From contig JADZEI010000066.1 in NCBI GenBank assembly GCA_020850615.1, forward strand, positions 1,943 to 65,942: a stretch of 64,000 bases of DNA, read 5' to 3'. Positions within the stretch are counted from its first letter, which is position 1. The number at the start of each line of letters is the position of its first letter. A program made the translations under genes and the position numbers. The DNA is from Dehalococcoidia bacterium. Lineage in GTDB: Bacteria; Chloroflexota; Dehalococcoidia; Tepidiformales; Tepidiformaceae. The notes beneath the pieces are model-generated. The model was given only the letters and a program-made list of their open reading frames with translations, did no database searches and had not been told where the DNA came from. Of the stretch, positions 1 through 64,000 are shown one piece after another.

Positions 1-720
1 GCTGGCCGGCCGCGCCCGCATCCCCGCGACACGCCCCGCCATCCCGGGCGAAGGCGTCCCCGCGGCCGAGCAGCGCGTCCAGCTATAGGGCGATCGGAGC
101 CGCGACCGTACGGAAGCGGAGGGCCGCACCCCGGTCCCACCGCCCCGCGCCAGCCCGCACGCCCGCCAAACCAGGTGTAGCCGGCGCCCCTTGTGGGCGC
201 GAGCGTCTAAGCCCAACGGCTGCCCCACCGCCAGGCACTGCCCCACCCCGGCACCTCCGCCACCGCGCCAGCGCGCGACACCGCCCGCCCCGGGACGCGC
301 GGCCCCACACGCACGCGGCCGGCCGGTCGCGGAGCTCCCGCCCTCGGTCGAGGCTGCCGCGGGGCATGATCCCTGGGGCCGCAGAGCCGATGCTCTGCGG
401 CTACGCCTGCGGCGCCACAGCCGGTCGCCCGCCGCGCGAGACGCCCGCCGCGCGATCAGTAGCGCGCGCGTGAGCAAGCGCTCGGTCGCACCCCGGCACC
501 TCCGCCTCGCGACCGCCCGCGACCGCCCGACCGTCCGCCCGGCGGCGCGACCGCCCACCCGGGGGCGCGGCCCCACACGCACGCGGCCGGCCGGTCGCGG
601 AGCTCCCGCCCTCGGTCACGGGCTGCCGCGGGGCATGCGTTGGGCTGGCGCCAGCGCCCACGAGGGGCGCGGCTACGCCTGCGGCGCCGTCCCACCCCCG
701 ACCGCCGTCAGGGAACTCCC
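1..720. repeat. intergenic REP cluster
   Basis: A2 REP forward 177-223. B REP reverse 364-416 (stem variant CCGCAGAGC/GCTCTGCGG). A1 REP reverse 633-676. Two copies of the A1 3' extension (…GGCCGGTCGCGGAGCTCCCGCCCTCGGTC…CTGCCGCGGGGCAT) at ~300-363 and ~575-632. Confidence 0.85.
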
Positions 721-879
721 TATGCCAATTTCGTCACAAAGGATACGGGTAAAGAAAGACCGGCCCGATTTACACTCCAGTTACGGTCCTGTAATCCAGT
801 TCTGCTTTTGGGACACGAAACCGCCATCAACCTGATACGTGCGCACAACGCGCGCCGGGGTGTATCAGTGGTGTTTGCA

Positions 880-1785
880 ATGTCCCGCAGGGTTGCGGGA
901 GGGGCGGCGCTTGCCGTCGTGATCATGAGCGCGCTCCTGGCCGGGTGGTCCCAGGCCAGGGCGGATGAGGAAGCCAGCGTCGAAGTCGAAACCGCCAGCA
1001 CGGCAGGCCTGCCGGGCTTCGACATCAGCTGGCCGCAGTGTGGCGGCTACTACCCGGAGGCCCCTGTCCCCTTCGGCATCATCGGGCTCAATGGCGGCCG
1101 CCCGTTCACGGCCAACCCGTGCTTCGTCGAGCAGTACCAGTGGGCCGGGCAGTTCGAAACCAACCCTGCCATCTACATCAACGTGGCCTATCCGCGGCTT
1201 TCGCAGACCGAGGGCGCGACCGGCCCCTACGGCACCTGCGTCGAAGGCGACGAGTGGTGCCGCGCCTACAACTTCGGCTACGCCATCGGCCGCGACACCA
1301 TGGAACGGGTCGCCGCGCTCGGCATCCGGCCGTCGCGCTACTGGCTCGATGTCGAGACCGAGAACTACTGGCTCGATTCGGACCACGCCCACTACAACGC
1401 GCAGGTGATCCGCGGGACGGTCGAGTACTTCCGCGAGCGGGCCATCCCGATCGGCATCTACAGCACGCCCTACCAGTGGGGTGTGATCGCGGGCAACGCC
1501 GCCCACGGCGTCCCGGTCTGGACGGCCGGCGCCGACGACCTGGAGGACGCGAAGACGCGCTGCGGCAACCCGCGCTACGCCTTCGCCGGCGGCCAGGTGG
1601 TCCTCGTGCAGTACATCGCCAACAACTTCGACAACAACTGGGTCTGCACGGCCGGGCACGAAGTGCCGGAGCCGGTGAAGCCCGCGTCGCCGTCGGTCCG
1701 CGAGGACCTCGCCGGCCGGGCGCTGGCCGCCTCCGCCGGGCGCCTCGGGCTCTGGCAGGTGTTCCCGATCATCGCCGGCAGGTAG
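880..1785 (+). CDS. secreted glycoside-hydrolase-like protein (DUF1906 / lysozyme-type TIM-barrel fold, tentative)
   Basis: In-frame ATG at 880 inside ORF 640..1785. Hydrophobic signal AALAVVIMSALLAGWSQARA, then GFDISWPQC, YWLDVE and IYSTPYQWG segments reminiscent of DUF1906/GH25-like hydrolases. ORF part 640-879 is repeat/leader derived. Confidence 0.6.
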   Translation: MSRRVAGGAALAVVIMSALLAGWSQARADEEASVEVETASTAGLPGFDISWPQCGGYYPEAPVPFGIIGLNGGRPFTANPCFVEQYQWAGQFETNPAIYINVAYPRLSQTEGATGPYGTCVEGDEWCRAYNFGYAIGRDTMERVAALGIRPSRYWLDVETENYWLDSDHAHYNAQVIRGTVEYFRERAIPIGIYSTPYQWGVIAGNAAHGVPVWTAGADDLEDAKTRCGNPRYAFAGGQVVLVQYIANNFDNNWVCTAGHEVPEPVKPASPSVREDLAGRALAASAGRLGLWQVFPIIAGR

Positions 1786-1795
1786 GCCGGCCGGG

Positions 1796-2608
1796 CTACC
1801 GCGCGGCGCGCTGGGTGAGCAGGCGGAAGCTCACCAGCAGCGCCAGCGCGACGCCGAGCAGCACAAGCGAAAGCGCGATGGCGCCCGCGAGCCCGAACGC
1901 CGTCCCTTCGAGGGCGCTGATGATGGCGAGCGGCATGGTCTGGGTGCGGCCCTCGATGTTGCCGGCGAAGATGAGCGTGGCGCCCAGCTCGCCCAGGGCC
2001 CGCGACCAGCAGAGGACCAGCCCCGCGGCGAGCGACGGCCACGCGAGCGGCACCGTGATCCGGAAGAACGTCCGCACGCGCGAGGCGCCGAGCGTGTAGG
2101 CGACGCGCTCGAGCTGCGGGTCGACCGCGTCGAAGGCGCTACGGGCGGCGCGGACGTAGAACGGCGCCGCGACGATGAGCTGGGCCATGATCACAGCCGT
2201 CGTCGTGAACCCGAAGGTGTACCCGGTCCACGATTCGATCGGCTCGCCGAGCAAACCGCGCCGCCCGAACGCGGTCAGCAGGGCCACGCCGGCGACCGTC
2301 GGCGGGAGCACGATCGGCAGGTCGATCAGCGCATCGACGACGGTGTGGCCGGGGAAGCGGGTGCGGGCGAGCAGGTACGCGGCCGGCGTCCCGAGCACCA
2401 CCGCGAGGACCGACGTCACCGTCGCCGTCCAGATGGAGAGCCAGAGCGCCCGGCCGGTCTGGCCGGTGCTGAGCAGCTCCCAGGTGCGCCGCTCTTCGAA
2501 CGCGCGTAGCAACAGCCCGGCGAGCGGCAGCAGGAAGAAGCACGCGAACGCCACGGTGAGGACGATCATCGCGCCAATCGCCGCCCGGTCGGCCTGGGCA
2601 CCGCGCAC
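1796..2608 (-). CDS. modB: molybdate ABC transporter permease ModB
   Basis: 270-aa multi-TM ORF of the CysTW/ModB permease type (…LERVAYTLGASRVRTFFRITVPLAWPSL… EAA-loop region). Starts 9 nt after the modA stop. Confidence 0.85.
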   Translation of the reverse strand: MRGAQADRAAIGAMIVLTVAFACFFLLPLAGLLLRAFEERRTWELLSTGQTGRALWLSIWTATVTSVLAVVLGTPAAYLLARTRFPGHTVVDALIDLPIVLPPTVAGVALLTAFGRRGLLGEPIESWTGYTFGFTTTAVIMAQLIVAAPFYVRAARSAFDAVDPQLERVAYTLGASRVRTFFRITVPLAWPSLAAGLVLCWSRALGELGATLIFAGNIEGRTQTMPLAIISALEGTAFGLAGAIALSLVLLGVALALLVSFRLLTQRAAR

Positions 2609-2616
2609 GCAGCCTC

Positions 2617-3435
2617 CTACGGTTTGCCGAACCCGTACTTCGCCAGGATCGCCTGGCCTTCGGGCGACAGGATAAACGCGACGAACGCCTTGCCGCCCGC
2701 GGCGTTCTTCCCGTGCCGCGGCTGCGCGATGGGGTAGGTCGCAACCACGTTGTAGGCGGCGTCGATCGTCACGACCGAGACCTCTCTCGCGGCGATGGCG
2801 GCGTCGGTGCTGTAGACCACGCCCGCATCCGCTTCGCCGAGCTGCACCTTTGCGAGCACGCCGCGCACGTTCGCCTCGTTGCTCTGGAGGTTGGCGAGTG
2901 CCTTGTCGCTGAAGTCGGCCGAGATGGCGCCCGGGTTCGCCGAGGCCTTCGCGAAGATCTCCCGCGCGTACTTACCGATCGGCACCTCCGGGCCCGCGAG
3001 CACGAGCTTCACGCCCGGCTTCGCGAGGTCCGCGAGCGCCACGACCTTCGAGGAGCCCTTCGGCACGACGACGAGCGGGTAGTTGGTCGCGAAGCTCACG
3101 GGTTCGCCGCTGAGGTTGCCCGCGCCGGCCACGACCTGCATCTGTGCCATGTCGGCCGAGGCGAAGACGTCCGCCGGGGCGCGCTCGTTGATCTGCGTCG
3201 CGAGGATCGACGAGGCGGCGAAGTTGAACGTCACCGTCGCGCCCGGGTGCTTCGCCTCGAAGGCTTTGCCCGCTTCCTTGAACGCCTCGGTCAGCGACGA
3301 CGCCGCAAAGACGAAGACCTCGCCCGTGACGTCGTCCTCCGCCGCATCACCGCCGCCGCCACACGCACCGGCGAGCACAGCGAACGCCACCCAGACGAGG
3401 CCGACGCCCCACAACGCCACAGACCGGCCACGCAC
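2617..3435 (-). CDS. modA: molybdate ABC transporter substrate-binding protein ModA (probable lipoprotein)
   Basis: 272-aa ORF. Signal peptide ending LAGAC. FAASSLTEAFKEAGKAFEAKHPGATVTFNFAASS and VFASAD motifs typical of ModA. Confidence 0.85.
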   Translation of the reverse strand: MRGRSVALWGVGLVWVAFAVLAGACGGGGDAAEDDVTGEVFVFAASSLTEAFKEAGKAFEAKHPGATVTFNFAASSILATQINERAPADVFASADMAQMQVVAGAGNLSGEPVSFATNYPLVVVPKGSSKVVALADLAKPGVKLVLAGPEVPIGKYAREIFAKASANPGAISADFSDKALANLQSNEANVRGVLAKVQLGEADAGVVYSTDAAIAAREVSVVTIDAAYNVVATYPIAQPRHGKNAAGGKAFVAFILSPEGQAILAKYGFGKP

Positions 3436-3835
3436 CCGCCGAGCATACGCCGCGCCCCCGGTTCATCCCATGACCGGTGTCACCTGCGTGTGGGGCGGGC
3501 TGCCCGGGCCCCTGCGCGGCGCAGCCGGTGTAGCCGGCGCCCCTTGTGGGCGCGAGCGTCTAAGCCCAACGCATGCCACACCACCAGGCCCCTCCCCCAG
3601 CCCGGCGACACGGCGGCCGCGCCAGCGCGAGCATCAGTGGCGCGACCGGCCGAGGGAGCGCTCGCCGCACCCCGGCACTACCGCCCCGCGCCAGCGCGCG
3701 AGACCCTCGCCCACGCGTCCGGCCGGTCGCTGCGCTCCCGCCCTCGGTCGAGGGCTGCCGCGGTGCATCCGTTGGGCTAACGCCAGCGCCCACGAGGGGC
3801 GCGGCTACGCCTCTACGCCTCACTCCACCCGCGCG
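3436..3835. repeat. intergenic REP cluster
   Basis: A2 forward 3530-3576, whose long form runs to ~3700 and includes CATCAGTGGCGCGACCGGCCGAGGGAGCGCTC. A1 reverse 3767-3810 with extension. Octamer module 3807-3835 abuts the Sua5 stop. Confidence 0.85.
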
Positions 3836-4920
3836 GCCGCACGCCGGAGCCGGTCGTCGATGGCGCGGGCGTAGCCGGTCATCGTCTCCGGGGCGATGGC
3901 GAAGACCGACTCGGCGCCGCGCTGGTCCAGCTCCCGGAGGGCCGCGAAGAGCCGGCGCGCCGCCGTCGTGTGGTCCCCGCGCGGCCCGAGCGACGCGGTG
4001 AGCGCGGGTGCGAGGTCCGCGAGCGCCTCCAGGTCCTCGTCGCTCAGCAGCAGCGCCGCGCGGCGGCCGGCCGCCAACTCCTCCGCGACCAGCGCCCGCA
4101 CCCGCGCGAGCGCAGCCTCCCGGGGGCCCGTCACGTAGGTCAGCCGCGCGCGCGGGGCGTAGTGCTTCGCCATCATCCCCGGCGAGACCTTCTCCCGCGC
4201 GCCGGTGCGGATCGTGGCCGCCGGGTCCGCGCGTTGTACCACCTCCGCGATGGCCTCGGTGGGGACCGCGCCCGGCCGCAACACAGAGACGCCGTCGGCG
4301 TAGACCGCCACCACAGTCGACTCGATCCCCGCCTCGGCCGGGCCACCGTCCAGGACCATGTCGATCCGCCCGCCGAGGTCTTCGAGCACGTGCGCCGCCG
4401 TGGTCGCGCTGGTGCGGGTGAACCGGTTCGCGCTGGGCGCCGCCACCGGCACGCCCGCCGTCGCGATGAGCGCGTGCGCCACCGGGTGCCGCGGCACGCG
4501 CACCGCGACCGAATCGAGCCCCGCCGTGACCGCGGCCGGCACCTCCGCCCGCTTCGGCAGCACGAGCGTGAGCGGCCCCGGCCAGAACGCCGCGGCCAGG
4601 GCCACGGCCAGCGGCGGCACCTCCCGCGCGACCGTGGCGAGCTGCCCGGCGTCGGCGAGGTGGACGATCAGCGGGTCGTCGGCCGCGCGCTCCTTCGCGG
4701 CGAAGATGCGCCCGACCGCGTCCGCATCGAGCGCGTTCGCCCCCAGGCCATAGACCGTCTCCGTCGGGAACGCGACGAGCCCGCCGCGGCGGACGACGGC
4801 CGCCGCGCGCGCGATGACCCCCGGGTCGGGCGCCGCGCTATCGATGGCAAGGACTTCCGTTTCGATGGTGTGATTAAGGCGTAAAGGCGTGGAGGCGTAA
4901 AGGCGTGGAGTGGCGTCCAC
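3820..4920 (-). CDS. tsaC: L-threonylcarbamoyladenylate synthase (Sua5/YwlC long form: YrdC + Sua5 domains)
   Basis: 366-aa ORF with VVRRGGLVAFPTETVYGLGANA…DPLIVH (YrdC signature) and a C-terminal Sua5 domain. The first ~15 codons (MDATPRLYASTPLRL) are encoded by an octamer repeat array, and no alternative in-frame start was seen. Confidence 0.85.
   Translation of the reverse strand: MDATPRLYASTPLRLNHTIETEVLAIDSAAPDPGVIARAAAVVRRGGLVAFPTETVYGLGANALDADAVGRIFAAKERAADDPLIVHLADAGQLATVAREVPPLAVALAAAFWPGPLTLVLPKRAEVPAAVTAGLDSVAVRVPRHPVAHALIATAGVPVAAPSANRFTRTSATTAAHVLEDLGGRIDMVLDGGPAEAGIESTVVAVYADGVSVLRPGAVPTEAIAEVVQRADPAATIRTGAREKVSPGMMAKHYAPRARLTYVTGPREAALARVRALVAEELAAGRRAALLLSDEDLEALADLAPALTASLGPRGDHTTAARRLFAALRELDQRGAESVFAIAPETMTGYARAIDDRLRRAAARVE
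4876..4920. repeat. GCGTRRAG octamer array
   Basis: AAGGCGTAAAGGCGTGGAGGCGTAAAGGCGTGGAGTGGCGTCC. Encodes the first codons of the Sua5 ORF on the minus strand. Confidence 0.85.
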
Positions 4921-5068
4921 CGCGAGCTTCGGCGCTCGTTACCAATGTGCGAGCCGGGCGCGCAGGGTGCTTCGGCGTCCGCAATCGCGCATCGGTGATC
5001 ATGGAATGGACGTGCGATATCCGCCCCGGCGGAACGGGGCGAGAACCGTACCGTCGAGGAGGAACGCG

Positions 5069-5374
5069 ATGCCCCGGGACCCCGGTTCCACCTACGAAAC
5101 CAGCGCAAGCACCGGCGACCTGCACGGTGCCATTGGCGTGCCCATCTACACCGCCGACGGCCGGTTCCTCGGCACGATCAAGGAGGTCCGGGACGCGTAC
5201 TTCAAGGTCGATGTCGCGTATGCCCCGGACTATTGGCTCAGCCAGGACGAGGTCGCGCTCCATGCGGGTAGCCAGGTCGTCCTGTACTCCAACCACGATG
5301 ACATCGACGCGCGAAAGCACGACGAGCCCGGTCCCGGGACCACCGGCGACGACTCCCCCGCGCACCAGGCGTAG
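5069..5374 (+). CDS. DUF2171/PRC-barrel-like small protein
   Basis: ATG 5069 preceded by GAGGAGG (5056-5062). Core IYTADGRFLGTIKEVRDAYFKVDVAYAPDYWLSQDEV. Paralog of CDS 42073..42444. Confidence 0.65.
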   Translation: MPRDPGSTYETSASTGDLHGAIGVPIYTADGRFLGTIKEVRDAYFKVDVAYAPDYWLSQDEVALHAGSQVVLYSNHDDIDARKHDEPGPGTTGDDSPAHQA

Positions 5375-5477
5375 CGGCCGGTTCACGCCACCCCACGCCT
5401 CTGCGCCTGTGAGACGAGCGTCATATAGCGATGGGGCGCCGCCGCCTACACTCACGCCCTCCCCCGCTGGAGGCGCA

Positions 5478-6410
5478 ATGGCGATCCTGCTCGTAGACGA
5501 GCTCACCAAGCGATACCGCAACGGCACCCTCGCGAACGACAACCTCTCCCTCGCGGTCGAACCGGGGGAGGTCTATGCCCTGCTCGGCCCGAACGGCGCC
5601 GGCAAGACCACGCTCGTCCGCCAGGTCCTCGGGCTGCTCAAGCCCACGAGCGGCCGCATCCACGTCGACGGCGTCGATGTCGTGGCCGACCCGAAGTACG
5701 CGCGGCGGGCGATCGGCTTCCTCCCCCAGGCACAGTTCGCGATGGAAGCGATCCAGGTCGGCGAGCTGGTCTACGGCATCGCCCGGCTGCGCGGGCTCGA
5801 TGCCGGCGAGGCCCGCCGCCGCACCGACGAGCTCCTCGACGAGCTCGACCTCGGGCCGTTCCGCGGCACGCAGCTCCGCTCCGCCTCCGGCGGCATCCGG
5901 CGGCTCGCGGCCTTCGCTACCGCCGTCGTGGGCCACGCCCGCTTCCTTGTGCTCGACGAGCCGACGAACGACGTCGACCCCGTGCGGCGGCAGCTGCTCT
6001 GGAGCCGGCTCGCCGCCTTTCGCCGCGAAGGCACCACCGTCCTCCTCGTGACCCACAACCTCGCCGAGGCCGAGCGCGTGATCGACCGGTTCGCCATCAT
6101 CGACCATGGCCGCATCCTCCGCGAAGGTACTCCCGCGGCCCTCCGCTCGCTCGTGACGGACCGGCTCCGGCTCGAAGTCACGACCACGGAGGCGTTCGGC
6201 GGCGCCCACCCCGCGCTCCAGCCCGACCCCGCGACGCCCGGCGCCTACCTGTTCGACCACAGCGACCTTGCGGCGGTGAGCGCCTGGGTGCAGGCCGCCC
6301 ACGAATCCGGCGAGCTGGTCGACTTCCGCATCGGCCCGCCGACGCTCGACGACATCTACACGGTGACGGTGGGGGACCCGCGCCGGGAAGCGGTGGGGGC
6401 CGCGAAATGA
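5478..6410 (+). CDS. ABC transporter ATP-binding protein (ABC-2/DrrA-like exporter)
   Basis: In-frame ATG 5478 within ORF 4905..6410. Walker A GPNGAGKTT, signature SASGGIRR, Walker B FLVLDEPT. Stop overlaps the permease start (ATGA). Confidence 0.9.
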   Translation: MAILLVDELTKRYRNGTLANDNLSLAVEPGEVYALLGPNGAGKTTLVRQVLGLLKPTSGRIHVDGVDVVADPKYARRAIGFLPQAQFAMEAIQVGELVYGIARLRGLDAGEARRRTDELLDELDLGPFRGTQLRSASGGIRRLAAFATAVVGHARFLVLDEPTNDVDPVRRQLLWSRLAAFRREGTTVLLVTHNLAEAERVIDRFAIIDHGRILREGTPAALRSLVTDRLRLEVTTTEAFGGAHPALQPDPATPGAYLFDHSDLAAVSAWVQAAHESGELVDFRIGPPTLDDIYTVTVGDPRREAVGAAK

Positions 6411-7144
6411 GCTTCTTCGCGCAGTACGGCATCCTCACCCGCATGCGTTTCCAGATGATGCGCAACGAGATGATGATCTTCGGAATCATCCAGGTCGCGC
6501 TCTCCGTGGGCCTCGTCCTCGGCCTCGGCTACATCGTCCCCGACGTCTCCGACACGACCGCGCTCTTCCTGACGACCGGCACGGCGACGCAGGCGATCGT
6601 GACGATCGGCCTCGTCGCGACCCCGCAGATCCTGGCGATGGAGAAGCAGGAGGGGCGGCTGGAGTACATGCTCACGCTCCCGATCAGCCGCGAGGCGTAC
6701 ATCCTCGCGCAGATCACCTACGTCGCGGCGATGGCGCTGCCGGGCGTGGTCATCGCCGTCGCGCTGGGGGCGTGGCACTACGGTTTCGGGCTCGACGTCT
6801 CGCCGCTGGTGCTGCTGGTCATCCCGCTCGCCATCCTCTCGCTCGCGGGCGTGGGCATCGCGATGGCGACGCTTTCGCCGCACCAGCAGCTCACGAACGC
6901 GCTGACGCAGCTCATCATCTTCTACGTACTCTTCTTCGCGCCGGTGATTGCCCCGAAGGAGCAGCTCCCGGAGGTGCTGCAGCGCGTCTCCGTGGTCATG
7001 CCGCCGACCTACGCCGCCGACGCCATCCGCGCGAGCCTGACCGGCCTGCCGGGCACGCACCTCGCCCGCTCCCTCATCGTCATGGCCGGCTTCGCCGCCG
7101 CCTCCACCGCCCTCGCCTCCCTCAGCCTCCGCCGGCGGGGGTAG
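6407..7144 (+). CDS. ABC-2 type transporter permease
   Basis: 245-aa ORF with six hydrophobic segments, translationally coupled to the ATPase. Confidence 0.8.
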   Translation: MSFFAQYGILTRMRFQMMRNEMMIFGIIQVALSVGLVLGLGYIVPDVSDTTALFLTTGTATQAIVTIGLVATPQILAMEKQEGRLEYMLTLPISREAYILAQITYVAAMALPGVVIAVALGAWHYGFGLDVSPLVLLVIPLAILSLAGVGIAMATLSPHQQLTNALTQLIIFYVLFFAPVIAPKEQLPEVLQRVSVVMPPTYAADAIRASLTGLPGTHLARSLIVMAGFAAASTALASLSLRRRG

Positions 7145-8357
7145 GGGCGTAGAGGCGTGAAGGAGGGGCGTAAAGGCGTAAAGGCGTAGAGTGGGCGTCC
7201 GCCGCGAATCCGAGCCGCGCGCGTGAGCGAGCGGAGGCGGACCCCCAGCACCGGCGCCCCGCGGTAGCCCGCGACCCCTTCTCCCCGCGGCCCGTACACC
7301 CAACGCGACGCGCCCACCGCGGAGCGCGCGACACGGCACCGACCGGGTGTAGCCGGCGCCCCTTGTGGGCGCGAGCGTCTAAGCCAACCGATGTGGCATC
7401 GGAGGCCGCCCCGCCCCGGCGACCCTGTCCCGGTATCGCCACGCCACCCCTCCGCGGCCGGGCTGTCGCTACGCTCCCGCCCTCGCTCTGGGCTACCGCG
7501 GTGTATCCGTTGGGCTGACGCCAGCGCCCACGAGGGGCGCGGCTACGGCTTCGCCCCGCGGCGCCGCCGGGGCCGAGGAATCGTCGCCAGGCTTCATCGA
7601 TCCACGCATCGCGGGTAGCTGCGAGATCCTGTACGGCTCGCGATACCGCGGGTCATCCTCGGGAAGCGGGCCCCTGTTGATAACGCGACCCATCGTCTGC
7701 CTCGTTCCAGTCTTCGAGCCGAAGGTCTGCGTCGGCCCGGATACTGTCCACTATATCGTCCCCGGTAACGCCCTCGGACGCCGTTCAACCACCGCTGCAA
7801 GTTCGCCCTCACGCCCGTCCCTCCGTCGCCCGGGGTAGGGGCGAATCCGAGCCGCGTGCGTGAGCGAGCGGAGGCGCACCCCCCAGCACCGGCGCCCCGC
7901 GGTAGCCCGCGACCCCTTCTCCCCCCGGCCCGTACACCCCCGCGACGCGCCCACCGCGGAGCGCGCGACACGGCACCGACCGGGTATAGCCCGCGACCCC
8001 TTCTCCCCCCGGCCCGTACACCCCCGCGACGCGCCCACCGCGGAGCGCGCGACACGGCACCGACCGGGTGTAGCCGGCGCCCCTTGTGGGCGCGAGCGTC
8101 TAAGCCAACGGATGTGGCATCGAAGATCGCCCCACCCCGGCGACCCTGCACCGCGAAAGCGCCCGGGGGCCACACCCAGCCATGCGGCCGGCCCGTCGCT
8201 ACGCTCCCGCCCTCGCGTTGGGCTACCGCTGTGCATGACACGGACAATCCCGCGGAGCAATGCTCCGCGGCTACGCCTGCGGCGCCGCGACGCCCGCCCC
8301 TTCGCGCCTTTACTTTGGAGTAGGGTGCTTCGCCCGGCCGCGCGCTACATTCGGCCT
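7144..8357. repeat. 1.2-kb non-coding repeat mosaic
   Basis: Octamer array 7144-7200. Composite unit 7205-7393 repeated at 7843-8114. A2 forward 7349-7393 and 8070-8114. A1 reverse 7503-7546. 84-bp tandem units 7903-7986 / 7987-8070. B reverse 8233-8286. A less GC-rich unique segment lies at 7560-7800. Confidence 0.85.
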
Positions 8358-10052
8358 ATGACGACGGAATGGCCGCGGACCCAGGCGGCACACGAATGGA
8401 CCGGCCGCCAGCGCCAGGTGCTGGACCTCCTCGCGAAGGGGCGTTCGAACAGCGAGATCGCCGCCGCGCTCGGCATCTCGCTCGATGGGGCGAAGTGGCA
8501 TGTGCGCGAGATCATCGGCCAGCTCGGCGTGGAGTCGCGCTACGAAGCGGCCGACTACTGGCGCGTGCGGAACGGGCTGCGCGCGCGGCTCTGGCGGGCC
8601 GGCGCGGCCGTGCTTTCGGCCCAGGCCCTGCGCTGGGTGGGCGCCGGCGCGGCCGTGGTGGTCGCGGGCATCGCCATCGCGGCCGTGGCGCTGGCCCTCC
8701 GCGGCGGTGACGGCGACGGCGAGCCAGCCGCACCAACCGAGACGGAGACGGCAACCGCAACGCCCACCCCGCCGGCCTCCACCACCACCCCTGGTGCGAC
8801 GCCCACGGCTTCGCCCACGCAACAGACCATCGCCGGCATCCCGGTGCGCGAATGGCGGGTGACCGCGCCCCAGGAGCTCCCGCAGGACGTCGTCCTCTAC
8901 ATCGAGAAGGGCTGCATCCAGTGCGACGGGCCGACCGAGGCGCTTGAGCGCGTATCGAACATCGGCAACCCCGGCGACGTCACGCTCAGCGCGCGCACGC
9001 TCTTCGCCTCGAAGGACACCGCCGCGCCGGAGGACTACATCTCCTCGTACGTCTTCGGCACCGGCGGCAGCGACCGCATCTACCTGACGGTCTGCTCGCG
9101 CGGCTACTGCGGCGGCGTGGGCCAGATGACACCAGACGCGCAGACCACGCTCTACCGCTCGACCGACCGCGGGATTACCTGGGAGGAGCGCTGGACGCGC
9201 GACGGCGCCTGGCACGTCCACGGGGCGACGAGCGAGGGCGTGCTCGTGGGGCAGACGGTCCAGGACGCCAGCGGCCAGTTCGCCATCCAGTACTACAACG
9301 ACATCTCCGGCGAGCCCATCACGGTCGTGCCGCCCGCGCCCGGCGCCGAACCGCTCCAGCACCGGGGCGACTTCTCCGGGCTCTGGCGCCTCGCCGACCG
9401 CCGGACCATCGTCCACACCAATGGCGACGTCATCTTCGCGCCGCCCGCAGACCTGGCCACGAACGACGTGGGGGTCTGGCTCGCGGGGGCGATCCACTTC
9501 ATCAACCCGAACGGCTTCCACCTGGTGTGGCAGGCGCCGGATGGCGAGCGGTACTCCGCCCTGGTGCGCGGCAACGCGGTGCAGCAGGTGTTCGCCGAGC
9601 CCGAGGGCCGGAGCGCACCGTACCTGGGCCACTGGCTCACCCCCACGACGGCGCTCGGCACGATGTGGGTGCTCGACAGCGAGCTCGGGCCCGGCGTGAG
9701 CAGCATCGGCGGTGGCCTGAACATGCCCGTGCTCGCCGACTTCGAAGCCGGGACCGTGACGCCGCTCCTGACTTATGGGCCCATCACGGACGAGAAGTAC
9801 CGTGGCCGCAACTACGTCGTGGGCTACGAAGAGGGCACGTTCTTTCGCGTCCAGGCTGGCGGCGACTGCTTGAACCTGCGCGAACAGCCGGAGAGCTCGT
9901 CCCGCAGCCTGGGCTGCTTCGCCGACGACGTCCTCCTCGTGGGCGCGGGCAAGGAGACGATCACCGACGCCGGCGGCACGACCTGGGGCGCGATGACCGC
10001 CCCGGGCCAGCTCCAGGGCTGGGCGGCGATGGACTTCCTCGTGAGGGAATAG
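8358..10052 (+). CDS. membrane-tethered LuxR/GerE-family regulator with large extracytoplasmic domain (Asp-box/BNR motif, SH3b-like C-terminus)
   Basis: ATG 8358 in ORF 7860..10052. N-terminal RQRQVLDLLAKGRSNSEIAAALGISLDGAKWHVREI (LuxR HTH), TM segment VGAGAAVVVAGIAIAAVALAL, Thr/Pro linker, STDRGITW (SxDxGxTW Asp-box), and a C-terminal CLNLREQP…GWAAMDFL SH3-like segment. Confidence 0.75.
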   Translation: MTTEWPRTQAAHEWTGRQRQVLDLLAKGRSNSEIAAALGISLDGAKWHVREIIGQLGVESRYEAADYWRVRNGLRARLWRAGAAVLSAQALRWVGAGAAVVVAGIAIAAVALALRGGDGDGEPAAPTETETATATPTPPASTTTPGATPTASPTQQTIAGIPVREWRVTAPQELPQDVVLYIEKGCIQCDGPTEALERVSNIGNPGDVTLSARTLFASKDTAAPEDYISSYVFGTGGSDRIYLTVCSRGYCGGVGQMTPDAQTTLYRSTDRGITWEERWTRDGAWHVHGATSEGVLVGQTVQDASGQFAIQYYNDISGEPITVVPPAPGAEPLQHRGDFSGLWRLADRRTIVHTNGDVIFAPPADLATNDVGVWLAGAIHFINPNGFHLVWQAPDGERYSALVRGNAVQQVFAEPEGRSAPYLGHWLTPTTALGTMWVLDSELGPGVSSIGGGLNMPVLADFEAGTVTPLLTYGPITDEKYRGRNYVVGYEEGTFFRVQAGGDCLNLREQPESSSRSLGCFADDVLLVGAGKETITDAGGTTWGAMTAPGQLQGWAAMDFLVRE

Positions 10053-10084
10053 CCCAACTTGGGGGTTGGAAAACCCGTAGGGAA

Positions 10085-10138
10085 ACCGGTTGGGGACTGT
10101 TGGGGCATTGCAGCGGGCCCAACCGGTGTTGCGTTTCC
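10085..10138 (+). terminator. stem-loop terminator candidate after the LuxR-type gene
   Basis: Perfect 10-bp stem ACCGGTTGGG…CCCAACCGGT (10085-10094 / 10118-10127) followed by GTTGCGTTTCC. Confidence 0.5.
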
Positions 10139-10319
10139 ATCGCCCAAGCCCGACCGGATATCACACGGCTCTCGCACGGGTTACCCAACCCCGCGGCGAC
10201 GCTAGATGACGCTGTTATGAATCTGCGAGCGGCGGGCTGTCCTTCGAAACCAAACTGCCCAACGGGCTCATCACCCCCATCACCTTCCTTCTCCTATGAC
10301 TCTCTGTAAGGATGGGAGG

Positions 10320-11576
10320 ATGTTGGACGCGGTTGGGATTGAAGTCAGCGGCGGCGATGGCGGGCACGGCCTGGTGAGCTACCACCGGGAGAAGTTCCGG
10401 CCCAAGGGTGGCCCCGATGGTGGCGACGGTGGCCGCGGGGGGCGCATGTTCCTCCGCGCCATCGACGACGTGTACACGCTCGAACAATACCGGGCGAAGA
10501 AGAAGTTCAAGGCAGGCAACGGCGGCAATGGCGGCCCGAACCTCCGCCACGGCGAAAACGGCACCGACCTCAAGCTCGATGTCCCCGTCGGCACGGTAGT
10601 CTTCGACGACGAAAGCGGCGAGCTCGTCGCGGACCTCTACCACCCGGGCGACGAGGTGCTCGTGGCCTTCGGCGGCCGCGGCGGCTGGGGCAACAAGCGG
10701 TTCGCCACCTCTACGAACAAGACGCCCTCGTTCTCCCAGAAGGGCCAGGTGGGCGAAGTGGTGCAGCTCCGCATGGAGATGCGGATGCTCGCGGACGTGG
10801 GCCTCCTGGGGCTGCCGAATGCCGGCAAGTCTACCCTGCTGGCCGCGGTTTCGAACGCCAAGCCGAAGATCGCGAACTACCCGTTCACCACGCTCGAACC
10901 GATGCTCGGGGTCGTCGAGGTCGGCTGGGACCGGTTCACCCTGGCGGACCTGCCGGGGCTGGTGGAAGGCGCGAGCGAGGGCTATGGGCTCGGGTTCGAA
11001 TTCCTGAAGCACGTGAAGCGCTGCCGCGTGCTCCTCCACGTCGTCGACAGCAGCTCGCCCGACCCGGTGACCGACTACGAGCTCATCGAGGGCGAGGTGC
11101 GCGCCTACGACCCGGCCCTGGAGGAGCTCCCCCGCGTGATCGCCGTGACCAAGGCCGACCTCGGCGTCGAACAGGCAGAGGAGCACCGGGCCGCGCTCTC
11201 CGCGCACGTGGGCCAGCCCGTCCACGTCGTCTCGGCCGAGGAGGGCACCGGGCTCGATGCGCTGCTCGCCGGGCTGATGGCGCTTGTCCGGGCCGAACGC
11301 GAGAAGCCGCGCGCCGAGCCGGAGGAGGAGATCGTCCTGCGGCCCGAGGGGCGGGAGCGGTTCACCGTCGAGGAGGTCGAGCTGGGCGTCTACGCGGTCG
11401 AGGGCAAGCGGATCGTGACCTTCGTGGAGATGATGGACACGGGCATGGAGGGCGCCGTCGACGAGGTGTGGCGCCGGCTCGAACGCTGGGGGGTGGCGAA
11501 GGCACTGCAGCGTGCGGGCATTCAGCCCGGCGAAACGGTCCGGATCGGCGCGGTCGAGCTCGAATGGGAGCCGTAA
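10320..11576 (+). CDS. obg: GTPase Obg/CgtA
   Basis: ATG 10320 preceded by GGGAGGA. Gly-rich Obg fold (GGDGGHG…GGPDGGDGGRGG), G1 GLPNAGKST, G3 DLPG, NKAD-like TKAD, and a C-terminal OCT domain. Confidence 0.95.
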   Translation: MLDAVGIEVSGGDGGHGLVSYHREKFRPKGGPDGGDGGRGGRMFLRAIDDVYTLEQYRAKKKFKAGNGGNGGPNLRHGENGTDLKLDVPVGTVVFDDESGELVADLYHPGDEVLVAFGGRGGWGNKRFATSTNKTPSFSQKGQVGEVVQLRMEMRMLADVGLLGLPNAGKSTLLAAVSNAKPKIANYPFTTLEPMLGVVEVGWDRFTLADLPGLVEGASEGYGLGFEFLKHVKRCRVLLHVVDSSSPDPVTDYELIEGEVRAYDPALEELPRVIAVTKADLGVEQAEEHRAALSAHVGQPVHVVSAEEGTGLDALLAGLMALVRAEREKPRAEPEEEIVLRPEGRERFTVEEVELGVYAVEGKRIVTFVEMMDTGMEGAVDEVWRRLERWGVAKALQRAGIQPGETVRIGAVELEWEP

Positions 11577-11682
11577 CGCACGTGAGTAGGCGGCCCAGGG
11601 AGTGAAAGCGCGTCATGACAAGTCGCGAACTGCGTTCGCAGGGGGCTAGGCAACGAAGTTGAGCGTGCACTAAGATGCGCGT

Positions 11683-11740
11683 GGGGAAGCTGCCCCGGGT
11701 CGTGTCCGCTCCACACTCGGGCCCTTCCCCCTTTTCTTTG
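11683..11740 (+). terminator. rho-independent terminator candidate downstream of obg
   Basis: Nested stems GGGGAAG…CTTCCCC and CCCGGGT…ACTCGGG, followed by CTTTTCTTT. Confidence 0.55.
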
Positions 11741-11784
11741 CCCATTTCACCGCCCGGAAGCAGCCCGGCCGGTGGTACCGAACG

Positions 11785-11816
11785 AAAGGCCCGCATCGCG
11801 CGGGCCTTTGTGTGTC
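11785..11816. terminator. bidirectional hairpin terminator
   Basis: AGGCCCGC-ATCGC-GCGGGCCT with TTTGTGTGT on the plus side and TTTCGTT on the minus side. Lies 23 nt downstream of the minus-strand HMA gene. Confidence 0.6.
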
Positions 11817-11838
11817 TGGGGCGAAAGGGCGGAGCTGA

Positions 11839-12081
11839 TCAGTTGAGCGCCGGCACGGATGACTCGCGTGCAACCCGGAAGCCGTAGCGCTCGATGGTGT
11901 CGACGACCTGGTCGACGGTGACGAGTGACGTGACGAAATCGACCCACATGGTGTGGTGGCCCTGGTCGAACTCGACCTTGCGGACCCCATCGATCTGGCG
12001 AACGGCGCGGCCGACGATGCTATCGCAATCGCAGTCCGGCTCGATGCCGTAGATACGCAGGTTGGCCTGTGCGGTTTTCAT
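11839..12081 (-). CDS. heavy-metal-associated (HMA/CopZ-like) domain protein with atypical CxC site
   Basis: 80-aa ORF with a ferredoxin-like HMA pattern (…LRIYGIEPDCDCDSIVGRAVRQIDGVRKVEF…VDTIERYGF). The canonical GMxCxxC is replaced by DCDCD. Confidence 0.6.
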   Translation of the reverse strand: MKTAQANLRIYGIEPDCDCDSIVGRAVRQIDGVRKVEFDQGHHTMWVDFVTSLVTVDQVVDTIERYGFRVARESSVPALN

Positions 12082-12249
12082 CGTGGCTGCCCTTCCGCCG
12101 GATTCCGGAGCCGGGGCCAGCTCGCCAGGCGCTGGCCGCGTTTCCGTAGTCGATATAGTGGGACGGCAGCAGGGGGATTACCATGAGCGTTCACCCCGAA
12201 GCCACGATGTATTGACGATCCTGATACGAGCATCGAGCGAGGCGGGCCA

Positions 12250-12534
12250 TGCCCCGCGATAGCCCGCGAGCACTCGCCCAGGGGACGCGGACCACACCTG
12301 CCCTGCCGGCCGGTCGCTGCGCTTCCGCCCTCGGGCTGCGGGCTGCCGCGAGCATCCGTTTGGCGGCGCCAGCGCCCACGAGGGGCGCGGCTACGGCTCC
12401 GCCACTCGCTGCCGCGCGGCATGGCACGGACAATCCCGCGGAGCCGGTGCTCCGCGACTACGTCTGCGGCGCTTCGGCGGACGCCCCACCCCACGCCTTT
12501 ACGCCTTTCCCCCTCCCCTGTAGCGTCCCCCGCG
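12250..12534. repeat. intergenic REP cluster
   Basis: A1 reverse 12352-12394 with extension 12300-12351. B reverse 12419-12472. Degenerate octamer module 12481-12510. Confidence 0.8.
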
Positions 12535-13395
12535 ATGGATGCCGGGGCGCGGGCGCGGGTGGGGGTGATTGGCGCGGGGCGCGTGGGTGGGGCGCTGGCC
12601 GTGGGGCTCGCGCGCGCCGGGTGGGATGTCGCCGCGGTCGCGAACCGGGACCCGGCGCCGGCACGGGCGCTTGCGGCGGCGGTGGGCGGCGGGGCGGTGC
12701 CGACCACGCCGGCGGAGCTCCTTGCCGCCGCGGACCTCGTCTTCCTCGCCGTGCCGGATGGCCAGGTGGGGCCGCTTGCGGGCGAACTGCCCTGGGTGCG
12801 GCGCCACATCGCGGTCCACTGCAGCGGCGCCCTCGGCCTGGATGTGCTCGGAACGGCGCGGGCGGCCGGCGCCGCGGTGGGGTGCCTCCACCCGCTCCAG
12901 TCGTTCCCTTCGCGCCACCCGGAGCCGGAGCGCTTCCGCGGCGTGGTCTGCGGCGTCGAAGGCGCGGGCGCGGCGGGCGAGCTGCTGGAAGCGGCGGTGG
13001 TCGCGCTCGGTGCCCGGCCACTGCGGCTGGAGGGCGTCGACCGCGCGCTCTACCACGCCGCTGCCGTCTTCGTGAGCAACGACGTCATCGCGCTGGCCGC
13101 GGCCGCGGGGCGCGCCTGGACCATGGCAGGGCTGCCCGCCGGCCTCGCCCGCGAAGCGCTCGCGTCGCTGCTGACCGCGGTCGCCGCGAACATCGCCACG
13201 CGGGAGCTCCCGGACGCGCTCACCGGGCCGGTCGCGCGGGGCGACACCGCGACGGTCGAACGCCACCTCGCGGCGCTCGCAGCGGACCCGGCGCTCCGCG
13301 AGCTCTACCGCGGGCTGGCGCAGGAGCTGCTCCGCCTGGTGGGGTCCGAAGGGCGCGAGGGGATCGCCGCCGCGCTCGAGCGCCCGGTAGAGTAG
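12535..13395 (+). CDS. Rossmann-fold NAD(P)-binding protein with DUF2520 C-terminal domain
   Basis: ATG 12535 in ORF 12421..13395. VGVIGAGRVGGALA dinucleotide-binding motif. LYHAAAVFVSN…TGPVARGD segment typical of DUF2520 proteins. Confidence 0.75.
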   Translation: MDAGARARVGVIGAGRVGGALAVGLARAGWDVAAVANRDPAPARALAAAVGGGAVPTTPAELLAAADLVFLAVPDGQVGPLAGELPWVRRHIAVHCSGALGLDVLGTARAAGAAVGCLHPLQSFPSRHPEPERFRGVVCGVEGAGAAGELLEAAVVALGARPLRLEGVDRALYHAAAVFVSNDVIALAAAAGRAWTMAGLPAGLAREALASLLTAVAANIATRELPDALTGPVARGDTATVERHLAALAADPALRELYRGLAQELLRLVGSEGREGIAAALERPVE

Positions 13396-13418
13396 CGCCC
13401 AAACGAGGAGGGACACCC

Positions 13419-14363
13419 ATGACCAAGCCGAAGATCGGCGTCCACGCGACCGCCGCCACCGTCCGCGACACCATCGCGACCATTGAACGGCTGGAAGCGG
13501 CCGGGCTCGACACGGCCTGGCTCACGAACACCGCCCAGACGCCCGACCCGCTCGGCGTCTTCGCCGCAGCCGCGATGAGCACGGGGCGGATCGAGCTCGG
13601 CACCTCGATCGTGCAGACGTATCCCCGGCACCCGCTCGCGCTCGTGCAGGAAGCACTGGTCATCGACGAGCTGGCGCCCGGACGGCTGCGGCTGGGTGTC
13701 GGCCCGAGCGGGCCGCGCGTCATCGAACCCACCTTCGGCATCCCCTACGCGAAGCCGACGACGCACCTGCGCGAATACGTCACCATCCTCCGCGGCGCCC
13801 TCCACGACGGCGCGGTCGACTTCGAGGGCGAGCTTCTCTCCGGGAAGCTGCGCCTGGCCGGGCCCACGCAGGTGCGGGTCATCGCCTCCGCGCTGCGGGC
13901 GAAGTCGTTCGCGCTCGCCGGGGAGCTCACGGACGGCGCGGTGAGCTGGATGTGCGCGCGCCAGTACATCCGTGACGTGGCCGCGCCTTCGCTCGCCTCC
14001 GGGGCCGCGGCGGCCGGCCGGGAACGCCCCCCGCTCGTGGCCCACGTGCCGCTCGTGGTGAGCACCGACGATGCGGCCGTGCGCGAGCAGGTGCCGGTGC
14101 AATTCGGGTTCTACCTGAAGGTGCAGATGTACCAGAACATGTTCCGCGACGCCGGCTACCCGGAGGCGGCCGAGGGCACCTTCTCGGACCGGCTCATCGA
14201 GAACCTCGCCATCTGGGGCGACGAGGACACGGTCCGCCAGCGCGTGCTCGACATGCGCGCCCACGGCGCCGACGAGGTGCTCGTCTCGATCATCAGCCTC
14301 CGCGACGACCCGGCGGCGCGGGAGCGGACGATCGAGGTGCTGGGGGATTTGGCCAAGGGGTAG
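13419..14363 (+). CDS. LLM-class (luciferase-like) F420-dependent oxidoreductase
   Basis: ATG 13419 preceded by GAGGAGGG, in frame with the tail of ORF 12249..14363. TIM-barrel LLM pattern (…RIELGTSIVQTYPRHPLALVQEA…RLRLGVGPS…). Confidence 0.8.
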   Translation: MTKPKIGVHATAATVRDTIATIERLEAAGLDTAWLTNTAQTPDPLGVFAAAAMSTGRIELGTSIVQTYPRHPLALVQEALVIDELAPGRLRLGVGPSGPRVIEPTFGIPYAKPTTHLREYVTILRGALHDGAVDFEGELLSGKLRLAGPTQVRVIASALRAKSFALAGELTDGAVSWMCARQYIRDVAAPSLASGAAAAGRERPPLVAHVPLVVSTDDAAVREQVPVQFGFYLKVQMYQNMFRDAGYPEAAEGTFSDRLIENLAIWGDEDTVRQRVLDMRAHGADEVLVSIISLRDDPAARERTIEVLGDLAKG

Positions 14364-14389
14364 CGGGGAGTACGGGGGCGAGGGCCCGC

Positions 14390-14810
14390 GCTCCGTTGGG
14401 GGCCGGGCGGGGTGGTGGACGGTGAGCACGTAGGCCAGCGTCGTCACCGGTCCCACGCCCGGGACGCGCCGGAGGTGGAGGGCTCGGGGTGGCTCTTCGA
14501 GCCCTGGCTATCATCTCCAGGAGGGGGTGTGGGCCGCCTCTCGCCCGGCCGGGATGACGAGGGTGGCGTGGCGGGCGAAGTTGCGGGCGTCGCAAGCTTC
14601 GACGCGCCCTCCGGCGGCTTTCAGGGTGCCGCGGACGTGGTTGATCAGCTGCGTCCGGCTCTCGATCAGGACCCTGCGCACGCGGACGAACTCGAGGTCG
14701 GCCTGGCCGGCTTCGCTGGGGTGCTCGACGGGTTGCAGCACCTCCCGCGGCAGCTGCCCCATCCAGGCGAGGGTCGGTCTTGTTGAGGCTCTTGCGGATC
14801 ACTCCCAGGC
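14390..14810 (-). pseudogene. IS110-family transposase remnant (internal fragment with frameshift and in-frame stops)
   Basis: Minus-strand translation gives IRKSLNKTDP…, then (frame change) LEFVRVRRVLIESRTQLINHVRGTLKAAG, then TGA TAG, then LRRVPGVGPVTTLAYVLTV. These match conserved IS110 blocks (KTDxxDA, RxxLvxxRtxxxNxLr, PGVGPxTA). Both ends of the gene are missing. Confidence 0.65.
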
Positions 14811-14828
14811 GCCCGCAGGCACGGTGAA

Positions 14829-14867
14829 GCCCCCAACCCGCAGGCGGAGTCGCCGCGGGTTGGGGGC
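14829..14867 (-). terminator. 13-bp stem-loop downstream of the FAD oxidase gene
   Basis: GCCCCCAACCCGC…GCGGGTTGGGGGC, 27 nt after the stop at 14894. No clear U-tract. Confidence 0.4.
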
Positions 14868-14893
14868 CTTGGGTGGTGGGCCGGTGAGCTGCG

Positions 14894-16318
14894 TCAGGCG
14901 GCCTTGCGCTGGCTGTCCGGGGTGGCCGGGCGGACGTTCTGGTTGAACCGGAAGACGTTGTCCGGGTCGTACTTCGCCTTCACCTGGGCGAGCCGCTCGT
15001 AGGCGCCCTTCGCGTAGGCTTCGCGCACACGGCCTTCGCCTTCGTCGCCGATGAAGTTGACGTAGACGCCCTCGCTCAGGTGCTTCATCCGCTCCCACGT
15101 CTCGTCCGCCCAGGCGACGTGCGGGGCTTCGTCCGTCACCGTCTCGTCCCAGAGGCCGAGCACCGAGACGAAGTACTTCTTGTCGCGGTGGACGAACGCG
15201 TTCGAATCCGCCGGGATGCGGGCGAGCTGCCCGCCGAGGCCGCGCAGGTGGATGCCGGCCATCGGCGACGGCGCGTTGTCCACCGCCGCGATCCAGCCGT
15301 CGATCGTCTCGTCCGGCACCTCGTTCGTGAACATCATCTTCACGCGCCCGCCGTGCGGGGCTTCGGCGAACTGCATGTACTGGAACATCACCGGGTAGGG
15401 GACCGTCTCGACCGTGTCGGCGATCGGCTCGGCCAGGGCGCGCAGCGGGGCCATCGCCTGCGGCCCGTCCGCGGCATCGCCAATCCAGGCGGCGAGGAGG
15501 ATGAGCACGCGCTCGCCCAGGCGCTCTTCGGGGATGAACGGCGCCGGCGGGGCGTGGGTGATCGTCGCCATCGTGGTGAGCTCGTCCGGCGCCGTCGCGC
15601 TGTATTCGAGGTAGCCGCGGACCACGTCGCGCGTCGCCGGGAGGATGATCGCGCCGCCGTAGACGTGCTTCACGGGCACGAGCTTGAATTCGAACTCGAC
15701 GATGACGCCGAAGTTGCCGCCGCCGCCGCGGATGGCCCAGAACAGGTCGCTGTTCTGGAGGGCGCTGGCCGTGACGACGCTGCCATCGGCGAGGACGAGC
15801 TTCGCGGAGAGCAGGCGGTCGGCGGCGATGCCGTACTTGCGCACGAACCAGCCGACGCCGCCGCCGGTCACCAGCCCGCCGAGCCCGACGGTGCCGGTGT
15901 CGCCGGTCGAAAGCGCGAGGCCGTGTTCGTGCGCCGGGATGGCGAGGTCGTAGCTGCGGGCGCCGCCCTGGACCTTCGCGACCTGGCGGACCGGGTCGAT
16001 CTCGACGCCCGTCATGCCGGCGAGGTCGATGAGCACGGCGCCATCGACGACGCTGAAGCCGCCGACCGAGTGGCCGCCGCAGCGGACCGAGAAGGGGATG
16101 CCGTTGGCGCGGGCGAAGGTCACCGTTTCGGCGACATCTTCGCTGCGGCTGGCGCGGACGATGACGGAGGGGAAGCGGTTGTAGAGGAGGTTGGCGCCGT
16201 GGCGCGTGGTCTCGTAGGACTCGTCGCCGGGGAGGATGACCTCGCCCTGGACGCGGGTGCGGAGCTCGTCGATGGTGCGGGCGGCGTTGCGGATGGGGGT
16301 GGTGTTCTGGGTGTTCAT
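14894..16318 (-). CDS. FAD-linked oxidase (FAD_binding_4 + berberine-bridge/BBE C-terminal domain)
   Basis: ATG 16318 with AGGAGAGG upstream. RCGGHSVGGFS FAD-binding region and C-terminal YDPDNVFRFNQNVRP BBE signature. Confidence 0.85.
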   Translation of the reverse strand: MNTQNTTPIRNAARTIDELRTRVQGEVILPGDESYETTRHGANLLYNRFPSVIVRASRSEDVAETVTFARANGIPFSVRCGGHSVGGFSVVDGAVLIDLAGMTGVEIDPVRQVAKVQGGARSYDLAIPAHEHGLALSTGDTGTVGLGGLVTGGGVGWFVRKYGIAADRLLSAKLVLADGSVVTASALQNSDLFWAIRGGGGNFGVIVEFEFKLVPVKHVYGGAIILPATRDVVRGYLEYSATAPDELTTMATITHAPPAPFIPEERLGERVLILLAAWIGDAADGPQAMAPLRALAEPIADTVETVPYPVMFQYMQFAEAPHGGRVKMMFTNEVPDETIDGWIAAVDNAPSPMAGIHLRGLGGQLARIPADSNAFVHRDKKYFVSVLGLWDETVTDEAPHVAWADETWERMKHLSEGVYVNFIGDEGEGRVREAYAKGAYERLAQVKAKYDPDNVFRFNQNVRPATPDSQRKAA

Positions 16319-16486
16319 GGCTTGGGGGACCTCTCCTGTGGTGTCGAAAACGAGCATGGCGCTCGCGGAGAGGGCGGCTCTTGGGCCCAGTTCACATTCG
16401 TTCTTAAGGGATCGCTAACGGGTGACTAAGCGTTTCCTAAATGCCCAGATAGGCGGCGCAAATGGCGGCGGCGGGGCCTCCGGATA

Positions 16487-16506
16487 CCCAGTTCCCGGTT
16501 CCCAGA
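16487..16506. repeat. heptamer mini-array (GGGAACT type)
   Basis: ACCCAGTTCCCGGTTCCCAG. Confidence 0.5.
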
Positions 16507-16534
16507 GGCGTTCGCGGCGTGGTCGCTCGCGGGC

Positions 16535-16978
16535 TCAGTCCCCGGGTGTGCGCGCTCCCCGGGCGTGGGTGAGGTCCAGCTGGCAAAGCCGGCGTTCCAC
16601 CTCTGCCAGGGCATCGTTGCGGTCGAGCAGCGTCATCACATACTGGTTGAGACTGACGCCGTCTCTTCGCGCCGACGCGACCAGGCGGCGGTGAAGCGAC
16701 TTCGGAAGGCGCACGTTGAACCGGCCGCTGTAGGTTTCGGGTTGGGACGGCTCGGGGATCGAGGCGCCGCGCTCGTACTCCGTCTCGATCCAGAGCTGCC
16801 GGATCTCCGCGGCGGCCGTGCTGACCTCATCGAGCGCCTCGACCTGGGTCATGCAGCCCGGCAGATCCGGGAAGAGGATCACGTAGCCGCCTTCGGCATC
16901 GGCGATGACGTCGAACGAGTACTCCAGTCCGAGGTAGTGACCCAGGGGTCGCCGCATGAGGGCCGTTGCTTCACTCAT
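16535..16978 (-). CDS. hicB: HicB-family antitoxin (HicB fold + C-terminal ribbon-helix-helix)
   Basis: Start ATG 16978 overlaps the hicA stop (ATGAGTGA). YVILFPDLPGCMTQVEALDE (HicB N-domain) and SGRFNVRLPKSLHRRLVASARRDGVSLNQYV (RHH). Confidence 0.8.
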   Translation of the reverse strand: MSEATALMRRPLGHYLGLEYSFDVIADAEGGYVILFPDLPGCMTQVEALDEVSTAAAEIRQLWIETEYERGASIPEPSQPETYSGRFNVRLPKSLHRRLVASARRDGVSLNQYVMTLLDRNDALAEVERRLCQLDLTHARGARTPGD

Positions 16979-17246
16979 CTTCCGGATCCAATCCGAGCCG
17001 TTCGCACAGCTCATCGAGGTAGACACGCTTGACCTTGCTGCCGTCCTTCAACGGCATGACTATCGACCGCTCGCCGGCCTTGGTGAAGCTGATGTGGCTG
17101 CCCACCTGGCGGGCCTGGGCCCAGCCGAAGGCTTCCAGCACACGGCGAACGTCGCCGAAGTCGGCTTCCGAGGGCCGGGCAACGATGCGAGCGATGGACT
17201 TATCCAGCTTCGTCACCCGGCCACTCGGGATTTCAGTACCACACAC
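16971..17246 (-). CDS. hicA: HicA-family mRNA-interferase toxin
   Basis: GTG start at 17246, or alternatively GTG at 17216. FGDVRRVLEAFGWAQARQVGSHISFTK…KVKRVYLDELCERLGL matches the YcfA/HicA pattern including GSH. Confidence 0.75.
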   Translation of the reverse strand: MCGTEIPSGRVTKLDKSIARIVARPSEADFGDVRRVLEAFGWAQARQVGSHISFTKAGERSIVMPLKDGSKVKRVYLDELCERLGLDPEDE

Positions 17247-17267
17247 AGTACCACGTTGAGTCCCCTC

Positions 17268-17792
17268 CTACCACCGCTCCCGGTGGACGTACTCCTCGAG
17301 CGGGCGGCGGGGGCGGTTCGGGCGGACCGCGTCCGTGCCGGCGGGGTAGCCGAAGGCGATCGTGTTCGCGACGGTGTAGCCCTCGGGCAGGCCGAGCACC
17401 TTCGCCGCCTCGGCCGCGTGGTGCATCGAAGCGGGGCACGAGGCGATGCCCTCCGCCCAGGCCGCGATCATCATGTTCTGCGCGGCCCGGCCGGCATCGA
17501 ACGGCCCGCGGAAATGCGTCAGCGGCGCGCCGACCACGCCCATCTCCGGTTCGAGCACGAGCGCGACCACGACCGCGGCGGTGGGCAGGTGCGGTGTGAA
17601 CCCGCCACAGCGCGCGAGCGCCTCCTTCTGCGCCTGGCTTTCGATGACCACGAAGCGCACGGGTTCGAGCGCCTTCGCGCTGCCGGCCATCCGCCCGGCC
17701 TGGACGATGCGGTGGAGCGTCTCCTCGGGGATGGGCCGCGCTTCGAACGCGCGCGTGTCGCGCTTGCCGAGGATCGCTTCGTACGGGGTCAT
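17268..17792 (-). CDS. nitroreductase family protein
   Basis: 174-aa ORF. RDTRAFEARPIPEETLHRIVQAG… and AAQNMMIAAWAEGI are typical of the NADH oxidase/nitroreductase fold. Confidence 0.8.
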   Translation of the reverse strand: MTPYEAILGKRDTRAFEARPIPEETLHRIVQAGRMAGSAKALEPVRFVVIESQAQKEALARCGGFTPHLPTAAVVVALVLEPEMGVVGAPLTHFRGPFDAGRAAQNMMIAAWAEGIASCPASMHHAAEAAKVLGLPEGYTVANTIAFGYPAGTDAVRPNRPRRPLEEYVHRERW

Positions 17793-17793
17793 G

Positions 17794-18219
17794 TCAGCCC
17801 TCCGCCGGCATCAGCGCGTCGAGGAGCTCGCCCTTCGAGGTGCCGAGCGCGCTGAAGAACATCGGGCTCACCTCGCCCGATTCGATGATGCCCGCCGCGA
17901 GCAGCCGCGCGTCGATCCGCCTGCCGCCGGCCTGGCGCACGGCGTAGGCGGTGGCGTTGATCGCCTCGCGCGCGGCCGAACCGAACATCACCTGGGTCTC
18001 GAGCGGCTCGTCGCTGCCGCCCTGGGCCAGCATGAGCGCGCCTTCGAGCGCCTCCCGCGACGGGATGGCGGGATACCGGGCGGTGCCCAGCACCAAGAGC
18101 GCCCCCGCGAGCACATGCTCGGCGGCGACGATCGCCACGTTCGCGCGCCCGCAGAAGCGCTGTGCCTCCTGCAACGCCAGCGCGCCGTCTTCGGTCAGTG
18201 ACATCTCGTCTTCGGCCAT
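17794..18219 (-). CDS. Clp R (Clp_N) domain protein
   Basis: ATG 18219 inside ORF 17794..18543. Two Clp_N-like repeats (…EAQRFCGRANVAIVAAEHVLAGALL… / …AINATAYAVRQAGGRRIDARLLAAGII…). Its stop abuts the nitroreductase start. Confidence 0.6.
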   Translation of the reverse strand: MAEDEMSLTEDGALALQEAQRFCGRANVAIVAAEHVLAGALLVLGTARYPAIPSREALEGALMLAQGGSDEPLETQVMFGSAAREAINATAYAVRQAGGRRIDARLLAAGIIESGEVSPMFFSALGTSKGELLDALMPAEG

Positions 18220-18267
18220 GGCCGCCCAGTTTGCCCCGCCGGCCAGACCTCCGCCACCGGCGCCTTC

Positions 18268-18302
18268 AATCGGCAATCGAAAATCGGCAATCGGCAATTC
18301 GC
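18268..18302. repeat. tandem heptamer array (5 units, AATCGGC type)
   Basis: AATCGGC AATCGAA AATCGGC AATCGGC AATTCGC, between divergent genes and ~40 nt upstream of the ADH start. Confidence 0.8.
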
Positions 18303-18343
18303 CGGGTGTATACTCCCGCGGTTTCCGAAGGAGGGACAGGGAC

Positions 18344-19449
18344 ATGAAGATGCAGGCCGCCGTCTTCCACGGCGCACACCAGCCACTCACGGTCGAGACC
18401 ATCGACGTCGACGAGCCCGGCCCGAACGAGGTCCTCGTGCGGACCATGGCGAGCGGCGTCTGCCACAGCGACCTCCACTTCGTCGACGGGCTGTACGCGA
18501 TGCAGCCGCCCGCGATCCTCGGCCACGAAGCCGCGGGCATCATCGAGAAGGTGGGCAGCTCGGTCAGCTACGTGAAGCCCGGCGACCACGTCATCTGCTG
18601 CCTCTCCGTCTTCTGCGGCAAGTGTTCTGCGGCAAGTGCGAACGCTGCCTCAGCGGCGAACCGTTCCTCTGCCGCAGCCCCGAAGTGCGCCGCGGCCCGG
18701 AAGACCCGCCGAAGTACACCTGGAACGGCGACCCCGTCGCCCAGTTCGCGAACCTCTCGAGCTACGCCGAGTACATGCTCGTCCACGAAAACGCCGTCGT
18801 CCGCATCTCCGACAGCGTGCCGTTCGAAGTGGCCGCGCTGATCGGCTGCGGCGTCACCACCGGCGTCGGCGCCGCGCTCAACACCGCCCAGGTCACGCCC
18901 GGCTCCACGGTCGCGGTCTGGGGCGCGGGCGGCGTGGGGCTCGCCGCGATCCAGGGCGCCCGGATCGCCGGCGCGCGCATGGTCATCGCCGTCGATGTCG
19001 TCGAGTCGAAGCTCGGCAAGGCGCGGGAGCTCGGCGCGACCCACTCCGTCGATGCCAGCAGCGGCGACCCGGTGGCGAAGATCCGGGACATGACCGGCGG
19101 GCTCGGCGTGGACTTCGCGTTCGAATGCATCGGGCTCAAGGTCGCGGCCGAGCAGGGCTTCGAGGCGATCCGCGAAGGCGGCACCGTAACCGTCGTGGGG
19201 ATGATCCCGCAGGGTCAGAAGCTCGAGCTGGACGGGCCGTCGTTCCTGCGCGCGAAGAAGATCCAGGGCTGCACGATGGGCTCGAACCGCTTCCGCGTGC
19301 ACATGCCGCAATACGTCGAGCTCTACATGCAGGGCCGCCTCAAGCTCGACGAGATGGTCAGCCGCACCGGCCGCCTCGGCGACGTGAACGAAGCCTTCCG
19401 CGCGATGAAAGCCGGCGAAGTCGCGCGCACGGTCCTCAAGTTCGACTGA
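18344..19449 (+). pseudogene. Zn-dependent alcohol dehydrogenase (MDR family) disrupted by a 14-bp tandem duplication
   Basis: ATG 18344 after GAAGGAGGGA. GHEAAGIIEKVG, then reading frame lost at TTCTGCGGCAAGTG|TTCTGCGGCAAGTG (18611-18624 / 18625-18638). Removing one copy restores CLSVFCGKCERCLSGEPFLC (structural Zn site) in frame with ORF 18622..19449 (GAGGVGLAAIQGA Rossmann). Confidence 0.85.
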
Positions 19450-19776
19450 GGGGCCGCCGGCAGCGCGAGGCGAAGCCGTAGCCGCGGAGCAATGCTCCGC
19501 GGGATTTCCGTGCCATGCCGCGCGGCAGCGTGCGAGGCACCCTCACCGCAACCCGGCGACCCGGCGGCTGCGTCAGCGCGCGACACCGCCCCACCGGGTG
19601 TAGCCGGCGCCCCTTGTGGGCGCGAGCGTCAGCCCAACGGATGCACCACCGCCAGGCACTGCCCGAACCCGGTGACACCGTCGCCACGCCAGCGGCAGGC
19701 GGAATGTCGCGAGCTGCCGCGCGGCCTGATCCTGGGGGTCGCGGAGCCAATGCTCCGCGACTACGCCTGCGGCGCC
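19450..19776. repeat. intergenic REP cluster
   Basis: B forward 19478-19529, A2 forward 19600-19644, B reverse 19713-19776. The last one overlaps the 3' end of Uma2 copy 1. Confidence 0.85.
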
Positions 19777-20384
19777 ACCGCGCGGAGGTCGCCGCGGAGC
19801 ATCGCGGCGACGTCGAGCCGGAGGCCGGGGAAGACCTCGCTGGCGATGACGCCCTCGGCGTCGGGGCGGAGCGCTTCATAGATGCCGTCGCGGAGGCGGA
19901 ACCAGTCGATCACCTCGTCGAAGACGCGCCAGGCGATGTACTCCTGGACGCCGCTGCGCCGGTAGACGTTCTTCTTCACGTGGAGGTCGTAGGACACCGA
20001 GCTCGCCGCGATTTCGACCACCAGCTCCGGCGAGCCGGCGAGCATGCGGTCATCATCGACCGCGCTCAGGCGCGAATCGACCGCTCGCAGCGCGAGGTCC
20101 GGCCGCGGCTCGTTGTCCGCGTCCAGCCGCAGGGTCGTCTCGGGCAGGAGCTCCACCCGGTCGGGGTGGTGGCCCACATAGGCACCGAGCCAGACGCTCA
20201 TCCGGCCGTGGGGGATGGAGTGATCGACGCTGACAGGTGAGGCCACGTAGACGATGCCCTCCACGAGCTCGCATTTGCGCGGGTCGCCCTCGTAGCGCCG
20301 CTCGAACTCCGCGCGCGTCATCCGGTCGCCGCTTTGGAGCGGCGGCGTGCGTGGCAGGGCAAGGCTCTGTGGCTCCGCGACCAT
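19761..20384 (-). CDS. Uma2-family (DUF820) putative endonuclease, copy 1 of tandem pair
   Basis: 207-aa ORF. [12 protein letters not shown]…PDLAL…[32 protein letters not shown] has the PD-(D/E)xK-like Uma2 pattern. The last 5 codons plus stop lie in a REP element. Confidence 0.85.
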   Translation of the reverse strand: [207 protein letters not shown]

Positions 20385-20405
20385 GCCCCCAGTGTACCGG
20401 ATGGC

Positions 20406-21032
20406 CTACCCCGTGATGCGCGCGAGCACCGCGCGGAGGTCGCCGCGGAGCATCGCGGCGACGTCGAGCCGGAGGCCGGGGAAGACCTCGCTGGCGATGA
20501 CGCCCTCGGCGTCGGGGCGGAGCTCTTCGTAGACGCCGTCGCGGAGCCGGAACCAGTCGATCACCTCGTCGAAGACGCGCCAGGCGATGTACTCCTGGAC
20601 GCCGCTGCGCCGGTAGACGTTCTTCTTCACGTGGAGGTCGTACGACACGGAGCTCGCTGCGATTTCGACGACCAGCTCCGGCGGGCCGGACGGGATGCCA
20701 TCGATGCCGACGACGCTCGACCCGGTGATGCGCCGGAGGGCGATGTCGGGCTGCGGTTCGTTGTCGCCGTCGAGGCGGAAGGTCGTGTTGTCGGCGACTT
20801 CGACCACATCCCGGTGGAGGTCGGCGTACACGGCGAGCCAGGCGACCATCCGGGCATGCGGCGTGCCGTGGTTCAAACTGACAGGTGAGGCCACGTAGAC
20901 GATGCCCTCCACGAGCTCGCATTTGCGCGGGTCGCCCTCGTAGCGCCGCTCGAACTCCGCGCGCGTCATCCGGTCGCCGCTTTGCAGCGGCGGCGTGCGT
21001 GGCAGGGCAAGGCTCTGTGGCTCCGCGACCAT
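20406..21032 (-). CDS. Uma2-family (DUF820) putative endonuclease, copy 2 of tandem pair
   Basis: ATG 21032 inside ORF 20406..21098. The N-terminal ~45 codons and the C-terminal ~90 codons are nearly identical at nucleotide level to copy 1, while the central third has diverged. Confidence 0.85.
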   Translation of the reverse strand: [208 protein letters not shown]

Positions 21033-21039
21033 GTCCCCA

Positions 21040-21369
21040 GTGTACCGGATGGCGGAAGGCCGGGGACGCGATTCTGGCTGCCGCGCAGCGCCGGGCATCA
21101 GTGGCGCGACCGGCCGAGGGAGCGCTCTGCCGTACCCCTGGCACCACGCCCCGCGCCAGCGCGCGACACTCTCACCCCCGCGGCCGGGCCGTCGCTACGC
21201 TCCTGCCCTCGGCCGTCCGGCTGCCGCGGGGCATCCGTTGGGCTGACGCCAGCGCCCACGAGGGGCGCGGCTACGGCTTCGCCGCCGGCTACCGCGAGGC
21301 ATGATCCCTGGGGCCGCGGAGCCGATGCTCCGCGACTACGGCTTCGCCCACTGGACGCGCAGCCGCTCG
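21040..21369. repeat. intergenic REP cluster
   Basis: A2 long-form tail (CATCAGTGGCGCGACCGGCCGAGGGAGCGCTC, ~21095-21130). A1 reverse 21231-21274 with extension. B reverse 21288-21347. Confidence 0.8.
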
Positions 21370-22212
21370 CTAGTGCAGCCGCAGCCCCGGGACCGGCCAC
21401 TCCATTCGCAGCACCTGGCCCGCCTCGGAGGAGGTGATGAAGAGCGTGCGGTGGTCCGGGCCGCCGAAGCAGCTGTTCGTCACGCCGTGGTCCGGGAGCT
21501 CGATGACCTCGATCGGGCGGCCGTCGGCCATGTCGAGCACGAACAGGTTGTTCGTCTGGAAGCCGGCCACGATCATCCGGCCGGCCGAATCGACACTGAA
21601 CCCGTCGGGAATGGAGCGGCGGCCGATGTTCCCGTTCGGACGCGGCCCGGAGAGCTTGCCCGGCCCTTCGATCTTGTAGGACAGCAGCATGCCGGTGTTC
21701 GATTCGCACACCACCAGGAAGCGCCCGTCGGGACTGATGCCGATGCCGTTCGGGAACAGGATCCCGGTCGCCGCTCGGACGGCCGTGCCATCGGGCGCGC
21801 GGTAGCAGATGCTGCCGGGCTTGCCGAAGCCGTCCGGGTTCGTGAACCAGAACCCGCCGTCCGCATCGAACACGCAGTCGTTCGGCGCATCCAGCGGCAC
21901 GCCCTCGACCTCGGCGATGAACGTCTCGACCGTGCCGTCGGGGAGGACGCGCTGGACGCGGCCGGGCTCGGGCTCGCGCGTGCTGCCGGGCACGACGGTG
22001 CCGCCGTTGTTGCACACGTAGACGCTGCCATCGGGCGCGAGCGCGGCGCCGTTCGGGCCGCCGCCGGTGTCCGCGAAGAGCTCCGTCGTGCCGTCCATGG
22101 CGATCTTCCTGAGCCGGCCGCCGTTGATCTCGGTCACCACCAGCTCGCCCTTCGCGGTGATGAACGGCCCCTCGGGGAATTCGAGCCCCGTCGCCAGCAC
22201 TTCCACCTTCAT
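21370..22212 (-). CDS. SMP-30/gluconolactonase/LRE-family beta-propeller protein
   Basis: ATG 22212 inside ORF 21370..22818. LEFPEGP…PNGAALAPDG…PNDCVFDADGGFWFT…FPNGIGISPDG…IPDGFSVDSAG propeller blades. Confidence 0.85.
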   Translation of the reverse strand: MKVEVLATGLEFPEGPFITAKGELVVTEINGGRLRKIAMDGTTELFADTGGGPNGAALAPDGSVYVCNNGGTVVPGSTREPEPGRVQRVLPDGTVETFIAEVEGVPLDAPNDCVFDADGGFWFTNPDGFGKPGSICYRAPDGTAVRAATGILFPNGIGISPDGRFLVVCESNTGMLLSYKIEGPGKLSGPRPNGNIGRRSIPDGFSVDSAGRMIVAGFQTNNLFVLDMADGRPIEVIELPDHGVTNSCFGGPDHRTLFITSSEAGQVLRMEWPVPGLRLH

Positions 22213-22377
22213 GTCGCGCCTCCGAACCCGGTATGGGGCGGAGTATAGGCATGCCGGCGCTGTAGGCTCCCGCCCGGCGGAACCCGCGCGGCATAACCGG
22301 TAACGGCCCGGTCGGCTAAGGTGGATGTTCGACCCGACGGCAGCCAGCCGCCGGGATCTCCTCCAAGGACATCTCCC

Positions 22378-23766
22378 GTGCCCGCACCCGACCTCGATAC
22401 CATCGTCTCGCTCGCCAAGCGCCGCGGCTTCGTGTACCCCTCCGCCGAAATCTACGGCGGCTTCGCCAACACGTACGACTACGGCCCGCTCGGCGTCGAG
22501 CTCAAGCGGAACATCCGCGACGCGTGGTGGCGCTCCATGACGCGCGAGCGCGACGACATCGTCGGTATCGATGCGGCCCTGATTTCGAACCCGAAGGTCT
22601 GGGTCGCCTCCGGGCACGTCGCGACCTTCAACGACCCGCTGGTCGATTGCAAGAAGTGCCACCAGCGCTTCCGCCTGGACCACATCGAAGAGGGCCAGTA
22701 TGGGCCGGCGCAGCGCGACGCGGCCGGCAACCTGCTCTGCCCGAACGACCAGGGCGAGCTCACCGAACCGCGCCTCTTCAACCTGATGTTCAAGACGCAG
22801 GTGGGCCCCGTGGCGCACGAAGACGCGACCGCCTACCTCCCGCCCGAGACGGCGCAGGGCATCTTCATCAACTTCGAAAACGTGCTCACTTCCACACGGC
22901 GGAAGCTGCCGTTCGGCATCGCCCAGACACGCGTGAGCTTCCGCAACGAGATCACGCCCGGCCGCTTCATCTTCCGCACGCTCGAATTCGAGCAGATGGA
23001 GATGGAGTACTTCGTCATGCCGCCGAAGGACCGCGAAAACCCGGCCGAATACCTCGCGCTCTACGAGGAGTGGGTGCAGGAACGGTTGAACTGGTACATC
23101 AATACCGTCGGCATCTCACCCGAGCGGCTGCGCATCCGCCCGCACGACCCGGCCGAGCTCTCGCACTACTCGGTCGGCACGAGCGACGTGGAGTACCTCT
23201 TCCCGTGGGGCTGGGGCGAGCTCGAAGGCATCGCCTGCCGGACGGACTTCGACCTGACCCAGCACGGCCAGCTCAGCGGCCACCCGATCACCTACTTCGA
23301 CGAAGAGACGAACACGCACGTCGTCCCCTGGGTTATCGAGCCCGCGGCCGGGCTGAACCGGACGCTCGCGGTGACGCTGCTCGAGGCCTACACCGAGGAG
23401 CCGGACGAGAAGGGTGACAAGCGCATCGTCCTCAAGTTCAAGCCGAACATCGCGCCGGTGAAGGTGGCGGTGCTGCCGCTTTCGAAGAACGAGAAGCTGC
23501 GCCCGGCCGCGCGCCGCGTGTACGACCTGCTCCGCCCGAGCTGGATGACCCAGTACGACGAGACGCAGTCGATCGGCCGCCGCTACCGCCGCCAGGACGA
23601 AATCGGCACGCCGCTCTGCGTCACGGTCGACTTCCAGACGGTGGGCGAAGACGGCCAGCCCGGCGACGACGCGGTCACGATCCGGGAGCGCGATTCCCAG
23701 GAGCAAACCCGCGTCCCCATCGCGAACCTGCTCCAGGCCCTCCGCGACAAGCTGCCGGGCTGTTAG
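22378..23766 (+). CDS. glyQS: glycine--tRNA ligase (class II, homodimeric GlyQS type)
   Basis: LAKRRGFVYPSAEIYGGFANTYDYGPLGVELKRNI…; class II motifs; anticodon-binding C-terminus. Start taken at GTG 22378; the ORF opens at GTG 22321, which is an alternative. Confidence 0.9.
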   Translation: MPAPDLDTIVSLAKRRGFVYPSAEIYGGFANTYDYGPLGVELKRNIRDAWWRSMTRERDDIVGIDAALISNPKVWVASGHVATFNDPLVDCKKCHQRFRLDHIEEGQYGPAQRDAAGNLLCPNDQGELTEPRLFNLMFKTQVGPVAHEDATAYLPPETAQGIFINFENVLTSTRRKLPFGIAQTRVSFRNEITPGRFIFRTLEFEQMEMEYFVMPPKDRENPAEYLALYEEWVQERLNWYINTVGISPERLRIRPHDPAELSHYSVGTSDVEYLFPWGWGELEGIACRTDFDLTQHGQLSGHPITYFDEETNTHVVPWVIEPAAGLNRTLAVTLLEAYTEEPDEKGDKRIVLKFKPNIAPVKVAVLPLSKNEKLRPAARRVYDLLRPSWMTQYDETQSIGRRYRRQDEIGTPLCVTVDFQTVGEDGQPGDDAVTIRERDSQEQTRVPIANLLQALRDKLPGC

Positions 23767-24201
23767 GGCCGGCGCCGCCGGAGGCGTAGTCGCGGAGCAC
23801 TGCTCCGCGGGATTGTCCGTGGCATGCCGCGCGGCAGCCCGCAACCATCGGATCGCGAACGCCGCACGTTGGCCCTCATCCCCCAACCCCTTCTCCCCTG
23901 CGGGGGAGAAGGGGAGCTCACGCGCTGACGCGGGGCACGGTGTCAGGGGTGCGTTGCCGGATGGATTGGACAATCGGTGCACCCCTCTCCCGCCGCAGCG
24001 GGAGAGGGGACGGGGGTGAGGGCTCGCGCGCTCCCCCGGACGCCCCTCGCCGGGGCGGGCCGCCACCTGCGATGCGACATCCGTCCGGCTTAGACGCGCC
24101 GCCGAGGCTGGGCTCGGCGGACTACCGCTGCGCGGCCCGAGGGGGCGAAGCCTCGCCCCCTCGCCGCGGACGTGCACTCTACGCCTCTACGCCTTCGCTC
24201 C
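23767..24201. repeat. intergenic REP cluster
   Basis: B forward 23786-23839. C hairpin 23872-23918 and inverted C hairpin 23982-24022. A3 reverse 24076-24125. Octamer module 24175-24201 abuts the nitroreductase stop. Confidence 0.85.
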
Positions 24202-24863
24202 TACCACTGCTCCCAGCGGACGACCTTCTCCAGCGGCAGGCGGTTCGCGGGCTTGAAGTCTTCGCCGGTGAAGTAGGCGACCGGGAAGAGCGCGGCCTGG
24301 GTGACGTGCGCCGGGATGCCGAGCAACTCCGCGATCTCTTTCTCGTTGTTCATATGCAGCGTCGTCCAGGCCGTGCCCAGCCCGCGCGAGCGCAGCGCCA
24401 GCATGAGCGACCACGCGGCGGGCAGGATCGAGCCCCAGAGCCCGGCCTGCTGGCCCGCGTTCAGCCCCTCCGGCCGCCCCATGATGCAGGGGATGATGTA
24501 GGCCGGCGCTTCGTGCATGTGCTCGGCCAGGTGCGTCGCCGAATCGCGGACGCGGTCCATCTGCGCCGCCCGCGGGTCCCCGGCGGGGTATTCCACCGGC
24601 GTGCGGCCACCGCCGTAGGCCTGTTCGAAGTTCGCCTTGTAGTAGTCGCGGATCGCCTTCTTCTTCGCCGGGTCGGTCACCACGAGGAAGCGCCACCCCT
24701 GCGCGTTCGAACCCGAGGGCGCCTGGAGCGCGATTTCGAGGCACTCCTCGATCACCTCGCGCGGCCCCGGCCGGGAGAAGTCGAGGCGCTTGCGCACCGA
24801 GCGCGTCGTGGTCATGTAGTGGTCGAAGGCGGCGAGGCCGTCCATGGGCATACTCCTTGGCAA
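24201..24863 (-). CDS. nitroreductase family protein
   Basis: 220-aa ORF. TTRSVRKRLDFSRPGPREVIEECLEIALQAPSGSNAQGWRFLVV and LGTAWTTLH are typical of the nitroreductase fold. Confidence 0.8.
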   Translation of the reverse strand: MPRSMPMDGLAAFDHYMTTTRSVRKRLDFSRPGPREVIEECLEIALQAPSGSNAQGWRFLVVTDPAKKKAIRDYYKANFEQAYGGGRTPVEYPAGDPRAAQMDRVRDSATHLAEHMHEAPAYIIPCIMGRPEGLNAGQQAGLWGSILPAAWSLMLALRSRGLGTAWTTLHMNNEKEIAELLGIPAHVTQAALFPVAYFTGEDFKPANRLPLEKVVRWEQW

Positions 24864-24899
24864 CGTGTGCGCGGAGTATGGACGCCCGCGGCCCGGCTG

Positions 24900-25370
24900 T
24901 CAGGCTGCCCGCGCCGTGCCGCCCTCGCCATACGAAACCCAGCGCACCATCTCGGCGGCCTGGGCGCAGCGCAGCTGGAGCAGCTCGACATCGGCCGCTT
25001 CCCGGTCGTCGCGCGGGTTCATGCGGGAGATGAGCTTCCGGAGCATGTCGAGCACTTCGCAGGCGCGTTCCGTCACCGGGTCGCGCCCCGAAAGGTCGCG
25101 GACCGAGACGCCGCCGATGGTGTGGAGCATCGTCAGGTGCGCGAGCGCATCGATCGCAGCCGCCTCGATCCGGCGGTAGAGCCGCCGCTGTTCGAGCGGG
25201 CGGCGGCTGGTGATGGCGACCGCGCCATGGTAGAGCTCCTCGCCAATGGCCATGAGCCGGCCGGCAGCATCCGGCATAGGAAACACGCCCACGAGCAATC
25301 CCTCCGCTTCCGTGACTGCAATATCGACGGTATCGGCCACGGAAAACAGGGAATCGCCCGAAGAAGGCAC
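24900..25370 (-). CDS. hypothetical protein
   Basis: 156-aa ORF with coding-like third-position GC, upstream of and co-directional with the nitroreductase. No recognisable motif. Confidence 0.45.
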   Translation of the reverse strand: MPSSGDSLFSVADTVDIAVTEAEGLLVGVFPMPDAAGRLMAIGEELYHGAVAITSRRPLEQRRLYRRIEAAAIDALAHLTMLHTIGGVSVRDLSGRDPVTERACEVLDMLRKLISRMNPRDDREAADVELLQLRCAQAAEMVRWVSYGEGGTARAA

Positions 25371-25439
25371 GCCTTCACGCCTCCCGCAACCTCACGGATC
25401 CCTTGCGATCACTGCGCGCGGAGCGCCCCGTCCGATACG

Positions 25440-26414
25440 ATGGCTCCGATGTCTCGAATCGTTGTCGCCGCCGACTTTGGCGGTACGAACCTGCGTTCCG
25501 CCCTCGTCGACGCCAACGGCGAAATCGTCGACCGCCTGGATGTGCGGACACCGGCCTCGGCCGCGCCGGCGGTCATCCTCTCCGATATCGTGAAGCTCTT
25601 CCGGGCGATCAGCGCGCGGTCGCCCGTGCCGCCGGTCGGCGCGGCGCTCGGCGTGCCAGGGCTCATCGATGCCGACGCGGGCAAGGTGATCATCGCGCCA
25701 AATGTGGCCGGGTTTCGCAACCTGGTCCTCACCGAGCCGATCGCGGCGGAGCTCGGCATCCCCGTGTTCATCGAAAACGACGCAAGCGCGGCCGCCCTCG
25801 GCGAGCACCGCTTCGGCGCAGGCCGTGGCACCCGCAACCTGCTCCACGCCACGCTCGGCACGGGCATCGGGGGCGGCATCGTCGTCGAAGGGCGGCTCTA
25901 CCGCGGCGCGAAGGGGCTCGCCGGCGAAATCGGGCACATCATCATCGACCCGGCCGGCCCGCGCTGTAACTGCGGCTCGCGCGGGTGCCTCGAATCCATG
26001 GTCAGTGGCGTCGCCTTTGCCGAACGCGCCCGCCGGATCATCGCCTCCGGGGCCTCGCCGGTGCTGCTCGAAATCGTCGGATACCGCGAACCGACGGCGG
26101 CGGACCTCCACGCCGCGGCGAAGGCGGGCGATCGCCAGTGCGAGGCGGAGATCCGGCACGGCGGCCACCTCCTCGGTCTCGGCCTGGGCAGCCTGGTGAA
26201 CGTGCTCAACCCCGAGGCGATCACCCTCAGCGGCGGCCTCCTCGCGATGGGCGACATGCTCCTCGCGCCGATGAAGGAGTCGATGTTCTCGATCGCCTAC
26301 GGCCCCGCCTCCGGGACGCTCGTGCGGCTCAGCACGCTCGGCGACGAAGCCGGCCTCCTCGGCGCCGCTGCCGTCGCATTCGAACGCGTGGAAAGCGTGG
26401 CGCCGCAGGCGTAG
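25440..26414 (+). CDS. ROK-family sugar kinase (glucokinase-like)
   Basis: ATG 25440 (or 25449) in ORF 23940..26414. ADFGGTNLR, ENDASAAALGE, LGTGIGGGIV, GEIGH, and the Zn motif CNCGSRGCLE. The last codons APQA plus TAG are supplied by a REP element. Confidence 0.9.
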   Translation: MAPMSRIVVAADFGGTNLRSALVDANGEIVDRLDVRTPASAAPAVILSDIVKLFRAISARSPVPPVGAALGVPGLIDADAGKVIIAPNVAGFRNLVLTEPIAAELGIPVFIENDASAAALGEHRFGAGRGTRNLLHATLGTGIGGGIVVEGRLYRGAKGLAGEIGHIIIDPAGPRCNCGSRGCLESMVSGVAFAERARRIIASGASPVLLEIVGYREPTAADLHAAAKAGDRQCEAEIRHGGHLLGLGLGSLVNVLNPEAITLSGGLLAMGDMLLAPMKESMFSIAYGPASGTLVRLSTLGDEAGLLGAAAVAFERVESVAPQA

Positions 26415-26657
26415 TCGCGGAGCATCGGCTCCGCGGCCCCCAGGATCAGGCGCCGCGGTAGCCCGCGACACCTTCGCCCCGGGGCGCACCCTCTCGCGAC
26501 GACGTGTCGCGCTGCTGCGTGACATGGGTGTAGGCTCCCCAGCGCCAGTGTGCGACACCTCCCGCGGGCTCTGAGGCGTGTTCGCAGGCTGCCGCCGGGC
26601 ATGGTACGGACAATCCCGCGGAGCAATGCTCCGCGGCTACGCCTGCGGCGCCGCCGC
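26399..26657. repeat. inverted doublet of B-class REPs (REPIN-like)
   Basis: B forward 26399-26469 and B reverse 26588-26652, each with the GGCGCCGCAGGC flank. They sit between two convergent genes and touch or overlap both stop codons. Confidence 0.85.
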
Positions 26658-27653
26658 TCAGCAGCGCACGACGATCTTCCCGAAGTGGCCCTGCGCTTCC
26701 ATCATCCGGTAGGCTTCGCGCGCTTCGTCGAATTCGAAGGTGCGGTCGATCACGGGGTGCAGCTCGCGCAGCTCCAGCGCCCGCATCATGTCTTCGAACA
26801 TCACCCGGCTGCCGACGTAGACCCGGGTCGCGCGGATGTTCTTCGTGACCAGCGGCGCTGTGCCCGGGTCCGCCCCTTCCGTCGCGAGCGCGCCGATGAT
26901 GACCACATCGCCGTTGAACCGCGTCGCCGAGAGCGACCGGGCGAAGGTGGCCGAGCCCGCGACTTCGAGCACGCAATCGACGCCGCGGCCACCGGTCGCT
27001 TCGAGTGCCGCGCGGTCCCAGTCCTCGCGCTCGCGGTAGTTGATCGTCACGTCCGCGCCGAGCTCCTTCGCGCGGAGGAGCTTGGCGTCGCTGCTCGAGG
27101 TGATGATCGTGCGGACCCCCGCGAGCCGGCCGAACTGGAGCCCGAAGACCGACACGCCGCCCGTGCCGAGCAGCAGCACCGACTGGCCCGGGTGGAGCCG
27201 CGCCTGCACGAACATCGCGTTCCAGGCGGTGAGCGCGGCGCAGGGCAGCGTCGCGGCCTCGTCGTAGGTCATGTACGCGGGCAGGGGCACCACCGCCTCG
27301 GCGGGGAGCGCGACCAGCTCCGCGAGCATGCCGTCGATGCCGCCGCCAAAGGCATCGCGGACGTACGCCTCGGTCGGCGCGCCGTCGACCCAGAACGGGA
27401 AGAAACAGCCGGCCACGCGGTCGCCCACGGCGACGCCGGTCACGCCTTCGCCCACCGCGACGACATCGCCGGCGCCGTCGGAGAGCGGCACCACGGGCGT
27501 CCGCGCCCACCTGGTCATGAGGTAGTCGCGATAGTTGAGCGAGGTGGCCCGCATGCGGACGACGACCTGGCCCGGGCCGGGTTCGGGGTCGGGCCGGTCG
27601 ACGAGGGTGATGCCATCGATGCCCTGGCCGGGGGTGAGCTGGTACGCCTTCAT
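26658..27653 (-). CDS. NADPH:quinone oxidoreductase / MDR-family zinc-type dehydrogenase
   Basis: 331-aa ORF. VRMRATSLNYRD, and the LLLGTGGVSVFGLQFGRLAG nucleotide-binding motif. Confidence 0.85.
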   Translation of the reverse strand: MKAYQLTPGQGIDGITLVDRPDPEPGPGQVVVRMRATSLNYRDYLMTRWARTPVVPLSDGAGDVVAVGEGVTGVAVGDRVAGCFFPFWVDGAPTEAYVRDAFGGGIDGMLAELVALPAEAVVPLPAYMTYDEAATLPCAALTAWNAMFVQARLHPGQSVLLLGTGGVSVFGLQFGRLAGVRTIITSSSDAKLLRAKELGADVTINYREREDWDRAALEATGGRGVDCVLEVAGSATFARSLSATRFNGDVVIIGALATEGADPGTAPLVTKNIRATRVYVGSRVMFEDMMRALELRELHPVIDRTFEFDEAREAYRMMEAQGHFGKIVVRC

Positions 27654-28251
27654 GGGTTGCCGTCCTTGTGCGAACTGGGGCGCCGAAAACGCGGCCCCGG
27701 CGCGATTTTACGGCGGCGGATGGCTGCCGGCTTTCGGCTGTCGGCCGTCGGCTCTCGGCTCTCGGCTGTCGGCTGCTGCCTATCGGCTCTTGGGTGTCGG
27801 CCCGGCGACCGCACCAGCGCGGAGCGCGGGCCCTCACCCCCGTCCCCTCTCCCGTGCGCGGGAGAGGGGCGCCCCCGGATGCGGGACGCCCCGCAGCGAG
27901 GTGTAGCCGGTGCCCCTTGTGGGCACGAGCGCCAGCCCAACGGATGTGGCACCGAAGGCACCGTCCCACCCCGGCGCGCGCGGCGCCATCAGTGGCGCGA
28001 CCGGCCGAGGGAGCGCTCCCGCGCCCTCGGCGACCACGCCCCGGCGCCGCCCCGAAACCCCGCGCCCAGAGCTGACAGCCGATAGCCGACAGCTGACAGC
28101 CAAACGCCAACAGCCGAGCGCCATTCGGCGACGGCCGAACGGCCCAACGATTCCGGTACATCCGGCCTTGGCCCGCCGTGGCGGGCGGTGGCACCTTCCG
28201 GCACCATAGGGGTCTCCGTGGACCCATACATTCATCAATAGGCAGGGATAG
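27654..28251. repeat. composite element with inverted heptamer-array arms
   Basis: Heptamer array 27722-27801 (GGCTGTC type, ~11 units). C hairpin 27830-27870. A2 forward 27903-27946 (stem variant GTGCCC/GGGCAC), long form to ~28060. Inverted heptamer array 28071-28122 (GACAGCC type, ~7 units). Confidence 0.85.
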
Positions 28252-29745
28252 ATGACAGCAACCCAGGCACGGCCGCGGCCGGACTCCCCGAAGACCGAGC
28301 ACTTCGACGTCCTCATCGTCGGGGCGGGCATCTCCGGCGTCGGCGCCGCGTATCACCTCACCAAGCAGCGCCCGGGCACGAGCTTCGTCGTGCTCGAAGG
28401 GCTCGACAGCTTCGGCGGCACATGGTGGATGCACCGCTACCCGGGCATCCGCTCCGATAGCGACCTCTACACCTTCGGCTACCGCTTCAAGCCGTGGGTC
28501 GGCGCGCCCATTGCATCCGCCGAAGAGATCCTCAAGTACATGGGCGAGGTCATCGAAGAGAACGACCTCGGCAAGCACATCCGCTATAACCACCGGATCG
28601 CCAGCGCCACCTGGTCCAGCCGCGACAACACCTGGACGATCGAGGCCACCGTGAACGGCGAAACCCGCCGCTTCACCGCCAACTTCCTCTGGATGTGCCA
28701 GGGCTACTACCGCCATTCCGAAGGCTACACGCCCGAATGGCCCGGCATGGACACGTTCAAGGGCGAGATCGTCCACCCGCAGACCTGGCCGGAGGACCTC
28801 GACCTCAAGGGCAAGAAGGTCATCTGCATCGGCTCCGGCGCCACCACCGCGACCGTCGTCCCGGCCATCGCCGCCGACGTCGAGCACGTCACCGTGCTGC
28901 AGCGGTCGCCCACCTACTTCATCCCGGGCCGGAACGTGAACGACCTGGCCGAGCAGCTCCGCGAGCTCGAGATCCCGGAGATGTGGATCCACGAGATCGT
29001 CCGGCGGCGCATCCTCAAGGACCAGGACCTCTTCACCAAGCGCTCCTTCGAAGAGCCGGAGGTCGTGAAGCAGGAGCTCCTCGGCGCGGTCAAGATGTAC
29101 CTCGGCGAAGACGCGGACATGACGGACTGGACGCCGACCTACCGCCCGTGGCGCCAGCGCATCGCCTTCGTCCCCGATGGCGACATCTTCGAAGGCGTGA
29201 AGGCGGGCAAGGCCTCCGTCGTCACCGACGAGATCGAGTCCTTCACGGAAAAGGGCATCTGCCTGAAGTCCGGCCGGGAGCTCGAAGCCGACGTCATCAT
29301 CACCGCGACCGGGTTCAACCTGAGCGTCCTTGGCGACATCAAGTTCACCATCGACGAGAAGCCGCTGAACTTCGCCGACACGGTGACCTACCGCGGGATG
29401 ATGTTCACGGGCATCCCGAACATGCTCTGGATCTTCGGGTACTTCCGCGCGAGCTGGACGCTCCGCGTGGACCTGCTCTCCGACTTCGTCTGCCGGCTGC
29501 TCGCGCACATGGAGGCGAAGGGCGCCAAGCGGGTCGACGTGCAGCTCCGGCCGGAGGACAAGGGCATGGAGCTCCTGTCCTGGATGGACACGGAGAACTT
29601 CAACCCCGGCTACCTCCTCCGCTCGATGCACCTGTTGCCGAAGCGGGGCACGAAGCCGGAGTGGCAGCACACCCAGGACTACTGGCGCGAAAAGGACTGG
29701 ATCCCCGCGATCGACCTCGACGGCCCGGAGTTCGCCTACAGCTAA
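28252..29745 (+). CDS. flavin-dependent Baeyer-Villiger-type monooxygenase (EthA-like)
   Basis: FDVLIVGAGISGVGAAY (FAD Rossmann), FGGTWWMHRYPGIRSDS, FKGEIVHPQTWP (the FxGxxxHxxxW[P/D] BVMO fingerprint), and a second Rossmann ICIGSGATTAT. Confidence 0.9.
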   Translation: MTATQARPRPDSPKTEHFDVLIVGAGISGVGAAYHLTKQRPGTSFVVLEGLDSFGGTWWMHRYPGIRSDSDLYTFGYRFKPWVGAPIASAEEILKYMGEVIEENDLGKHIRYNHRIASATWSSRDNTWTIEATVNGETRRFTANFLWMCQGYYRHSEGYTPEWPGMDTFKGEIVHPQTWPEDLDLKGKKVICIGSGATTATVVPAIAADVEHVTVLQRSPTYFIPGRNVNDLAEQLRELEIPEMWIHEIVRRRILKDQDLFTKRSFEEPEVVKQELLGAVKMYLGEDADMTDWTPTYRPWRQRIAFVPDGDIFEGVKAGKASVVTDEIESFTEKGICLKSGRELEADVIITATGFNLSVLGDIKFTIDEKPLNFADTVTYRGMMFTGIPNMLWIFGYFRASWTLRVDLLSDFVCRLLAHMEAKGAKRVDVQLRPEDKGMELLSWMDTENFNPGYLLRSMHLLPKRGTKPEWQHTQDYWREKDWIPAIDLDGPEFAYS

Positions 29746-29777
29746 CCCACCCGCTCCACAGCCGGGTTCTCGCACGA

Positions 29778-29822
29778 ACGCCCGGGCCGCACGGCCCGGG
29801 CGTTTGTGTGTGTGTGTGTGGC
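29778..29822 (+). terminator. rho-independent terminator with (TG)n tail after the BVMO gene
   Basis: ACGCCCGGGCC-GCAC-GGCCCGGGCGT followed by TTGTGTGTGTGTGTGTGTG. Confidence 0.7.
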
Positions 29823-30165
29823 GTGCGGGCGACAGCGCCGCAGGCGTAGCCGCGCCCCTCGTGGGCGCTGGCGTCAGCCAAACGGATGCCTCGCGGTAGC
29901 CCACAACCGAGGGCGGGAGCCCCGCGACCGCCCGGCCGCAGGGGCGTGGGGCGTCGCGGACGGTGTCGCGGGCTGCGCGCGGCGGCGGTGCAGCGTCTCG
30001 GCCGAGCGCTCCCTATTGGTCGCGCCACCGATGGCGCCGCGCGCTCCGCGGTGTCCCCATCGCCGGGGTGCACGTCCCGGGGCGTGGCGCGGTCGCGGGC
30101 TACCGCGCGGCATGATCCTGGGGGCCGCGGAGCCGATGCTCCGCGACTACGCCTGCGGCGCTGTG
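29823..30165. repeat. intergenic REP cluster
   Basis: A1 forward 29846-29889 with extension to ~29935. A2-tail-like segment ~29995-30045. B reverse 30092-30161. Confidence 0.8.
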
Positions 30166-30212
30166 CGACCTGGTTCGCACACCCGACCGGCGATGTGTGC
30201 TATGAAGAGCGG

Positions 30213-30644
30213 GTGAGCCGCGCCAGCGAAGAGTCCAACCTCCTCATGCTCCGCGCGCGGGATGCGATGGACCGCACCTATGCCGAGCCGCTCGACATCC
30301 CGGAGCTGGCCCGGATCGCCTGCGTCTCCGAGGCCCACTTCATCCGGACCTTCCGCGCGACCTTCGGCGAGACGCCCCACCGCTACCTCCAGCGCCGCCG
30401 CGTCGAGCGCTCGATGTTCCTCCTTCGCACCACCAGCCGCAGTGTCACCGACGTCTGTTTCGATGTCGGGTTCACCAGCCTCGGCACCTTCTGCCGCACC
30501 TTCCGCGACATCGTCGGCGAGACCCCGGGCGCGTTCCGCAAGCGCGGCCCGATCAGCGCGCCCGTCCCGAGCTGTTTCATCATGGCGTGGACGCGGCCGA
30601 GCAGTTTTGGAGAAGATCGCGCGGCCCCCGCGCCCCTAGAGTGA
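30213..30644 (+). CDS. AraC-family transcriptional regulator (HTH-only short form)
   Basis: GTG 30213 (or ATG 30246) in ORF 29886..30644. IPELARIACVSEAHFIRTFRATFGETPHRYLQRRRVERSMFLL…SVTDVCFDVGFTSLGTFCRTFR (two AraC HTH units). Confidence 0.8.
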   Translation: MSRASEESNLLMLRARDAMDRTYAEPLDIPELARIACVSEAHFIRTFRATFGETPHRYLQRRRVERSMFLLRTTSRSVTDVCFDVGFTSLGTFCRTFRDIVGETPGAFRKRGPISAPVPSCFIMAWTRPSSFGEDRAAPAPLE

Positions 30645-30648
30645 CGCC

Positions 30649-31095
30649 ATGCTTACTTCAATCAACCTCTCCCAGATTTACGTCCTCGACCAGCAGCAGG
30701 CGCTCGACTTCTACGTCGGCAAGCTCGGCCTCGAAGTCAAAACCGACTTCGACCTCGGGTTCATGCGCTGGCTCACCGTTGGCGTGCCCGGCGACGACGG
30801 CCGCCAGGTCCTGCTCGAGCTGCCCGGCCCGCCCGCGCGCGACGAGGCGACCGCCGCACAGGTCCGCGACCTGGTCACGAAGGGCGCCGGCGGCGGCTGG
30901 GTCGGGTTCTATACCGACGACTGCCGCAAGACCTACGAGGACCTGGAGGCGAAGGGCGTCGAGCTCACCTCCGAGCCGATCGAGCACTTCTACGGGACCG
31001 ACTTCGGGCTGCGCGACCCCTTCGGCAACAACATCCGCGTCGTTCAGCCGAAGGAGATCCCGGCGGGCTTCAAGCCGGACCCGGAGAACTTCTAG
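30649..31095 (+). CDS. VOC-family (glyoxalase/bleomycin-resistance fold) protein
   Basis: 148-aa ORF. VLDQQQALDFYVGKLGLEV… and YGTDFGLRDPFGNNIRV fit the VOC pattern. Typical partner of short AraC regulators. Confidence 0.8.
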   Translation: MLTSINLSQIYVLDQQQALDFYVGKLGLEVKTDFDLGFMRWLTVGVPGDDGRQVLLELPGPPARDEATAAQVRDLVTKGAGGGWVGFYTDDCRKTYEDLEAKGVELTSEPIEHFYGTDFGLRDPFGNNIRVVQPKEIPAGFKPDPENF

Positions 31096-31097
31096 TC

Positions 31098-31538
31098 ATG
31101 GCGTTCCGCACCACGCTCTTCCTCGGCGGCAAGACCGCGACCGGCATGGAGGTGCCAGCGGAAACGGTGGAAGCGCTCGGTGCGGGCAAGCGCCCCGCCG
31201 TGACCGTCACCATCAACGGCTACACCTATCGCAGCACGGTGGCGGTCATGGGCGGCAAGTACTACCTCCCGGTCAGCGCCGAAAACCGCGCCGGCGCCGG
31301 CATCGAAGCGGGCGACGACGTCGAAGTCGACCTCGCCCTCGACACCGCCCCCCGCGAGGTCGCCGTCCCGGATGACTTCGCCGCCGCGCTCGCCGCGGAC
31401 CCCGCCGCGAAAGCCGCCTTCGAAGCGATGAACTACAGCAACCGCCGCCGCCTCGTCCTCGCCATCGAAGGCGCGAAAGCCGCCGAAACCCGCCGGCGCC
31501 GCATCGCGAAGACGGTGGCGGAGTTGCGAGAGGCGTAG
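31098..31538 (+). CDS. DUF1905 + YdeI/OmpD-associated family protein
   Basis: 146-aa ORF. TVTINGYTYRSTVAVMGGKYYLPVSAENR (DUF1905) and a C-terminal FEAMNYSNRRRLVLAIEGAKAAETRRRRI segment. Confidence 0.75.
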   Translation: MAFRTTLFLGGKTATGMEVPAETVEALGAGKRPAVTVTINGYTYRSTVAVMGGKYYLPVSAENRAGAGIEAGDDVEVDLALDTAPREVAVPDDFAAALAADPAAKAAFEAMNYSNRRRLVLAIEGAKAAETRRRRIAKTVAELREA

Positions 31539-31780
31539 AGGCCGCGCAGCGGTAGTCCGCCGAGCGCGGCCTCGGCGGCGCGTCAGCCCAACGGATGCCG
31601 CACCGAAGGCACCGCCGCAACCCGGCGACACCCCCCGCGCCAGCGCGGGAGCTCCCTCTCCCGCCGCGGCGGGAGAGGGTTGGGGTGAGGGTTGCGCCGC
31701 GCCCTCAGCGAGGCCGGGGCGCCGGGATTCGCGGCGGACGCCCACTCTACGCCTCTACGCCTTTACGCCTCCACGCCTTA
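31539..31780. repeat. intergenic REP cluster
   Basis: A3 forward 31551-31597. Inverted C hairpin 31653-31692. Octamer module 31741-31780, which contains the ACAD stop codon. Confidence 0.85.
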
Positions 31781-33010
31781 GAGCAGCTCGCCGCCGGCCA
31801 TGGAGGCGGTGGTGCCGTCGCGCTTGAACGCCTTGATGACGTTGCGGCCGACCGTCCAGCGGTGCACTTCGTCCGGGCCGTCCACGAGGCGCTGCGAGCG
31901 GATCGAGGTGTACCAGCGGGCGAGCGGCGTGTCCTGGCTGAACCCGAGCGCGCCGTGCAGCTGGATCGCCGTGTCGACGACGCGGTGCACCATGTTCGCA
32001 AGGTAGACCTTGGCGATGGAGTTTTCCTGGCGGAGGTCCATCCCCTTTTCGGCCTTGTAGGCGATGTGCATGAGCATCAGCCGCGCGATGTAGAGGTCGG
32101 TCGCGCAGTCCGCGAGCATCCACTGCACGCCCTGGCGCTCTTCGAGCAGCTTGCCGAAGGTCGACCGCTCGGTGACGCGCTTCGTCGCCATGTCGAGCGC
32201 GCGCTGGGCCATGGCGACGTTGTGCATGCCGTGGCGAAGGCGGCCGTAGGCGAGCCGGTGCTGGCCCATGTTGAAGCCGTTGCCTTCGCCGCCGAGCAGG
32301 TTCTCGTTCGGGACGAGGAGGTCCTTGATGTGCACTTCGGCGTGGCCGCCGCCGAGGATGTGCGAAAGCGGTGTCTCCATCGCCATCGTCGGCACGTCGC
32401 GGATGATGTCGTAGCCGGGGTTCGGCAGCTCGACGATGAAGGTGCTGAACTGCGAGTGGCGCGGCGCGTCCGGGTTCGTCTTCGCCATCACGACGGCGAT
32501 GTCGGCGACGGTGGCGGCGCTGCTGAACCACTTCTCGCCGTTGATCACCCAGTTGTCACCATCGCGGACGGCGCGGGTCTGCATGCCGGTGGCGTCGGCG
32601 CCGGCGGCGCGCTCGGTCATCGAGTAGCAGATGCGCTTTTCGCCGGCGAGGAGCGGCTTGAGATACTTCTCCTTCTGGAAGTCCGTGCCGTGGATGGCGA
32701 GGGTGAGCATGGTGGCGTCGTCGGGGCCCTGGGTGTTGAGGGCGAGGGCGCCGAGGTAGCTTTCGCCGAGCTCCATCTGGACGAGGGCGTTGGCGAGGGG
32801 GCCGAGGCCCATGCCGCCGTATTCCTTCGAGATGAAGGGCGTCCAGAGCCCCTGCGCCTTGGCCTTGGCGCGCAGCTCGCCGAGCACCTCCTTGTAGGGC
32901 CGCCCGGCGATGAGCTCCTGCTCGGCGGGGATGCAGTGGTCCTGGACGAACTTGCGGACCGTCTCGCGGACCTGCTTCGTTTCCTCTGGAATCTCGAAAT
33001 CGACTGCCAT
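31778..33010 (-). CDS. acyl-CoA dehydrogenase family protein
   Basis: 410-aa ORF. Pattern across N/M/C domains (…CYSMTERAAGADATGMQTRA…, …GGEGNGFNMGQHRLAYGRL…, …LHGALGFSQDTPLARWY…). Confidence 0.9.
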   Translation of the reverse strand: MAVDFEIPEETKQVRETVRKFVQDHCIPAEQELIAGRPYKEVLGELRAKAKAQGLWTPFISKEYGGMGLGPLANALVQMELGESYLGALALNTQGPDDATMLTLAIHGTDFQKEKYLKPLLAGEKRICYSMTERAAGADATGMQTRAVRDGDNWVINGEKWFSSAATVADIAVVMAKTNPDAPRHSQFSTFIVELPNPGYDIIRDVPTMAMETPLSHILGGGHAEVHIKDLLVPNENLLGGEGNGFNMGQHRLAYGRLRHGMHNVAMAQRALDMATKRVTERSTFGKLLEERQGVQWMLADCATDLYIARLMLMHIAYKAEKGMDLRQENSIAKVYLANMVHRVVDTAIQLHGALGFSQDTPLARWYTSIRSQRLVDGPDEVHRWTVGRNVIKAFKRDGTTASMAGGELL

Positions 33011-33121
33011 GGCTGAGTCTCCGTTGTGGGAATGGGCCCGCGGGGAAAACGCGGGCGCGGCGGGGGGAATGCTACGCGGCCGGGGGGCGGTTGTCGCCCC
33101 GCCCCCTCCCCGCGTCCCCCC

Positions 33122-33267
33122 GTTCCCAGTTCCCAGTTCCAGGAGGCGAGCGCACGGTGTGGCGCCCAGGCCGCTGCCGTCTCGCTCGCAGCTGGCCGCC
33201 CTGGCTCACCCGACACCCGGGGCGGGCGATTGTGGTTGCGACGCCTCTGGGAACTGGGAACTGGGAA
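33122..33267. repeat. inverted heptamer arms (GTTCCCA x3 / TGGGAAC x3) around a ~105-nt core
   Basis: GTTCCCAGTTCCCAGTTCCAG at 33122-33142 and CTGGGAACTGGGAACTGGGAA at 33247-33267. Confidence 0.8.
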
Positions 33268-33344
33268 CCCGCGCGCACGGCGCGCGCAGCGCGCTCCGCG
33301 CTACAATGGGCGTCCAGGCTCCGCGCGCCGGGGCCGCCCCCTCT

Positions 33345-34601
33345 ATGTACAACACGCACACCCTGTCCAACGGCCTCCGCATCGTCACCGCCGAACTCCC
33401 GCACACGCGCTCCGCCACTGTCAGCGTCTACGTTGGCGCCGGCAGCCGCTACGAACGCGACGAAGAGGCCGGTCTCTCCCACTTCCTCGAACACATGCTC
33501 TTCAAGGGCGCCTCCCGCCGGCCCACCGCCCGCGAGATCGCCGAGGCGATCGAGGGCGTCGGCGGGTCGCACAACGCCGCCACCGACCGCGAGGTGACGG
33601 TCTACTACGCGAAGGTGCCGGACAGCGCCGCCTACGAGACGATCGACATCCTCGCCGACATGGTGCGGGACCCGGTGATGGACGCGGCCGAGCTCGAGAA
33701 GGAGCGCTACGTCATCCTCGAAGAGCTCGCCGGCATCGAAGACAACCCCGCCGAGATGGCGGGCATCCTCATCGACGAGACGATCTGGCCCACCCAGCCG
33801 CTCGGCCGCAACGTCGGCGGCACGCCCGAAAGCGTGAAGGCGCTGCCGCTGAGCGCGGTGAACCGCTACCTCAAGGCGCAGTACGTGCCCGAGAACATGG
33901 TCCTCGTGGTCGCGGGGAACATCGAGACGGCGCGTGTGGTCGATACGGCCGCGCGCTACCTCGGCGACATGCCGGCGGCGCGGCCGGGCGCCTGGTACCC
34001 GGTCGAAGAGCGGCCCGGTGCGGCCCGCATCGCCGTCCGCGAAAAGGCGACCGAGCAGGCCCACCTCTGCATCGCCTACCCGTCGGTCGCGCTGGACCAC
34101 CCGGACCGGTACGCGGTGGACCTGCTGAGCACGGTGCTCGGCGAGGGCATGTCGAGCCGGCTCTTCCTGGAGCTGCGCGAAGAGCGCGCCCTCGTGTACG
34201 ACGTGCACACCTACCCGACCGAGTACCGCGATGCGGGCGTCTTCACCGTCTACGCCGGCTGCGACCCCGAGAACACGCGCGTCACCGGCGAGCTCATCTT
34301 CGAAGAGACGGCGAAGCTGCTGGAGCACCTGCCGGAGGAGGAGCTCGCCAAGGGGAAGATGATGGCCCGCGGCCGCATCCAGCTGCGGATGGAGGACACC
34401 CGCTCCGTGGCCGGCTGGATCGGCTCGCAGCAGCTCCTCCTCGACGAGATCCTGACGGTCGACGAGGCGGTCGCGCGGATCGAAGCGGTGACGATGGACG
34501 ACGTCCTCCGCGTCGGCCGCGAGCTGCTGCGCCCGCAGCGCGCCTCGATCGCCGCGGTCGGCCCGTTCGAAGACGACGCGCTCTTCGCGGGGCTGCTGTA
34601 G
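33345..34601 (+). CDS. M16-family (pitrilysin/insulinase-like) zinc peptidase
   Basis: ATG 33345 (alternative 33306) in ORF 32910..34601. TLSNGLRIVT, and the inverted zinc motif HFLEH followed by MLFKG. Confidence 0.9.
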   Translation: MYNTHTLSNGLRIVTAELPHTRSATVSVYVGAGSRYERDEEAGLSHFLEHMLFKGASRRPTAREIAEAIEGVGGSHNAATDREVTVYYAKVPDSAAYETIDILADMVRDPVMDAAELEKERYVILEELAGIEDNPAEMAGILIDETIWPTQPLGRNVGGTPESVKALPLSAVNRYLKAQYVPENMVLVVAGNIETARVVDTAARYLGDMPAARPGAWYPVEERPGAARIAVREKATEQAHLCIAYPSVALDHPDRYAVDLLSTVLGEGMSSRLFLELREERALVYDVHTYPTEYRDAGVFTVYAGCDPENTRVTGELIFEETAKLLEHLPEEELAKGKMMARGRIQLRMEDTRSVAGWIGSQQLLLDEILTVDEAVARIEAVTMDDVLRVGRELLRPQRASIAAVGPFEDDALFAGLL

Positions 34602-35040
34602 GGCGACGGCCGCGGCCGTGTCTCGCCGTGGCAATTCACGATTCACGCGGGTTCGAGACGGTGTGGAGCGCTGGCGCGGCGCCGGGGCGAAGCCGTAGTC
34701 GCGGAGCATCGGCTCCGCGGCCCCCAGGATCATGTCCCGCGGTAGCCCGCGACGCGCGTGCGCGTGGTGCGCGGCGCCCTCACCCCGACCCTCTCCCGCT
34801 GCGGCGGGAGAGGGAGTTCGCGCTCCCCACACGCGTCGGTACCGCGTCAGCGGGGGGCGAAGCCGTAGTCGCGGAGCATCGGCTCCGCGGCCCCCAGGAT
34901 CATGTCCCACGGTAGCCCGCGACGCGCGTGCGCGTGGTGCGCGGCGCACGCCTCGGAGCCGCGACGACCGTGAGGACGCAGGCGAACGCACCCCGGCTGC
35001 ACGGGATTCGCGGCGGATGCCAACTCAACGCCTTCACACC
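34602..35040. repeat. intergenic REP cluster with 170-bp tandem
   Basis: Heptamers AATTCAC GATTCAC 34633-34647. B forward 34695-34752. C hairpin 34777-34816. B forward 34865-34922, i.e. the same unit repeated at a 170-bp period. Confidence 0.85.
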
Positions 35041-35066
35041 TTGACTCGATCCGCGAGAATGGGGGC

Positions 35067-35675
35067 ATGACGCAATTGAGCGAGCCACCGGCCACCGGCG
35101 CGCGCCGGGTGACCTACGAGGAGTTCCTCTGCGGCGACTTCCCCGCCCATAGCGAGTGGGTGGACGGCGAGGTTGTTCCCATGGTGGGTGTTAGTGGGCT
35201 TCACAACGAGATGGGAGCATTCCTGATCGAGCTGCTCCGGGGCTTTCTCCAGGCGACGAACATCGGTCGCCTCAGGTACGAACCCTTCCAGATGAAACCT
35301 GCCCCCGACCAGCCCGGCCGCTCGCCCGACCTGATGGTCATCCTCAACGAGCACCTGCACCGCCTGCACGACCTCTACCTCGAGGGCGCGGCTGACGTCG
35401 TGGTAGAAATCGTCTCGCCCGGCACGGAGGCGGTGGACCGCGGCACGAAGTTCTACGAGTACGAGGCGGGTGGCGTGCCCGAGTACTGGCTCATCGACCC
35501 CCACCGCGAGACGGCGGAGTTCTTCGTCCGGGACGACGCGGGGCACTACCGTCCCACGACCCTGGAGGGCACGGTCTTCCGCAGCACCGTGCTGCCCGGG
35601 TTCTGGCTCCGGACGGAGTGGCTCTGGCAGCGCCCGGCGACGGCGGGGCTGCTCGGTGGTGATGCCAGCGCCTGA
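35067..35675 (+). CDS. Uma2-family (DUF820) putative endonuclease, third copy
   Basis: 202-aa ORF. EWVDGEVVPM…PDLMVIL…ADVVVEIVSPGTEAVDRGTKFYEYEAGGVPEYWLIDP. Confidence 0.85.
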   Translation: MTQLSEPPATGARRVTYEEFLCGDFPAHSEWVDGEVVPMVGVSGLHNEMGAFLIELLRGFLQATNIGRLRYEPFQMKPAPDQPGRSPDLMVILNEHLHRLHDLYLEGAADVVVEIVSPGTEAVDRGTKFYEYEAGGVPEYWLIDPHRETAEFFVRDDAGHYRPTTLEGTVFRSTVLPGFWLRTEWLWQRPATAGLLGGDASA

Positions 35676-36000
35676 GGGCGGGCGAATTCACGGTCCACGA
35701 TTCACGATTCAAGCAGGTTTGAGACGGTGTGGAGCGCTGGCGCGGGGCCCTCACCCGGGCCCTCTCCCGCTGCGGCGGGCGAGGGAGCTCGCGCCTCCCG
35801 CACTCGTCGGTGCCGCATCAGCGCGGGGCGAAGCCGTAGTCGCGGAGCATCGGCTCCGCGGCCCCGAGGACCATGTCTCGCGGTAGCCCTCGACCGGCGC
35901 GGTCGTGCCGGGTTGGGGCGACCTTCGATGCCGCATCCGTTGGGCTTAGACGCACCGCCGAGGCTGGGCTCGGCGGACTACCGCTGCGCGGCCGGGCGCG
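35676..36000. repeat. intergenic REP cluster
   Basis: Heptamers 35685-35712 (ATTCACG type, 4 units), followed as at 34648 by GGTTTGAGACGGTGTGGAGCGCTGGCGCGG. C hairpin 35749-35787. B forward 35836-35893. A3 reverse 35933-35981. Confidence 0.85.
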
Positions 36001-36020
36001 GGGCCGGGTACACTGGGGGG

Positions 36021-36422
36021 ATGGAACCCGAGGGGACGCCCCCGCCCGCGGCCGAGACGATCGGCCGGTCCGCTGCGAAGCTGGCGCGCGCAGCCCGCAA
36101 AGCCGCGCGCGATGCCGAGCCGCACGTCCGCAAGGCCGCGGACGACGCCCTCCGCGCGGCACGGCCCGCCGCGGAACGGACGAAGCAGTTCATCGAAGCG
36201 CACGAGACGGAGCTCCGCCAGGCCGCGACCATGGGCACCCGGGTGGTCGCATCGCGGGTAGCGCCGCCGGGGCTCGCACCGGTCGTGTCCGCGTTCGCGG
36301 AGGGGATCGTGCAGGGCGCCCGCAGCGAGCCGCCCGCACCCGCGGGCGAGCCCGAACAGCCAGCTGCGGCGGAATCGCCGGCAGCGCCCGCGAGCGAGGA
36401 CCCTGGCCCGCTCATCTTCTGA
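36021..36422 (+). CDS. hypothetical Ala/Pro-rich protein
   Basis: ATG 36021 in ORF 35727..36422 with strong third-position GC bias. No recognisable domain. The upstream part of the ORF is repeat-derived. Confidence 0.45.
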   Translation: MEPEGTPPPAAETIGRSAAKLARAARKAARDAEPHVRKAADDALRAARPAAERTKQFIEAHETELRQAATMGTRVVASRVAPPGLAPVVSAFAEGIVQGARSEPPAPAGEPEQPAAAESPAAPASEDPGPLIF

Positions 36423-36431
36423 GCCGCGGAG

Positions 36432-37346
36432 TTACCGGGCGGCGAGGTGGTCGTCGCGGGTCTGGCGGAGGTCCCACATGATGTAGGGGTTGGCCATGTC
36501 CGTGATCCGGGCCCAGTTCGCGCGCACCCATTCGGTGTCGTGCTCGACGCCCGGTTCGGCGGCGACGCCGTGCCCGCGCATGACCGCCACGCGGTAGAAG
36601 TTGCCGCCCTGGGCGTGGATCACCAGCCCGCTATCGGTGCATTCGCGCGAGGACATGTACACCACCGCGGGCGAGACCTGCTCCGGGTGCATCGGCGGGC
36701 GCTCGGGGTCGATCGCGTTGCTCCGGGTGGGGACGGTGCCGCTCATCCGCGTGCCGCCCGCGGGCGAGATGATGTTCACCGTCACGTTGTACTTCTCGCC
36801 TTCGAGCTTGAGCGTGTTCATGAGCCCGACCATGCCGGCCTTGGCGGCGGCGTAGTTCGCCTGCCCGAAGTTGCCGTAGAGCCCCGAGACCGACGTCGTC
36901 ATGACCACGCGGCCGTAGGCCTGCTGGCGAAACACGGGCCAGGCCGCGCGCAGGACCGTGAAGCAGCCCTTGAGGTGCGCGCCGAGGGAGCTGTCCCAGT
37001 CGTCTTCGCTCATGTTGTGGAAGGCGAGGTCGCGCAGGATGCCGGCGTTGCAGACGACCGCGTCGAGCCGCCCGGTGCCGTCCATCGCCGCCTTGACCAC
37101 GTTGTAGCCGCCTTCGTACTGGGCGACGTCTTCGTAGCTGGCGATGGCCCTGCCGCCGGCCGCCCGGATCTCCTCGCAGACGGCGTCAGCGACGCTCGTG
37201 TCGCTGCCGCGGCCGTTCACGTCGCAGCCGTTGTCGTTGACGACGACGGTGGCGCCGCGGCGGGCGAATTCGAGCGCGTGGGCGCGGCCGAGCCCCCGCC
37301 CGGCGCCGGTGACGATGACGGTCTGGCCTTCGAACGAAAGATCCAT
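36432..37346 (-). CDS. SDR-family oxidoreductase (MFE-2-type 3-hydroxyacyl-CoA dehydrogenase-like)
   Basis: VIVTGAGRGLGRAHALEFARRGATVVVND and the YAAAK catalytic motif. Confidence 0.85.
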   Translation of the reverse strand: MDLSFEGQTVIVTGAGRGLGRAHALEFARRGATVVVNDNGCDVNGRGSDTSVADAVCEEIRAAGGRAIASYEDVAQYEGGYNVVKAAMDGTGRLDAVVCNAGILRDLAFHNMSEDDWDSSLGAHLKGCFTVLRAAWPVFRQQAYGRVVMTTSVSGLYGNFGQANYAAAKAGMVGLMNTLKLEGEKYNVTVNIISPAGGTRMSGTVPTRSNAIDPERPPMHPEQVSPAVVYMSSRECTDSGLVIHAQGGNFYRVAVMRGHGVAAEPGVEHDTEWVRANWARITDMANPYIMWDLRQTRDDHLAAR

Positions 37347-37374
37347 ACGGGGTGCTCCTTTATCCGTGGTGGCG

Positions 37375-38589
37375 TCAGCGGATGGCGCCGTTGGCGACGA
37401 GCTCGCTGAACCGCTCGGGGTCCATGCCGAGCCAGTCCACGAAGATCTCCCAGTTGTGCTCGCCGAGGAGCGGCGCGTGGGCGGGGTTGCGGCCGGTCAC
37501 GCCCTCGATCGCCCAGGGCAGGGCGGCGTGCGTCATCGTGCCGACGGTCGGGTGCTCCATCTGCACGTAGAAGCCGCGTTCGTGCAGGTAGGGGTCGGCG
37601 ATGAGCTCGTCGCAGTTCGAGACGTTGCCCGCGGAGATGCCGGCCGCCTGCAGCCGCGCGGCCAGCTCAAACGGGTCCTGGGGGCCCGTCCAGGCGGCGA
37701 TGGCGGCGTCGATCTCGGGCTGGGCGGCGAGCCGCGCCGCGAGCTGGCGCAACTCCGGCCGGGCCAGCTGGGCCGGGCTGCCCATCAGCAGCACGAGCGC
37801 GTCCCACTCGGCCTCGCTCTGCACGACGATCGCGATCCAGCGGTCCAAGCCGGCCGCGGGGTAGATGCCGTGCGGGCAGAGGGAGCGGTCGCGGTTGCCG
37901 ATCGGGCCGGGCACCACGCCGGTGCAGCCGTATTCGATGAACGCCTCGGGGATTTGGCCGGCCACCGTCTCGGCCATCGAGTATTCGACGACCTGGCCCT
38001 CACCCGTGCGGTCGCGGTGTTCGAGCGCGAGGAGCACGCCGCAGAGCGAGGTGAGCCCCGAGACGTGGTCGCTCCAGATGCCCGCGATCGCGCGGTCGGG
38101 CGCGCCGCCGTCCTGGCCGGTGACCGACGCGAGGCCGGTGTAGGCGGTGAGCGGCGGTCCGAAGGTGGCGAACTCGCGGTACGGGCCGGTCCGCCCGAGC
38201 CCGGCCGAGCGCACCATGATGATGTCCGGCTTCGCCTCCTTGAACCGTTCGTACGAAAGGTTGAAGTGTTCGAACACGCCGTAGGCGAAGTTCTCGATGG
38301 CGATGTCGCAGCTCCGGACGATTTCGACGGCGAGGTCCTGGGCGTCGGGCTGGCTGAGGTCCAGGGTGACGCTCTTCTTGCCGAGATTGAGCATGTGCCA
38401 CACGCCCGAGCCGTCGACGCTCGGGTCGAGCTTGTGGGCAGGCGGCAGGCGGCGCATCAGGTCCGTGTGGACGCCGCTTTCGATCTTGATCACCTCGGCG
38501 CCGAGCAGGGCCAGGCCCATCGTGCAGTACGGCCCGGCGACCACCCAGGAGAAATCGGCGACGCGGATGCCCTCAAGCGGGAGCGGCAT
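37375..38589 (-). CDS. family III CoA-transferase (CaiB/BaiF)
   Basis: 404-aa ORF. PLEGIRVADFSWVVAGPYCTMGLALLGAEVIKIE is a typical N-terminus for this family. Confidence 0.85.
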   Translation of the reverse strand: MPLPLEGIRVADFSWVVAGPYCTMGLALLGAEVIKIESGVHTDLMRRLPPAHKLDPSVDGSGVWHMLNLGKKSVTLDLSQPDAQDLAVEIVRSCDIAIENFAYGVFEHFNLSYERFKEAKPDIIMVRSAGLGRTGPYREFATFGPPLTAYTGLASVTGQDGGAPDRAIAGIWSDHVSGLTSLCGVLLALEHRDRTGEGQVVEYSMAETVAGQIPEAFIEYGCTGVVPGPIGNRDRSLCPHGIYPAAGLDRWIAIVVQSEAEWDALVLLMGSPAQLARPELRQLAARLAAQPEIDAAIAAWTGPQDPFELAARLQAAGISAGNVSNCDELIADPYLHERGFYVQMEHPTVGTMTHAALPWAIEGVTGRNPAHAPLLGEHNWEIFVDWLGMDPERFSELVANGAIR

Positions 38590-39787
38590 GGCCCACCTCC
38601 GTGATTTCGGCGAAGACTTCGGCCGTGTGCTGGCCGGGGGCCGGCGGTTCGTTGTCGTGGATCCAGGGCGTCTTGTCCAGGTGGAGCACGGCGCCGGGCA
38701 CCTTCACCAGGTGGCCATCGACCGGCAGGTCGACGAAGTAGGCGCGCGCCTGCTGCTGCTCGTCGGCGATGAGCTCGGCCACGTCGTAGCAGGGGAACAC
38801 GGGCACGTGGCGGGCCTGCGCCTCGTGGAAGATCTCCTTCTTCGTGTGTTCGAGGCACCAGCCGACGAAGTGCGGCTCGATCTCGGCCCAGCGGATGGTG
38901 CGGTCGATGGGGAGCTCGAACTCGGGCGCCTTCGCCCACTCGGGGTCGCCCATCATGTCCATCAGGCCGTCCCACTGCCACTGTTCCGAAGCCTGGAAGG
39001 CGAAGTAGCCGTCCTTGCAGGGCACCATGCCCCAGAGCGTCGAGCGCTTCCCCGTGGGCGCGAGCCGGTCGAAGATGCCGAGCCCCATCACGTCGGCGCC
39101 TTCGTAGAGGCGGTAGGCGACGGTCATCCGCATGAACGAGGCGAGGCTCGCCTGCAGCGAGGTATCGACGAGCGAGCCACGGCCGGAGCGGCGGCGGAGC
39201 TGCAGCCCGACGAGCGCGCCGGTGGCGGCCGCGAGCCCCGCGGTGTACTCGGCCTGGTAGCCGCCCGGCCGCAGCGGCGGGTTGTCTTCGAGCGTGGGCA
39301 CCGTCGCGCCCGTATAGAAGGCGAGGCCGCTCATCGCCGTCGCCACGAGGTCGGACGAGCGCAGGCTGCGCCCCGAGCCGAGCCCGGCGAGCGTGATCGG
39401 CACCACGACGAGCGCGGGGAAGCGCTCGCTGAGCGATTCGGGCGAAAGGCCGAGCGCGTCGAGCTCGGCGATGTTGCCTTCGAGCAGGAGGACATCGGCG
39501 CGGCCGAAGAGGGCGAGGAGCTGCTCGCGCTGGGCCGGGTCGCGTGGGTCGCAGGTGGCCGAACGCTTGCCGCCGTGGAGCCAGCGGACGCGCGCCTCGA
39601 GCTCGCAGTCGTGGGAGGCGCCGGGCGGCGGGGCGATGGGAGCGGTGCGGGAGGCGGCGTCGCGCTCGATGAGGACGACACCGGCGCCGTGGTCGGCCAG
39701 CTGGCGGCCCGCATAGGCGAGCGCCCGACCGCTGCCCCATTCGACCACGCGGGTACCGTCGAGCGCGCGGCGGGCGGGTGCGCTCAT
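38573..39787 (-). CDS. family III CoA-transferase (CaiB/BaiF), second paralog
   Basis: ATG 39787 inside ORF 38573..39853. LDGTRVVEWGSGRALAYAGRQLADHGAGVVLIE. Overlaps the downstream paralog by 17 nt. Confidence 0.8.
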   Translation of the reverse strand: MSAPARRALDGTRVVEWGSGRALAYAGRQLADHGAGVVLIERDAASRTAPIAPPPGASHDCELEARVRWLHGGKRSATCDPRDPAQREQLLALFGRADVLLLEGNIAELDALGLSPESLSERFPALVVVPITLAGLGSGRSLRSSDLVATAMSGLAFYTGATVPTLEDNPPLRPGGYQAEYTAGLAAATGALVGLQLRRRSGRGSLVDTSLQASLASFMRMTVAYRLYEGADVMGLGIFDRLAPTGKRSTLWGMVPCKDGYFAFQASEQWQWDGLMDMMGDPEWAKAPEFELPIDRTIRWAEIEPHFVGWCLEHTKKEIFHEAQARHVPVFPCYDVAELIADEQQQARAYFVDLPVDGHLVKVPGAVLHLDKTPWIHDNEPPAPGQHTAEVFAEITEVGHAAPA

Positions 39788-40053
39788 GGCTGCGCGTCCC
39801 TCGCGTGGGGTTCGAGCATGGCGAAGGCACCTCCGGGTTCGCGGGTTCCGCATCGTGCGACGGGCGGGAAAACGTTGTCAACGCGGGGTGGCACAGGGAC
39901 CGTGAGACTGTGATGCGAAGCAGGCAGGTGCCCGGATACGGCGGCTTATACGTCTTTGTTTCGAACAGTGCCACGCGGGTCTTGCAGTCACCACGCGGGA
40001 TGTGTCTCACTATCGCCCCCGCCGCCCGGCGGCATCCCCCGGAGGTTTCCCCC

Positions 40054-40515
40054 ATGCCAAACGTGAACCCTACGCCCCCCGAGTACCCCGGCGTGCTGGC
40101 GTACCTGTACGTGCACGACGGCGCGGCCGCCCTCGACTTCTACACCCGCGCGTTTGGCGCGACCGAACGGATGCGCATGCCGATGCCGAACGGCAAGCTC
40201 GGCCACGCGGAGCTGGACCTCGCGGGCGGCGTCGTCATGCTCGCCGACGAGATGCCGGAGATGGACATCAAGAGCCCGAAGACGCTCGGCGGCGCCGGCC
40301 TGAGCCTCATGTTCTACGTGGACGATGTCGACGCCGCCTTCGACCGCGCGGTCAAGGCGGGCGGGACGGTGCTCCGGCCGGTCGAGGACCAGTTCTACGG
40401 CGACCGCTCCGGGCAGCTGCTCGACCCCTTCGGCCACACCTGGACGCTCGCCACGCACGTCCGCGACGTCTCGGAGGAGGAGATGGCGCAGGCAATGGAG
40501 CAGATGAACGGGTAG
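40054..40515 (+). CDS. VOC-family protein (PhnB-like glyoxalase fold)
   Basis: ATG 40054 after GGAGG. YLYVHDGAAALDFYTRAFGA…GKLGHAELDLAGGVVMLADE…EDQFYGDRSGQLLDPFGHTWTL. Confidence 0.8.
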   Translation: MPNVNPTPPEYPGVLAYLYVHDGAAALDFYTRAFGATERMRMPMPNGKLGHAELDLAGGVVMLADEMPEMDIKSPKTLGGAGLSLMFYVDDVDAAFDRAVKAGGTVLRPVEDQFYGDRSGQLLDPFGHTWTLATHVRDVSEEEMAQAMEQMNG

Positions 40516-41240
40516 CGCAGCCGGCGCGCGGAACGGCGCCGCAGGCGTAGCCGCGGAGCATTGCTCCGCGGGATTGTCCGAGCCATGCCGCGCGGCAGCC
40601 GGGAGTAACGTAGCCGCGCCCCTTGTGGGCGCTGGTGTCAGCCCAACGGATGCCCCGCGGCAGCCGTGCGCCCGAGGGCGGGAGCGCAGCGACCGGCCGG
40701 CCGCCTGGGGAGGCACCCTCATTCCCCGACCCCTTCTCCCCCTGCGGCGGGAGAAGGGGAGCTGCGCAGTGACGGGTCGTGGTGCCCTGGGTGCGGCGGA
40801 GCGCTCCCCCGGCCGGTCGCGCCACTGATGCGCGCTCCGCGGGCGCCGCGTGACCGGGATGGGGCGGTGCCTGGCGGTGTGGCATCCGTTGGGCTTAGAC
40901 GCTCGCGCCCACAAGGGGCGCCGGCTACACGCGGTTGGGGCGGCGTCGCGCGCTGACGCGGGGCGTGGTGCCAGGGGTGCCGGCGGAGCGCTCCCTCGGC
41001 CGGTCGCGCCACTGATGCGCGCTCCGCTGGCGCCGCGTGACCGGGTTGGGGCGGTGCCTGGCGGTGGGGCATCCGTTGGGCTTAGACGCTCGCGCCCACA
41101 AGGGGCGCCGGATACACCCGGTTGGGGACGGCGTCGCGCGCTGACGCGGGGCGGGGTGCCAGGGGTGGGGCGGAGCCCTCCCTCGGCAGGTCGCGCCACT
41201 GATTGCGCCGCGCCCGCCATGGCGGGCTGCGCTAGCATGG
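40516..41240. repeat. intergenic REP cluster with ~190-bp tandem array
   Basis: B forward 40535-40600. A1 forward 40610-40653 plus extension. C hairpin 40726-40761. A2 long form in reverse orientation repeated about 2.3 times at ~40775-41215 (cores 40882-40928 and 41069-41115). Confidence 0.85.
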
Positions 41241-41286
41241 CTGAATGCACCCCGCCGCAGCCCAGCCCGCCCGGACGACGAACCCG

Positions 41287-41673
41287 ATGACGCGCGCCCT
41301 CGCGGCCGCGGCGGTGATGTATGTGGGTGCGCTCGGCGCGCAGTTCATCTTCCCGGGGCTGGTGCTGCTGGTGGTCTATGGCGCGGGGCCGCTCGTGCTC
41401 GGCGTGCTCTTCGCCTCGCCCGGCGGGACGCGCGAGACGATCAGCGCGAACGGCTACACGGCGGCGAGCGCGGGCGGGCTCGCGGGGGTCACCTGGATCG
41501 CGACGCACCCGGGCGACATGAGCATCGGCTCGGTGATCGTGAGCTGCATCGCGACCTTCCTGGTGCTGACGATCGGGTCGGGCGTGGTGGTGTCGCTGGT
41601 GTCGCGCCGGTTCCGGGGCGAGGGCGACCCGCCGCGCGTCCGGGCCCGGGACGAAGACGACGAGGACGAATAG
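41287..41673 (+). CDS. hypothetical integral membrane protein (4 TM) with acidic tail
   Basis: ATG 41287 in ORF 41245..41673. Four hydrophobic segments and a C-terminal RARDEDDEDE. Confidence 0.55.
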   Translation: MTRALAAAAVMYVGALGAQFIFPGLVLLVVYGAGPLVLGVLFASPGGTRETISANGYTAASAGGLAGVTWIATHPGDMSIGSVIVSCIATFLVLTIGSGVVVSLVSRRFRGEGDPPRVRARDEDDEDE

Positions 41674-42072
41674 CGCACCGCAGGCGTATCCGCGGAGCAT
41701 TGCTCCGCGGGACTGTCCGTGCCATGCCGCGCGGTAGCTGGAGGCGAAGCCGTAGCCGCGCCCCTCGTGGGCGCTGGCGCCAGCCCAACGGACGCACCGC
41801 GGCAGCCCGTGACCCGAGGGCGGGAGCGGAGCGACCGGCCGGACCGGGTGGTGCGGCAATCCACGGAGCAGAATCGCGCGCTGCCGCGGCGGCGGTGTGG
41901 TTCGGGGTGGGGCGGTGCCTGGCGGTGGGGCATCCGTTGGGCTTAGACGCTCGCGCCCGCAAGGGGCGCCGGCTACATCCCGGTGCCGGCGTTGCGGCGT
42001 TCCCGGGGGCCGGGTGTGCCGCGGGAGCCGGGCACCAACAGCCAACAGCTAAGAGCCAACCGCCCGCGCCGC
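41674..42072. repeat. intergenic REP cluster
   Basis: B forward 41686-41738 (head GTAT). A1 forward 41752-41795 plus extension. A2 reverse 41930-41976. Heptamers 42034-42062 (AGCCAAC type). Confidence 0.85.
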
Positions 42073-42444
42073 TTACTCCCCGCTCAGCCCCCTTGGCCCA
42101 TCGTGCATCTGGGACTGGCGGCGGGCTTCCTTCTCCTCTTCGCTGGCGAAGGTGTCCTGCGCGGCGTCGAGGATGGGGGACTCGGAGGCGTGGCCGCCGG
42201 GCTCGTCGAGCTGGAACGCGGGGAGCTGCTCTTCGTCGAAGTCCATGCTCACGCCGCGGGCGTCGAGCGACAGCACGGAGCCGATGCTCAGCCAATAGTC
42301 GCGCTTCATCGGCGCGTCGACCTTGAACGCGTCGCTGGCGCACTCCTTGACGGTGCCGAGCTCCCGGCCCTCGCGCGTGAAAACGGACTGGCCGACTTCG
42401 GGGCGCATCCCGAACGCGGACTCCATGGGATGGGGTGACGTCAT
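42073..42444 (-). CDS. DUF2171/PRC-barrel-like small protein (paralog of 5069..5374)
   Basis: ATG 42444 preceded by AGGAGG. VFTREGRELGTVKECASDAFKVDAPMKRDYWLSIGSV parallels the 5069 protein. Confidence 0.65.
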   Translation of the reverse strand: MTSPHPMESAFGMRPEVGQSVFTREGRELGTVKECASDAFKVDAPMKRDYWLSIGSVLSLDARGVSMDFDEEQLPAFQLDEPGGHASESPILDAAQDTFASEEEKEARRQSQMHDGPRGLSGE

Positions 42445-42575
42445 GGCGAACCTCCTGGCCATCGTGGCCGGTTCGAGCATCCGGCACGGGGCGTCGAGGA
42501 CGGCATGCCAGGCCTCGCACGGCCATCGCGCTTTCGTATCGCACGCGGTTGACGCGCCCGGTGGCTCGGCGCAGG

Positions 42576-43472
42576 ATGCCGCGCATGGCACGCGCAACTG
42601 CAAACGGGATCGAGCTCGAATACGACACCTTCGGCGAACCGGGGGCCGCGCCGTTGCTCCTCGTGATGGGGCTCGGCGCCCAGATGCTGGCCTGGGACGA
42701 GGAATTCTGCCGGCAGCTCGCCGGCCGCGGGCACCACGTCATCCGGTTCGACAACCGCGACGTGGGCCTTTCGACGAAGTTCGAAGCGGCCGGGGCGCCC
42801 GACGTCGTCGCCGCGCTGACGGCCGCGCAATCGGGCCAGCCGGTGGATGCGCCCTACACGCTGCGGGACATGGCGGACGACGCGGTGGGCCTGCTCGACG
42901 CGCTCGGCATCCCGGCCGCGCACATTGTCGGGGCGTCGATGGGCGGGATGATCGTACAGCAGATGGCGATCGACCACCCGTCGCGCGTGCTCACGATGAC
43001 GTCGATCATGTCGTCGACGGGCGAGCCCGGCCTGCCGCCCTCGAGCCCGGAGGCGAACGCCGCGCTCCTGACGCCCGCGCCCACGGACCGCGAGGGGAAC
43101 ATCGAGTTCAGCGTCTCGATGCGCGACGTCATCGGCAGCAAGGGCGTGCCGTTCGACGAAGCGAAGGCGCGGCGGATGGCGGCGACGATGTACGACCGGT
43201 CGTTCTACCCGGTGGGCATGGCGCGGCAGCTCGTCGGCATCGTGGCGAGCGGGTCGCGCAAGGAAGGGCTCGCGGGCGTGACGTGCCCCACGCTGGTCAT
43301 CCACGGCGACATCGACCCGCTGGTGCGCGTCGAAGCCGGGCAGGCGACGGCGGCAGCAGTGCCCGGCGCCAAACTGCTGATCATCGAAGGCATGGGCCAC
43401 GACCTCCCCGAGCCCTACTGGCCGCGGATCATCGACGCCATCGCGGGACTTACGGGAGGCGTGAAGGCGTAG
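42576..43472 (+). CDS. alpha/beta-fold hydrolase
   Basis: ATG 42576 or 42585 in ORF 42435..43472. LLLVMGLG, nucleophile elbow GASMGG, and a late HD. The last codons GGVKA plus TAG lie in an octamer repeat array. Confidence 0.85.
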   Translation: MPRMARATANGIELEYDTFGEPGAAPLLLVMGLGAQMLAWDEEFCRQLAGRGHHVIRFDNRDVGLSTKFEAAGAPDVVAALTAAQSGQPVDAPYTLRDMADDAVGLLDALGIPAAHIVGASMGGMIVQQMAIDHPSRVLTMTSIMSSTGEPGLPPSSPEANAALLTPAPTDREGNIEFSVSMRDVIGSKGVPFDEAKARRMAATMYDRSFYPVGMARQLVGIVASGSRKEGLAGVTCPTLVIHGDIDPLVRVEAGQATAAAVPGAKLLIIEGMGHDLPEPYWPRIIDAIAGLTGGVKA

Positions 43473-43500
43473 AAGCGTGAAGGCGTAGAGTGGCGTCCGC
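43457..43500. repeat. GCGTRRAG octamer array
   Basis: GGCGTGAAGGCGTAGAAGCGTGAAGGCGTAGAGTGGCGTCCGC. Supplies the last codons and the TAG of the hydrolase gene. Confidence 0.85.
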
Positions 43501-43638
43501 CGCGGACCTCGGAGCCGTGCCCGTAAGGAAGCGGGGCGAGCGTGACCCCGGCACTCACGCACCGCGGCAGCCTGCGAAGTGTGCTCCCGCCCGCGCCCGA
43601 TATCGACATCCGGGCATGGCGCGGCCACAATCCGCGCC

Positions 43639-44406
43639 ATGACGAACACCGTGCTGTACGAACGCATCGGTCACATCGCCACCGTGACCTACAACCGCCC
43701 GGAGGCGCTGAACGCGATCAACGCGGAGCTCCGCGAGGACCTCGATGCCGCGTGGGTCCGGTTTCGGGACGACGACGAGGCGTGGGTGGCGATCGTCACC
43801 GGCGCCGGGCGGGCGTTCAGCGCGGGCGCGGACCTCCGGGGTGGCGGTGCCGCGCTCCCGCACAGCTTCTGGGAGGTGCCGAGCCTCACCTCGCTGGAGA
43901 ATGGGCTGGAAGTGTGGAAGCCGACGATCGCGGCGGTGAACGGGTACTGTCTCGGGTTCGCGCTGACCCTCGCCGCGTCGTGCGACTTCGTCATCGCCAG
44001 CGATCGCGCGGAGTTCGGCTTCCCGGAGGTGCGGCTCGGCGTGCCGACCATCCAGGGCGCGGTTCGCATGCCCGGCCGGGTCGGCTGGTCGAACGCGATG
44101 GAGCTGCTCCTCATCGGCGAACGGGTCGACGCAGCGCGGGCGAAGGAGATGGGGCTCTGCTGGAAGGTGGTCCCGCACGAATCGCTGATGGACGAAGCGC
44201 AGGCCCTTGCAGAGCGGCTCTGTGCCTCCGCGCCGCTCGCCGTGCGGGCGACGAAGGAGGTGGCGTGGCGAGGACAGCGGGGCGCCTGGGTGGAGGCGAT
44301 CCGGTTCGGCGAAACCATGCGCCGGGTCGCCAACGCGACGGAGGACGCAGGCGAGGGCATGGCCGCCGCCCGGGAACGGCGCGCCCCGGTGTGGCGGGGA
44401 AGGTAG
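43639..44406 (+). CDS. enoyl-CoA hydratase/isomerase (crotonase) family protein
   Basis: ATG 43639 in ORF 43579..44406. ATVTYNRPEALNAIN…VTGAGRAFSAGADL…AAVNGYCLGFALTLA. Confidence 0.9.
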   Translation: MTNTVLYERIGHIATVTYNRPEALNAINAELREDLDAAWVRFRDDDEAWVAIVTGAGRAFSAGADLRGGGAALPHSFWEVPSLTSLENGLEVWKPTIAAVNGYCLGFALTLAASCDFVIASDRAEFGFPEVRLGVPTIQGAVRMPGRVGWSNAMELLLIGERVDAARAKEMGLCWKVVPHESLMDEAQALAERLCASAPLAVRATKEVAWRGQRGAWVEAIRFGETMRRVANATEDAGEGMAAARERRAPVWRGR

Positions 44407-44411
44407 CGCGA

Positions 44412-44438
44412 GGATTTCGATTCTCGCTTTTCGATTCC
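44412..44438. repeat. heptamer mini-array (GATTTTC type, degenerate)
   Basis: GATTTC GATTCTC GCTTTTC GATTCC, directly after the crotonase stop. Confidence 0.6.
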
Positions 44439-44604
44439 GCTGAGGTGGACGGGTCGCCTGCGATGCCCCGACGCGGGCCGCCAGCCCGGGCGTGGGACGG
44501 TGGCCGTTGCTTCGATGGTCGTGGGCTACTGCTGGGCGACGGGTGCCAGGGGCACGCTCGCCCGCTTCCTCACGGGCGCGGCTCCGCTTTGTGGGGCCGG
44601 ACAC

Positions 44605-44623
44605 GTTGTGACGTGGTTGTGAC
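44605..44623 (+). promoter_or_regulatory. direct repeat GTTGTGAC-N3-GTTGTGAC (possible operator)
   Basis: Two identical octamers 11 bp apart, about 100 nt upstream of the MMPL start codon. Confidence 0.25.
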
Positions 44624-44724
44624 AATTGCCATGGGGGCGTGACCGGGGCGCCGAACCTGTGCGATGGGACGGGGGCAGTGTGGGAGGTGCCGGCACACGA
44701 CAGGCTGCCGGCGGAGGAACCCCC

Positions 44725-46926
44725 ATGTTGCAGTCGTTCACCCCGGCCGCCCTTGCCCGGCGGAGCGCCCGCCACCCGTGGCTCGTCCTCGCCGCCTGGG
44801 TGGCCATCGTCGCGGGCGGCGTGTTCGCGGCGACGACCATGCGCCTCGATAACGATGGCGAGTTCAAGGGCACGGACTCCTACCGTGCCGACCAGCTCAT
44901 CGAAAAGCACCTCACCGGCAGCGAACCGGCGACTGAGACCATCATCGTCCGGTCGCAGCAGCACACCATCGTGGACCCCGCGTTCGCGGAGTTCGTGGCC
45001 GGCCTCCTGGGCCGCGTCCGCGCGACGGAGGGCGTGGCGGCCGCGACCGCCTACACCGAGGGCGACCCCGGCCTCGTTTCGGCCGATGGGCACAGCACGA
45101 TCCTCCCGGTGACGCTGACCGGCCTGCCCGACGACGCGGACGAGACGGTGGCGCCGCTGGTCGAGCTCGTTGGCGCGAGCGACGCGGCCGGGTTCGAGGT
45201 GTTCACGGTCGGCAACGGTTCGATCGGCCGCGAGCTTTCGGACGCGTTCGGGGAGGACCTGGCGATGGCGGAGCGGATCGGCATCCCGGCGGCGCTGCTG
45301 GTGCTGTTCCTGGTCTTCGGCGCGGCCGTGGCGGCGGGCGTGCCGGTGGTGCTCGGGCTGCTCGGCATCGTGCTGTCGGTCGGGCTCACGGCGCTGGCGA
45401 GCCAGTTCCTCGGCATGGACGAGGTCGTCATCAACGTGATCACGATGATCGGCCTCGCGGTCGGCATCGACTATTCGCTGTTCATCATCGAGCGGTTCCG
45501 CGAGGAGCGGGCGAAGGGCCTGCCGAAGCACGCCGCCATCGCCCGGGCGGGCGAGACGTCGAGCCGGGCGGTGCTGTTCTCCGGCGTGACCGTCATCATC
45601 GCGCTCATGAGCCTCTTCATCATCCCCGAAGCGACCTTCCGCGGGATGGCGGTCGGCGCGGTCACGGCCGTGGTCAGCGCGGTGCTGATCGCGCTCACGC
45701 TGCTGCCGGCGCTGCTCAGCCTGCTCGACGGGAAGATCAACTGGGTGCGCCTGCCCGGGCTCGGGCGGGTGGGCCGCCACGAAGAGCACAAGGGCTTCTT
45801 CGGCCACACGACCGACCTCGTCATCCGCCACCCGGTGGTGAGCGCGGCGGCGGCCTCGGGCGTGCTCATCGCGCTCACGCTGCCCGTCTTCGCCATCCGG
45901 CTGGGCGAACCGGGGCTGGCCGAATTCCCCGAGCACCTCGAGTCCGTGCGCGCCTACCACATCCTCAACCAGGAGTTTTCGGCCGGCGTCATCGCCCCCG
46001 CGGAGGTGGTCATCGACGGCGACGTGCGCGGCCCGCGGGTGACCGCCGCGATCGAGCGTCTCCGGACCGACCTGCTCGCCGATGGCCGCTTCGATGCCGT
46101 GGAGGAGCTGGTTGCGAACGAGGCGGGGACGGTCGGACTGGTGAACGTCATCGTCGACGGCGACCCCGACAGCATCCCGGCACGCGAGGCGATCCAGGAC
46201 CTTCGCAGCGACTACATCCCGGCGGCGTTCGCGGGCACGGGCGCGGAGGTGTTCGTGACCGGGCACACCGCCGGCACCGTGGATTATGTCGACACGATGG
46301 TGCAGTACCTGCCGATCATCATCGCCTTCGTCCTGCTGCTCAGCTTCGTCCTGCTGATGATGGTGTTCCGCTCCCTCGTCATCCCGCTGAAGGCGATCGC
46401 GATGAACCTGCTGAGCGTCGGCGCGGCGTATGGGCTGCTCGTGCTGGTGTTCCAGGAGGGCGTGGGCGCGGAGCTCCTCGGCTTCCAGCAGACGGACAGC
46501 ATCACGGCGTTCCTGCCGGTGTTCCTGTTCGCCATCCTCTTCGGGCTCTCGATGGACTACCACGTCTTCCTGCTCAGCCGCGTGCAGGAGCGCTACCTGC
46601 AGACGCACGACAACCGCGGCGCGGTGGCCTACGGGCTGCGGTCGACCGCGCACATCATCACCGGCGCGGCGGCGATCATGATGGTCGTGTTCGCGGGATT
46701 CGCGATGGGCGACATGGTCATGCTGCAGCAGATGGGCTTCGGGCTCGCGGTCGCGGTGTTCCTGGACGCGACGATCGTGCGGTCGGTGCTGGTGCCGGCG
46801 AGCATGGAGCTGCTCGGTTCGGCGAACTGGTACCTGCCCTCGTGGCTCGGCTGGCTGCCGCGGGTGACCGTGGAGGGCGGGGACCGGCCGCGCACCGCAG
46901 CGGGGGAGCTCGCGCGGATGTCCTGA
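44725..46926 (+). CDS. MMPL-family (RND superfamily) membrane transporter
   Basis: ATG 44725 after GGAGGA in ORF 44626..46926. Two 6-TM bundles with the duplicated MMPL motif (…GIDYSLFIIERFREE… / …GLSMDYHVFLLSRVQE…). Confidence 0.9.
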   Translation: MLQSFTPAALARRSARHPWLVLAAWVAIVAGGVFAATTMRLDNDGEFKGTDSYRADQLIEKHLTGSEPATETIIVRSQQHTIVDPAFAEFVAGLLGRVRATEGVAAATAYTEGDPGLVSADGHSTILPVTLTGLPDDADETVAPLVELVGASDAAGFEVFTVGNGSIGRELSDAFGEDLAMAERIGIPAALLVLFLVFGAAVAAGVPVVLGLLGIVLSVGLTALASQFLGMDEVVINVITMIGLAVGIDYSLFIIERFREERAKGLPKHAAIARAGETSSRAVLFSGVTVIIALMSLFIIPEATFRGMAVGAVTAVVSAVLIALTLLPALLSLLDGKINWVRLPGLGRVGRHEEHKGFFGHTTDLVIRHPVVSAAAASGVLIALTLPVFAIRLGEPGLAEFPEHLESVRAYHILNQEFSAGVIAPAEVVIDGDVRGPRVTAAIERLRTDLLADGRFDAVEELVANEAGTVGLVNVIVDGDPDSIPAREAIQDLRSDYIPAAFAGTGAEVFVTGHTAGTVDYVDTMVQYLPIIIAFVLLLSFVLLMMVFRSLVIPLKAIAMNLLSVGAAYGLLVLVFQEGVGAELLGFQQTDSITAFLPVFLFAILFGLSMDYHVFLLSRVQERYLQTHDNRGAVAYGLRSTAHIITGAAAIMMVVFAGFAMGDMVMLQQMGFGLAVAVFLDATIVRSVLVPASMELLGSANWYLPSWLGWLPRVTVEGGDRPRTAAGELARMS

Positions 46927-46949
46927 CCTGCGGCGGTGTGGCTTCGAAC

Positions 46950-46980
46950 GCGGGCGCTCCCGGTGCCGGGGGGCGCCCGC
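46950..46980 (+). terminator. GC-rich hairpin after the MMPL gene
   Basis: GCGGGCGCTCCCGG-TG-CCGGGGGGCGCCCGC, 24 nt after the stop. No U-tract. Confidence 0.3.
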
Positions 46981-47828
46981 GTGTCCGTGGGGGTGGGTTG
47001 GTAGCGCGTGGGAACGGTGTTGTGTCTCGAATGGGAATGCGGATCCCGCGTGGGGAGCGGCGGGCGTCCCGGGCGGGAAGACGCGCGTGTCCCGGGTGGG
47101 AGTTTGTGTGGTGGCGCGCGGGCGTGGGGAGGTGGGGGCGAAAGCGTTCCGAGCGAGCCGGGCGGGCGCTCCGCTGCCGCCCTCGCAGCCCCCGACGCTG
47201 GTGGCCTATCGGTGTCGCATCCGTGGGCTTCCGCTCAGGGCCCACGAGGGGCCCGGGCTACGGCGCGGCGGCGCGCCGTTGGCGTGGGCGGGGCGGGAGT
47301 GGGGCAGCGGAAGCGAAAGGCGTTCCAGGCGAGCCGGGCGGGCGCTCCGCTGCCGCCCTCGCAGCCCCCGACGCTGGTGGCCTGTCGGTGTGGCATCCGT
47401 GGGCTTCCGCTCAGGGCCCACCAGGGGCCCGGGCTACGGCGCCGGGGCGCGCCGCCGGCGTGGGCGCGGCGGGAGTCGAGCGCGGCAAAGGGGCGGGCGG
47501 CGCCGTTCGGGTTTGAGGGTGGTGTCCCGGCCGGGAAGGGGTGTGCGTCCATGGTTGGGAGAGGTTCCCCTCTCCCTCTGGGAGAGGTTCCCCTCTCCCT
47601 CTGGGAGAGGGGTTAGGGGTGAGGGTGCGGTGCTCTGGGTGGCGTGTTGGCCCTCACCCCAGCCCTCTCCCAAAGAGAGAGGGAGCCCGGCCTCGTTGTT
47701 GCGGCGAACGGGCGTCCGGACCCCCATGTTGAGGGCAGTGTGAGCGGCGTTACGTCGACCGGGGCGCGAGGGGAACGGCACGGGGCCGGGTGACGTTGGA
47801 ACGGTGGAACCGTCCCCGGGAGGCTACT
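46981..47828. repeat. 0.85-kb non-coding repeat mosaic
   Basis: ~176-bp tandem (47141-47266 / 47316-47442), each unit carrying an A-type REP variant with a GGGCCC/GGGCCC stem (47217-47261, 47393-47437). 23-bp tandem hairpin GGGAGAGGTTCCCCTCTCCCTCT x2 at ~47566-47611. C hairpins up to ~47690. Confidence 0.8.
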
Positions 47829-48848
47829 ATGACTCGCATGTCGCGGTTTTGGATCACTATTGGCGTTGCCGCCGTGGTCGGCCTGGCCGTTGTGGCGGCC
47901 GCGGTGGCGATGCGCGACGGCGGTGACACGCCGGTTTCGAGCACGCCGGGCGGCAACGAGCCCGTGCCCGCGAACGCGGCGCCGCTGCACGAGGCGCGGC
48001 TCGACCTGGCGCAGCGGCTGGGGGTGCCGGCGAAGGATGCAGCGCTGCTGCACGCCCGCCACGCCGGGTTCGATGGCTGCCTCGGCGTGTACCACCCGGA
48101 TACGGCCTGCACGGAACAGTTCCTCGGCGGCTACATCGCGGTCTACAAGGCGGGTAGCGCCGAGTACCGCTACCACTTCGGCGGCGGCCGGTTCGTGGCG
48201 GCGAGCTTCGCCAGCAGCGCCCGTATCGACGACGGGATGCCGGTCGAGGCGGCGCTGCGGGCGGACTTCGGGGCGTTGTTCGCGGGCTACGCGCGCCACG
48301 ATGCGGCGCTGCGCACGGGCACGCCGGTCGAGCAGCTCGTCGTGACGGCGATCGTGCCGGTGGTCTTCCCGGACGGCTGCCTGGGGTTCTACCGCCCGGA
48401 CGTGATGTGCGACATGGCCATCTCGCCCGGGGTCATCGTGCTGCTGGCGGGGCCGGGCGGCGAGGAGTACCGCTACCACGCTGGCGGCGCCAGCGACCAG
48501 TGGACGCTCGTCGCGGTCAGCTTCGAGACCGGCACCGTGCAGACCCAGCCGGACGCCGGCCTCGTGGCACGGCAGCTCGCGGTGCGCGAGGACCTGGCCG
48601 GACGTCTCGGCGTGCACGTGGGCACGGTCTCGGTGACCCAGTACCGCGAGGTGACCTGGCCGGACGGCTGCCTGGGCATCGTCGAAGAAGGGCGCGTCTG
48701 CACGGCGGCGCTGGTCGATGGCTGGCTGATGCGGGTGGCCGCCGGCGGCACGGAGTACCGCTACCACGGCGGCTCCGGCGACGCGTTCCGCGCCGCCTCG
48801 TTCGTCCCCGGCGCCGAGCTCCGCGACCCCCTCCCGCGGGAGGAGTAG
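47829..48848 (+). CDS. secreted/membrane-anchored protein built of three ~95-aa repeats of an unrecognised two-Cys module
   Basis: ATG 47829 after GGGAGG. N-terminal TM FWITIGVAAVVGLAVVAAAVA. Three repeats each contain (F/W)xDGCLG…C…G…EYRYH(x)GG…SF. Confidence 0.7.
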   Translation: MTRMSRFWITIGVAAVVGLAVVAAAVAMRDGGDTPVSSTPGGNEPVPANAAPLHEARLDLAQRLGVPAKDAALLHARHAGFDGCLGVYHPDTACTEQFLGGYIAVYKAGSAEYRYHFGGGRFVAASFASSARIDDGMPVEAALRADFGALFAGYARHDAALRTGTPVEQLVVTAIVPVVFPDGCLGFYRPDVMCDMAISPGVIVLLAGPGGEEYRYHAGGASDQWTLVAVSFETGTVQTQPDAGLVARQLAVREDLAGRLGVHVGTVSVTQYREVTWPDGCLGIVEEGRVCTAALVDGWLMRVAAGGTEYRYHGGSGDAFRAASFVPGAELRDPLPREE

Positions 48849-48876
48849 GGGGCCGCGCCTCTGCTACACTGCGGCC

Positions 48877-49182
48877 ATGCGGCGGTATACGGTCATCCTT
48901 TCGCCGGACCCGGAGCGGGGCGGGTTCACCGTGAGCGTGCCGGCAATGCCCGGCGCGGTGAGCCAGGGCGACACGCGCGACGAAACGCTCGCGAACATCC
49001 GCGAGGCGATGGAGGGCTGGCTCGCGGTCGCGCGAGACCACGGGGAGGACGCGCTCCACGAGACGCCCCAGCTCGTCGCGAAAGAAATCGCGTGGGAGCT
49101 GGCGGCCCGGGCCGAAGAGGGCTGGGACCTCCTCGTGGAGACGGCGGTGGTCGAGCTGCAGGCCGCAGCGGCGGCGGCGTAG
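48877..49182 (+). CDS. hicB: HicB-like antitoxin (UPF0150 fold)
   Basis: YTVILSPDPERGGFTVSVPAMPGAVSQGDTRDETLANIREAMEGWL matches the HicB N-domain pattern. Followed 4 nt later by hicA. Confidence 0.75.
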   Translation: MRRYTVILSPDPERGGFTVSVPAMPGAVSQGDTRDETLANIREAMEGWLAVARDHGEDALHETPQLVAKEIAWELAARAEEGWDLLVETAVVELQAAAAAA

Positions 49183-49186
49183 GCGC

Positions 49187-49414
49187 GTGAGCCGGCTCGC
49201 GGGATTCTCGGGGCGGGAGGTCATGCGCGTCGCGGAACGCCTGGGATGGGTGCACGAACGGACCGCGGGCGACCATTGGGTGTTTCGCCTGGAAGGGAAC
49301 CCCGAGAACCTCGCGATCGCCGACCACCGGGAATTGAAGCCGGGAATGGTGCGGCGTCACATCCGGACCATGGGCATCACCGTCGACGAGTTCCTGCGGC
49401 GCGCCCGGAAATAG
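49187..49414 (+). CDS. hicA: HicA-family toxin
   Basis: GTG start. SGREVMRVAERLGWVHERTAGDHWVFR…ELKPGMVRRHIRTMGITVDEF matches the HicA/YcfA pattern. Confidence 0.75.
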   Translation: MSRLAGFSGREVMRVAERLGWVHERTAGDHWVFRLEGNPENLAIADHRELKPGMVRRHIRTMGITVDEFLRRARK

Positions 49415-49506
49415 CGCGACAAAAACCGTCGCGGGAGGTCAAGTGGTGCTGACCGCGCGGGGGCGCCCTTACCGCGCCCGTACGGCCGGCGCGGGACGAT
49501 GGGGGC

Positions 49507-49680
49507 ATGGACAAACCGATGCGCCGCGGCTATCTCTCCCGCCCCACGGTGATCTGCGCCTGGTGCGACCGCGTGCTCGTGACGGGCAGCTCGCAGGTGT
49601 CCCACGGCGTCTGCGAACCGTGCGCCGACGCCTTCGCGCGCACGGTCGACGAGTTGCCGCGGCACCCCTCGGCGGCGTAG
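49507..49680 (+). CDS. small (57 aa) putative zinc-ribbon protein
   Basis: Not in the ORF track because it is under 60 aa. MDKPMRRGYLSRPTVICAWCDRVLVTGSSQVSHGVCEPCADAF… has CxxC…HGxCxxC spacing and strong third-position GC. The SD is poor. Confidence 0.4.
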   Translation: MDKPMRRGYLSRPTVICAWCDRVLVTGSSQVSHGVCEPCADAFARTVDELPRHPSAA

Positions 49681-49719
49681 CGCGTTCCGTCAACCGCGCC
49701 CACCGGCTACGCTGGATGC

Positions 49720-50824
49720 ATGAACGAACTGCTGAACCGGGCGACGGCCCTTTCCTCGCGCATCTCTGACATCCTGGTGCGCCTTTGACCTCGCTGACGA
49801 TGAAGCGAAGGTAGCCAAACTCGAAGCAAAGTCGACCGAAAGCAGCCTCTGGGACGACCCGGAGGCCGCGCGCGCCGTGATGCAGCAGCTCAGCACGCTG
49901 CGCGGCAAGGTGGAGCTCTGGCGCGGGCTGGAGCGCCGTGCCCGCGACGCCGCGGAGCTCATCGAGCTCTCCATGGAAGAGGGCGACGCCTCGACCGAGG
50001 CGGAGCTCACGGCCGAGCTCGACGCGCTCGACAAGGACCTGGGCAAGCTCGAGTTCCAGCTCCAGCTTTCAGGGCCCTACGACAACCGCGCGGCCATCCT
50101 CGCGGTGCACCAGGGCCTCGGCGGCAACGACGCGGCCGACTTCGCCGACATGCTCTTCCGCATGTACCTGCGCTGGGCCGAAAAGCGCGACTTCAGCGTC
50201 GAAGTGCTGGACGTGACCGAGGGCGAAGAGGCGGGCATCAAGAGCGCGACCATCGAGATCACCGGGCCCTACGCCTACGGCTACCTCAAGGGCGAGCGGG
50301 GCACGCACCGGCTCGTCCGGCAGTCGCCGTTCAACGCCGGCGCCGCGCGGCAGACGAGCTTCGCGAAGGTCGAAGTGATGCCCGAGGTCGAGGACGCGGC
50401 GGAGATCGAGGTCAGCCCCGACGACGTGCGGATCGACGTCTTCCGTTCGAGCGGCGCGGGCGGGCAGAACGTGCAGAAGAACTCGACGGCCGTGCGGATC
50501 ACGCACATCCCGACCGGGATCGTGGTCACCTGCCAGAACGAGCGCTCCCAGGGGCGGAACAGGGAGAGCGCGATGAAGGTGCTCGAATCGCGCCTGCTCC
50601 AGCTCGAAGTGGCCCGCCAGGAAGAGGAAAAGGCGCGGTTAAAGGGCGAGAACTTCGACGCCTCGTTCGGCAACCAGATCCGCAACTACGTTTTGCACCC
50701 CTATAAGATGGTCAAGGACCTGCGCACCAGCTTCGAGACCAGCGACACCACTGCTGTCCTCGATGGCGAACTCGACCCCTTCATGGAGGCGTATCTCAAG
50801 TCGCAGGTGGGTTCGAATACATGA
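49720..50824 (+). CDS. prfB: peptide chain release factor 2, needs programmed +1 frameshift at 49786
   Basis: Frame 0: ATG 49720…CTT TGA C (TGA at 49786-49788). Frame +1 from 49787 reads DLADDEAKVAKLE…LWDDPEAA and continues into ORF 49877..50824, which carries SPF (QSPFN) and GGQ (SGAGGQNVQK). Product = join(49720..49785,49787..50824). Confidence 0.95.
49783..49789 (+). other. RF2 autoregulatory +1 frameshift site CTT TGA C
   Basis: Exact CUU UGA C heptamer at the position expected after about 22 codons. Only a weak SD-like GGTG lies upstream. Confidence 0.9.
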
Positions 50825-52200
50825 CGCGCCTGCTGCTGCCCTTCCTGGCGGCCGTGGTCCTTTTCACCGCCGCCGGGCTCGGCGTCAGCACGGCCCGCGC
50901 CGATGCCACGGTCGAATCCTCCACGGTCGAGTCCCAGTACCCCCAGAAGGTCGTGTTCAAGCTCACGGCCAGCGCGCCCGCGGAGATCACGGACGTGACG
51001 CTGATCTACGAGCTCGCCGGGCGCGGCGCTTCGGGCCTGCAGAAGCCGGAGACGCTGACCCCCGCGCGCAGCCTCTCGGTGCAGGTGCCGATCGACGTGA
51101 ACGTGGGCAACGCGTTCGTGCCCGTGGGCAGCGAATTCGTCTACCACTGGGAGATCACGAGCGCCGACGGTGTGGTCACGAAGAGCCCCGAGCAGCGCTA
51201 CCTCCACCTCCCGACCGGGAAGAACTGGCAGACAGTGGAGAACGAGATCATGCGCGTGTACTACCACGGCGACCGCAAGAGCACGGCCGAGGGCTACCTC
51301 AAGGCCGGCACGGAGACGTACGAGCGCATCGGCAAGCTGCTCCTGCGGACCGAGCTGGAGCAGGTCCCGGTGAAGGTGATCCTCTTCGCGAACGAAGCGG
51401 AGATGCAGGAAGCGCAGCAGGGCCGGGGCAGCACCTACGACGCCGCGACCGTCACCTGTGGCACCAAGCACACCAACGACATCGTCTACGTCATCCCCGT
51501 GAACTGCGGCTCTTCGGACCCGACGGACACGCTGCGGCACGAATTCGGGCACATCCTGAACCAGACGGCGGGCGAAGGCACGCTGACGAAGCTGCCCTCG
51601 TGGCTCGATGAGGGCACGGCCGTGTGGGCGCAGTCCGGCCCCGGCGGCTACGAGACGGCGTTCCGCTCGGCGGCGCGTTCGAACCGGCTGATCGCGTTCG
51701 ACCGCCTGGGCACGCCCTCGAACGACCCGGCGCTGGTGGGCGTGTTTTACGGCCAGTCCTGGGCGATGGTGGACTACCTGATCAAGAAGGGCGGCGAAGA
51801 GCAGTTCGCCACCTTCTACGCGACGATCAAGGGCGGCAAGCGGTTCGACCAGGCGCTCCAGCAGGTGTACGGGTTCGACCTCGCGGGGTTCGAAGAAGAG
51901 TTCCTCGCCTCGGTCCAGGGCGGCTCGCAGGCCACGGCGACGGCAACACCCCGTCAGCAGGCCACCGCCGTGCCGACGGAACGGACGGCGACGCGCACCG
52001 CCACCCGCACGCCCACCCCGGCCGCGCCCGCCAGCGGCGACAGCAGCTCCGGCGACGGCGGCAGCGACGTGAGCACGGCGACGATCGCGATCATCGGGAC
52101 GGCGGTGCTGCTCGCGCTCCTCGGGCTACTCGGGTTCCTGGTGGTGCTGATGATGCAGAACAACCGCACCCGCGGCGGCGCCCCGCCGGGCCCGGCATAG
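50821..52200 (+). CDS. peptidase-MA-like zinc metalloprotease, secreted with C-terminal TM anchor
   Basis: ATG overlaps the prfB stop (ATGA). Signal peptide, HEFGH (HExxH), Thr/Ala-rich linker and a C-terminal TM IAIIGTAVLLALLGLLGFLVVLMM. Confidence 0.8.
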   Translation: MTRLLLPFLAAVVLFTAAGLGVSTARADATVESSTVESQYPQKVVFKLTASAPAEITDVTLIYELAGRGASGLQKPETLTPARSLSVQVPIDVNVGNAFVPVGSEFVYHWEITSADGVVTKSPEQRYLHLPTGKNWQTVENEIMRVYYHGDRKSTAEGYLKAGTETYERIGKLLLRTELEQVPVKVILFANEAEMQEAQQGRGSTYDAATVTCGTKHTNDIVYVIPVNCGSSDPTDTLRHEFGHILNQTAGEGTLTKLPSWLDEGTAVWAQSGPGGYETAFRSAARSNRLIAFDRLGTPSNDPALVGVFYGQSWAMVDYLIKKGGEEQFATFYATIKGGKRFDQALQQVYGFDLAGFEEEFLASVQGGSQATATATPRQQATAVPTERTATRTATRTPTPAAPASGDSSSGDGGSDVSTATIAIIGTAVLLALLGLLGFLVVLMMQNNRTRGGAPPGPA

Positions 52201-52926
52201 CGCACGGGGGCGAGGCGAAGCCGTAGTCGCGGAGCATCGGCTCCGCGGGATTGTCCGTGCCATGCCCCGCGGTAGCCCGCGACACGCCGCCCGGGGGACG
52301 CGCGCACCCTCACCCCATCCCTCTCCCGCAGCGGCGGGAGAGGGAGCTGCGTCATAGCACCCACGTCACGCGTCAGCCTGCGGCGAAGCCGTAGTCGCGG
52401 AGCATCGGCTCCGCGGCCCCGAGTGCCCTGCCGCGCGGTAGCCCGCGACGATCGCCGCGCCGGGGCGCGTACCCCCACCCTCGGCCCTCTCCCGCTGCGG
52501 CGGGAGACGATGGCAAACGGCCAGGATGGCGGATGAAGATCCACGTTCGTCCGGGAGAGTCGGCGATTAGAGGGTGTGGGATATTCGGCACTGCGCGGCC
52601 ATTTTTCAGAGCAGAGGGAGCCAGCCCGCGCCATGAATCGGAGCCGCGCCGGTGAGGAAGCGGGCGACCGTGACCCGGTACTCCCGCCCCGCGGCAGCGC
52701 GAAGTCGCCCGCACTCGGTGCGCCCCGGGGCAAAGGTGTCGCGGGCTACCGCGTGGCATGATCCTCGGGGCCGCGGAGCCGATGCTCCGCGACTACGGGC
52801 TTCGCCCCCTGTCGGGCGGACTGATCCTGCGGGTTACGAAGGAGCTCGCGTTTGAACTCCTTCCACTCATCCCGCTCTTTCATTCGCGACCTCGTTCCTG
52901 CATGCCGGTTCAGGCGCGGCGTCGCC
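52201..52926. repeat. intergenic REP cluster with ~168-bp tandem
   Basis: B forward 52223-52282 plus C hairpin 52308-52346, repeated as B forward 52391-52449 plus degenerate C 52475-52507. B reverse 52738-52806. Confidence 0.85.
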
Positions 52927-53448
52927 TCAGCCGAGCGGGACGATGCGGAAGACCGGGTGGCGTTCGAGCACCGGGAGGAAGTCCGCCGCGGGGGCGTCGG
53001 GGCCGGCCGGGAAGAAGGGCCGCGCGCCGGAGGCCAGCCGGAGGTACTCCCGCAGCACCGGGATCTTCGCCTCGTCCTCGGCCGGGAGCTCGTCGAGCAG
53101 CACGTCCTCGCGGCGGCGGTGGCGGAGCACGGCCACGCCCGCCTCGCGCGCGTTCGCGACCCACGCCGTGCCCGGCCCGAGCATCGCGACCAGGTAACGG
53201 TCGCCGTCCACGGTCGCGACGACGACGGGCACGGAGCGGGGCTTGCCGGTCTTGCGGCCGCGCACTTCGAGCACCTGCTGGCGGTGGGGCGGCAGCCCGG
53301 AGCCGGACCAGAGGACCATCACCCGATTGGTCGCCCGCCCGAGGACGGTCGGTCCCGTGGGCCCATAGAACGACCGCCGCGGTATCCGCACCCAGGCGAA
53401 CAGCAGGCCGCCCACGACGGCAGCGACAATGACGATTCGTTTCAACAC
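52927..53448 (-). CDS. deazaflavin (F420H2)-dependent nitroreductase-family oxidoreductase (DUF385)
   Basis: GTG 53448 (or TTG 53445) in ORF 52927..53676. LEVRGRKTGKPRSVPVVVATVDGDRYLVAMLGPGTAWVANAREAG matches the DUF385/Ddn-like pattern. Confidence 0.75.
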   Translation of the reverse strand: MLKRIVIVAAVVGGLLFAWVRIPRRSFYGPTGPTVLGRATNRVMVLWSGSGLPPHRQQVLEVRGRKTGKPRSVPVVVATVDGDRYLVAMLGPGTAWVANAREAGVAVLRHRRREDVLLDELPAEDEAKIPVLREYLRLASGARPFFPAGPDAPAADFLPVLERHPVFRIVPLG

Positions 53449-53457
53449 GGGTGTATT

Positions 53458-53756
53458 AAGGCGTAAAGGGGTGGAGGCGTAAAGGCGCCCACCCCCCGCC
53501 GCCGTAGCCCCCGGATTTTCGATTTTCGATTTTCGATTTTCGCCAGCACGGACGGGGTCGGCTGCGATGGCGCCGGAGACGGACGCGCACGCCGTCGAGC
53601 ATGGAGACGAGCGGTGGTTCGCATCAGCTCCGGGGCAGGCGACCATGTCGCTCTCACCGGAAATCGAAAATCGCAAATCAGGAGGGGCGGGGCTCGGCGG
53701 GGAGGGGCCCCACTCTACGCCTCTACGCCTTTACGCCTCACGCCTTCCCCGACACC
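53458..53756. repeat. ~300-bp nested imperfect palindrome (octamer arms outside, heptamer arms inside)
   Basis: Octamers 53458-53487. Heptamers GATTTTC x4-5 at 53513-53543. ~115-nt core. Inverted heptamers GAAAATC type at 53659-53680. Inverted octamers 53710-53756. Confidence 0.8.
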
Positions 53757-53802
53757 TGCCGACGTTTTCACACTTCGAGACGGAAAACGGATTGATCGGA
53801 TC

Positions 53803-53816
53803 AGAACGTATGTTCT
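53803..53816. promoter_or_regulatory. LexA-type SOS box (AGAAC-GTAT-GTTCT)
   Basis: Perfect 14-nt palindrome matching the Gram-positive/Cheo-box core GAAC-N4-GTTC (CGAACRNRYGTTYC), 49 nt upstream of ATG 53865, in a locally AT-richer stretch. It is the only such site I found in the window. Confidence 0.6.
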
Positions 53817-53864
53817 ACTCTGCGGATCCCCCACCACGGTGGAGGTCCGTCGAGAGGTGAATCA

Positions 53865-54185
53865 ATGTCCGCAATCCTTGAAGCACCCGTCCGGCGGCCG
53901 CGCATCGACGCTTTGCCGGAATACACCGAATACCAGGACGGCGGCTGCGACCTCTACCCGTCGTGCCTGACCTGCCCCCTGCCCCGCTGCCGCTACGACG
54001 ACCCGGGCGGCGCCGCGGCCATGCTCCGCACCGGGCGCGACGCCAGCATCGTCCGCCTCGCATCGCGCGATGGTTCGACTGTGGACGAGCTCGCGGCGAT
54101 GTTCGGCGTCTCCCGCCGGACCGTCTTCCGCGTCCTCCGCGCGGCCCGCGCGAACGGCGACTTCCTCCTCCGGCAGTCGGCGTGA
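53865..54185 (+). CDS. small 4-Cys + helix-turn-helix protein (putative redox/metal-sensing regulator)
   Basis: 106-aa ORF with a Cys cluster CDLYPSCLTCPLPRC (C-x6-C-x2-C-x4-C) followed by STVDELAAMFGVSRRTVFRVLR (HTH). Confidence 0.7.
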   Translation: MSAILEAPVRRPRIDALPEYTEYQDGGCDLYPSCLTCPLPRCRYDDPGGAAAMLRTGRDASIVRLASRDGSTVDELAAMFGVSRRTVFRVLRAARANGDFLLRQSA

Positions 54186-54257
54186 GTAAAGGCCCGTGGT
54201 TCTAACGAAGAACCTTCACCCCTGCGCGCCGCCCGGCCGGGTGCCGAACATCCGATC

Positions 54258-55352
54258 GTGAGAAATGATCTGCCGGGCTGGCGCGACGAGATGCTGTACG
54301 ACGAGTACGGCCGCTCGAAGTCGCGGGTTTCGACCGCGAAGATGCGCGGTCTCCTCGTCGCGGCGGTGGTCGGCATCGCCGGGATCGCGCTTGTTGGCTT
54401 CGCGATCTTCTCCGGCGGCGGCGGCGAATCCACCCCCGCGGACAGCTCGGGAGACGGCGCCGGCACGGCCCCGGACGGCAGCTCCGGCGGCCCCGCAAAC
54501 AGCGGCGGTCCCGTCAACAGCAGCAGCGCCACCGGCTCGGCGACCAGCCCGCGCACCGCGACCGCAGTCCCCACCACCGGCGGGGACGACAACCCTGAAT
54601 CGTACGAAGGCGCGGTCGATGTGCCGCCGACGGGCCTCGAATACGGGCTCGATCGCGAGCTCTTCCGCCTGCCGCTCAAGGAGTGGACCGCGCTCGGCGA
54701 CCGCTTCGGCGCGCGCCGCAACGGCGACCGCGTGCACGGCGGCCTCGACTTCCTCCTCACGAAGCACCGCTCGTCCGACATCCTCGCGGCCTGCAGCGGC
54801 ACGGTCACCGGCGGCGGCCACTCGGACCAGCTCGCCACCTTCCTCGTCGTCGATTGCGGCGGCGGCTGGACCACGGTCTACGCGTTCATCGGCGATGTGA
54901 AGGTGCAGCAGCGCGACCAGGTGGAGGCCGGCGTCACCGTCATCGCGAAGTCGGACCCGGCCGAGTCGCCCTTCGGCGAACACCTTCACTTCGAGATCCG
55001 CTGGCGCACGGTGCCGGTGGACCCGGAGCTGCTGCTCGACCTGACCGGCCAGCTCTACCTGCCGACGCCCACGCCAACGCCGGAACCATCGCCATCGCCA
55101 GAACCGTCGCCGACTCCATCGGCCACGCCGCGCGGCGGGTCGGAGGTGGGCACGGACACGCCGGGCAGCGATGAGCCAGGCACGGGCACGCCGGACAACC
55201 CGGGCACGCCCGTCCCGACGGCGCCGCCGCCCACGCCGACGAACCCGCCCACGGCGACGCCGACCCCGACGAACACCCCGGTCCCCACGCCGACGCCGAC
55301 CAGGACGCCGAAGCCGCCCACCCCCACGCCCACCCCGCGCCCGCGCCTGTAG
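54258..55352 (+). CDS. membrane-anchored M23-family peptidoglycan metalloendopeptidase with Pro/Thr-rich tail
   Basis: GTG 54258 (alternative ATG 54291). TM LLVAAVVGIAGIALVGFAIF. HGGLDF (HxxxD) and GEHLHFEI (HxH) M23 motifs. C-terminal PTPTPEPSPSP… region. Confidence 0.85.
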   Translation: MRNDLPGWRDEMLYDEYGRSKSRVSTAKMRGLLVAAVVGIAGIALVGFAIFSGGGGESTPADSSGDGAGTAPDGSSGGPANSGGPVNSSSATGSATSPRTATAVPTTGGDDNPESYEGAVDVPPTGLEYGLDRELFRLPLKEWTALGDRFGARRNGDRVHGGLDFLLTKHRSSDILAACSGTVTGGGHSDQLATFLVVDCGGGWTTVYAFIGDVKVQQRDQVEAGVTVIAKSDPAESPFGEHLHFEIRWRTVPVDPELLLDLTGQLYLPTPTPTPEPSPSPEPSPTPSATPRGGSEVGTDTPGSDEPGTGTPDNPGTPVPTAPPPTPTNPPTATPTPTNTPVPTPTPTRTPKPPTPTPTPRPRL

Positions 55353-55412
55353 GGGGCGACTGCGAGGCACGAGGCGAGCGGGCATCCGTCCCCTGCGCTC
55401 TATACTGGACGC

Positions 55413-55721
55413 ATGCGCCGGTACCAGTCGGTCCGCCGAATCGAAGCCGGGAGCGTCGCGCTCCCGGAGGAAGCTCTCGAAGCGCTCGGTGTTACCGACG
55501 GCGGCGAAGTGACGGTCGTCGTGGAAGACGGCGAGGTCCGCCTCTGCCACGCGTCGCCGGGCACCTACACCGACCCGGAAGACGGCTTCGTTTTCGGCCC
55601 CGGGCACGAGGAGCGGCTGCGCCAGGCCCTGGCCGACTACGAAAGCGGGCGGGTGGTCACGCTGACGAGCGACCGCCTGCGCCAGCTGCTCGGGGTAGCG
55701 GACGACAGCGAGGATGCCTGA
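55413..55721 (+). CDS. AbrB/SpoVT-fold antitoxin-like protein
   Basis: RRIEAGSVALPEEALEALGVTDGGEVTVVVEDGEVRL fits the swapped-hairpin AbrB pattern. Overlaps the downstream toxin gene by 8 nt. Confidence 0.65.
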   Translation: MRRYQSVRRIEAGSVALPEEALEALGVTDGGEVTVVVEDGEVRLCHASPGTYTDPEDGFVFGPGHEERLRQALADYESGRVVTLTSDRLRQLLGVADDSEDA

Positions 55722-55983
55722 TTATCCGTCGCTCATCCTGACCGACACCTTCCTTCGGAGTCTGCTCTCCCTTCGCCTCACCGCGGCCGAACAGCGACAG
55801 GTGCTCAAGTCGTTGGCGCTGCTCGAAGCGGACGAACGGCACCCCTCGCTACGCGTGCATCTGCTCCAGGGGACGATGGCAGGCACCTGGTCTGCTTCGG
55901 CTTCGGACGTGCTCCGGATCAGGTTCACGCGGGATGGGAATCGGAAAGTGCTGCTGGACGTTTCCCGGCACTACGACACCTGA
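55714..55983 (+). CDS. RelE/ParE-superfamily toxin-like protein
   Basis: 89 aa. …LLEADERHPSLRVHLLQGTMAGTWSASASDVLRIRFTRDGNRKVLLDVSRH fits the RelE/ParE pattern (L.G…WS.r…RI.f…i.LL.v..H). Confidence 0.6.
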   Translation: MPDYPSLILTDTFLRSLLSLRLTAAEQRQVLKSLALLEADERHPSLRVHLLQGTMAGTWSASASDVLRIRFTRDGNRKVLLDVSRHYDT

Positions 55984-55990
55984 GCCGCCC

Positions 55991-56782
55991 TCATGCCGGC
56001 TTCACCGCACGCGTGGCGAAGTAGCCGGGCATGTATTTTGCCGTCGCTTCGAGGCTGTGGTGCGGTGTTTCGTCGAAGGCAGTGATGACGAACCCGGCGG
56101 CGAGCTGCCCGCCGATCTGTTCGCCCAGGGTATGGCTGTACTCCACCGGCGCCGCGGGGCCCCACCGCCGCTGCACCTCCTCCAACCCGAGCGCCTCGAG
56201 GTCCGAATACGGCAGCGGGTGGCGGACGATGAGCTCGCCCCGGGCGTCCATCGCCTCGGCGTCGAAGATGTAGAGGTCCGGGTTCATGAAGCCGCAGAGC
56301 AGCGCCCCGCCCGGCCGCAACACCCGGTAGCACTCCCGCCAGACGGGCGCGAGCTCGGGGCAGAACAGGTTCGAGACCGGGTTGAAGACGAGGTCGAAGC
56401 TCGCATCGGCGAAGGCCGAGAGGTCGCGCATGTCGCCAAGCACGGTGCGCAGGACGAGCCCCTCGCGTTCGGCGACCTCCGTGTCGCGGGCGAGCTGCCG
56501 CGGCGAGTTATCGAAGACGGTCACGTTCGCACCGGCCGCGGCGAGCACCGGGCCCTGCTGCCCGCCGCCGGAGGCCAGCGCGAGCACATCGGCGCCGCGC
56601 AGCTCCGCCGGGAACCAGTCGCGCGGCACGGGCTGGTAGCCGATGAGGACGACCGACCAGTCGCCCTCCCGCGCGCGGGCGATGACACCCGGCCCGACGG
56701 GCTGCGTCCACTCGTTGCCGCCCTCGACCTGGGCATCCCAGGCGGCGCGGTTGTGGGCGACGGGATCGACGGGGCTGGTCAT
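55991..56782 (-). CDS. class I SAM-dependent methyltransferase
   Basis: VLALASGGGQQGPVLAAAGANVTVFDNS (motif I/II) and FDLVFNPVS. Confidence 0.8.
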   Translation of the reverse strand: MTSPVDPVAHNRAAWDAQVEGGNEWTQPVGPGVIARAREGDWSVVLIGYQPVPRDWFPAELRGADVLALASGGGQQGPVLAAAGANVTVFDNSPRQLARDTEVAEREGLVLRTVLGDMRDLSAFADASFDLVFNPVSNLFCPELAPVWRECYRVLRPGGALLCGFMNPDLYIFDAEAMDARGELIVRHPLPYSDLEALGLEEVQRRWGPAAPVEYSHTLGEQIGGQLAAGFVITAFDETPHHSLEATAKYMPGYFATRAVKPA

Positions 56783-56831
56783 GACGGCTCATCGTTGCTC
56801 GCGGCGAGCTGCACGTCGAGTGCTGACAGGA

Positions 56832-57446
56832 TCAGGGCTTCCATGCGCTGACATCGATCTGCTCCTCCAGCGGGAGCGTAGCGGGACTTGTCTTCCAGAA
56901 ACGGTCGGCGGCTTCGAGCGCGGCATAGTACGGCTTTTTGTCCTGGGCGATGATCTCCGGGATGGCGCGCTCGCCGGGAAGCAGAAACCCGAGTTTGGCG
57001 CAGAACACGAGGTACGAGACCGCCCGCGATGTCCGGCCGTTGCCGTTCGCAAACGGGTGAATCCAGTTGAGCCGCCACATGACGTATGCCGACAGGTGCT
57101 CCGGCGTCGCCACACCCCAGCGGTCGTTGACGTAGTCGCACATCTGCTGGAGGTAGCGCTCCACATCAATCGACGCAGGCGGCACATGGCTGGACCCGCC
57201 GATTGAGACGGCCTCACGCCGTAACTGGCCCGCATCGGGCTCCAGGCCCTGCACGGCAAGGCGCTGCAGTTCGCAGACGATCGCGGGAGTGAGATTCAGC
57301 CGGCCCGCAGAAATGGCCTCCTCGATCAGCTCGACCAGGCGATCGAACTGGAGGAGGCCGTTGTCCGCTTCGAGCGCATCGATCTCCGCATCGGACAGGG
57401 CGGGCAAGCCCTCGGGGTCGCTGCCGGTTCTAGTGGGACGCGGCAT
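56832..57446 (-). CDS. Fic/DOC-family protein (Fido domain)
   Basis: Fic motif HPFANGNGRTSR (HxFx[D/E]GNGRxxR with N at the D/E position). Its start overlaps the upstream small gene by 17 nt. Confidence 0.85.
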   Translation of the reverse strand: MPRPTRTGSDPEGLPALSDAEIDALEADNGLLQFDRLVELIEEAISAGRLNLTPAIVCELQRLAVQGLEPDAGQLRREAVSIGGSSHVPPASIDVERYLQQMCDYVNDRWGVATPEHLSAYVMWRLNWIHPFANGNGRTSRAVSYLVFCAKLGFLLPGERAIPEIIAQDKKPYYAALEAADRFWKTSPATLPLEEQIDVSAWKP

Positions 57447-57624
57447 CCCTGGTGGCGTGCGAGCTCAGGCGTTCGGCGGCCTCATCGATCGTGGCCTTCG
57501 TGATGCGCTCGTTTTCGATGTGCGTGTTGCCGTAGGCGAAGCTTCTCCGCTGCCGTTCCTTCGCGTCCTGGCTCATGCGCACGTGCCGGGCGGCGTCTAT
57601 TCGCGCTTGCAAGTCTTGATCCAC
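57430..57624 (-). CDS. VbhA-like Fic inhibitor/antitoxin (variant inhibitory motif)
   Basis: GTG 57624, 8 nt after GAGGAGG (alternatives GTG 57660, ATG 57576). ERQRRSFAYGNTHIENERIT aligns with the VbhA RR…ASQRLEG region. The motif is N-x3-E-N rather than [S/T]-x3-E-[G/N]. Confidence 0.5.
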   Translation of the reverse strand: MDQDLQARIDAARHVRMSQDAKERQRRSFAYGNTHIENERITKATIDEAAERLSSHATRDAASH

Positions 57625-57863
57625 GCTCGTTGCCTCCTCGTACCGGTTCGCCCTGTCCACCAACCTTGCGCCAACGGGCAGGGTTTGACAACCGATGACC
57701 TGGCGCACCCGATGCCCCCCACGCCTCCTGACACGGCGCTGGCAGGAGCGTAGGTTCACCCCGCGGGGCTCCTGACAGTATGGTGTCACCACGGGGATGG
57801 GAACATGGCCGCGCCGCGGCAAGAGGTGTCGCGGACATTCCCCCAACAGCGAGGACGACCACC

Positions 57864-58265
57864 ATGAACATCTCCGCGTTCACCCTCAACCTGACCAGCG
57901 ACCAGCCGGGGGCGATGATCGCCTTCTACCGTGACGTCGTGGGCCTCCCGATGCTCGCCGACATGGGCGAGGGCGCGTTCAACGCCGGCCCCGCCGTGCT
58001 CATCATCGACGGCCATTCCGAGACGCACGGCCGGGCGAAGGAGCCGCAGCGCGCGCTCATCGACCTCTTCGTCGACGACATTGATGCCGCCGAAGAGGAG
58101 CTCCGCGGCCGCGGCGTCACGTTCCTTCGCAGCAAGGGCCGCGAGTTCTGGGGCGGCATCATCTCCACCTTCGAAGACCCGGACGGGAACTACCTGCAGC
58201 TCATCCAGTACGACCCGGCGGCAGCGATGCCCGAACCAGAATTCGAGGCGGCCGCGACCGCTTGA
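57864..58265 (+). CDS. VOC-family (glyoxalase fold) protein
   Basis: ATG 57864 in ORF 57780..58265. FYRDVVGLPM… and ISTFEDPDGNYLQLIQ. Confidence 0.8.
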   Translation: MNISAFTLNLTSDQPGAMIAFYRDVVGLPMLADMGEGAFNAGPAVLIIDGHSETHGRAKEPQRALIDLFVDDIDAAEEELRGRGVTFLRSKGREFWGGIISTFEDPDGNYLQLIQYDPAAAMPEPEFEAAATA

Positions 58266-58416
58266 CCCGCATGGAGGCCACCATGCCCGCATCCGAACCC
58301 GTCTGGGCGGTCCGCCTGCCACCCGCCGAACCGTGCGAGCGCGCGGCGCCGGAGCCCGCGCCCGCGCCCCCACCGGGCCGGCCGGCGCCGCCGCCCTGGC
58401 CCCCGCGGGACCGGCG

Positions 58417-59103
58417 GTGAGGCGCGCGGACCGCCTCTTCCAGGTCATCCAGCTCCTGCGGCGAAAGCACGTCGTCACGGCGGCGTACATCGCCCGGGAG
58501 CCGGAGGTCTCCGAGCGCACCGTCTACCGCGACATTCGCGACCTCGTGCTTTCGGGCGTGCCCATCGACGGCGAAGCGGGCGTCGGCTACATGCTCCGGC
58601 GCGGGTTCGACCTGCCACCGCTGATGTTTACCGCACCCGAAATCGAAGCCATGGTCCTCGGCGCGCGCGTCGTCCAGAGCTGGGGCGACGCCCAGCTCGC
58701 GAAAGCGGCGACGGACGCGCTCGCCCGCATCGAAGCCGCCCTGCCGGACAAGCTCAAGCAGAAGATGCAGGCGACGCCGCTCTACGCGCCCGGGTTCCAC
58801 GTCCGCCCCGAGATGATGCAGCGCCTTTCGGACCTGCGCGGCGCGATCGACGGCCGCAACCGCACCTGGATGGCGTACACCGACGCCGACGGCAGCGCCA
58901 CCGAGCGCACGGTCCGCCCGCTGGGGCTGTTCTTCTGGGGGCGCACCTGGTCGCTGGCGGCCTGGTGCGAACTGCGCACAGACTTCCGGGACTTCCGCCT
59001 GGACCGCATCCGCGAGCTGCGCGTGCTCGAAGAGCGCTACGAACTCGAATCCGGCCAATCCCTCGACGACTTCTTCCGCCGCATGGACGAAGACCACGAG
59101 TAG
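58417..59103 (+). CDS. YafY-family transcriptional regulator (DeoR-type HTH + WYL domain)
   Basis: GTG 58417 in ORF 57931..59103. RADRLFQVIQLLRRKHVVTAAYIAREPEVSERTVYRDIRDL (HTH) and ERTVRPLGLFFWGRTWSLAAWCELRTDFRDFRLDRI (WYL). Confidence 0.85.
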   Translation: MRRADRLFQVIQLLRRKHVVTAAYIAREPEVSERTVYRDIRDLVLSGVPIDGEAGVGYMLRRGFDLPPLMFTAPEIEAMVLGARVVQSWGDAQLAKAATDALARIEAALPDKLKQKMQATPLYAPGFHVRPEMMQRLSDLRGAIDGRNRTWMAYTDADGSATERTVRPLGLFFWGRTWSLAAWCELRTDFRDFRLDRIRELRVLEERYELESGQSLDDFFRRMDEDHE

Positions 59104-59150
59104 CGCCACCCGGTGCCCCAAAGCACGATCCGTGCAAGAACCGGCGGAGC

Positions 59151-59885
59151 GTAGCCGCGCCCCTCGTGGGCGCTGGCGCCAGCCAAACGGATGCCGCCGC
59201 GTCAGCCAGCGCCGCCCCCACCGGCGTGTACACACGCGTCGCACAGACACGTACCATGCTCAACGTGCATTACCGGAGACCCATCCGGCTGCCCCCAGAG
59301 GTCTACGGCAACCCGGCGAACGTCTTTCACGTCGTCATCCGTGCGTTCCCCGGCCAATCGCCGTTCGAGCGGCCCGAGGTTGCTGGTGCCACCTGGGGAC
59401 TGCTGGACGAAGAGGCACGTCGCGATAGTGTGGTAATGGCGGCGGCGTGCCTGATGCCGGACCATCTGCACCTGCTGCTTCGTCCCAATCGAGGCAGCCT
59501 CGTCAGCTGGGTTGGCGCGTTCAAATCGGTTTCGACGCGCCGGGTATGGCAGACCGGCTATCGCGGCCGGCTCTGGCAACCCTCCTTCTGGGACCGTTGC
59601 CTCCGCGAGAACGAGTTCGACACGGCGAGGGCATACATCATCAACAACCCGGTTTCGGCGGGGCTGGTCGACGAGCCCGGTGACTGGCCCTGGACTGCGT
59701 GGTGGGATGACCCGGCGGATTGAGCGCGGCAGGCCCCGCCCGGGTGTGACCGTCACCGTGCCGTCCCGGGGGGTCACCGCCCTCGCTGAGCGAGCCGGGC
59801 GGTCGCGGAGCTCCCGGCCCTCGATCGAAGGCTGCCGCGGGGCATGGGTTGGGCTGACGCCAGCGCCCACGAGGGGCGCGGCTAC
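59151..59885 (+). mobile_element. REPtron: RAYT gene bracketed by inverted GTAG-hairpin REP copies
   Basis: REP class A1 forward at 59151-59194 (GTAGCCGCGCCCCTCGTGGGCGCTGGCGCCAGCCAAACGGATGC) and its reverse complement at 59842-59885, with GTAG/CTAC on the outside. Confidence 0.75.
59256..59723 (+). CDS. REP-associated tyrosine transposase (RAYT; IS200/IS605-like Y1 HUH enzyme)
   Basis: ATG 59256 in ORF 58965..59723. HUH motif in MPDHLHLLL. The catalytic-Tyr block ARAYIINNPVSAGLVDEPGDWPW matches the RAYT signature Y-x3-NPV-x-AGLV…WPW. The gene is flanked by inverted REP copies. Confidence 0.85.
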   Translation: MLNVHYRRPIRLPPEVYGNPANVFHVVIRAFPGQSPFERPEVAGATWGLLDEEARRDSVVMAAACLMPDHLHLLLRPNRGSLVSWVGAFKSVSTRRVWQTGYRGRLWQPSFWDRCLRENEFDTARAYIINNPVSAGLVDEPGDWPWTAWWDDPAD

Positions 59886-59984
59886 GCTCCGCCTGGTGGG
59901 GCGCGAGTGCCCCGCTCGCGGCGCGCCACCCTCAGGCGGGCGGGCCGGCGGGCGGATGGGCGCGGGGTCTCGTACACTCCGGGG

Positions 59985-61418
59985 ATGACGCGCTGCACGA
60001 AGATCGTGTGCACCCTGGGGCCGGCGTCTTCGGCGCCCGAGACGATCGCGGCGATGATCCGGGCGGGGATGGACGTCGTCCGGCTGAATACGAGCCACGG
60101 GGAGATCGCCGCGCACATGGCGACGCTGCGCCTGGTGCGCGAGGTCGCGCGCGCGGAAGGCCGCCACATCGCCGTCCTCGTGGACCTCGGCGGGCCGAAG
60201 CTGCGCACCGGGCGGACGAAGGGCCTCGGGCCGATCCCGCTGCTCGCCGGCGCGACGGTGACGCTGACGACGGAGCCGCTCGAAGGCACGACCGCCGCGA
60301 TCACGGTCGAATACCCGCGCCTCCAGGAGGACGTGCACACCGGCGCGCGCGTGCTCCTGGACGACGGCAAGATCGAGCTGCGCGTGGAGCAGGAGGTGCA
60401 GGGCGGGCTCGCCTGCCGCGTGGTCGTGGGCGGCGAACTGCTGCCCCGCAAGGGCGTCGCCTTCCCCGATTCGCACCTCACCCTGCCCGTGCTCACGGAC
60501 CGCGACCGCGAGGCCATCGCCGCCGGTGTCGCCGCCGGGGCTGACCTCTTCGCCCTCAGCTTCGTGCGCGATGCCGGCGACATCCAGGAGGCGCGCGCGG
60601 CCATCCGTGCGGCCGGCGGCGACACGCCCATCGTCGCGAAGATCGAGCTCCGCGAGGGCGTCGAGAACCTCGACGCGATCCTATCGGTGGCCGATGGCGC
60701 GATGGTGGCGCGCGGCGACCTCGGCGTGGAGCTCCCCCCGGAGGACGTGCCCCTGCAGCAGCGCCGGATCATCCGCGCGGCCGCGCGGCACCGCATCCCC
60801 GTGATCACGGCGACGCAGATGCTCGAGTCGATGATCGACGCCCCCCGCCCGACCCGCGCCGAGAGCAGCGACGTCGCCAACGCCGTCTGGGACCTTTCGG
60901 ACGCCCTGATGCTGAGCGGCGAGACGGCCGTCGGGCACTACGTGGTCGAAACGGTGGCGATGATGGACCGCATCATCCGGCGGGCCGAATCGGCGACGAA
61001 CGAGAACGCGCCCCCGCTTGCGCCCGCGACCGACGACCATTCCTACGTGGTGGCGCTCGCGGCCCGGCGGATCGTGGAGTCGGACGCGAACATGCGCGGC
61101 ATCGCCTGCTTCACGCGGAGCGGCTACACGGCGCGGCTCATGAGCAAGGTGCACCCGCCCGTGCCCATCTTCGCGATCACGCCCGACGAGGCGGTGGCCC
61201 GGCGCCTCTCGCTCGCCCGGAGCGTGGTCCCGCTGCTCGGCCCGGAGGTCGAGACCTCGGGCGCGATGCTGCGGATGGTGGACCAGCTGCTCGTCGAGCA
61301 CGCCTGCGCCAGCGATGGCGACGAGGTCGTGGTGGTCGCGAGCATGCCGGTGCAAACGCATGGCACGACGAACTTCCTCAAGCTGCACACGGTCGGCGAA
61401 TCGAGCCAGTACGGATGA
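59985..61418 (+). CDS. pyk: pyruvate kinase
   Basis: ATG 59985 in ORF 59844..61418. TKIVCTLGPAS…MDVVRLNTSHG…VDLGGPKLRTG…IVAKIE…MVARGDLGVE…TQMLESM. Confidence 0.95.
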   Translation: MTRCTKIVCTLGPASSAPETIAAMIRAGMDVVRLNTSHGEIAAHMATLRLVREVARAEGRHIAVLVDLGGPKLRTGRTKGLGPIPLLAGATVTLTTEPLEGTTAAITVEYPRLQEDVHTGARVLLDDGKIELRVEQEVQGGLACRVVVGGELLPRKGVAFPDSHLTLPVLTDRDREAIAAGVAAGADLFALSFVRDAGDIQEARAAIRAAGGDTPIVAKIELREGVENLDAILSVADGAMVARGDLGVELPPEDVPLQQRRIIRAAARHRIPVITATQMLESMIDAPRPTRAESSDVANAVWDLSDALMLSGETAVGHYVVETVAMMDRIIRRAESATNENAPPLAPATDDHSYVVALAARRIVESDANMRGIACFTRSGYTARLMSKVHPPVPIFAITPDEAVARRLSLARSVVPLLGPEVETSGAMLRMVDQLLVEHACASDGDEVVVVASMPVQTHGTTNFLKLHTVGESSQYG

Positions 61419-61783
61419 GCCGGCCAGCGGAAGCGGACGACGGCGGCACCACGGTCGTGGCCATCGCGCGCGACGCTGTCGAGGCGGCGATCTGGACGGA
61501 CGCGCTGCGCGATGCCGGGATCGAGGCGGCGGCCTTCGAACGCGGGCCGGGCGCGGCGCTCGGCGGGGCGGCGCCGCCATGGTCGTCCTATCCCGTGGTC
61601 GTGCCGGCGGGGCGGCTCGCGGCCGCGCGCAACGTGATCGCGGAGCTCGCCGGCGGCGCCGTGCTCGCGCCCTACCGCGACATCGCCGAGGAACGGGCCC
61701 GGCGGGCGCGCGTGCTCTGGGTGGCCGGCGGGGCCGCGGCGGTGGTGCTCGGCTTCCTCGTCGTGGCGCTGCTGGTGGGCTGA
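61415..61783 (+). CDS. DUF2007-like small protein with C-terminal TM anchor
   Basis: ATG overlaps the pyk stop (ATGA). VVAIARDAVEAAIWTDALRDAGIEA… and a C-terminal VLWVAGGAAAVVLGFLVVALLVG. Confidence 0.55.
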   Translation: MSRPAEADDGGTTVVAIARDAVEAAIWTDALRDAGIEAAAFERGPGAALGGAAPPWSSYPVVVPAGRLAAARNVIAELAGGAVLAPYRDIAEERARRARVLWVAGGAAAVVLGFLVVALLVG

Positions 61784-61867
61784 GTTTGCCGCCACGCTAC
61801 CTTCTGATAACCGCGCGGTAACTTTTTCGCGGACTGATGCGTTTCTCCTGTTTGGGAACCCGCGGTA

Positions 61868-61896
61868 TTGACCGAACCGGGCTCCTCGACGATAAC
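61868..61896 (+). promoter_or_regulatory. candidate sigma-70-type promoter TTGACC-N17-GATAAC
   Basis: Lies in the locally AT-richer 250-nt gap upstream of the surface-protein gene (ATG 62032). 5/6 match at -35, 4/6 at -10, 17-nt spacer. Confidence 0.35.
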
Positions 61897-62031
61897 CAAA
61901 CTCGCACGCGAGCGTCCCGCCCGGGAAGTCGAGAGCCCGGCGGAACCAGGTGTTCGTGGTGCGTCCCGGCAGCGGCGCCCGGCGGGGTGCGCCCAACGGG
62001 TCCCTTATGGAGGGGCGTGTTGGCGGCACCT

Positions 62032-63702
62032 ATGGCGAATCTACCCTTCCGGCTCGCGCGTGGAGCCGGCATTTTGTTCCTTGCGGGCGCGTTGCTCGCC
62101 GGGGGCATCCCCCGGGCGGCATCCGTGCCGCGCGTCCAGGCAGCTGGTTGCCCCGTGGTCAGCGGCTTCGTCTACCACGACGTGAACAACAACGGCCTGC
62201 GCGATGAGGGCGAACCCCCGATCGCGGGCAGCTCGATCGAGCTCCGCACGCCCGCGGGCGCCGTGGTCGGCCGCGCGACGACGGACGCGAACGGCTACTA
62301 CCAGTTCCTCACGGACGAATCCGCGAACGCGCCGCTCCAGACGCAGACGCACTCCGTCACGTTCCCGACCGAGACGACGGACTGGACGGCGACGAAGGAG
62401 CTCCCGCAGTTCGACCCCGGCCTGGGCACGCTCAAGTCGCTCACGATCACGAACAGCGGCAGCATCACCAGCGCGATCAAGGCCGAAAGCCTCGACAGCG
62501 TCGCCTCCACCGTCTCCGCGACGGTGAGCGGCACGCTGACCGTGACCGCGCCCGGCGACCGCGACATCGCGACGGTCCCGACGGTGAACGCGGGTTCGTT
62601 CGAAGCCGCCGCCTACGACGGCGTGGCCGACTTCGAAGGCGACAGCGGGCACGACTTCGGCTCGCACACGGCCTCGGACTCGAACACCGTGACCCTGACG
62701 GACCCTGCCTCGCTCGCGCCCTACGTGGGCACCGGCGCGGCGACGTTCACGGCGAGCGTGATCGCGAGCTCTCGCACCAGCGGCAGCGGCAACGTGCTCA
62801 ACCAGATCAACACGACGGCGGGCGCCCAGCTCATGGTCGTCTACCAGTACCAGCCGCTCGTCTGCCTCACGCCCGGGCGCTACAACATCGTCCAGACGGT
62901 GCAGCCGCCGACCTACACCGACGGCCGCGAGACCGCGGGCAACGTCTCGCCGATCCCCGGCAGCGACCGCAGCGACACCATCCCGGTGGACCTTTCGACG
63001 GGCGACAAGCCGAACAACAACTTCGGCGAGCTGCGCGCCAGCCTCTCGGGCTACGTCTACGTCGACGATGACAACGACGGCAACCGCGACCAGGGCGAGG
63101 CGCCCATCCCGGGCGTTTCTATCCGCCTGACCGGCACGGATTCGAGCGGCGCCACGATCGACAAGACGGCGACGACGGACGGCAGCGGCTTCTACGCGTT
63201 CCGCAGCCTCCTCGCCGGCGACTACGTCATCGACGAGACGCAGCCGGCGGCCTACATCGACGGCAAGGACACGATCGGCTCGCAGGGCGGCAAGACGTCG
63301 AACGATCGGCACTACGACATCGACCTGCCCGCGGGCGTCGACGGCGTGAACAACAACTTCGGCGAGCGCTATGCCCCCACGCCGACGCCGACCGGCACCA
63401 GCACGCCCCCGAGCGGGACGCCGGGCACGGGCACGGCGACGGGAACGCCCCCGGGCGGCGGCACCGGCACCCCTCCGGGTGGCGGCACCGGCACCCCGGG
63501 CGGCACGACCAACCCGAACACGGGGGGCAACACACCCGGCGGCACGGTCGCCGGCGCGCGCACGCCGGGCGTGCCAGGCGCGGGTTCCGGCCTCTTCGAG
63601 ACGGCGAAGAGCCCGAGCGTGATCGTGGTCGGGCTCGTCATCTTCGCGGCATCCGGGTGGCTGGCGTTCCTGGCCCTGAACCGGAAGCGGCCTGAGGCGT
63701 AG
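62032..63702 (+). CDS. cell-surface protein with two SdrD B-like (Cna-B type) domains and C-terminal membrane anchor
   Basis: ATG 62032 in ORF 61837..63702. Signal peptide. SGFVYHDVNNNGLRDEGEPPIAGSSIEL…DANGYYQF and SGYVYVDDDNDGNRDQGEAPIPGVSIRL…DGSGFYAF (SdrD B-like). Pro/Gly/Thr linker and a TM + RKRPEA tail. Confidence 0.8.
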   Translation: MANLPFRLARGAGILFLAGALLAGGIPRAASVPRVQAAGCPVVSGFVYHDVNNNGLRDEGEPPIAGSSIELRTPAGAVVGRATTDANGYYQFLTDESANAPLQTQTHSVTFPTETTDWTATKELPQFDPGLGTLKSLTITNSGSITSAIKAESLDSVASTVSATVSGTLTVTAPGDRDIATVPTVNAGSFEAAAYDGVADFEGDSGHDFGSHTASDSNTVTLTDPASLAPYVGTGAATFTASVIASSRTSGSGNVLNQINTTAGAQLMVVYQYQPLVCLTPGRYNIVQTVQPPTYTDGRETAGNVSPIPGSDRSDTIPVDLSTGDKPNNNFGELRASLSGYVYVDDDNDGNRDQGEAPIPGVSIRLTGTDSSGATIDKTATTDGSGFYAFRSLLAGDYVIDETQPAAYIDGKDTIGSQGGKTSNDRHYDIDLPAGVDGVNNNFGERYAPTPTPTGTSTPPSGTPGTGTATGTPPGGGTGTPPGGGTGTPGGTTNPNTGGNTPGGTVAGARTPGVPGAGSGLFETAKSPSVIVVGLVIFAASGWLAFLALNRKRPEA

Positions 63703-63784
63703 GGCCGGGCAGCGGCGGGCGGGGTCAACCCCGTTGCAGCGGGCCCCCAGGTCACCCGGCCCGCCGCCCCGGCCCCACGGGACA

Positions 63785-63925
63785 ATTGCCGATTGTCGAT
63801 TGTCGATTGCCCCGGCCATCCAGGGGCGAAGCCGTAGCCGCGCCCCTCGTGGGCGCTCGCGCCAGCCCAACCCATGCCCCGCGGCAGCCATCGCCCGAGG
63901 GCAGGAGCGCAGCGACGGCCCGGCC
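63785..63925. repeat. heptamer array + A1 REP after the surface-protein gene
   Basis: GATTGTC-type heptamers 63785-63811. A1 forward 63834-63877 with the usual 3' extension to ~63925. Confidence 0.8.
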
Positions 63926-64000
63926 TCGGAGGCGAGGGGCGTGCCCCCGGGTGGCGGACCTGGCGCGCTGGTGCGAGGCGGTAGTACCAGGTCGCGGCCC

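Follow-up and report, generated by a model that had tools for sequence, protein, structure and literature searches.

The REPtron of E. coli K-12 combines the TnpA-REP/YafM protein, a RAYT of group 2, subclass 2.2 (PDB 4ER8), with Y and Z2 REPs. The REPtrons of Pseudomonas, Stenotrophomonas and Marinomonas correspond to group 3 RAYTs or subclass 2.5 and are associated with REPINs, inverted REP pairs that recur together and form one long hairpin. The TnpA proteins of IS200/IS605 elements (IS608, ISDra2) belong to the same superfamily; they act as obligate dimers and mobilize the gene that encodes them, and the elements have asymmetric ends and occur in many copies. REPtrons have been found in most REP-bearing species, and GTAG REPs were reported in 2013 in the Chloroflexi (Thermomicrobium roseum GTAG-23), Planctomycetes, Cyanobacteria and Verrucomicrobia (Di Nocera et al. 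2013, PMC3733652). More than 25 % of species have genes resembling tnpA-REP (Quentin et al. 2018, PMC6006769).

The locus analysed here lies in a 64-kb stretch of DNA from a Dehalococcoidia/Tepidiformaceae-like Chloroflexota MAG (the window), for which a sequence-only reading had proposed a RAYT gene within a REPtron in a genome saturated with the same repeats. The observed gene family, fold, arm architecture, repeat census, orientation bias and recurring association of gene and repeat bear out this proposal, and the region is very probably a REPtron, that is, a chromosomally fixed, apparently single-copy RAYT/TnpA-REP gene with its cognate repeat on either side in inverted orientation. The same reading had also seen in the locus a notable extension of such systems beyond the Proteobacteria. 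This claim of novelty in taxonomic range fails, because REPtrons outside the Proteobacteria, Chloroflexi included, have been published since 2013, and GTAG REPs of the Chloroflexi are already described in PMC3733652. The locus is hence a real, ordinary example of a known system in the Chloroflexota, and it leaves the known distribution of REPtrons unchanged.

The RAYT gene (59256-59723, + strand) encodes a 155-aa protein in which the HUH motif and tyrosine block previously read from the ORF are both present, as PDHLHLLL (H70, H72) and AYIINNPVSAGLV...WPW, together with Y127, N131 and a WQPSFWD motif. The ORF is intact and its catalytic residues are all conserved. In an alignment of 23 homologues, LMPDHxH (including H70-L-H72), Y127, N131 and P132 are invariant, and the W107-Q108 pair is nearly so (at least 90 %). 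Profile searches matched the protein to Pfam Y1_Tnp (E = 2.3e-10, 41 bits against a cut-off of 23) and to the NCBIfam RAYT model REP_Tyr_transpos (NF047646) with 79.8 bits (E = 1.7e-22), 0.2 bit short of its curated cut-off of 80.0. By sequence, 4ER8 is the closest PDB entry, its HUH and Tyr blocks aligning with those of the window protein, and the same entry is the top fold match (TM 0.66, rmsd 3.0 A) of an AF2 model of the protein (pLDDT 94). As described for the E. coli REPtron (PMC3479197, PMC6006769), the predicted structure presents an HUH-Y1 fold with the catalytic helix placed as in the 4ER8 monomer. In contrast to this shared fold, identity with the E. coli protein is only about 21-30 %, and the window protein ends near E. 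coli residue 143. Like the RAYTs of group 3 and subclass 2.5, it lacks the C-terminal autoinhibitory tail and carries extra N-terminal residues. Recognition of GTAG may therefore differ from that in E. coli, since the tail that contacts the last two GTAG bases is absent here.

The arms of the REPtron span 59143-59207 (+) and 59781-59893 (-). The sequence at 59151-59194 (+) and 59842-59885 (-) reads as had been claimed, with a forward and an inverted copy of a class A head and GTAG/CTAC outermost. The class A hairpin consists of GTAG, a GCC-GCGCCC stem, a CTCGT loop and a GGGCGC-(T bulge)-GGC stem, and is followed in the left arm by the tail GCCAGCCAAACGGATGC. The stem comprises 9 bp with the T bulge and shows co-variation in the class B head at 27903, in class F and in a homologous locus of another genome (L162). 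The inverted repeat is longer than these 44 nt, both arms having GGCGGAGC directly 5' of GTAG: on the + strand at the left outer boundary (59143-59150), where it corresponds to the GNA-triloop mini-hairpin found before GTAG, shortened by one base, and on the - strand at the right outer boundary (59886-59893). In the right arm the module is complete, measuring about 110 nt and extending inward to about 59781; its inner tail (59781-59841, - strand; family D3) contains modules t2 and t1 of the class A element. The left arm consists of the head and a degenerate t1 motif (59195-59207, +), which reads CCGCGTCAGCC against the consensus CCGCGGCAGCC and is the final portion that it has in common with other class A copies. 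An assignment of the left-arm tail to class B, which would make the REPtron a B...A doublet enclosing a gene, was rejected, because local alignments of this tail with all B and A tails yielded z < 1.5 apart from the short t1 motif. The E. coli system likewise has a 5' GTAG at the base of a hairpin that is imperfect and bulged, and a gene placed between inverted REPs; the bulge distinguishes class A from the perfect hairpins of group 3 and subclass 2.5 systems, which also belong to another phylum.

This architecture bears on the possibility that the region is an autonomous insertion sequence of the IS200 type, in which a conventional TnpA moves the whole 750-bp unit and the hairpins are its ends. 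The protein does belong to the same Y1_Tnp superfamily, and its model matches IS200/IS605 TnpA structures with probability 1.0. Those structures, however, superpose with an rmsd of 5.4-12 A, leaving the fold nearer to monomeric 4ER8, and the IS200 equivalog model scores 25.7 bits, under its cut-off of 55, against 79.8 for the RAYT model. Furthermore, the two ends lie on opposite strands as inverted repeats, unlike asymmetric LE and RE hairpins, which share a strand, and the gene occurs once in the 64 kb, whereas the arm sequence is found nine more times without it. The locus is also syntenic in a strain diverged by a dS of 0.13. The IS200 reading is thus largely refuted, and we regard it as highly improbable.

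GTAG-tagged repeats pervade the window. We identified 43 GTAG-tagged hairpin heads, all intergenic, against about two expected, and repeated DNA amounts to 7.6 % of the sequence. Perfect hairpins with a gap of at most 2 nt account for 31 heads, compared with 0-5 in 20 Markov simulations, and the 28-nt class A head occurs 11 times at up to three mismatches, with no occurrence expected. The heads fall into hairpin classes A (11), B (9), F (2), E (3) and C/D (18), which are related and modular and can be grouped as A/B/F, E and C/D. The repeat system had been called multi-class on first reading, which is correct as to the several classes but must be qualified, since modules are shared between them. 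Likewise, the earlier count of at least 27 copies of the element is reached if classes beyond A and B are included, but not for heads with an A hairpin or A tail, of which there are 22-25. Several REP classes per genome are also found in group 3 and subclass 2.5 systems. A consensus RNA/DNA fold of the whole 110-nt A element obtained no covariation support except in the head hairpin.

Besides the two arms, class A heads were located at 649-676 (-), a solo head paired with the class B head at 177, and at 3781-3808 (-), 7519-7546 (-), 12367-12394 (-), 21247-21274 (-), 29846-29873 (+), 40610-40637 (+, with a CTTGT loop variant), 41752-41779 (+) and 63834-63861 (+). Class B (GTAGCCGGCGCCCCTTGTGGGCGCGAGCG) is the partner variant of A, and its heads lie at 177-205, 3530-3558, 7349-7377, 8070-8098, 19600-19628 and 27903-27931 on the + strand, the last with the compensatory stem change GTGCCC/GGGCAC, and at 40900-40928, 41087-41115 and 41948-41976 on the - strand; the head at 41087 has a degenerate GTAT tag and lies within a 187-nt tandem duplication (D9). 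The two class F heads, at 47238-47261 (-) and 47414-47437 (-), have a loop like that of A/B and the compensatory stem GGGCCC/GGGCCC; the latter head belongs to the second unit of a 176-nt tandem repeat (D17). Class E (GTAGT-CCGCCGAG-N6-CTCGGCGG, with a tail as in A/B) is found at 24099-24125 (-), 31552-31578 (+) and 35955-35981 (-). The C/D heads, of the CGCGGAGC hairpin family, are at 19478-19502, 23786-23809, 26411-26435, 34695-34719, 34865-34889, 35836-35860, 40547-40571, 41686-41710 (with a degenerate GTAT tag), 52223-52247 and 52391-52415 on the + strand, and at 379-404, 8250-8274, 12437-12461, 19739-19764, 21315-21339, 26616-26640, 30126-30150 and 52772-52796 on the - strand. In the heads at 19739 and 26411, the TAG of GTAG serves the predicted neighboring gene as its stop codon.

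Five B...A doublets in which GTAG faces outward were detected (177/676, 3530/3808, 7349/7546, 40610/40928 and 41752/41976), and the two that were folded, 3530/3808 and 7349/7546, form long hairpins (z = -6.1 and -3.5). These doublets display the features of REPINs, with an inverted REP pair, a long hairpin and a recurring unit. The use of two partner variants in inverted doublets, here A and B, parallels that of Y and Z in E. coli, where the copies are likewise extragenic, and inverted doublets are the likely mobile unit in group 3 and subclass 2.5 systems as well. In contrast with E. coli, however, the REP units of the window are 60-115-nt modules with common tails, and the doublet spacing is 200-500 nt. 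They also depart from described REPINs and from the doublets of group 3 and subclass 2.5 in being much longer and in being built from non-identical, less similar partners. Compared by description, T. roseum GTAG-23 resembles the window in its phylum, its GC-rich sequence, its GTAG-tagged hairpins and the mostly grouped arrangement of its elements, but it is reported as large blocks at few loci, whereas the window heads are distributed among 19 of its 42 intergenic regions of at least 80 nt.

Because 45 % of these larger intergenic regions contain heads, REPs beside any given gene are common, and the juxtaposition could be incidental, the protein being a domesticated Y1 protein with some other function on single-stranded DNA that does not act on the nearby REPs. 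Several observations make this very unlikely. The inverted repeat flanking the RAYT gene is the strongest among all window genes (score 41), and the chance of outward-facing class A heads on both sides of a pre-specified gene, calculated from the intergenic counts, is about 0.006. Dispersed copies settle almost only 3' of genes, 10-160 nt downstream of stop codons, and the head closest to the stop codon is in the sense orientation in 20 of 22 cases; the right arm of the REPtron is the only real exception to this rule. In addition, flanking inverted repeats scoring at least 20 were found at 31 of 61 homologous loci but at none of 300 control positions, with GTAG within about the first 10 nt of the arm in 18 of those 31. 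Even in other phyla, half of the homologues have their own flanking inverted GTAG hairpins, and in L162 nearly the same hairpin and a compensatory variant flank a RAYT that is only 54 % identical. The two outcomes that the sequence-only reading had named as fatal, a generic IS200 protein lacking associated REPs and REPs no commoner here than beside random genes, are thus both contradicted. Together with a 93 % identical orthologue in the same context, the recurrence at homologous loci supports a functional link between gene and repeat.

This orthologue (L163) has the same neighbors, a WYL regulator and a pyruvate kinase. Its RAYT gene has diverged from that of the window with a dS of 0.129, similar to the 0.135 of the neighboring pyruvate kinase, and a dN/dS of 0.28, which indicates on the basis of sequence divergence that the RAYT is under purifying selection. 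Structurally, the two loci differ precisely where the arms lie: one difference is a duplication of the left arm, the other the replacement of a segment immediately beyond the right boundary, with homology ending exactly outside 59886-59893. Both arm heads, in turn, are 100 % identical over about 104 nt against a neutral divergence of about 13 %. Selection for recognition by the enzyme is one possible cause of this identity between strains, but gene conversion among the copies could account for it instead.

Among more distant homologues, Pseudomonas-group proteins (L041 and L078, 39-47 % identity) are flanked by GTAGGAG-type REPs. RAYTs from other Chloroflexota (L010, L012, L018 and L081, about 45 % identical) have flanking heads that start with GTAGTCGCGGAGC, like class C; this resemblance is a hint at most, because the hairpins differ. 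No synteny with distant homologues was found. Protein-cluster look-ups returned only MCC7365718.1 and one 93 % member, and exact-protein look-ups for P0001 and the window protein gave no match. The T. roseum megaplasmid and other plasmids were considered as carriers, but a search of plasmid records for a RAYT produced two weak matches, neither of them from T. roseum.

By analogy with E. coli TnpA-REP, the REPtron enzyme would bind as a monomer to one REP strand folded in single-stranded DNA. Like IS200/IS605 TnpA, which recognizes a hairpin and a 5' tetranucleotide on single-stranded DNA, it would read the 5' GTAG tag, the bulged GCC-GCGCCC/GGGCGC-T-GGC hairpin and a CTYGT loop. With a metal on H70/H72, it may cut nearby through a 5'-phosphotyrosine intermediate at Y127 and rejoin the strands. 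REP units would thereby be copied or moved, and the RAYT gene itself would stay in place; the most likely form in which the units travel is the inverted B...A doublet, 200-500 nt in length and folding into a long hairpin. The window locus differs from IS200/IS605 elements in its single, syntenic gene, its inverted arms and the dispersal of its repeats without the gene. To our knowledge, no RAYT from the Chloroflexota has been studied biochemically, and the locus offers a clean, apparently intact putative enzyme-substrate pair from this phylum. Its points of interest are a short, tail-less RAYT, strongly conserved heads and an orthologue that differs exactly at the arms.

Copies are probably also transcribed as 3'-UTR hairpins, since GTAG lies on the sense strand downstream of genes. 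The repeats could be kept mainly for host functions, as 3'-UTR RNA hairpins, mRNA stabilizers or protein-binding sites, with the RAYT as a relic. The placement of heads past stop codons in the sense orientation is consistent with such roles, and the same bias was reported, and RNA-level roles proposed, by Di Nocera et al. (2013, PMC3733652); conservation of the heads well beyond the neutral expectation points in the same direction. A relic enzyme is nonetheless at odds with an intact ORF, conserved catalytic residues and the dN/dS value, and the strain differences located exactly at the arms, like the mini-hairpin discussed below, speak against repeats maintained by the host alone. We consider this explanation unlikely as the main one, although host roles are compatible with the REPtron reading rather than opposed to it.

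A feature that sets most window units apart from those of E. coli is a mini-hairpin of the d(GCGNAGC) type directly 5' of GTAG, present in 28 of 41 heads and almost absent among 516 heads of other genomes. It takes three 9-nt forms, GGC-GAA-GCC, GCC-GCA-GGC and CGC-GCA-GCG. According to the literature, hairpins of this type form a motif of exceptional stability in DNA, and their presence here points to a single-stranded DNA stage. The mini-hairpin is the new detail of this system, the rest of which is already known in kind. Tail modules, too, are common to several hairpin classes. A tentative proposal, which we regard as possible but doubtful, is that the REP unit of this Chloroflexota lineage gained a class-independent mini-hairpin that marks its outer boundary; if this were a cleavage or joining site or a recognition handle, one RAYT could mobilize A/B/F, E and C/D. 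Such an enzyme would contradict the rule, as reported, that each REP family has one RAYT, and mini-hairpin and module sharing could help to show how RAYTs choose cleavage sites and how REP classes diversify. The window contains a single RAYT-like ORF and none for classes C/D and E, and a metagenome scan for paralogous RAYTs of the same genome serving these classes yielded nothing above 45 % identity.

Some further observations concern the surroundings of the gene and its repeats. Searches around the RAYT gene for Rfam families, sigma-70 promoters and intrinsic terminators detected none. Class A heads change strand along the window, from - before 21 kb to + after 29 kb, a pattern explained by the orientation of the upstream genes; a replication origin in the window was considered as its cause, but GC skew was uninformative. 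Close homologues of the protein already carry the label 'RayT' from public annotation pipelines. Finally, the RAYT gene has a GC3 of 78 %, compared with about 90 % in neighboring genes, which could reflect low expression or a foreign origin.

The data fit the interpretation of this locus as a REPtron, in which a domesticated, immobile HUH-Y1 enzyme (RAYT) is encoded between inverted copies of its cognate REPs. The 44-nt element described in the sequence-only reading was found in forward orientation at 59151-59194 and reverse-complemented at 59842-59885, GTAG/CTAC lying on the outside, but the inverted repeat extends further than had been reported, with GGCGGAGC present directly 5' of GTAG in both arms. 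The right arm constitutes a complete module of ~110 nt, encompassing the head (GTAG plus hairpin) and two tail modules, t1 (ATGCCCCGCGGCAGCC) and t2 (CGAGGGC(C)GGGAGC..CGCGACCG.CCGG), and the left arm is reduced to the head and a degenerate t1. The 155-aa ORF previously noted between the arms (59256-59723) was likewise recovered, with its PDHLHLLL and AYIINNPVSAGLV...WPW motifs, and presents the strongest flanking inverted repeat among all genes in the window. This gene has a GC content of 65 % and a GC3 of 78 %, compared with a GC3 of ~90 % in high-scoring neighbouring genes, and was not picked by the codon-usage gene caller.

The encoded protein matched the Pfam Y1_Tnp family with 41 bits (cut-off 23). 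Comparison with equivalog profiles favoured a RAYT over a generic IS200 transposase, with a score of 79.8 bits for the NCBIfam RAYT model, 0.2 bit under its cut-off of 80, versus 25.7 bits for the IS200 model, below its cut-off of 55. The best solved relative by sequence was E. coli TnpA-REP (4ER8), with PDHLHLLL aligning over PEHMHCIW and AYIINNPV over DYIYINPV. Alignment of the protein with 22 homologues showed no variation in LMPDHxH, Y127, N131 and P132 and almost none in W107 and Q108 (>=90 %). N131 lies four residues after the tyrosine, as does N119 of the E. coli enzyme, which is essential in vivo (PMC6006769). The AlphaFold model built on the homologue alignment (mean pLDDT 94) retrieved 4ER8 as the top PDB fold match (TM 0.66, rmsd 3.0 A), followed by IS200/IS605 transposases with rmsd of 5.4-12 A. 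Unlike E. coli TnpA-REP, the protein stops at approximately E. coli residue 143 and lacks the C-terminal tail, which is also absent from group 3 RAYTs. Its length and its 39-47 % identity to Pseudomonas-group homologues suggest a group 3-like enzyme.

Class A repeats are present in 9 of the 57 internal intergenic regions of the window, and from these counts the chance of outward-facing copies on both sides of a pre-specified gene is ~0.006. Searches of the genome collection confirmed 468 relatives of the RAYT, the nearest in Chloroflexota MAGs (Tepidiformaceae, 51 %) and others in Desulfobacterota, Planctomycetota, Acidobacteriota, Armatimonadota and Pseudomonas. An inverted repeat scoring at least 20 surrounds the gene in 31 of the 61 loci with enough flank, with GTAG at or near the outer end in 18 of these, and the score was not reached at any of 300 positions chosen at random as controls in those loci. 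These counts argue against the possibility that REPs are no more frequent next to the gene than at random positions.

By analogy with the E. coli, Stenotrophomonas and Marinomonas systems (PMC3479197, PMC8266576), the enzyme would bind the folded REP on single-stranded DNA in a strand-specific manner, via GTAG and irregularities in the hairpin, and would then mediate cleavage through a phosphotyrosine intermediate and strand transfer. The proposal that the locus represents a notable extension beyond the Proteobacteria does not hold. A 2013 catalogue listed GTAG REPs from over 80 species belonging to 8 phyla, including Chloroflexi (T. roseum GTAG-23), Planctomycetes, Cyanobacteria and Verrucomicrobia; the majority of REP-bearing species also had REPtrons, which were repeat-specific in species with several families (PMC3733652). 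A 2018 survey detected tnpA-REP-like genes in more than 25 % of species (PMC6006769), and several of the homologues are already annotated by JGI as 'REP element-mobilizing transposase RayT'. The locus is therefore a further example of a known system.

A 93 %-identical orthologue is encoded on a metagenomic contig (L163), where it is likewise flanked by genes for a WYL/HTH regulator and pyruvate kinase. Between both loci, dS is 0.129 for the RAYT gene and 0.135 for the adjoining pyruvate kinase, and the RAYT dN/dS is 0.28. As judged from these sequence comparisons, the RAYT gene has diverged in step with its neighbours, under purifying selection. Both arm heads and their GGCGGAGC prefix are unchanged (0 changes in ~104 nt, against a neutral divergence of ~13 %). 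The loci are collinear except for two structural differences, both at the arms: a tandem duplication (95 nt) in L163 of the left arm and ~30 nt of its upstream flank (L163 95-315, window 59120-59255), and a different 25-nt segment in place of 55 nt immediately beyond the right-hand GGCGGAGC (L163 985-1010, window 59886-59950). A more distant homologue (L162, 54 % identical) has a REP pair on each side (L162 2815-2930 and 3500-3660), with hairpins reading GTAGCCGCGCCCCTTGTGGGCGCG, almost the same as class A/B, and a compensated variant, GTAGCCGTGCCCCTCGTGGGCACGG (GTGCCC/GGGCAC). This hairpin family has therefore remained associated with the RAYT clade, and conservation appears higher for the repeat than for the enzyme in this comparison.

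At up to 3 mismatches, the window contains 11 copies of the 28-nt class A head, with 0 copies expected. A scan for perfect hairpins following GTAG yielded 31 sites with a gap of up to 2 nt, versus 0-5 in 20 simulations, and 41 with a gap of up to 3 nt. Counting two GTAT-degenerate copies, the window contains 43 heads (11 A, 9 B, 2 F, 3 E and 18 C/D). Classes A, B and F share a CTYGT loop and differ in their stems by compensated changes (GCGCCC/GGGCGC, GTGCCC/GGGCAC and GGGCCC/GGGCCC); class E combines its own hairpin with the A/B tail, GCGTC(TA)AGCCCAACGGATGC, and t1 is common to C/D and A. These classes are therefore mosaics of shared modules. Repeated DNA makes up 7.6 % of the window and the head density is high (0.67 per kb), although some other RAYT loci are locally as dense. 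A second palindromic family without GTAG, CCTCTCCCGC-N4-GCGGGAGAGG, was observed within the same intergenic mosaics (23984-24007, 27846-27867, 31655-31678, 34790-34813 and 52320-52343, with variants at 23890-23911 and 40733-40756).

Directly 5' of GTAG, a 9-nt mini-hairpin of the form XYC-GNA-GY'X' is present in classes A, C/D and E and missing from class B, reading GGCGAAGCC, GCCGCAGGC or CGCGCAGCG (e.g. 29837-29845, 21275-21283, 34686-34694, 31543-31551 and, one base shorter, 59143-59150). Its forms are GGC-GAA-GCC (12 copies), GCC-GCA-GGC (9), CGC-GCA-GCG (3) and single variants, with 27 sites preceding GTAG in the window versus 0.14 expected. Changes in the stem are compensated, the loop is always GNA, and the two main forms are common to classes with different main hairpins. 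Most such 9-mers in the window are REP-associated, which argues that the mini-hairpin is part of the element and not a pre-existing target. When the criterion was relaxed to a 7-nt core lying 0-2 nt before GTAG, the mini-hairpin was detected on 28 of 41 window heads and on 6 of 516 GTAG-hairpin heads from 163 other loci: three in L163, two in a Chloroflexi MAG (L003) and one in L142. The sequence d(GCGNAGC) has been described as an exceptionally stable DNA mini-hairpin (PMC13037366, PMC3201870). None of the papers searched connects REPs with mini-hairpins, and this is the one feature of the locus for which we found no published description. Because the mini-hairpin lies at the element boundary, the point at which homology with L163 is lost, its involvement in cleavage or joining is a reasonable guess.

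None of 40 mapped heads, nor of 3 further ones, lies inside genes predicted by the crude codon-usage caller, and 19 out of 42 intergenic regions at least 80 nt long carry heads. The head nearest a stop codon has the same orientation as the upstream gene (GTAG on its sense strand) in 20 of 22 cases and mostly lies 10-160 nt beyond the stop; the only real exception is the right arm of the REPtron. Convergent gene pairs consequently carry outward-facing heads, often of different classes. Five outward-facing doublets of 200-500 nt combine a B and an A head and resemble REPINs, or the Y/Z pairs of E. coli BIMEs; folding of two of them gave long hairpins (z = -6.1 and -3.5). Two unrelated genes in the crude predictions end in ...VAPQA* (26397-26414, + strand; 19761-19778, - strand); these codons correspond to the prefix GTGGCGCCGCAGGC, conserved among the REPs, followed by the TAG of GTAG, so that the repeat provides the final residues and the stop.

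Short tandem duplications of intergenic segments, with periods of 84-187 nt and a REP head inside most of them, were also observed (40794-40940/40981-41127, 47141-47305/47317-47481, 7903-7986/7987-8070 and 34599-34766/34769-34936), paralleling that of the left REPtron arm in L163. In addition, two adjacent ~600-nt segments (19776-20385 and 20427-21033), 83-92 % identical, span neighbouring - strand genes (19761-20321 and 20406-20969) and represent a tandem gene duplication.
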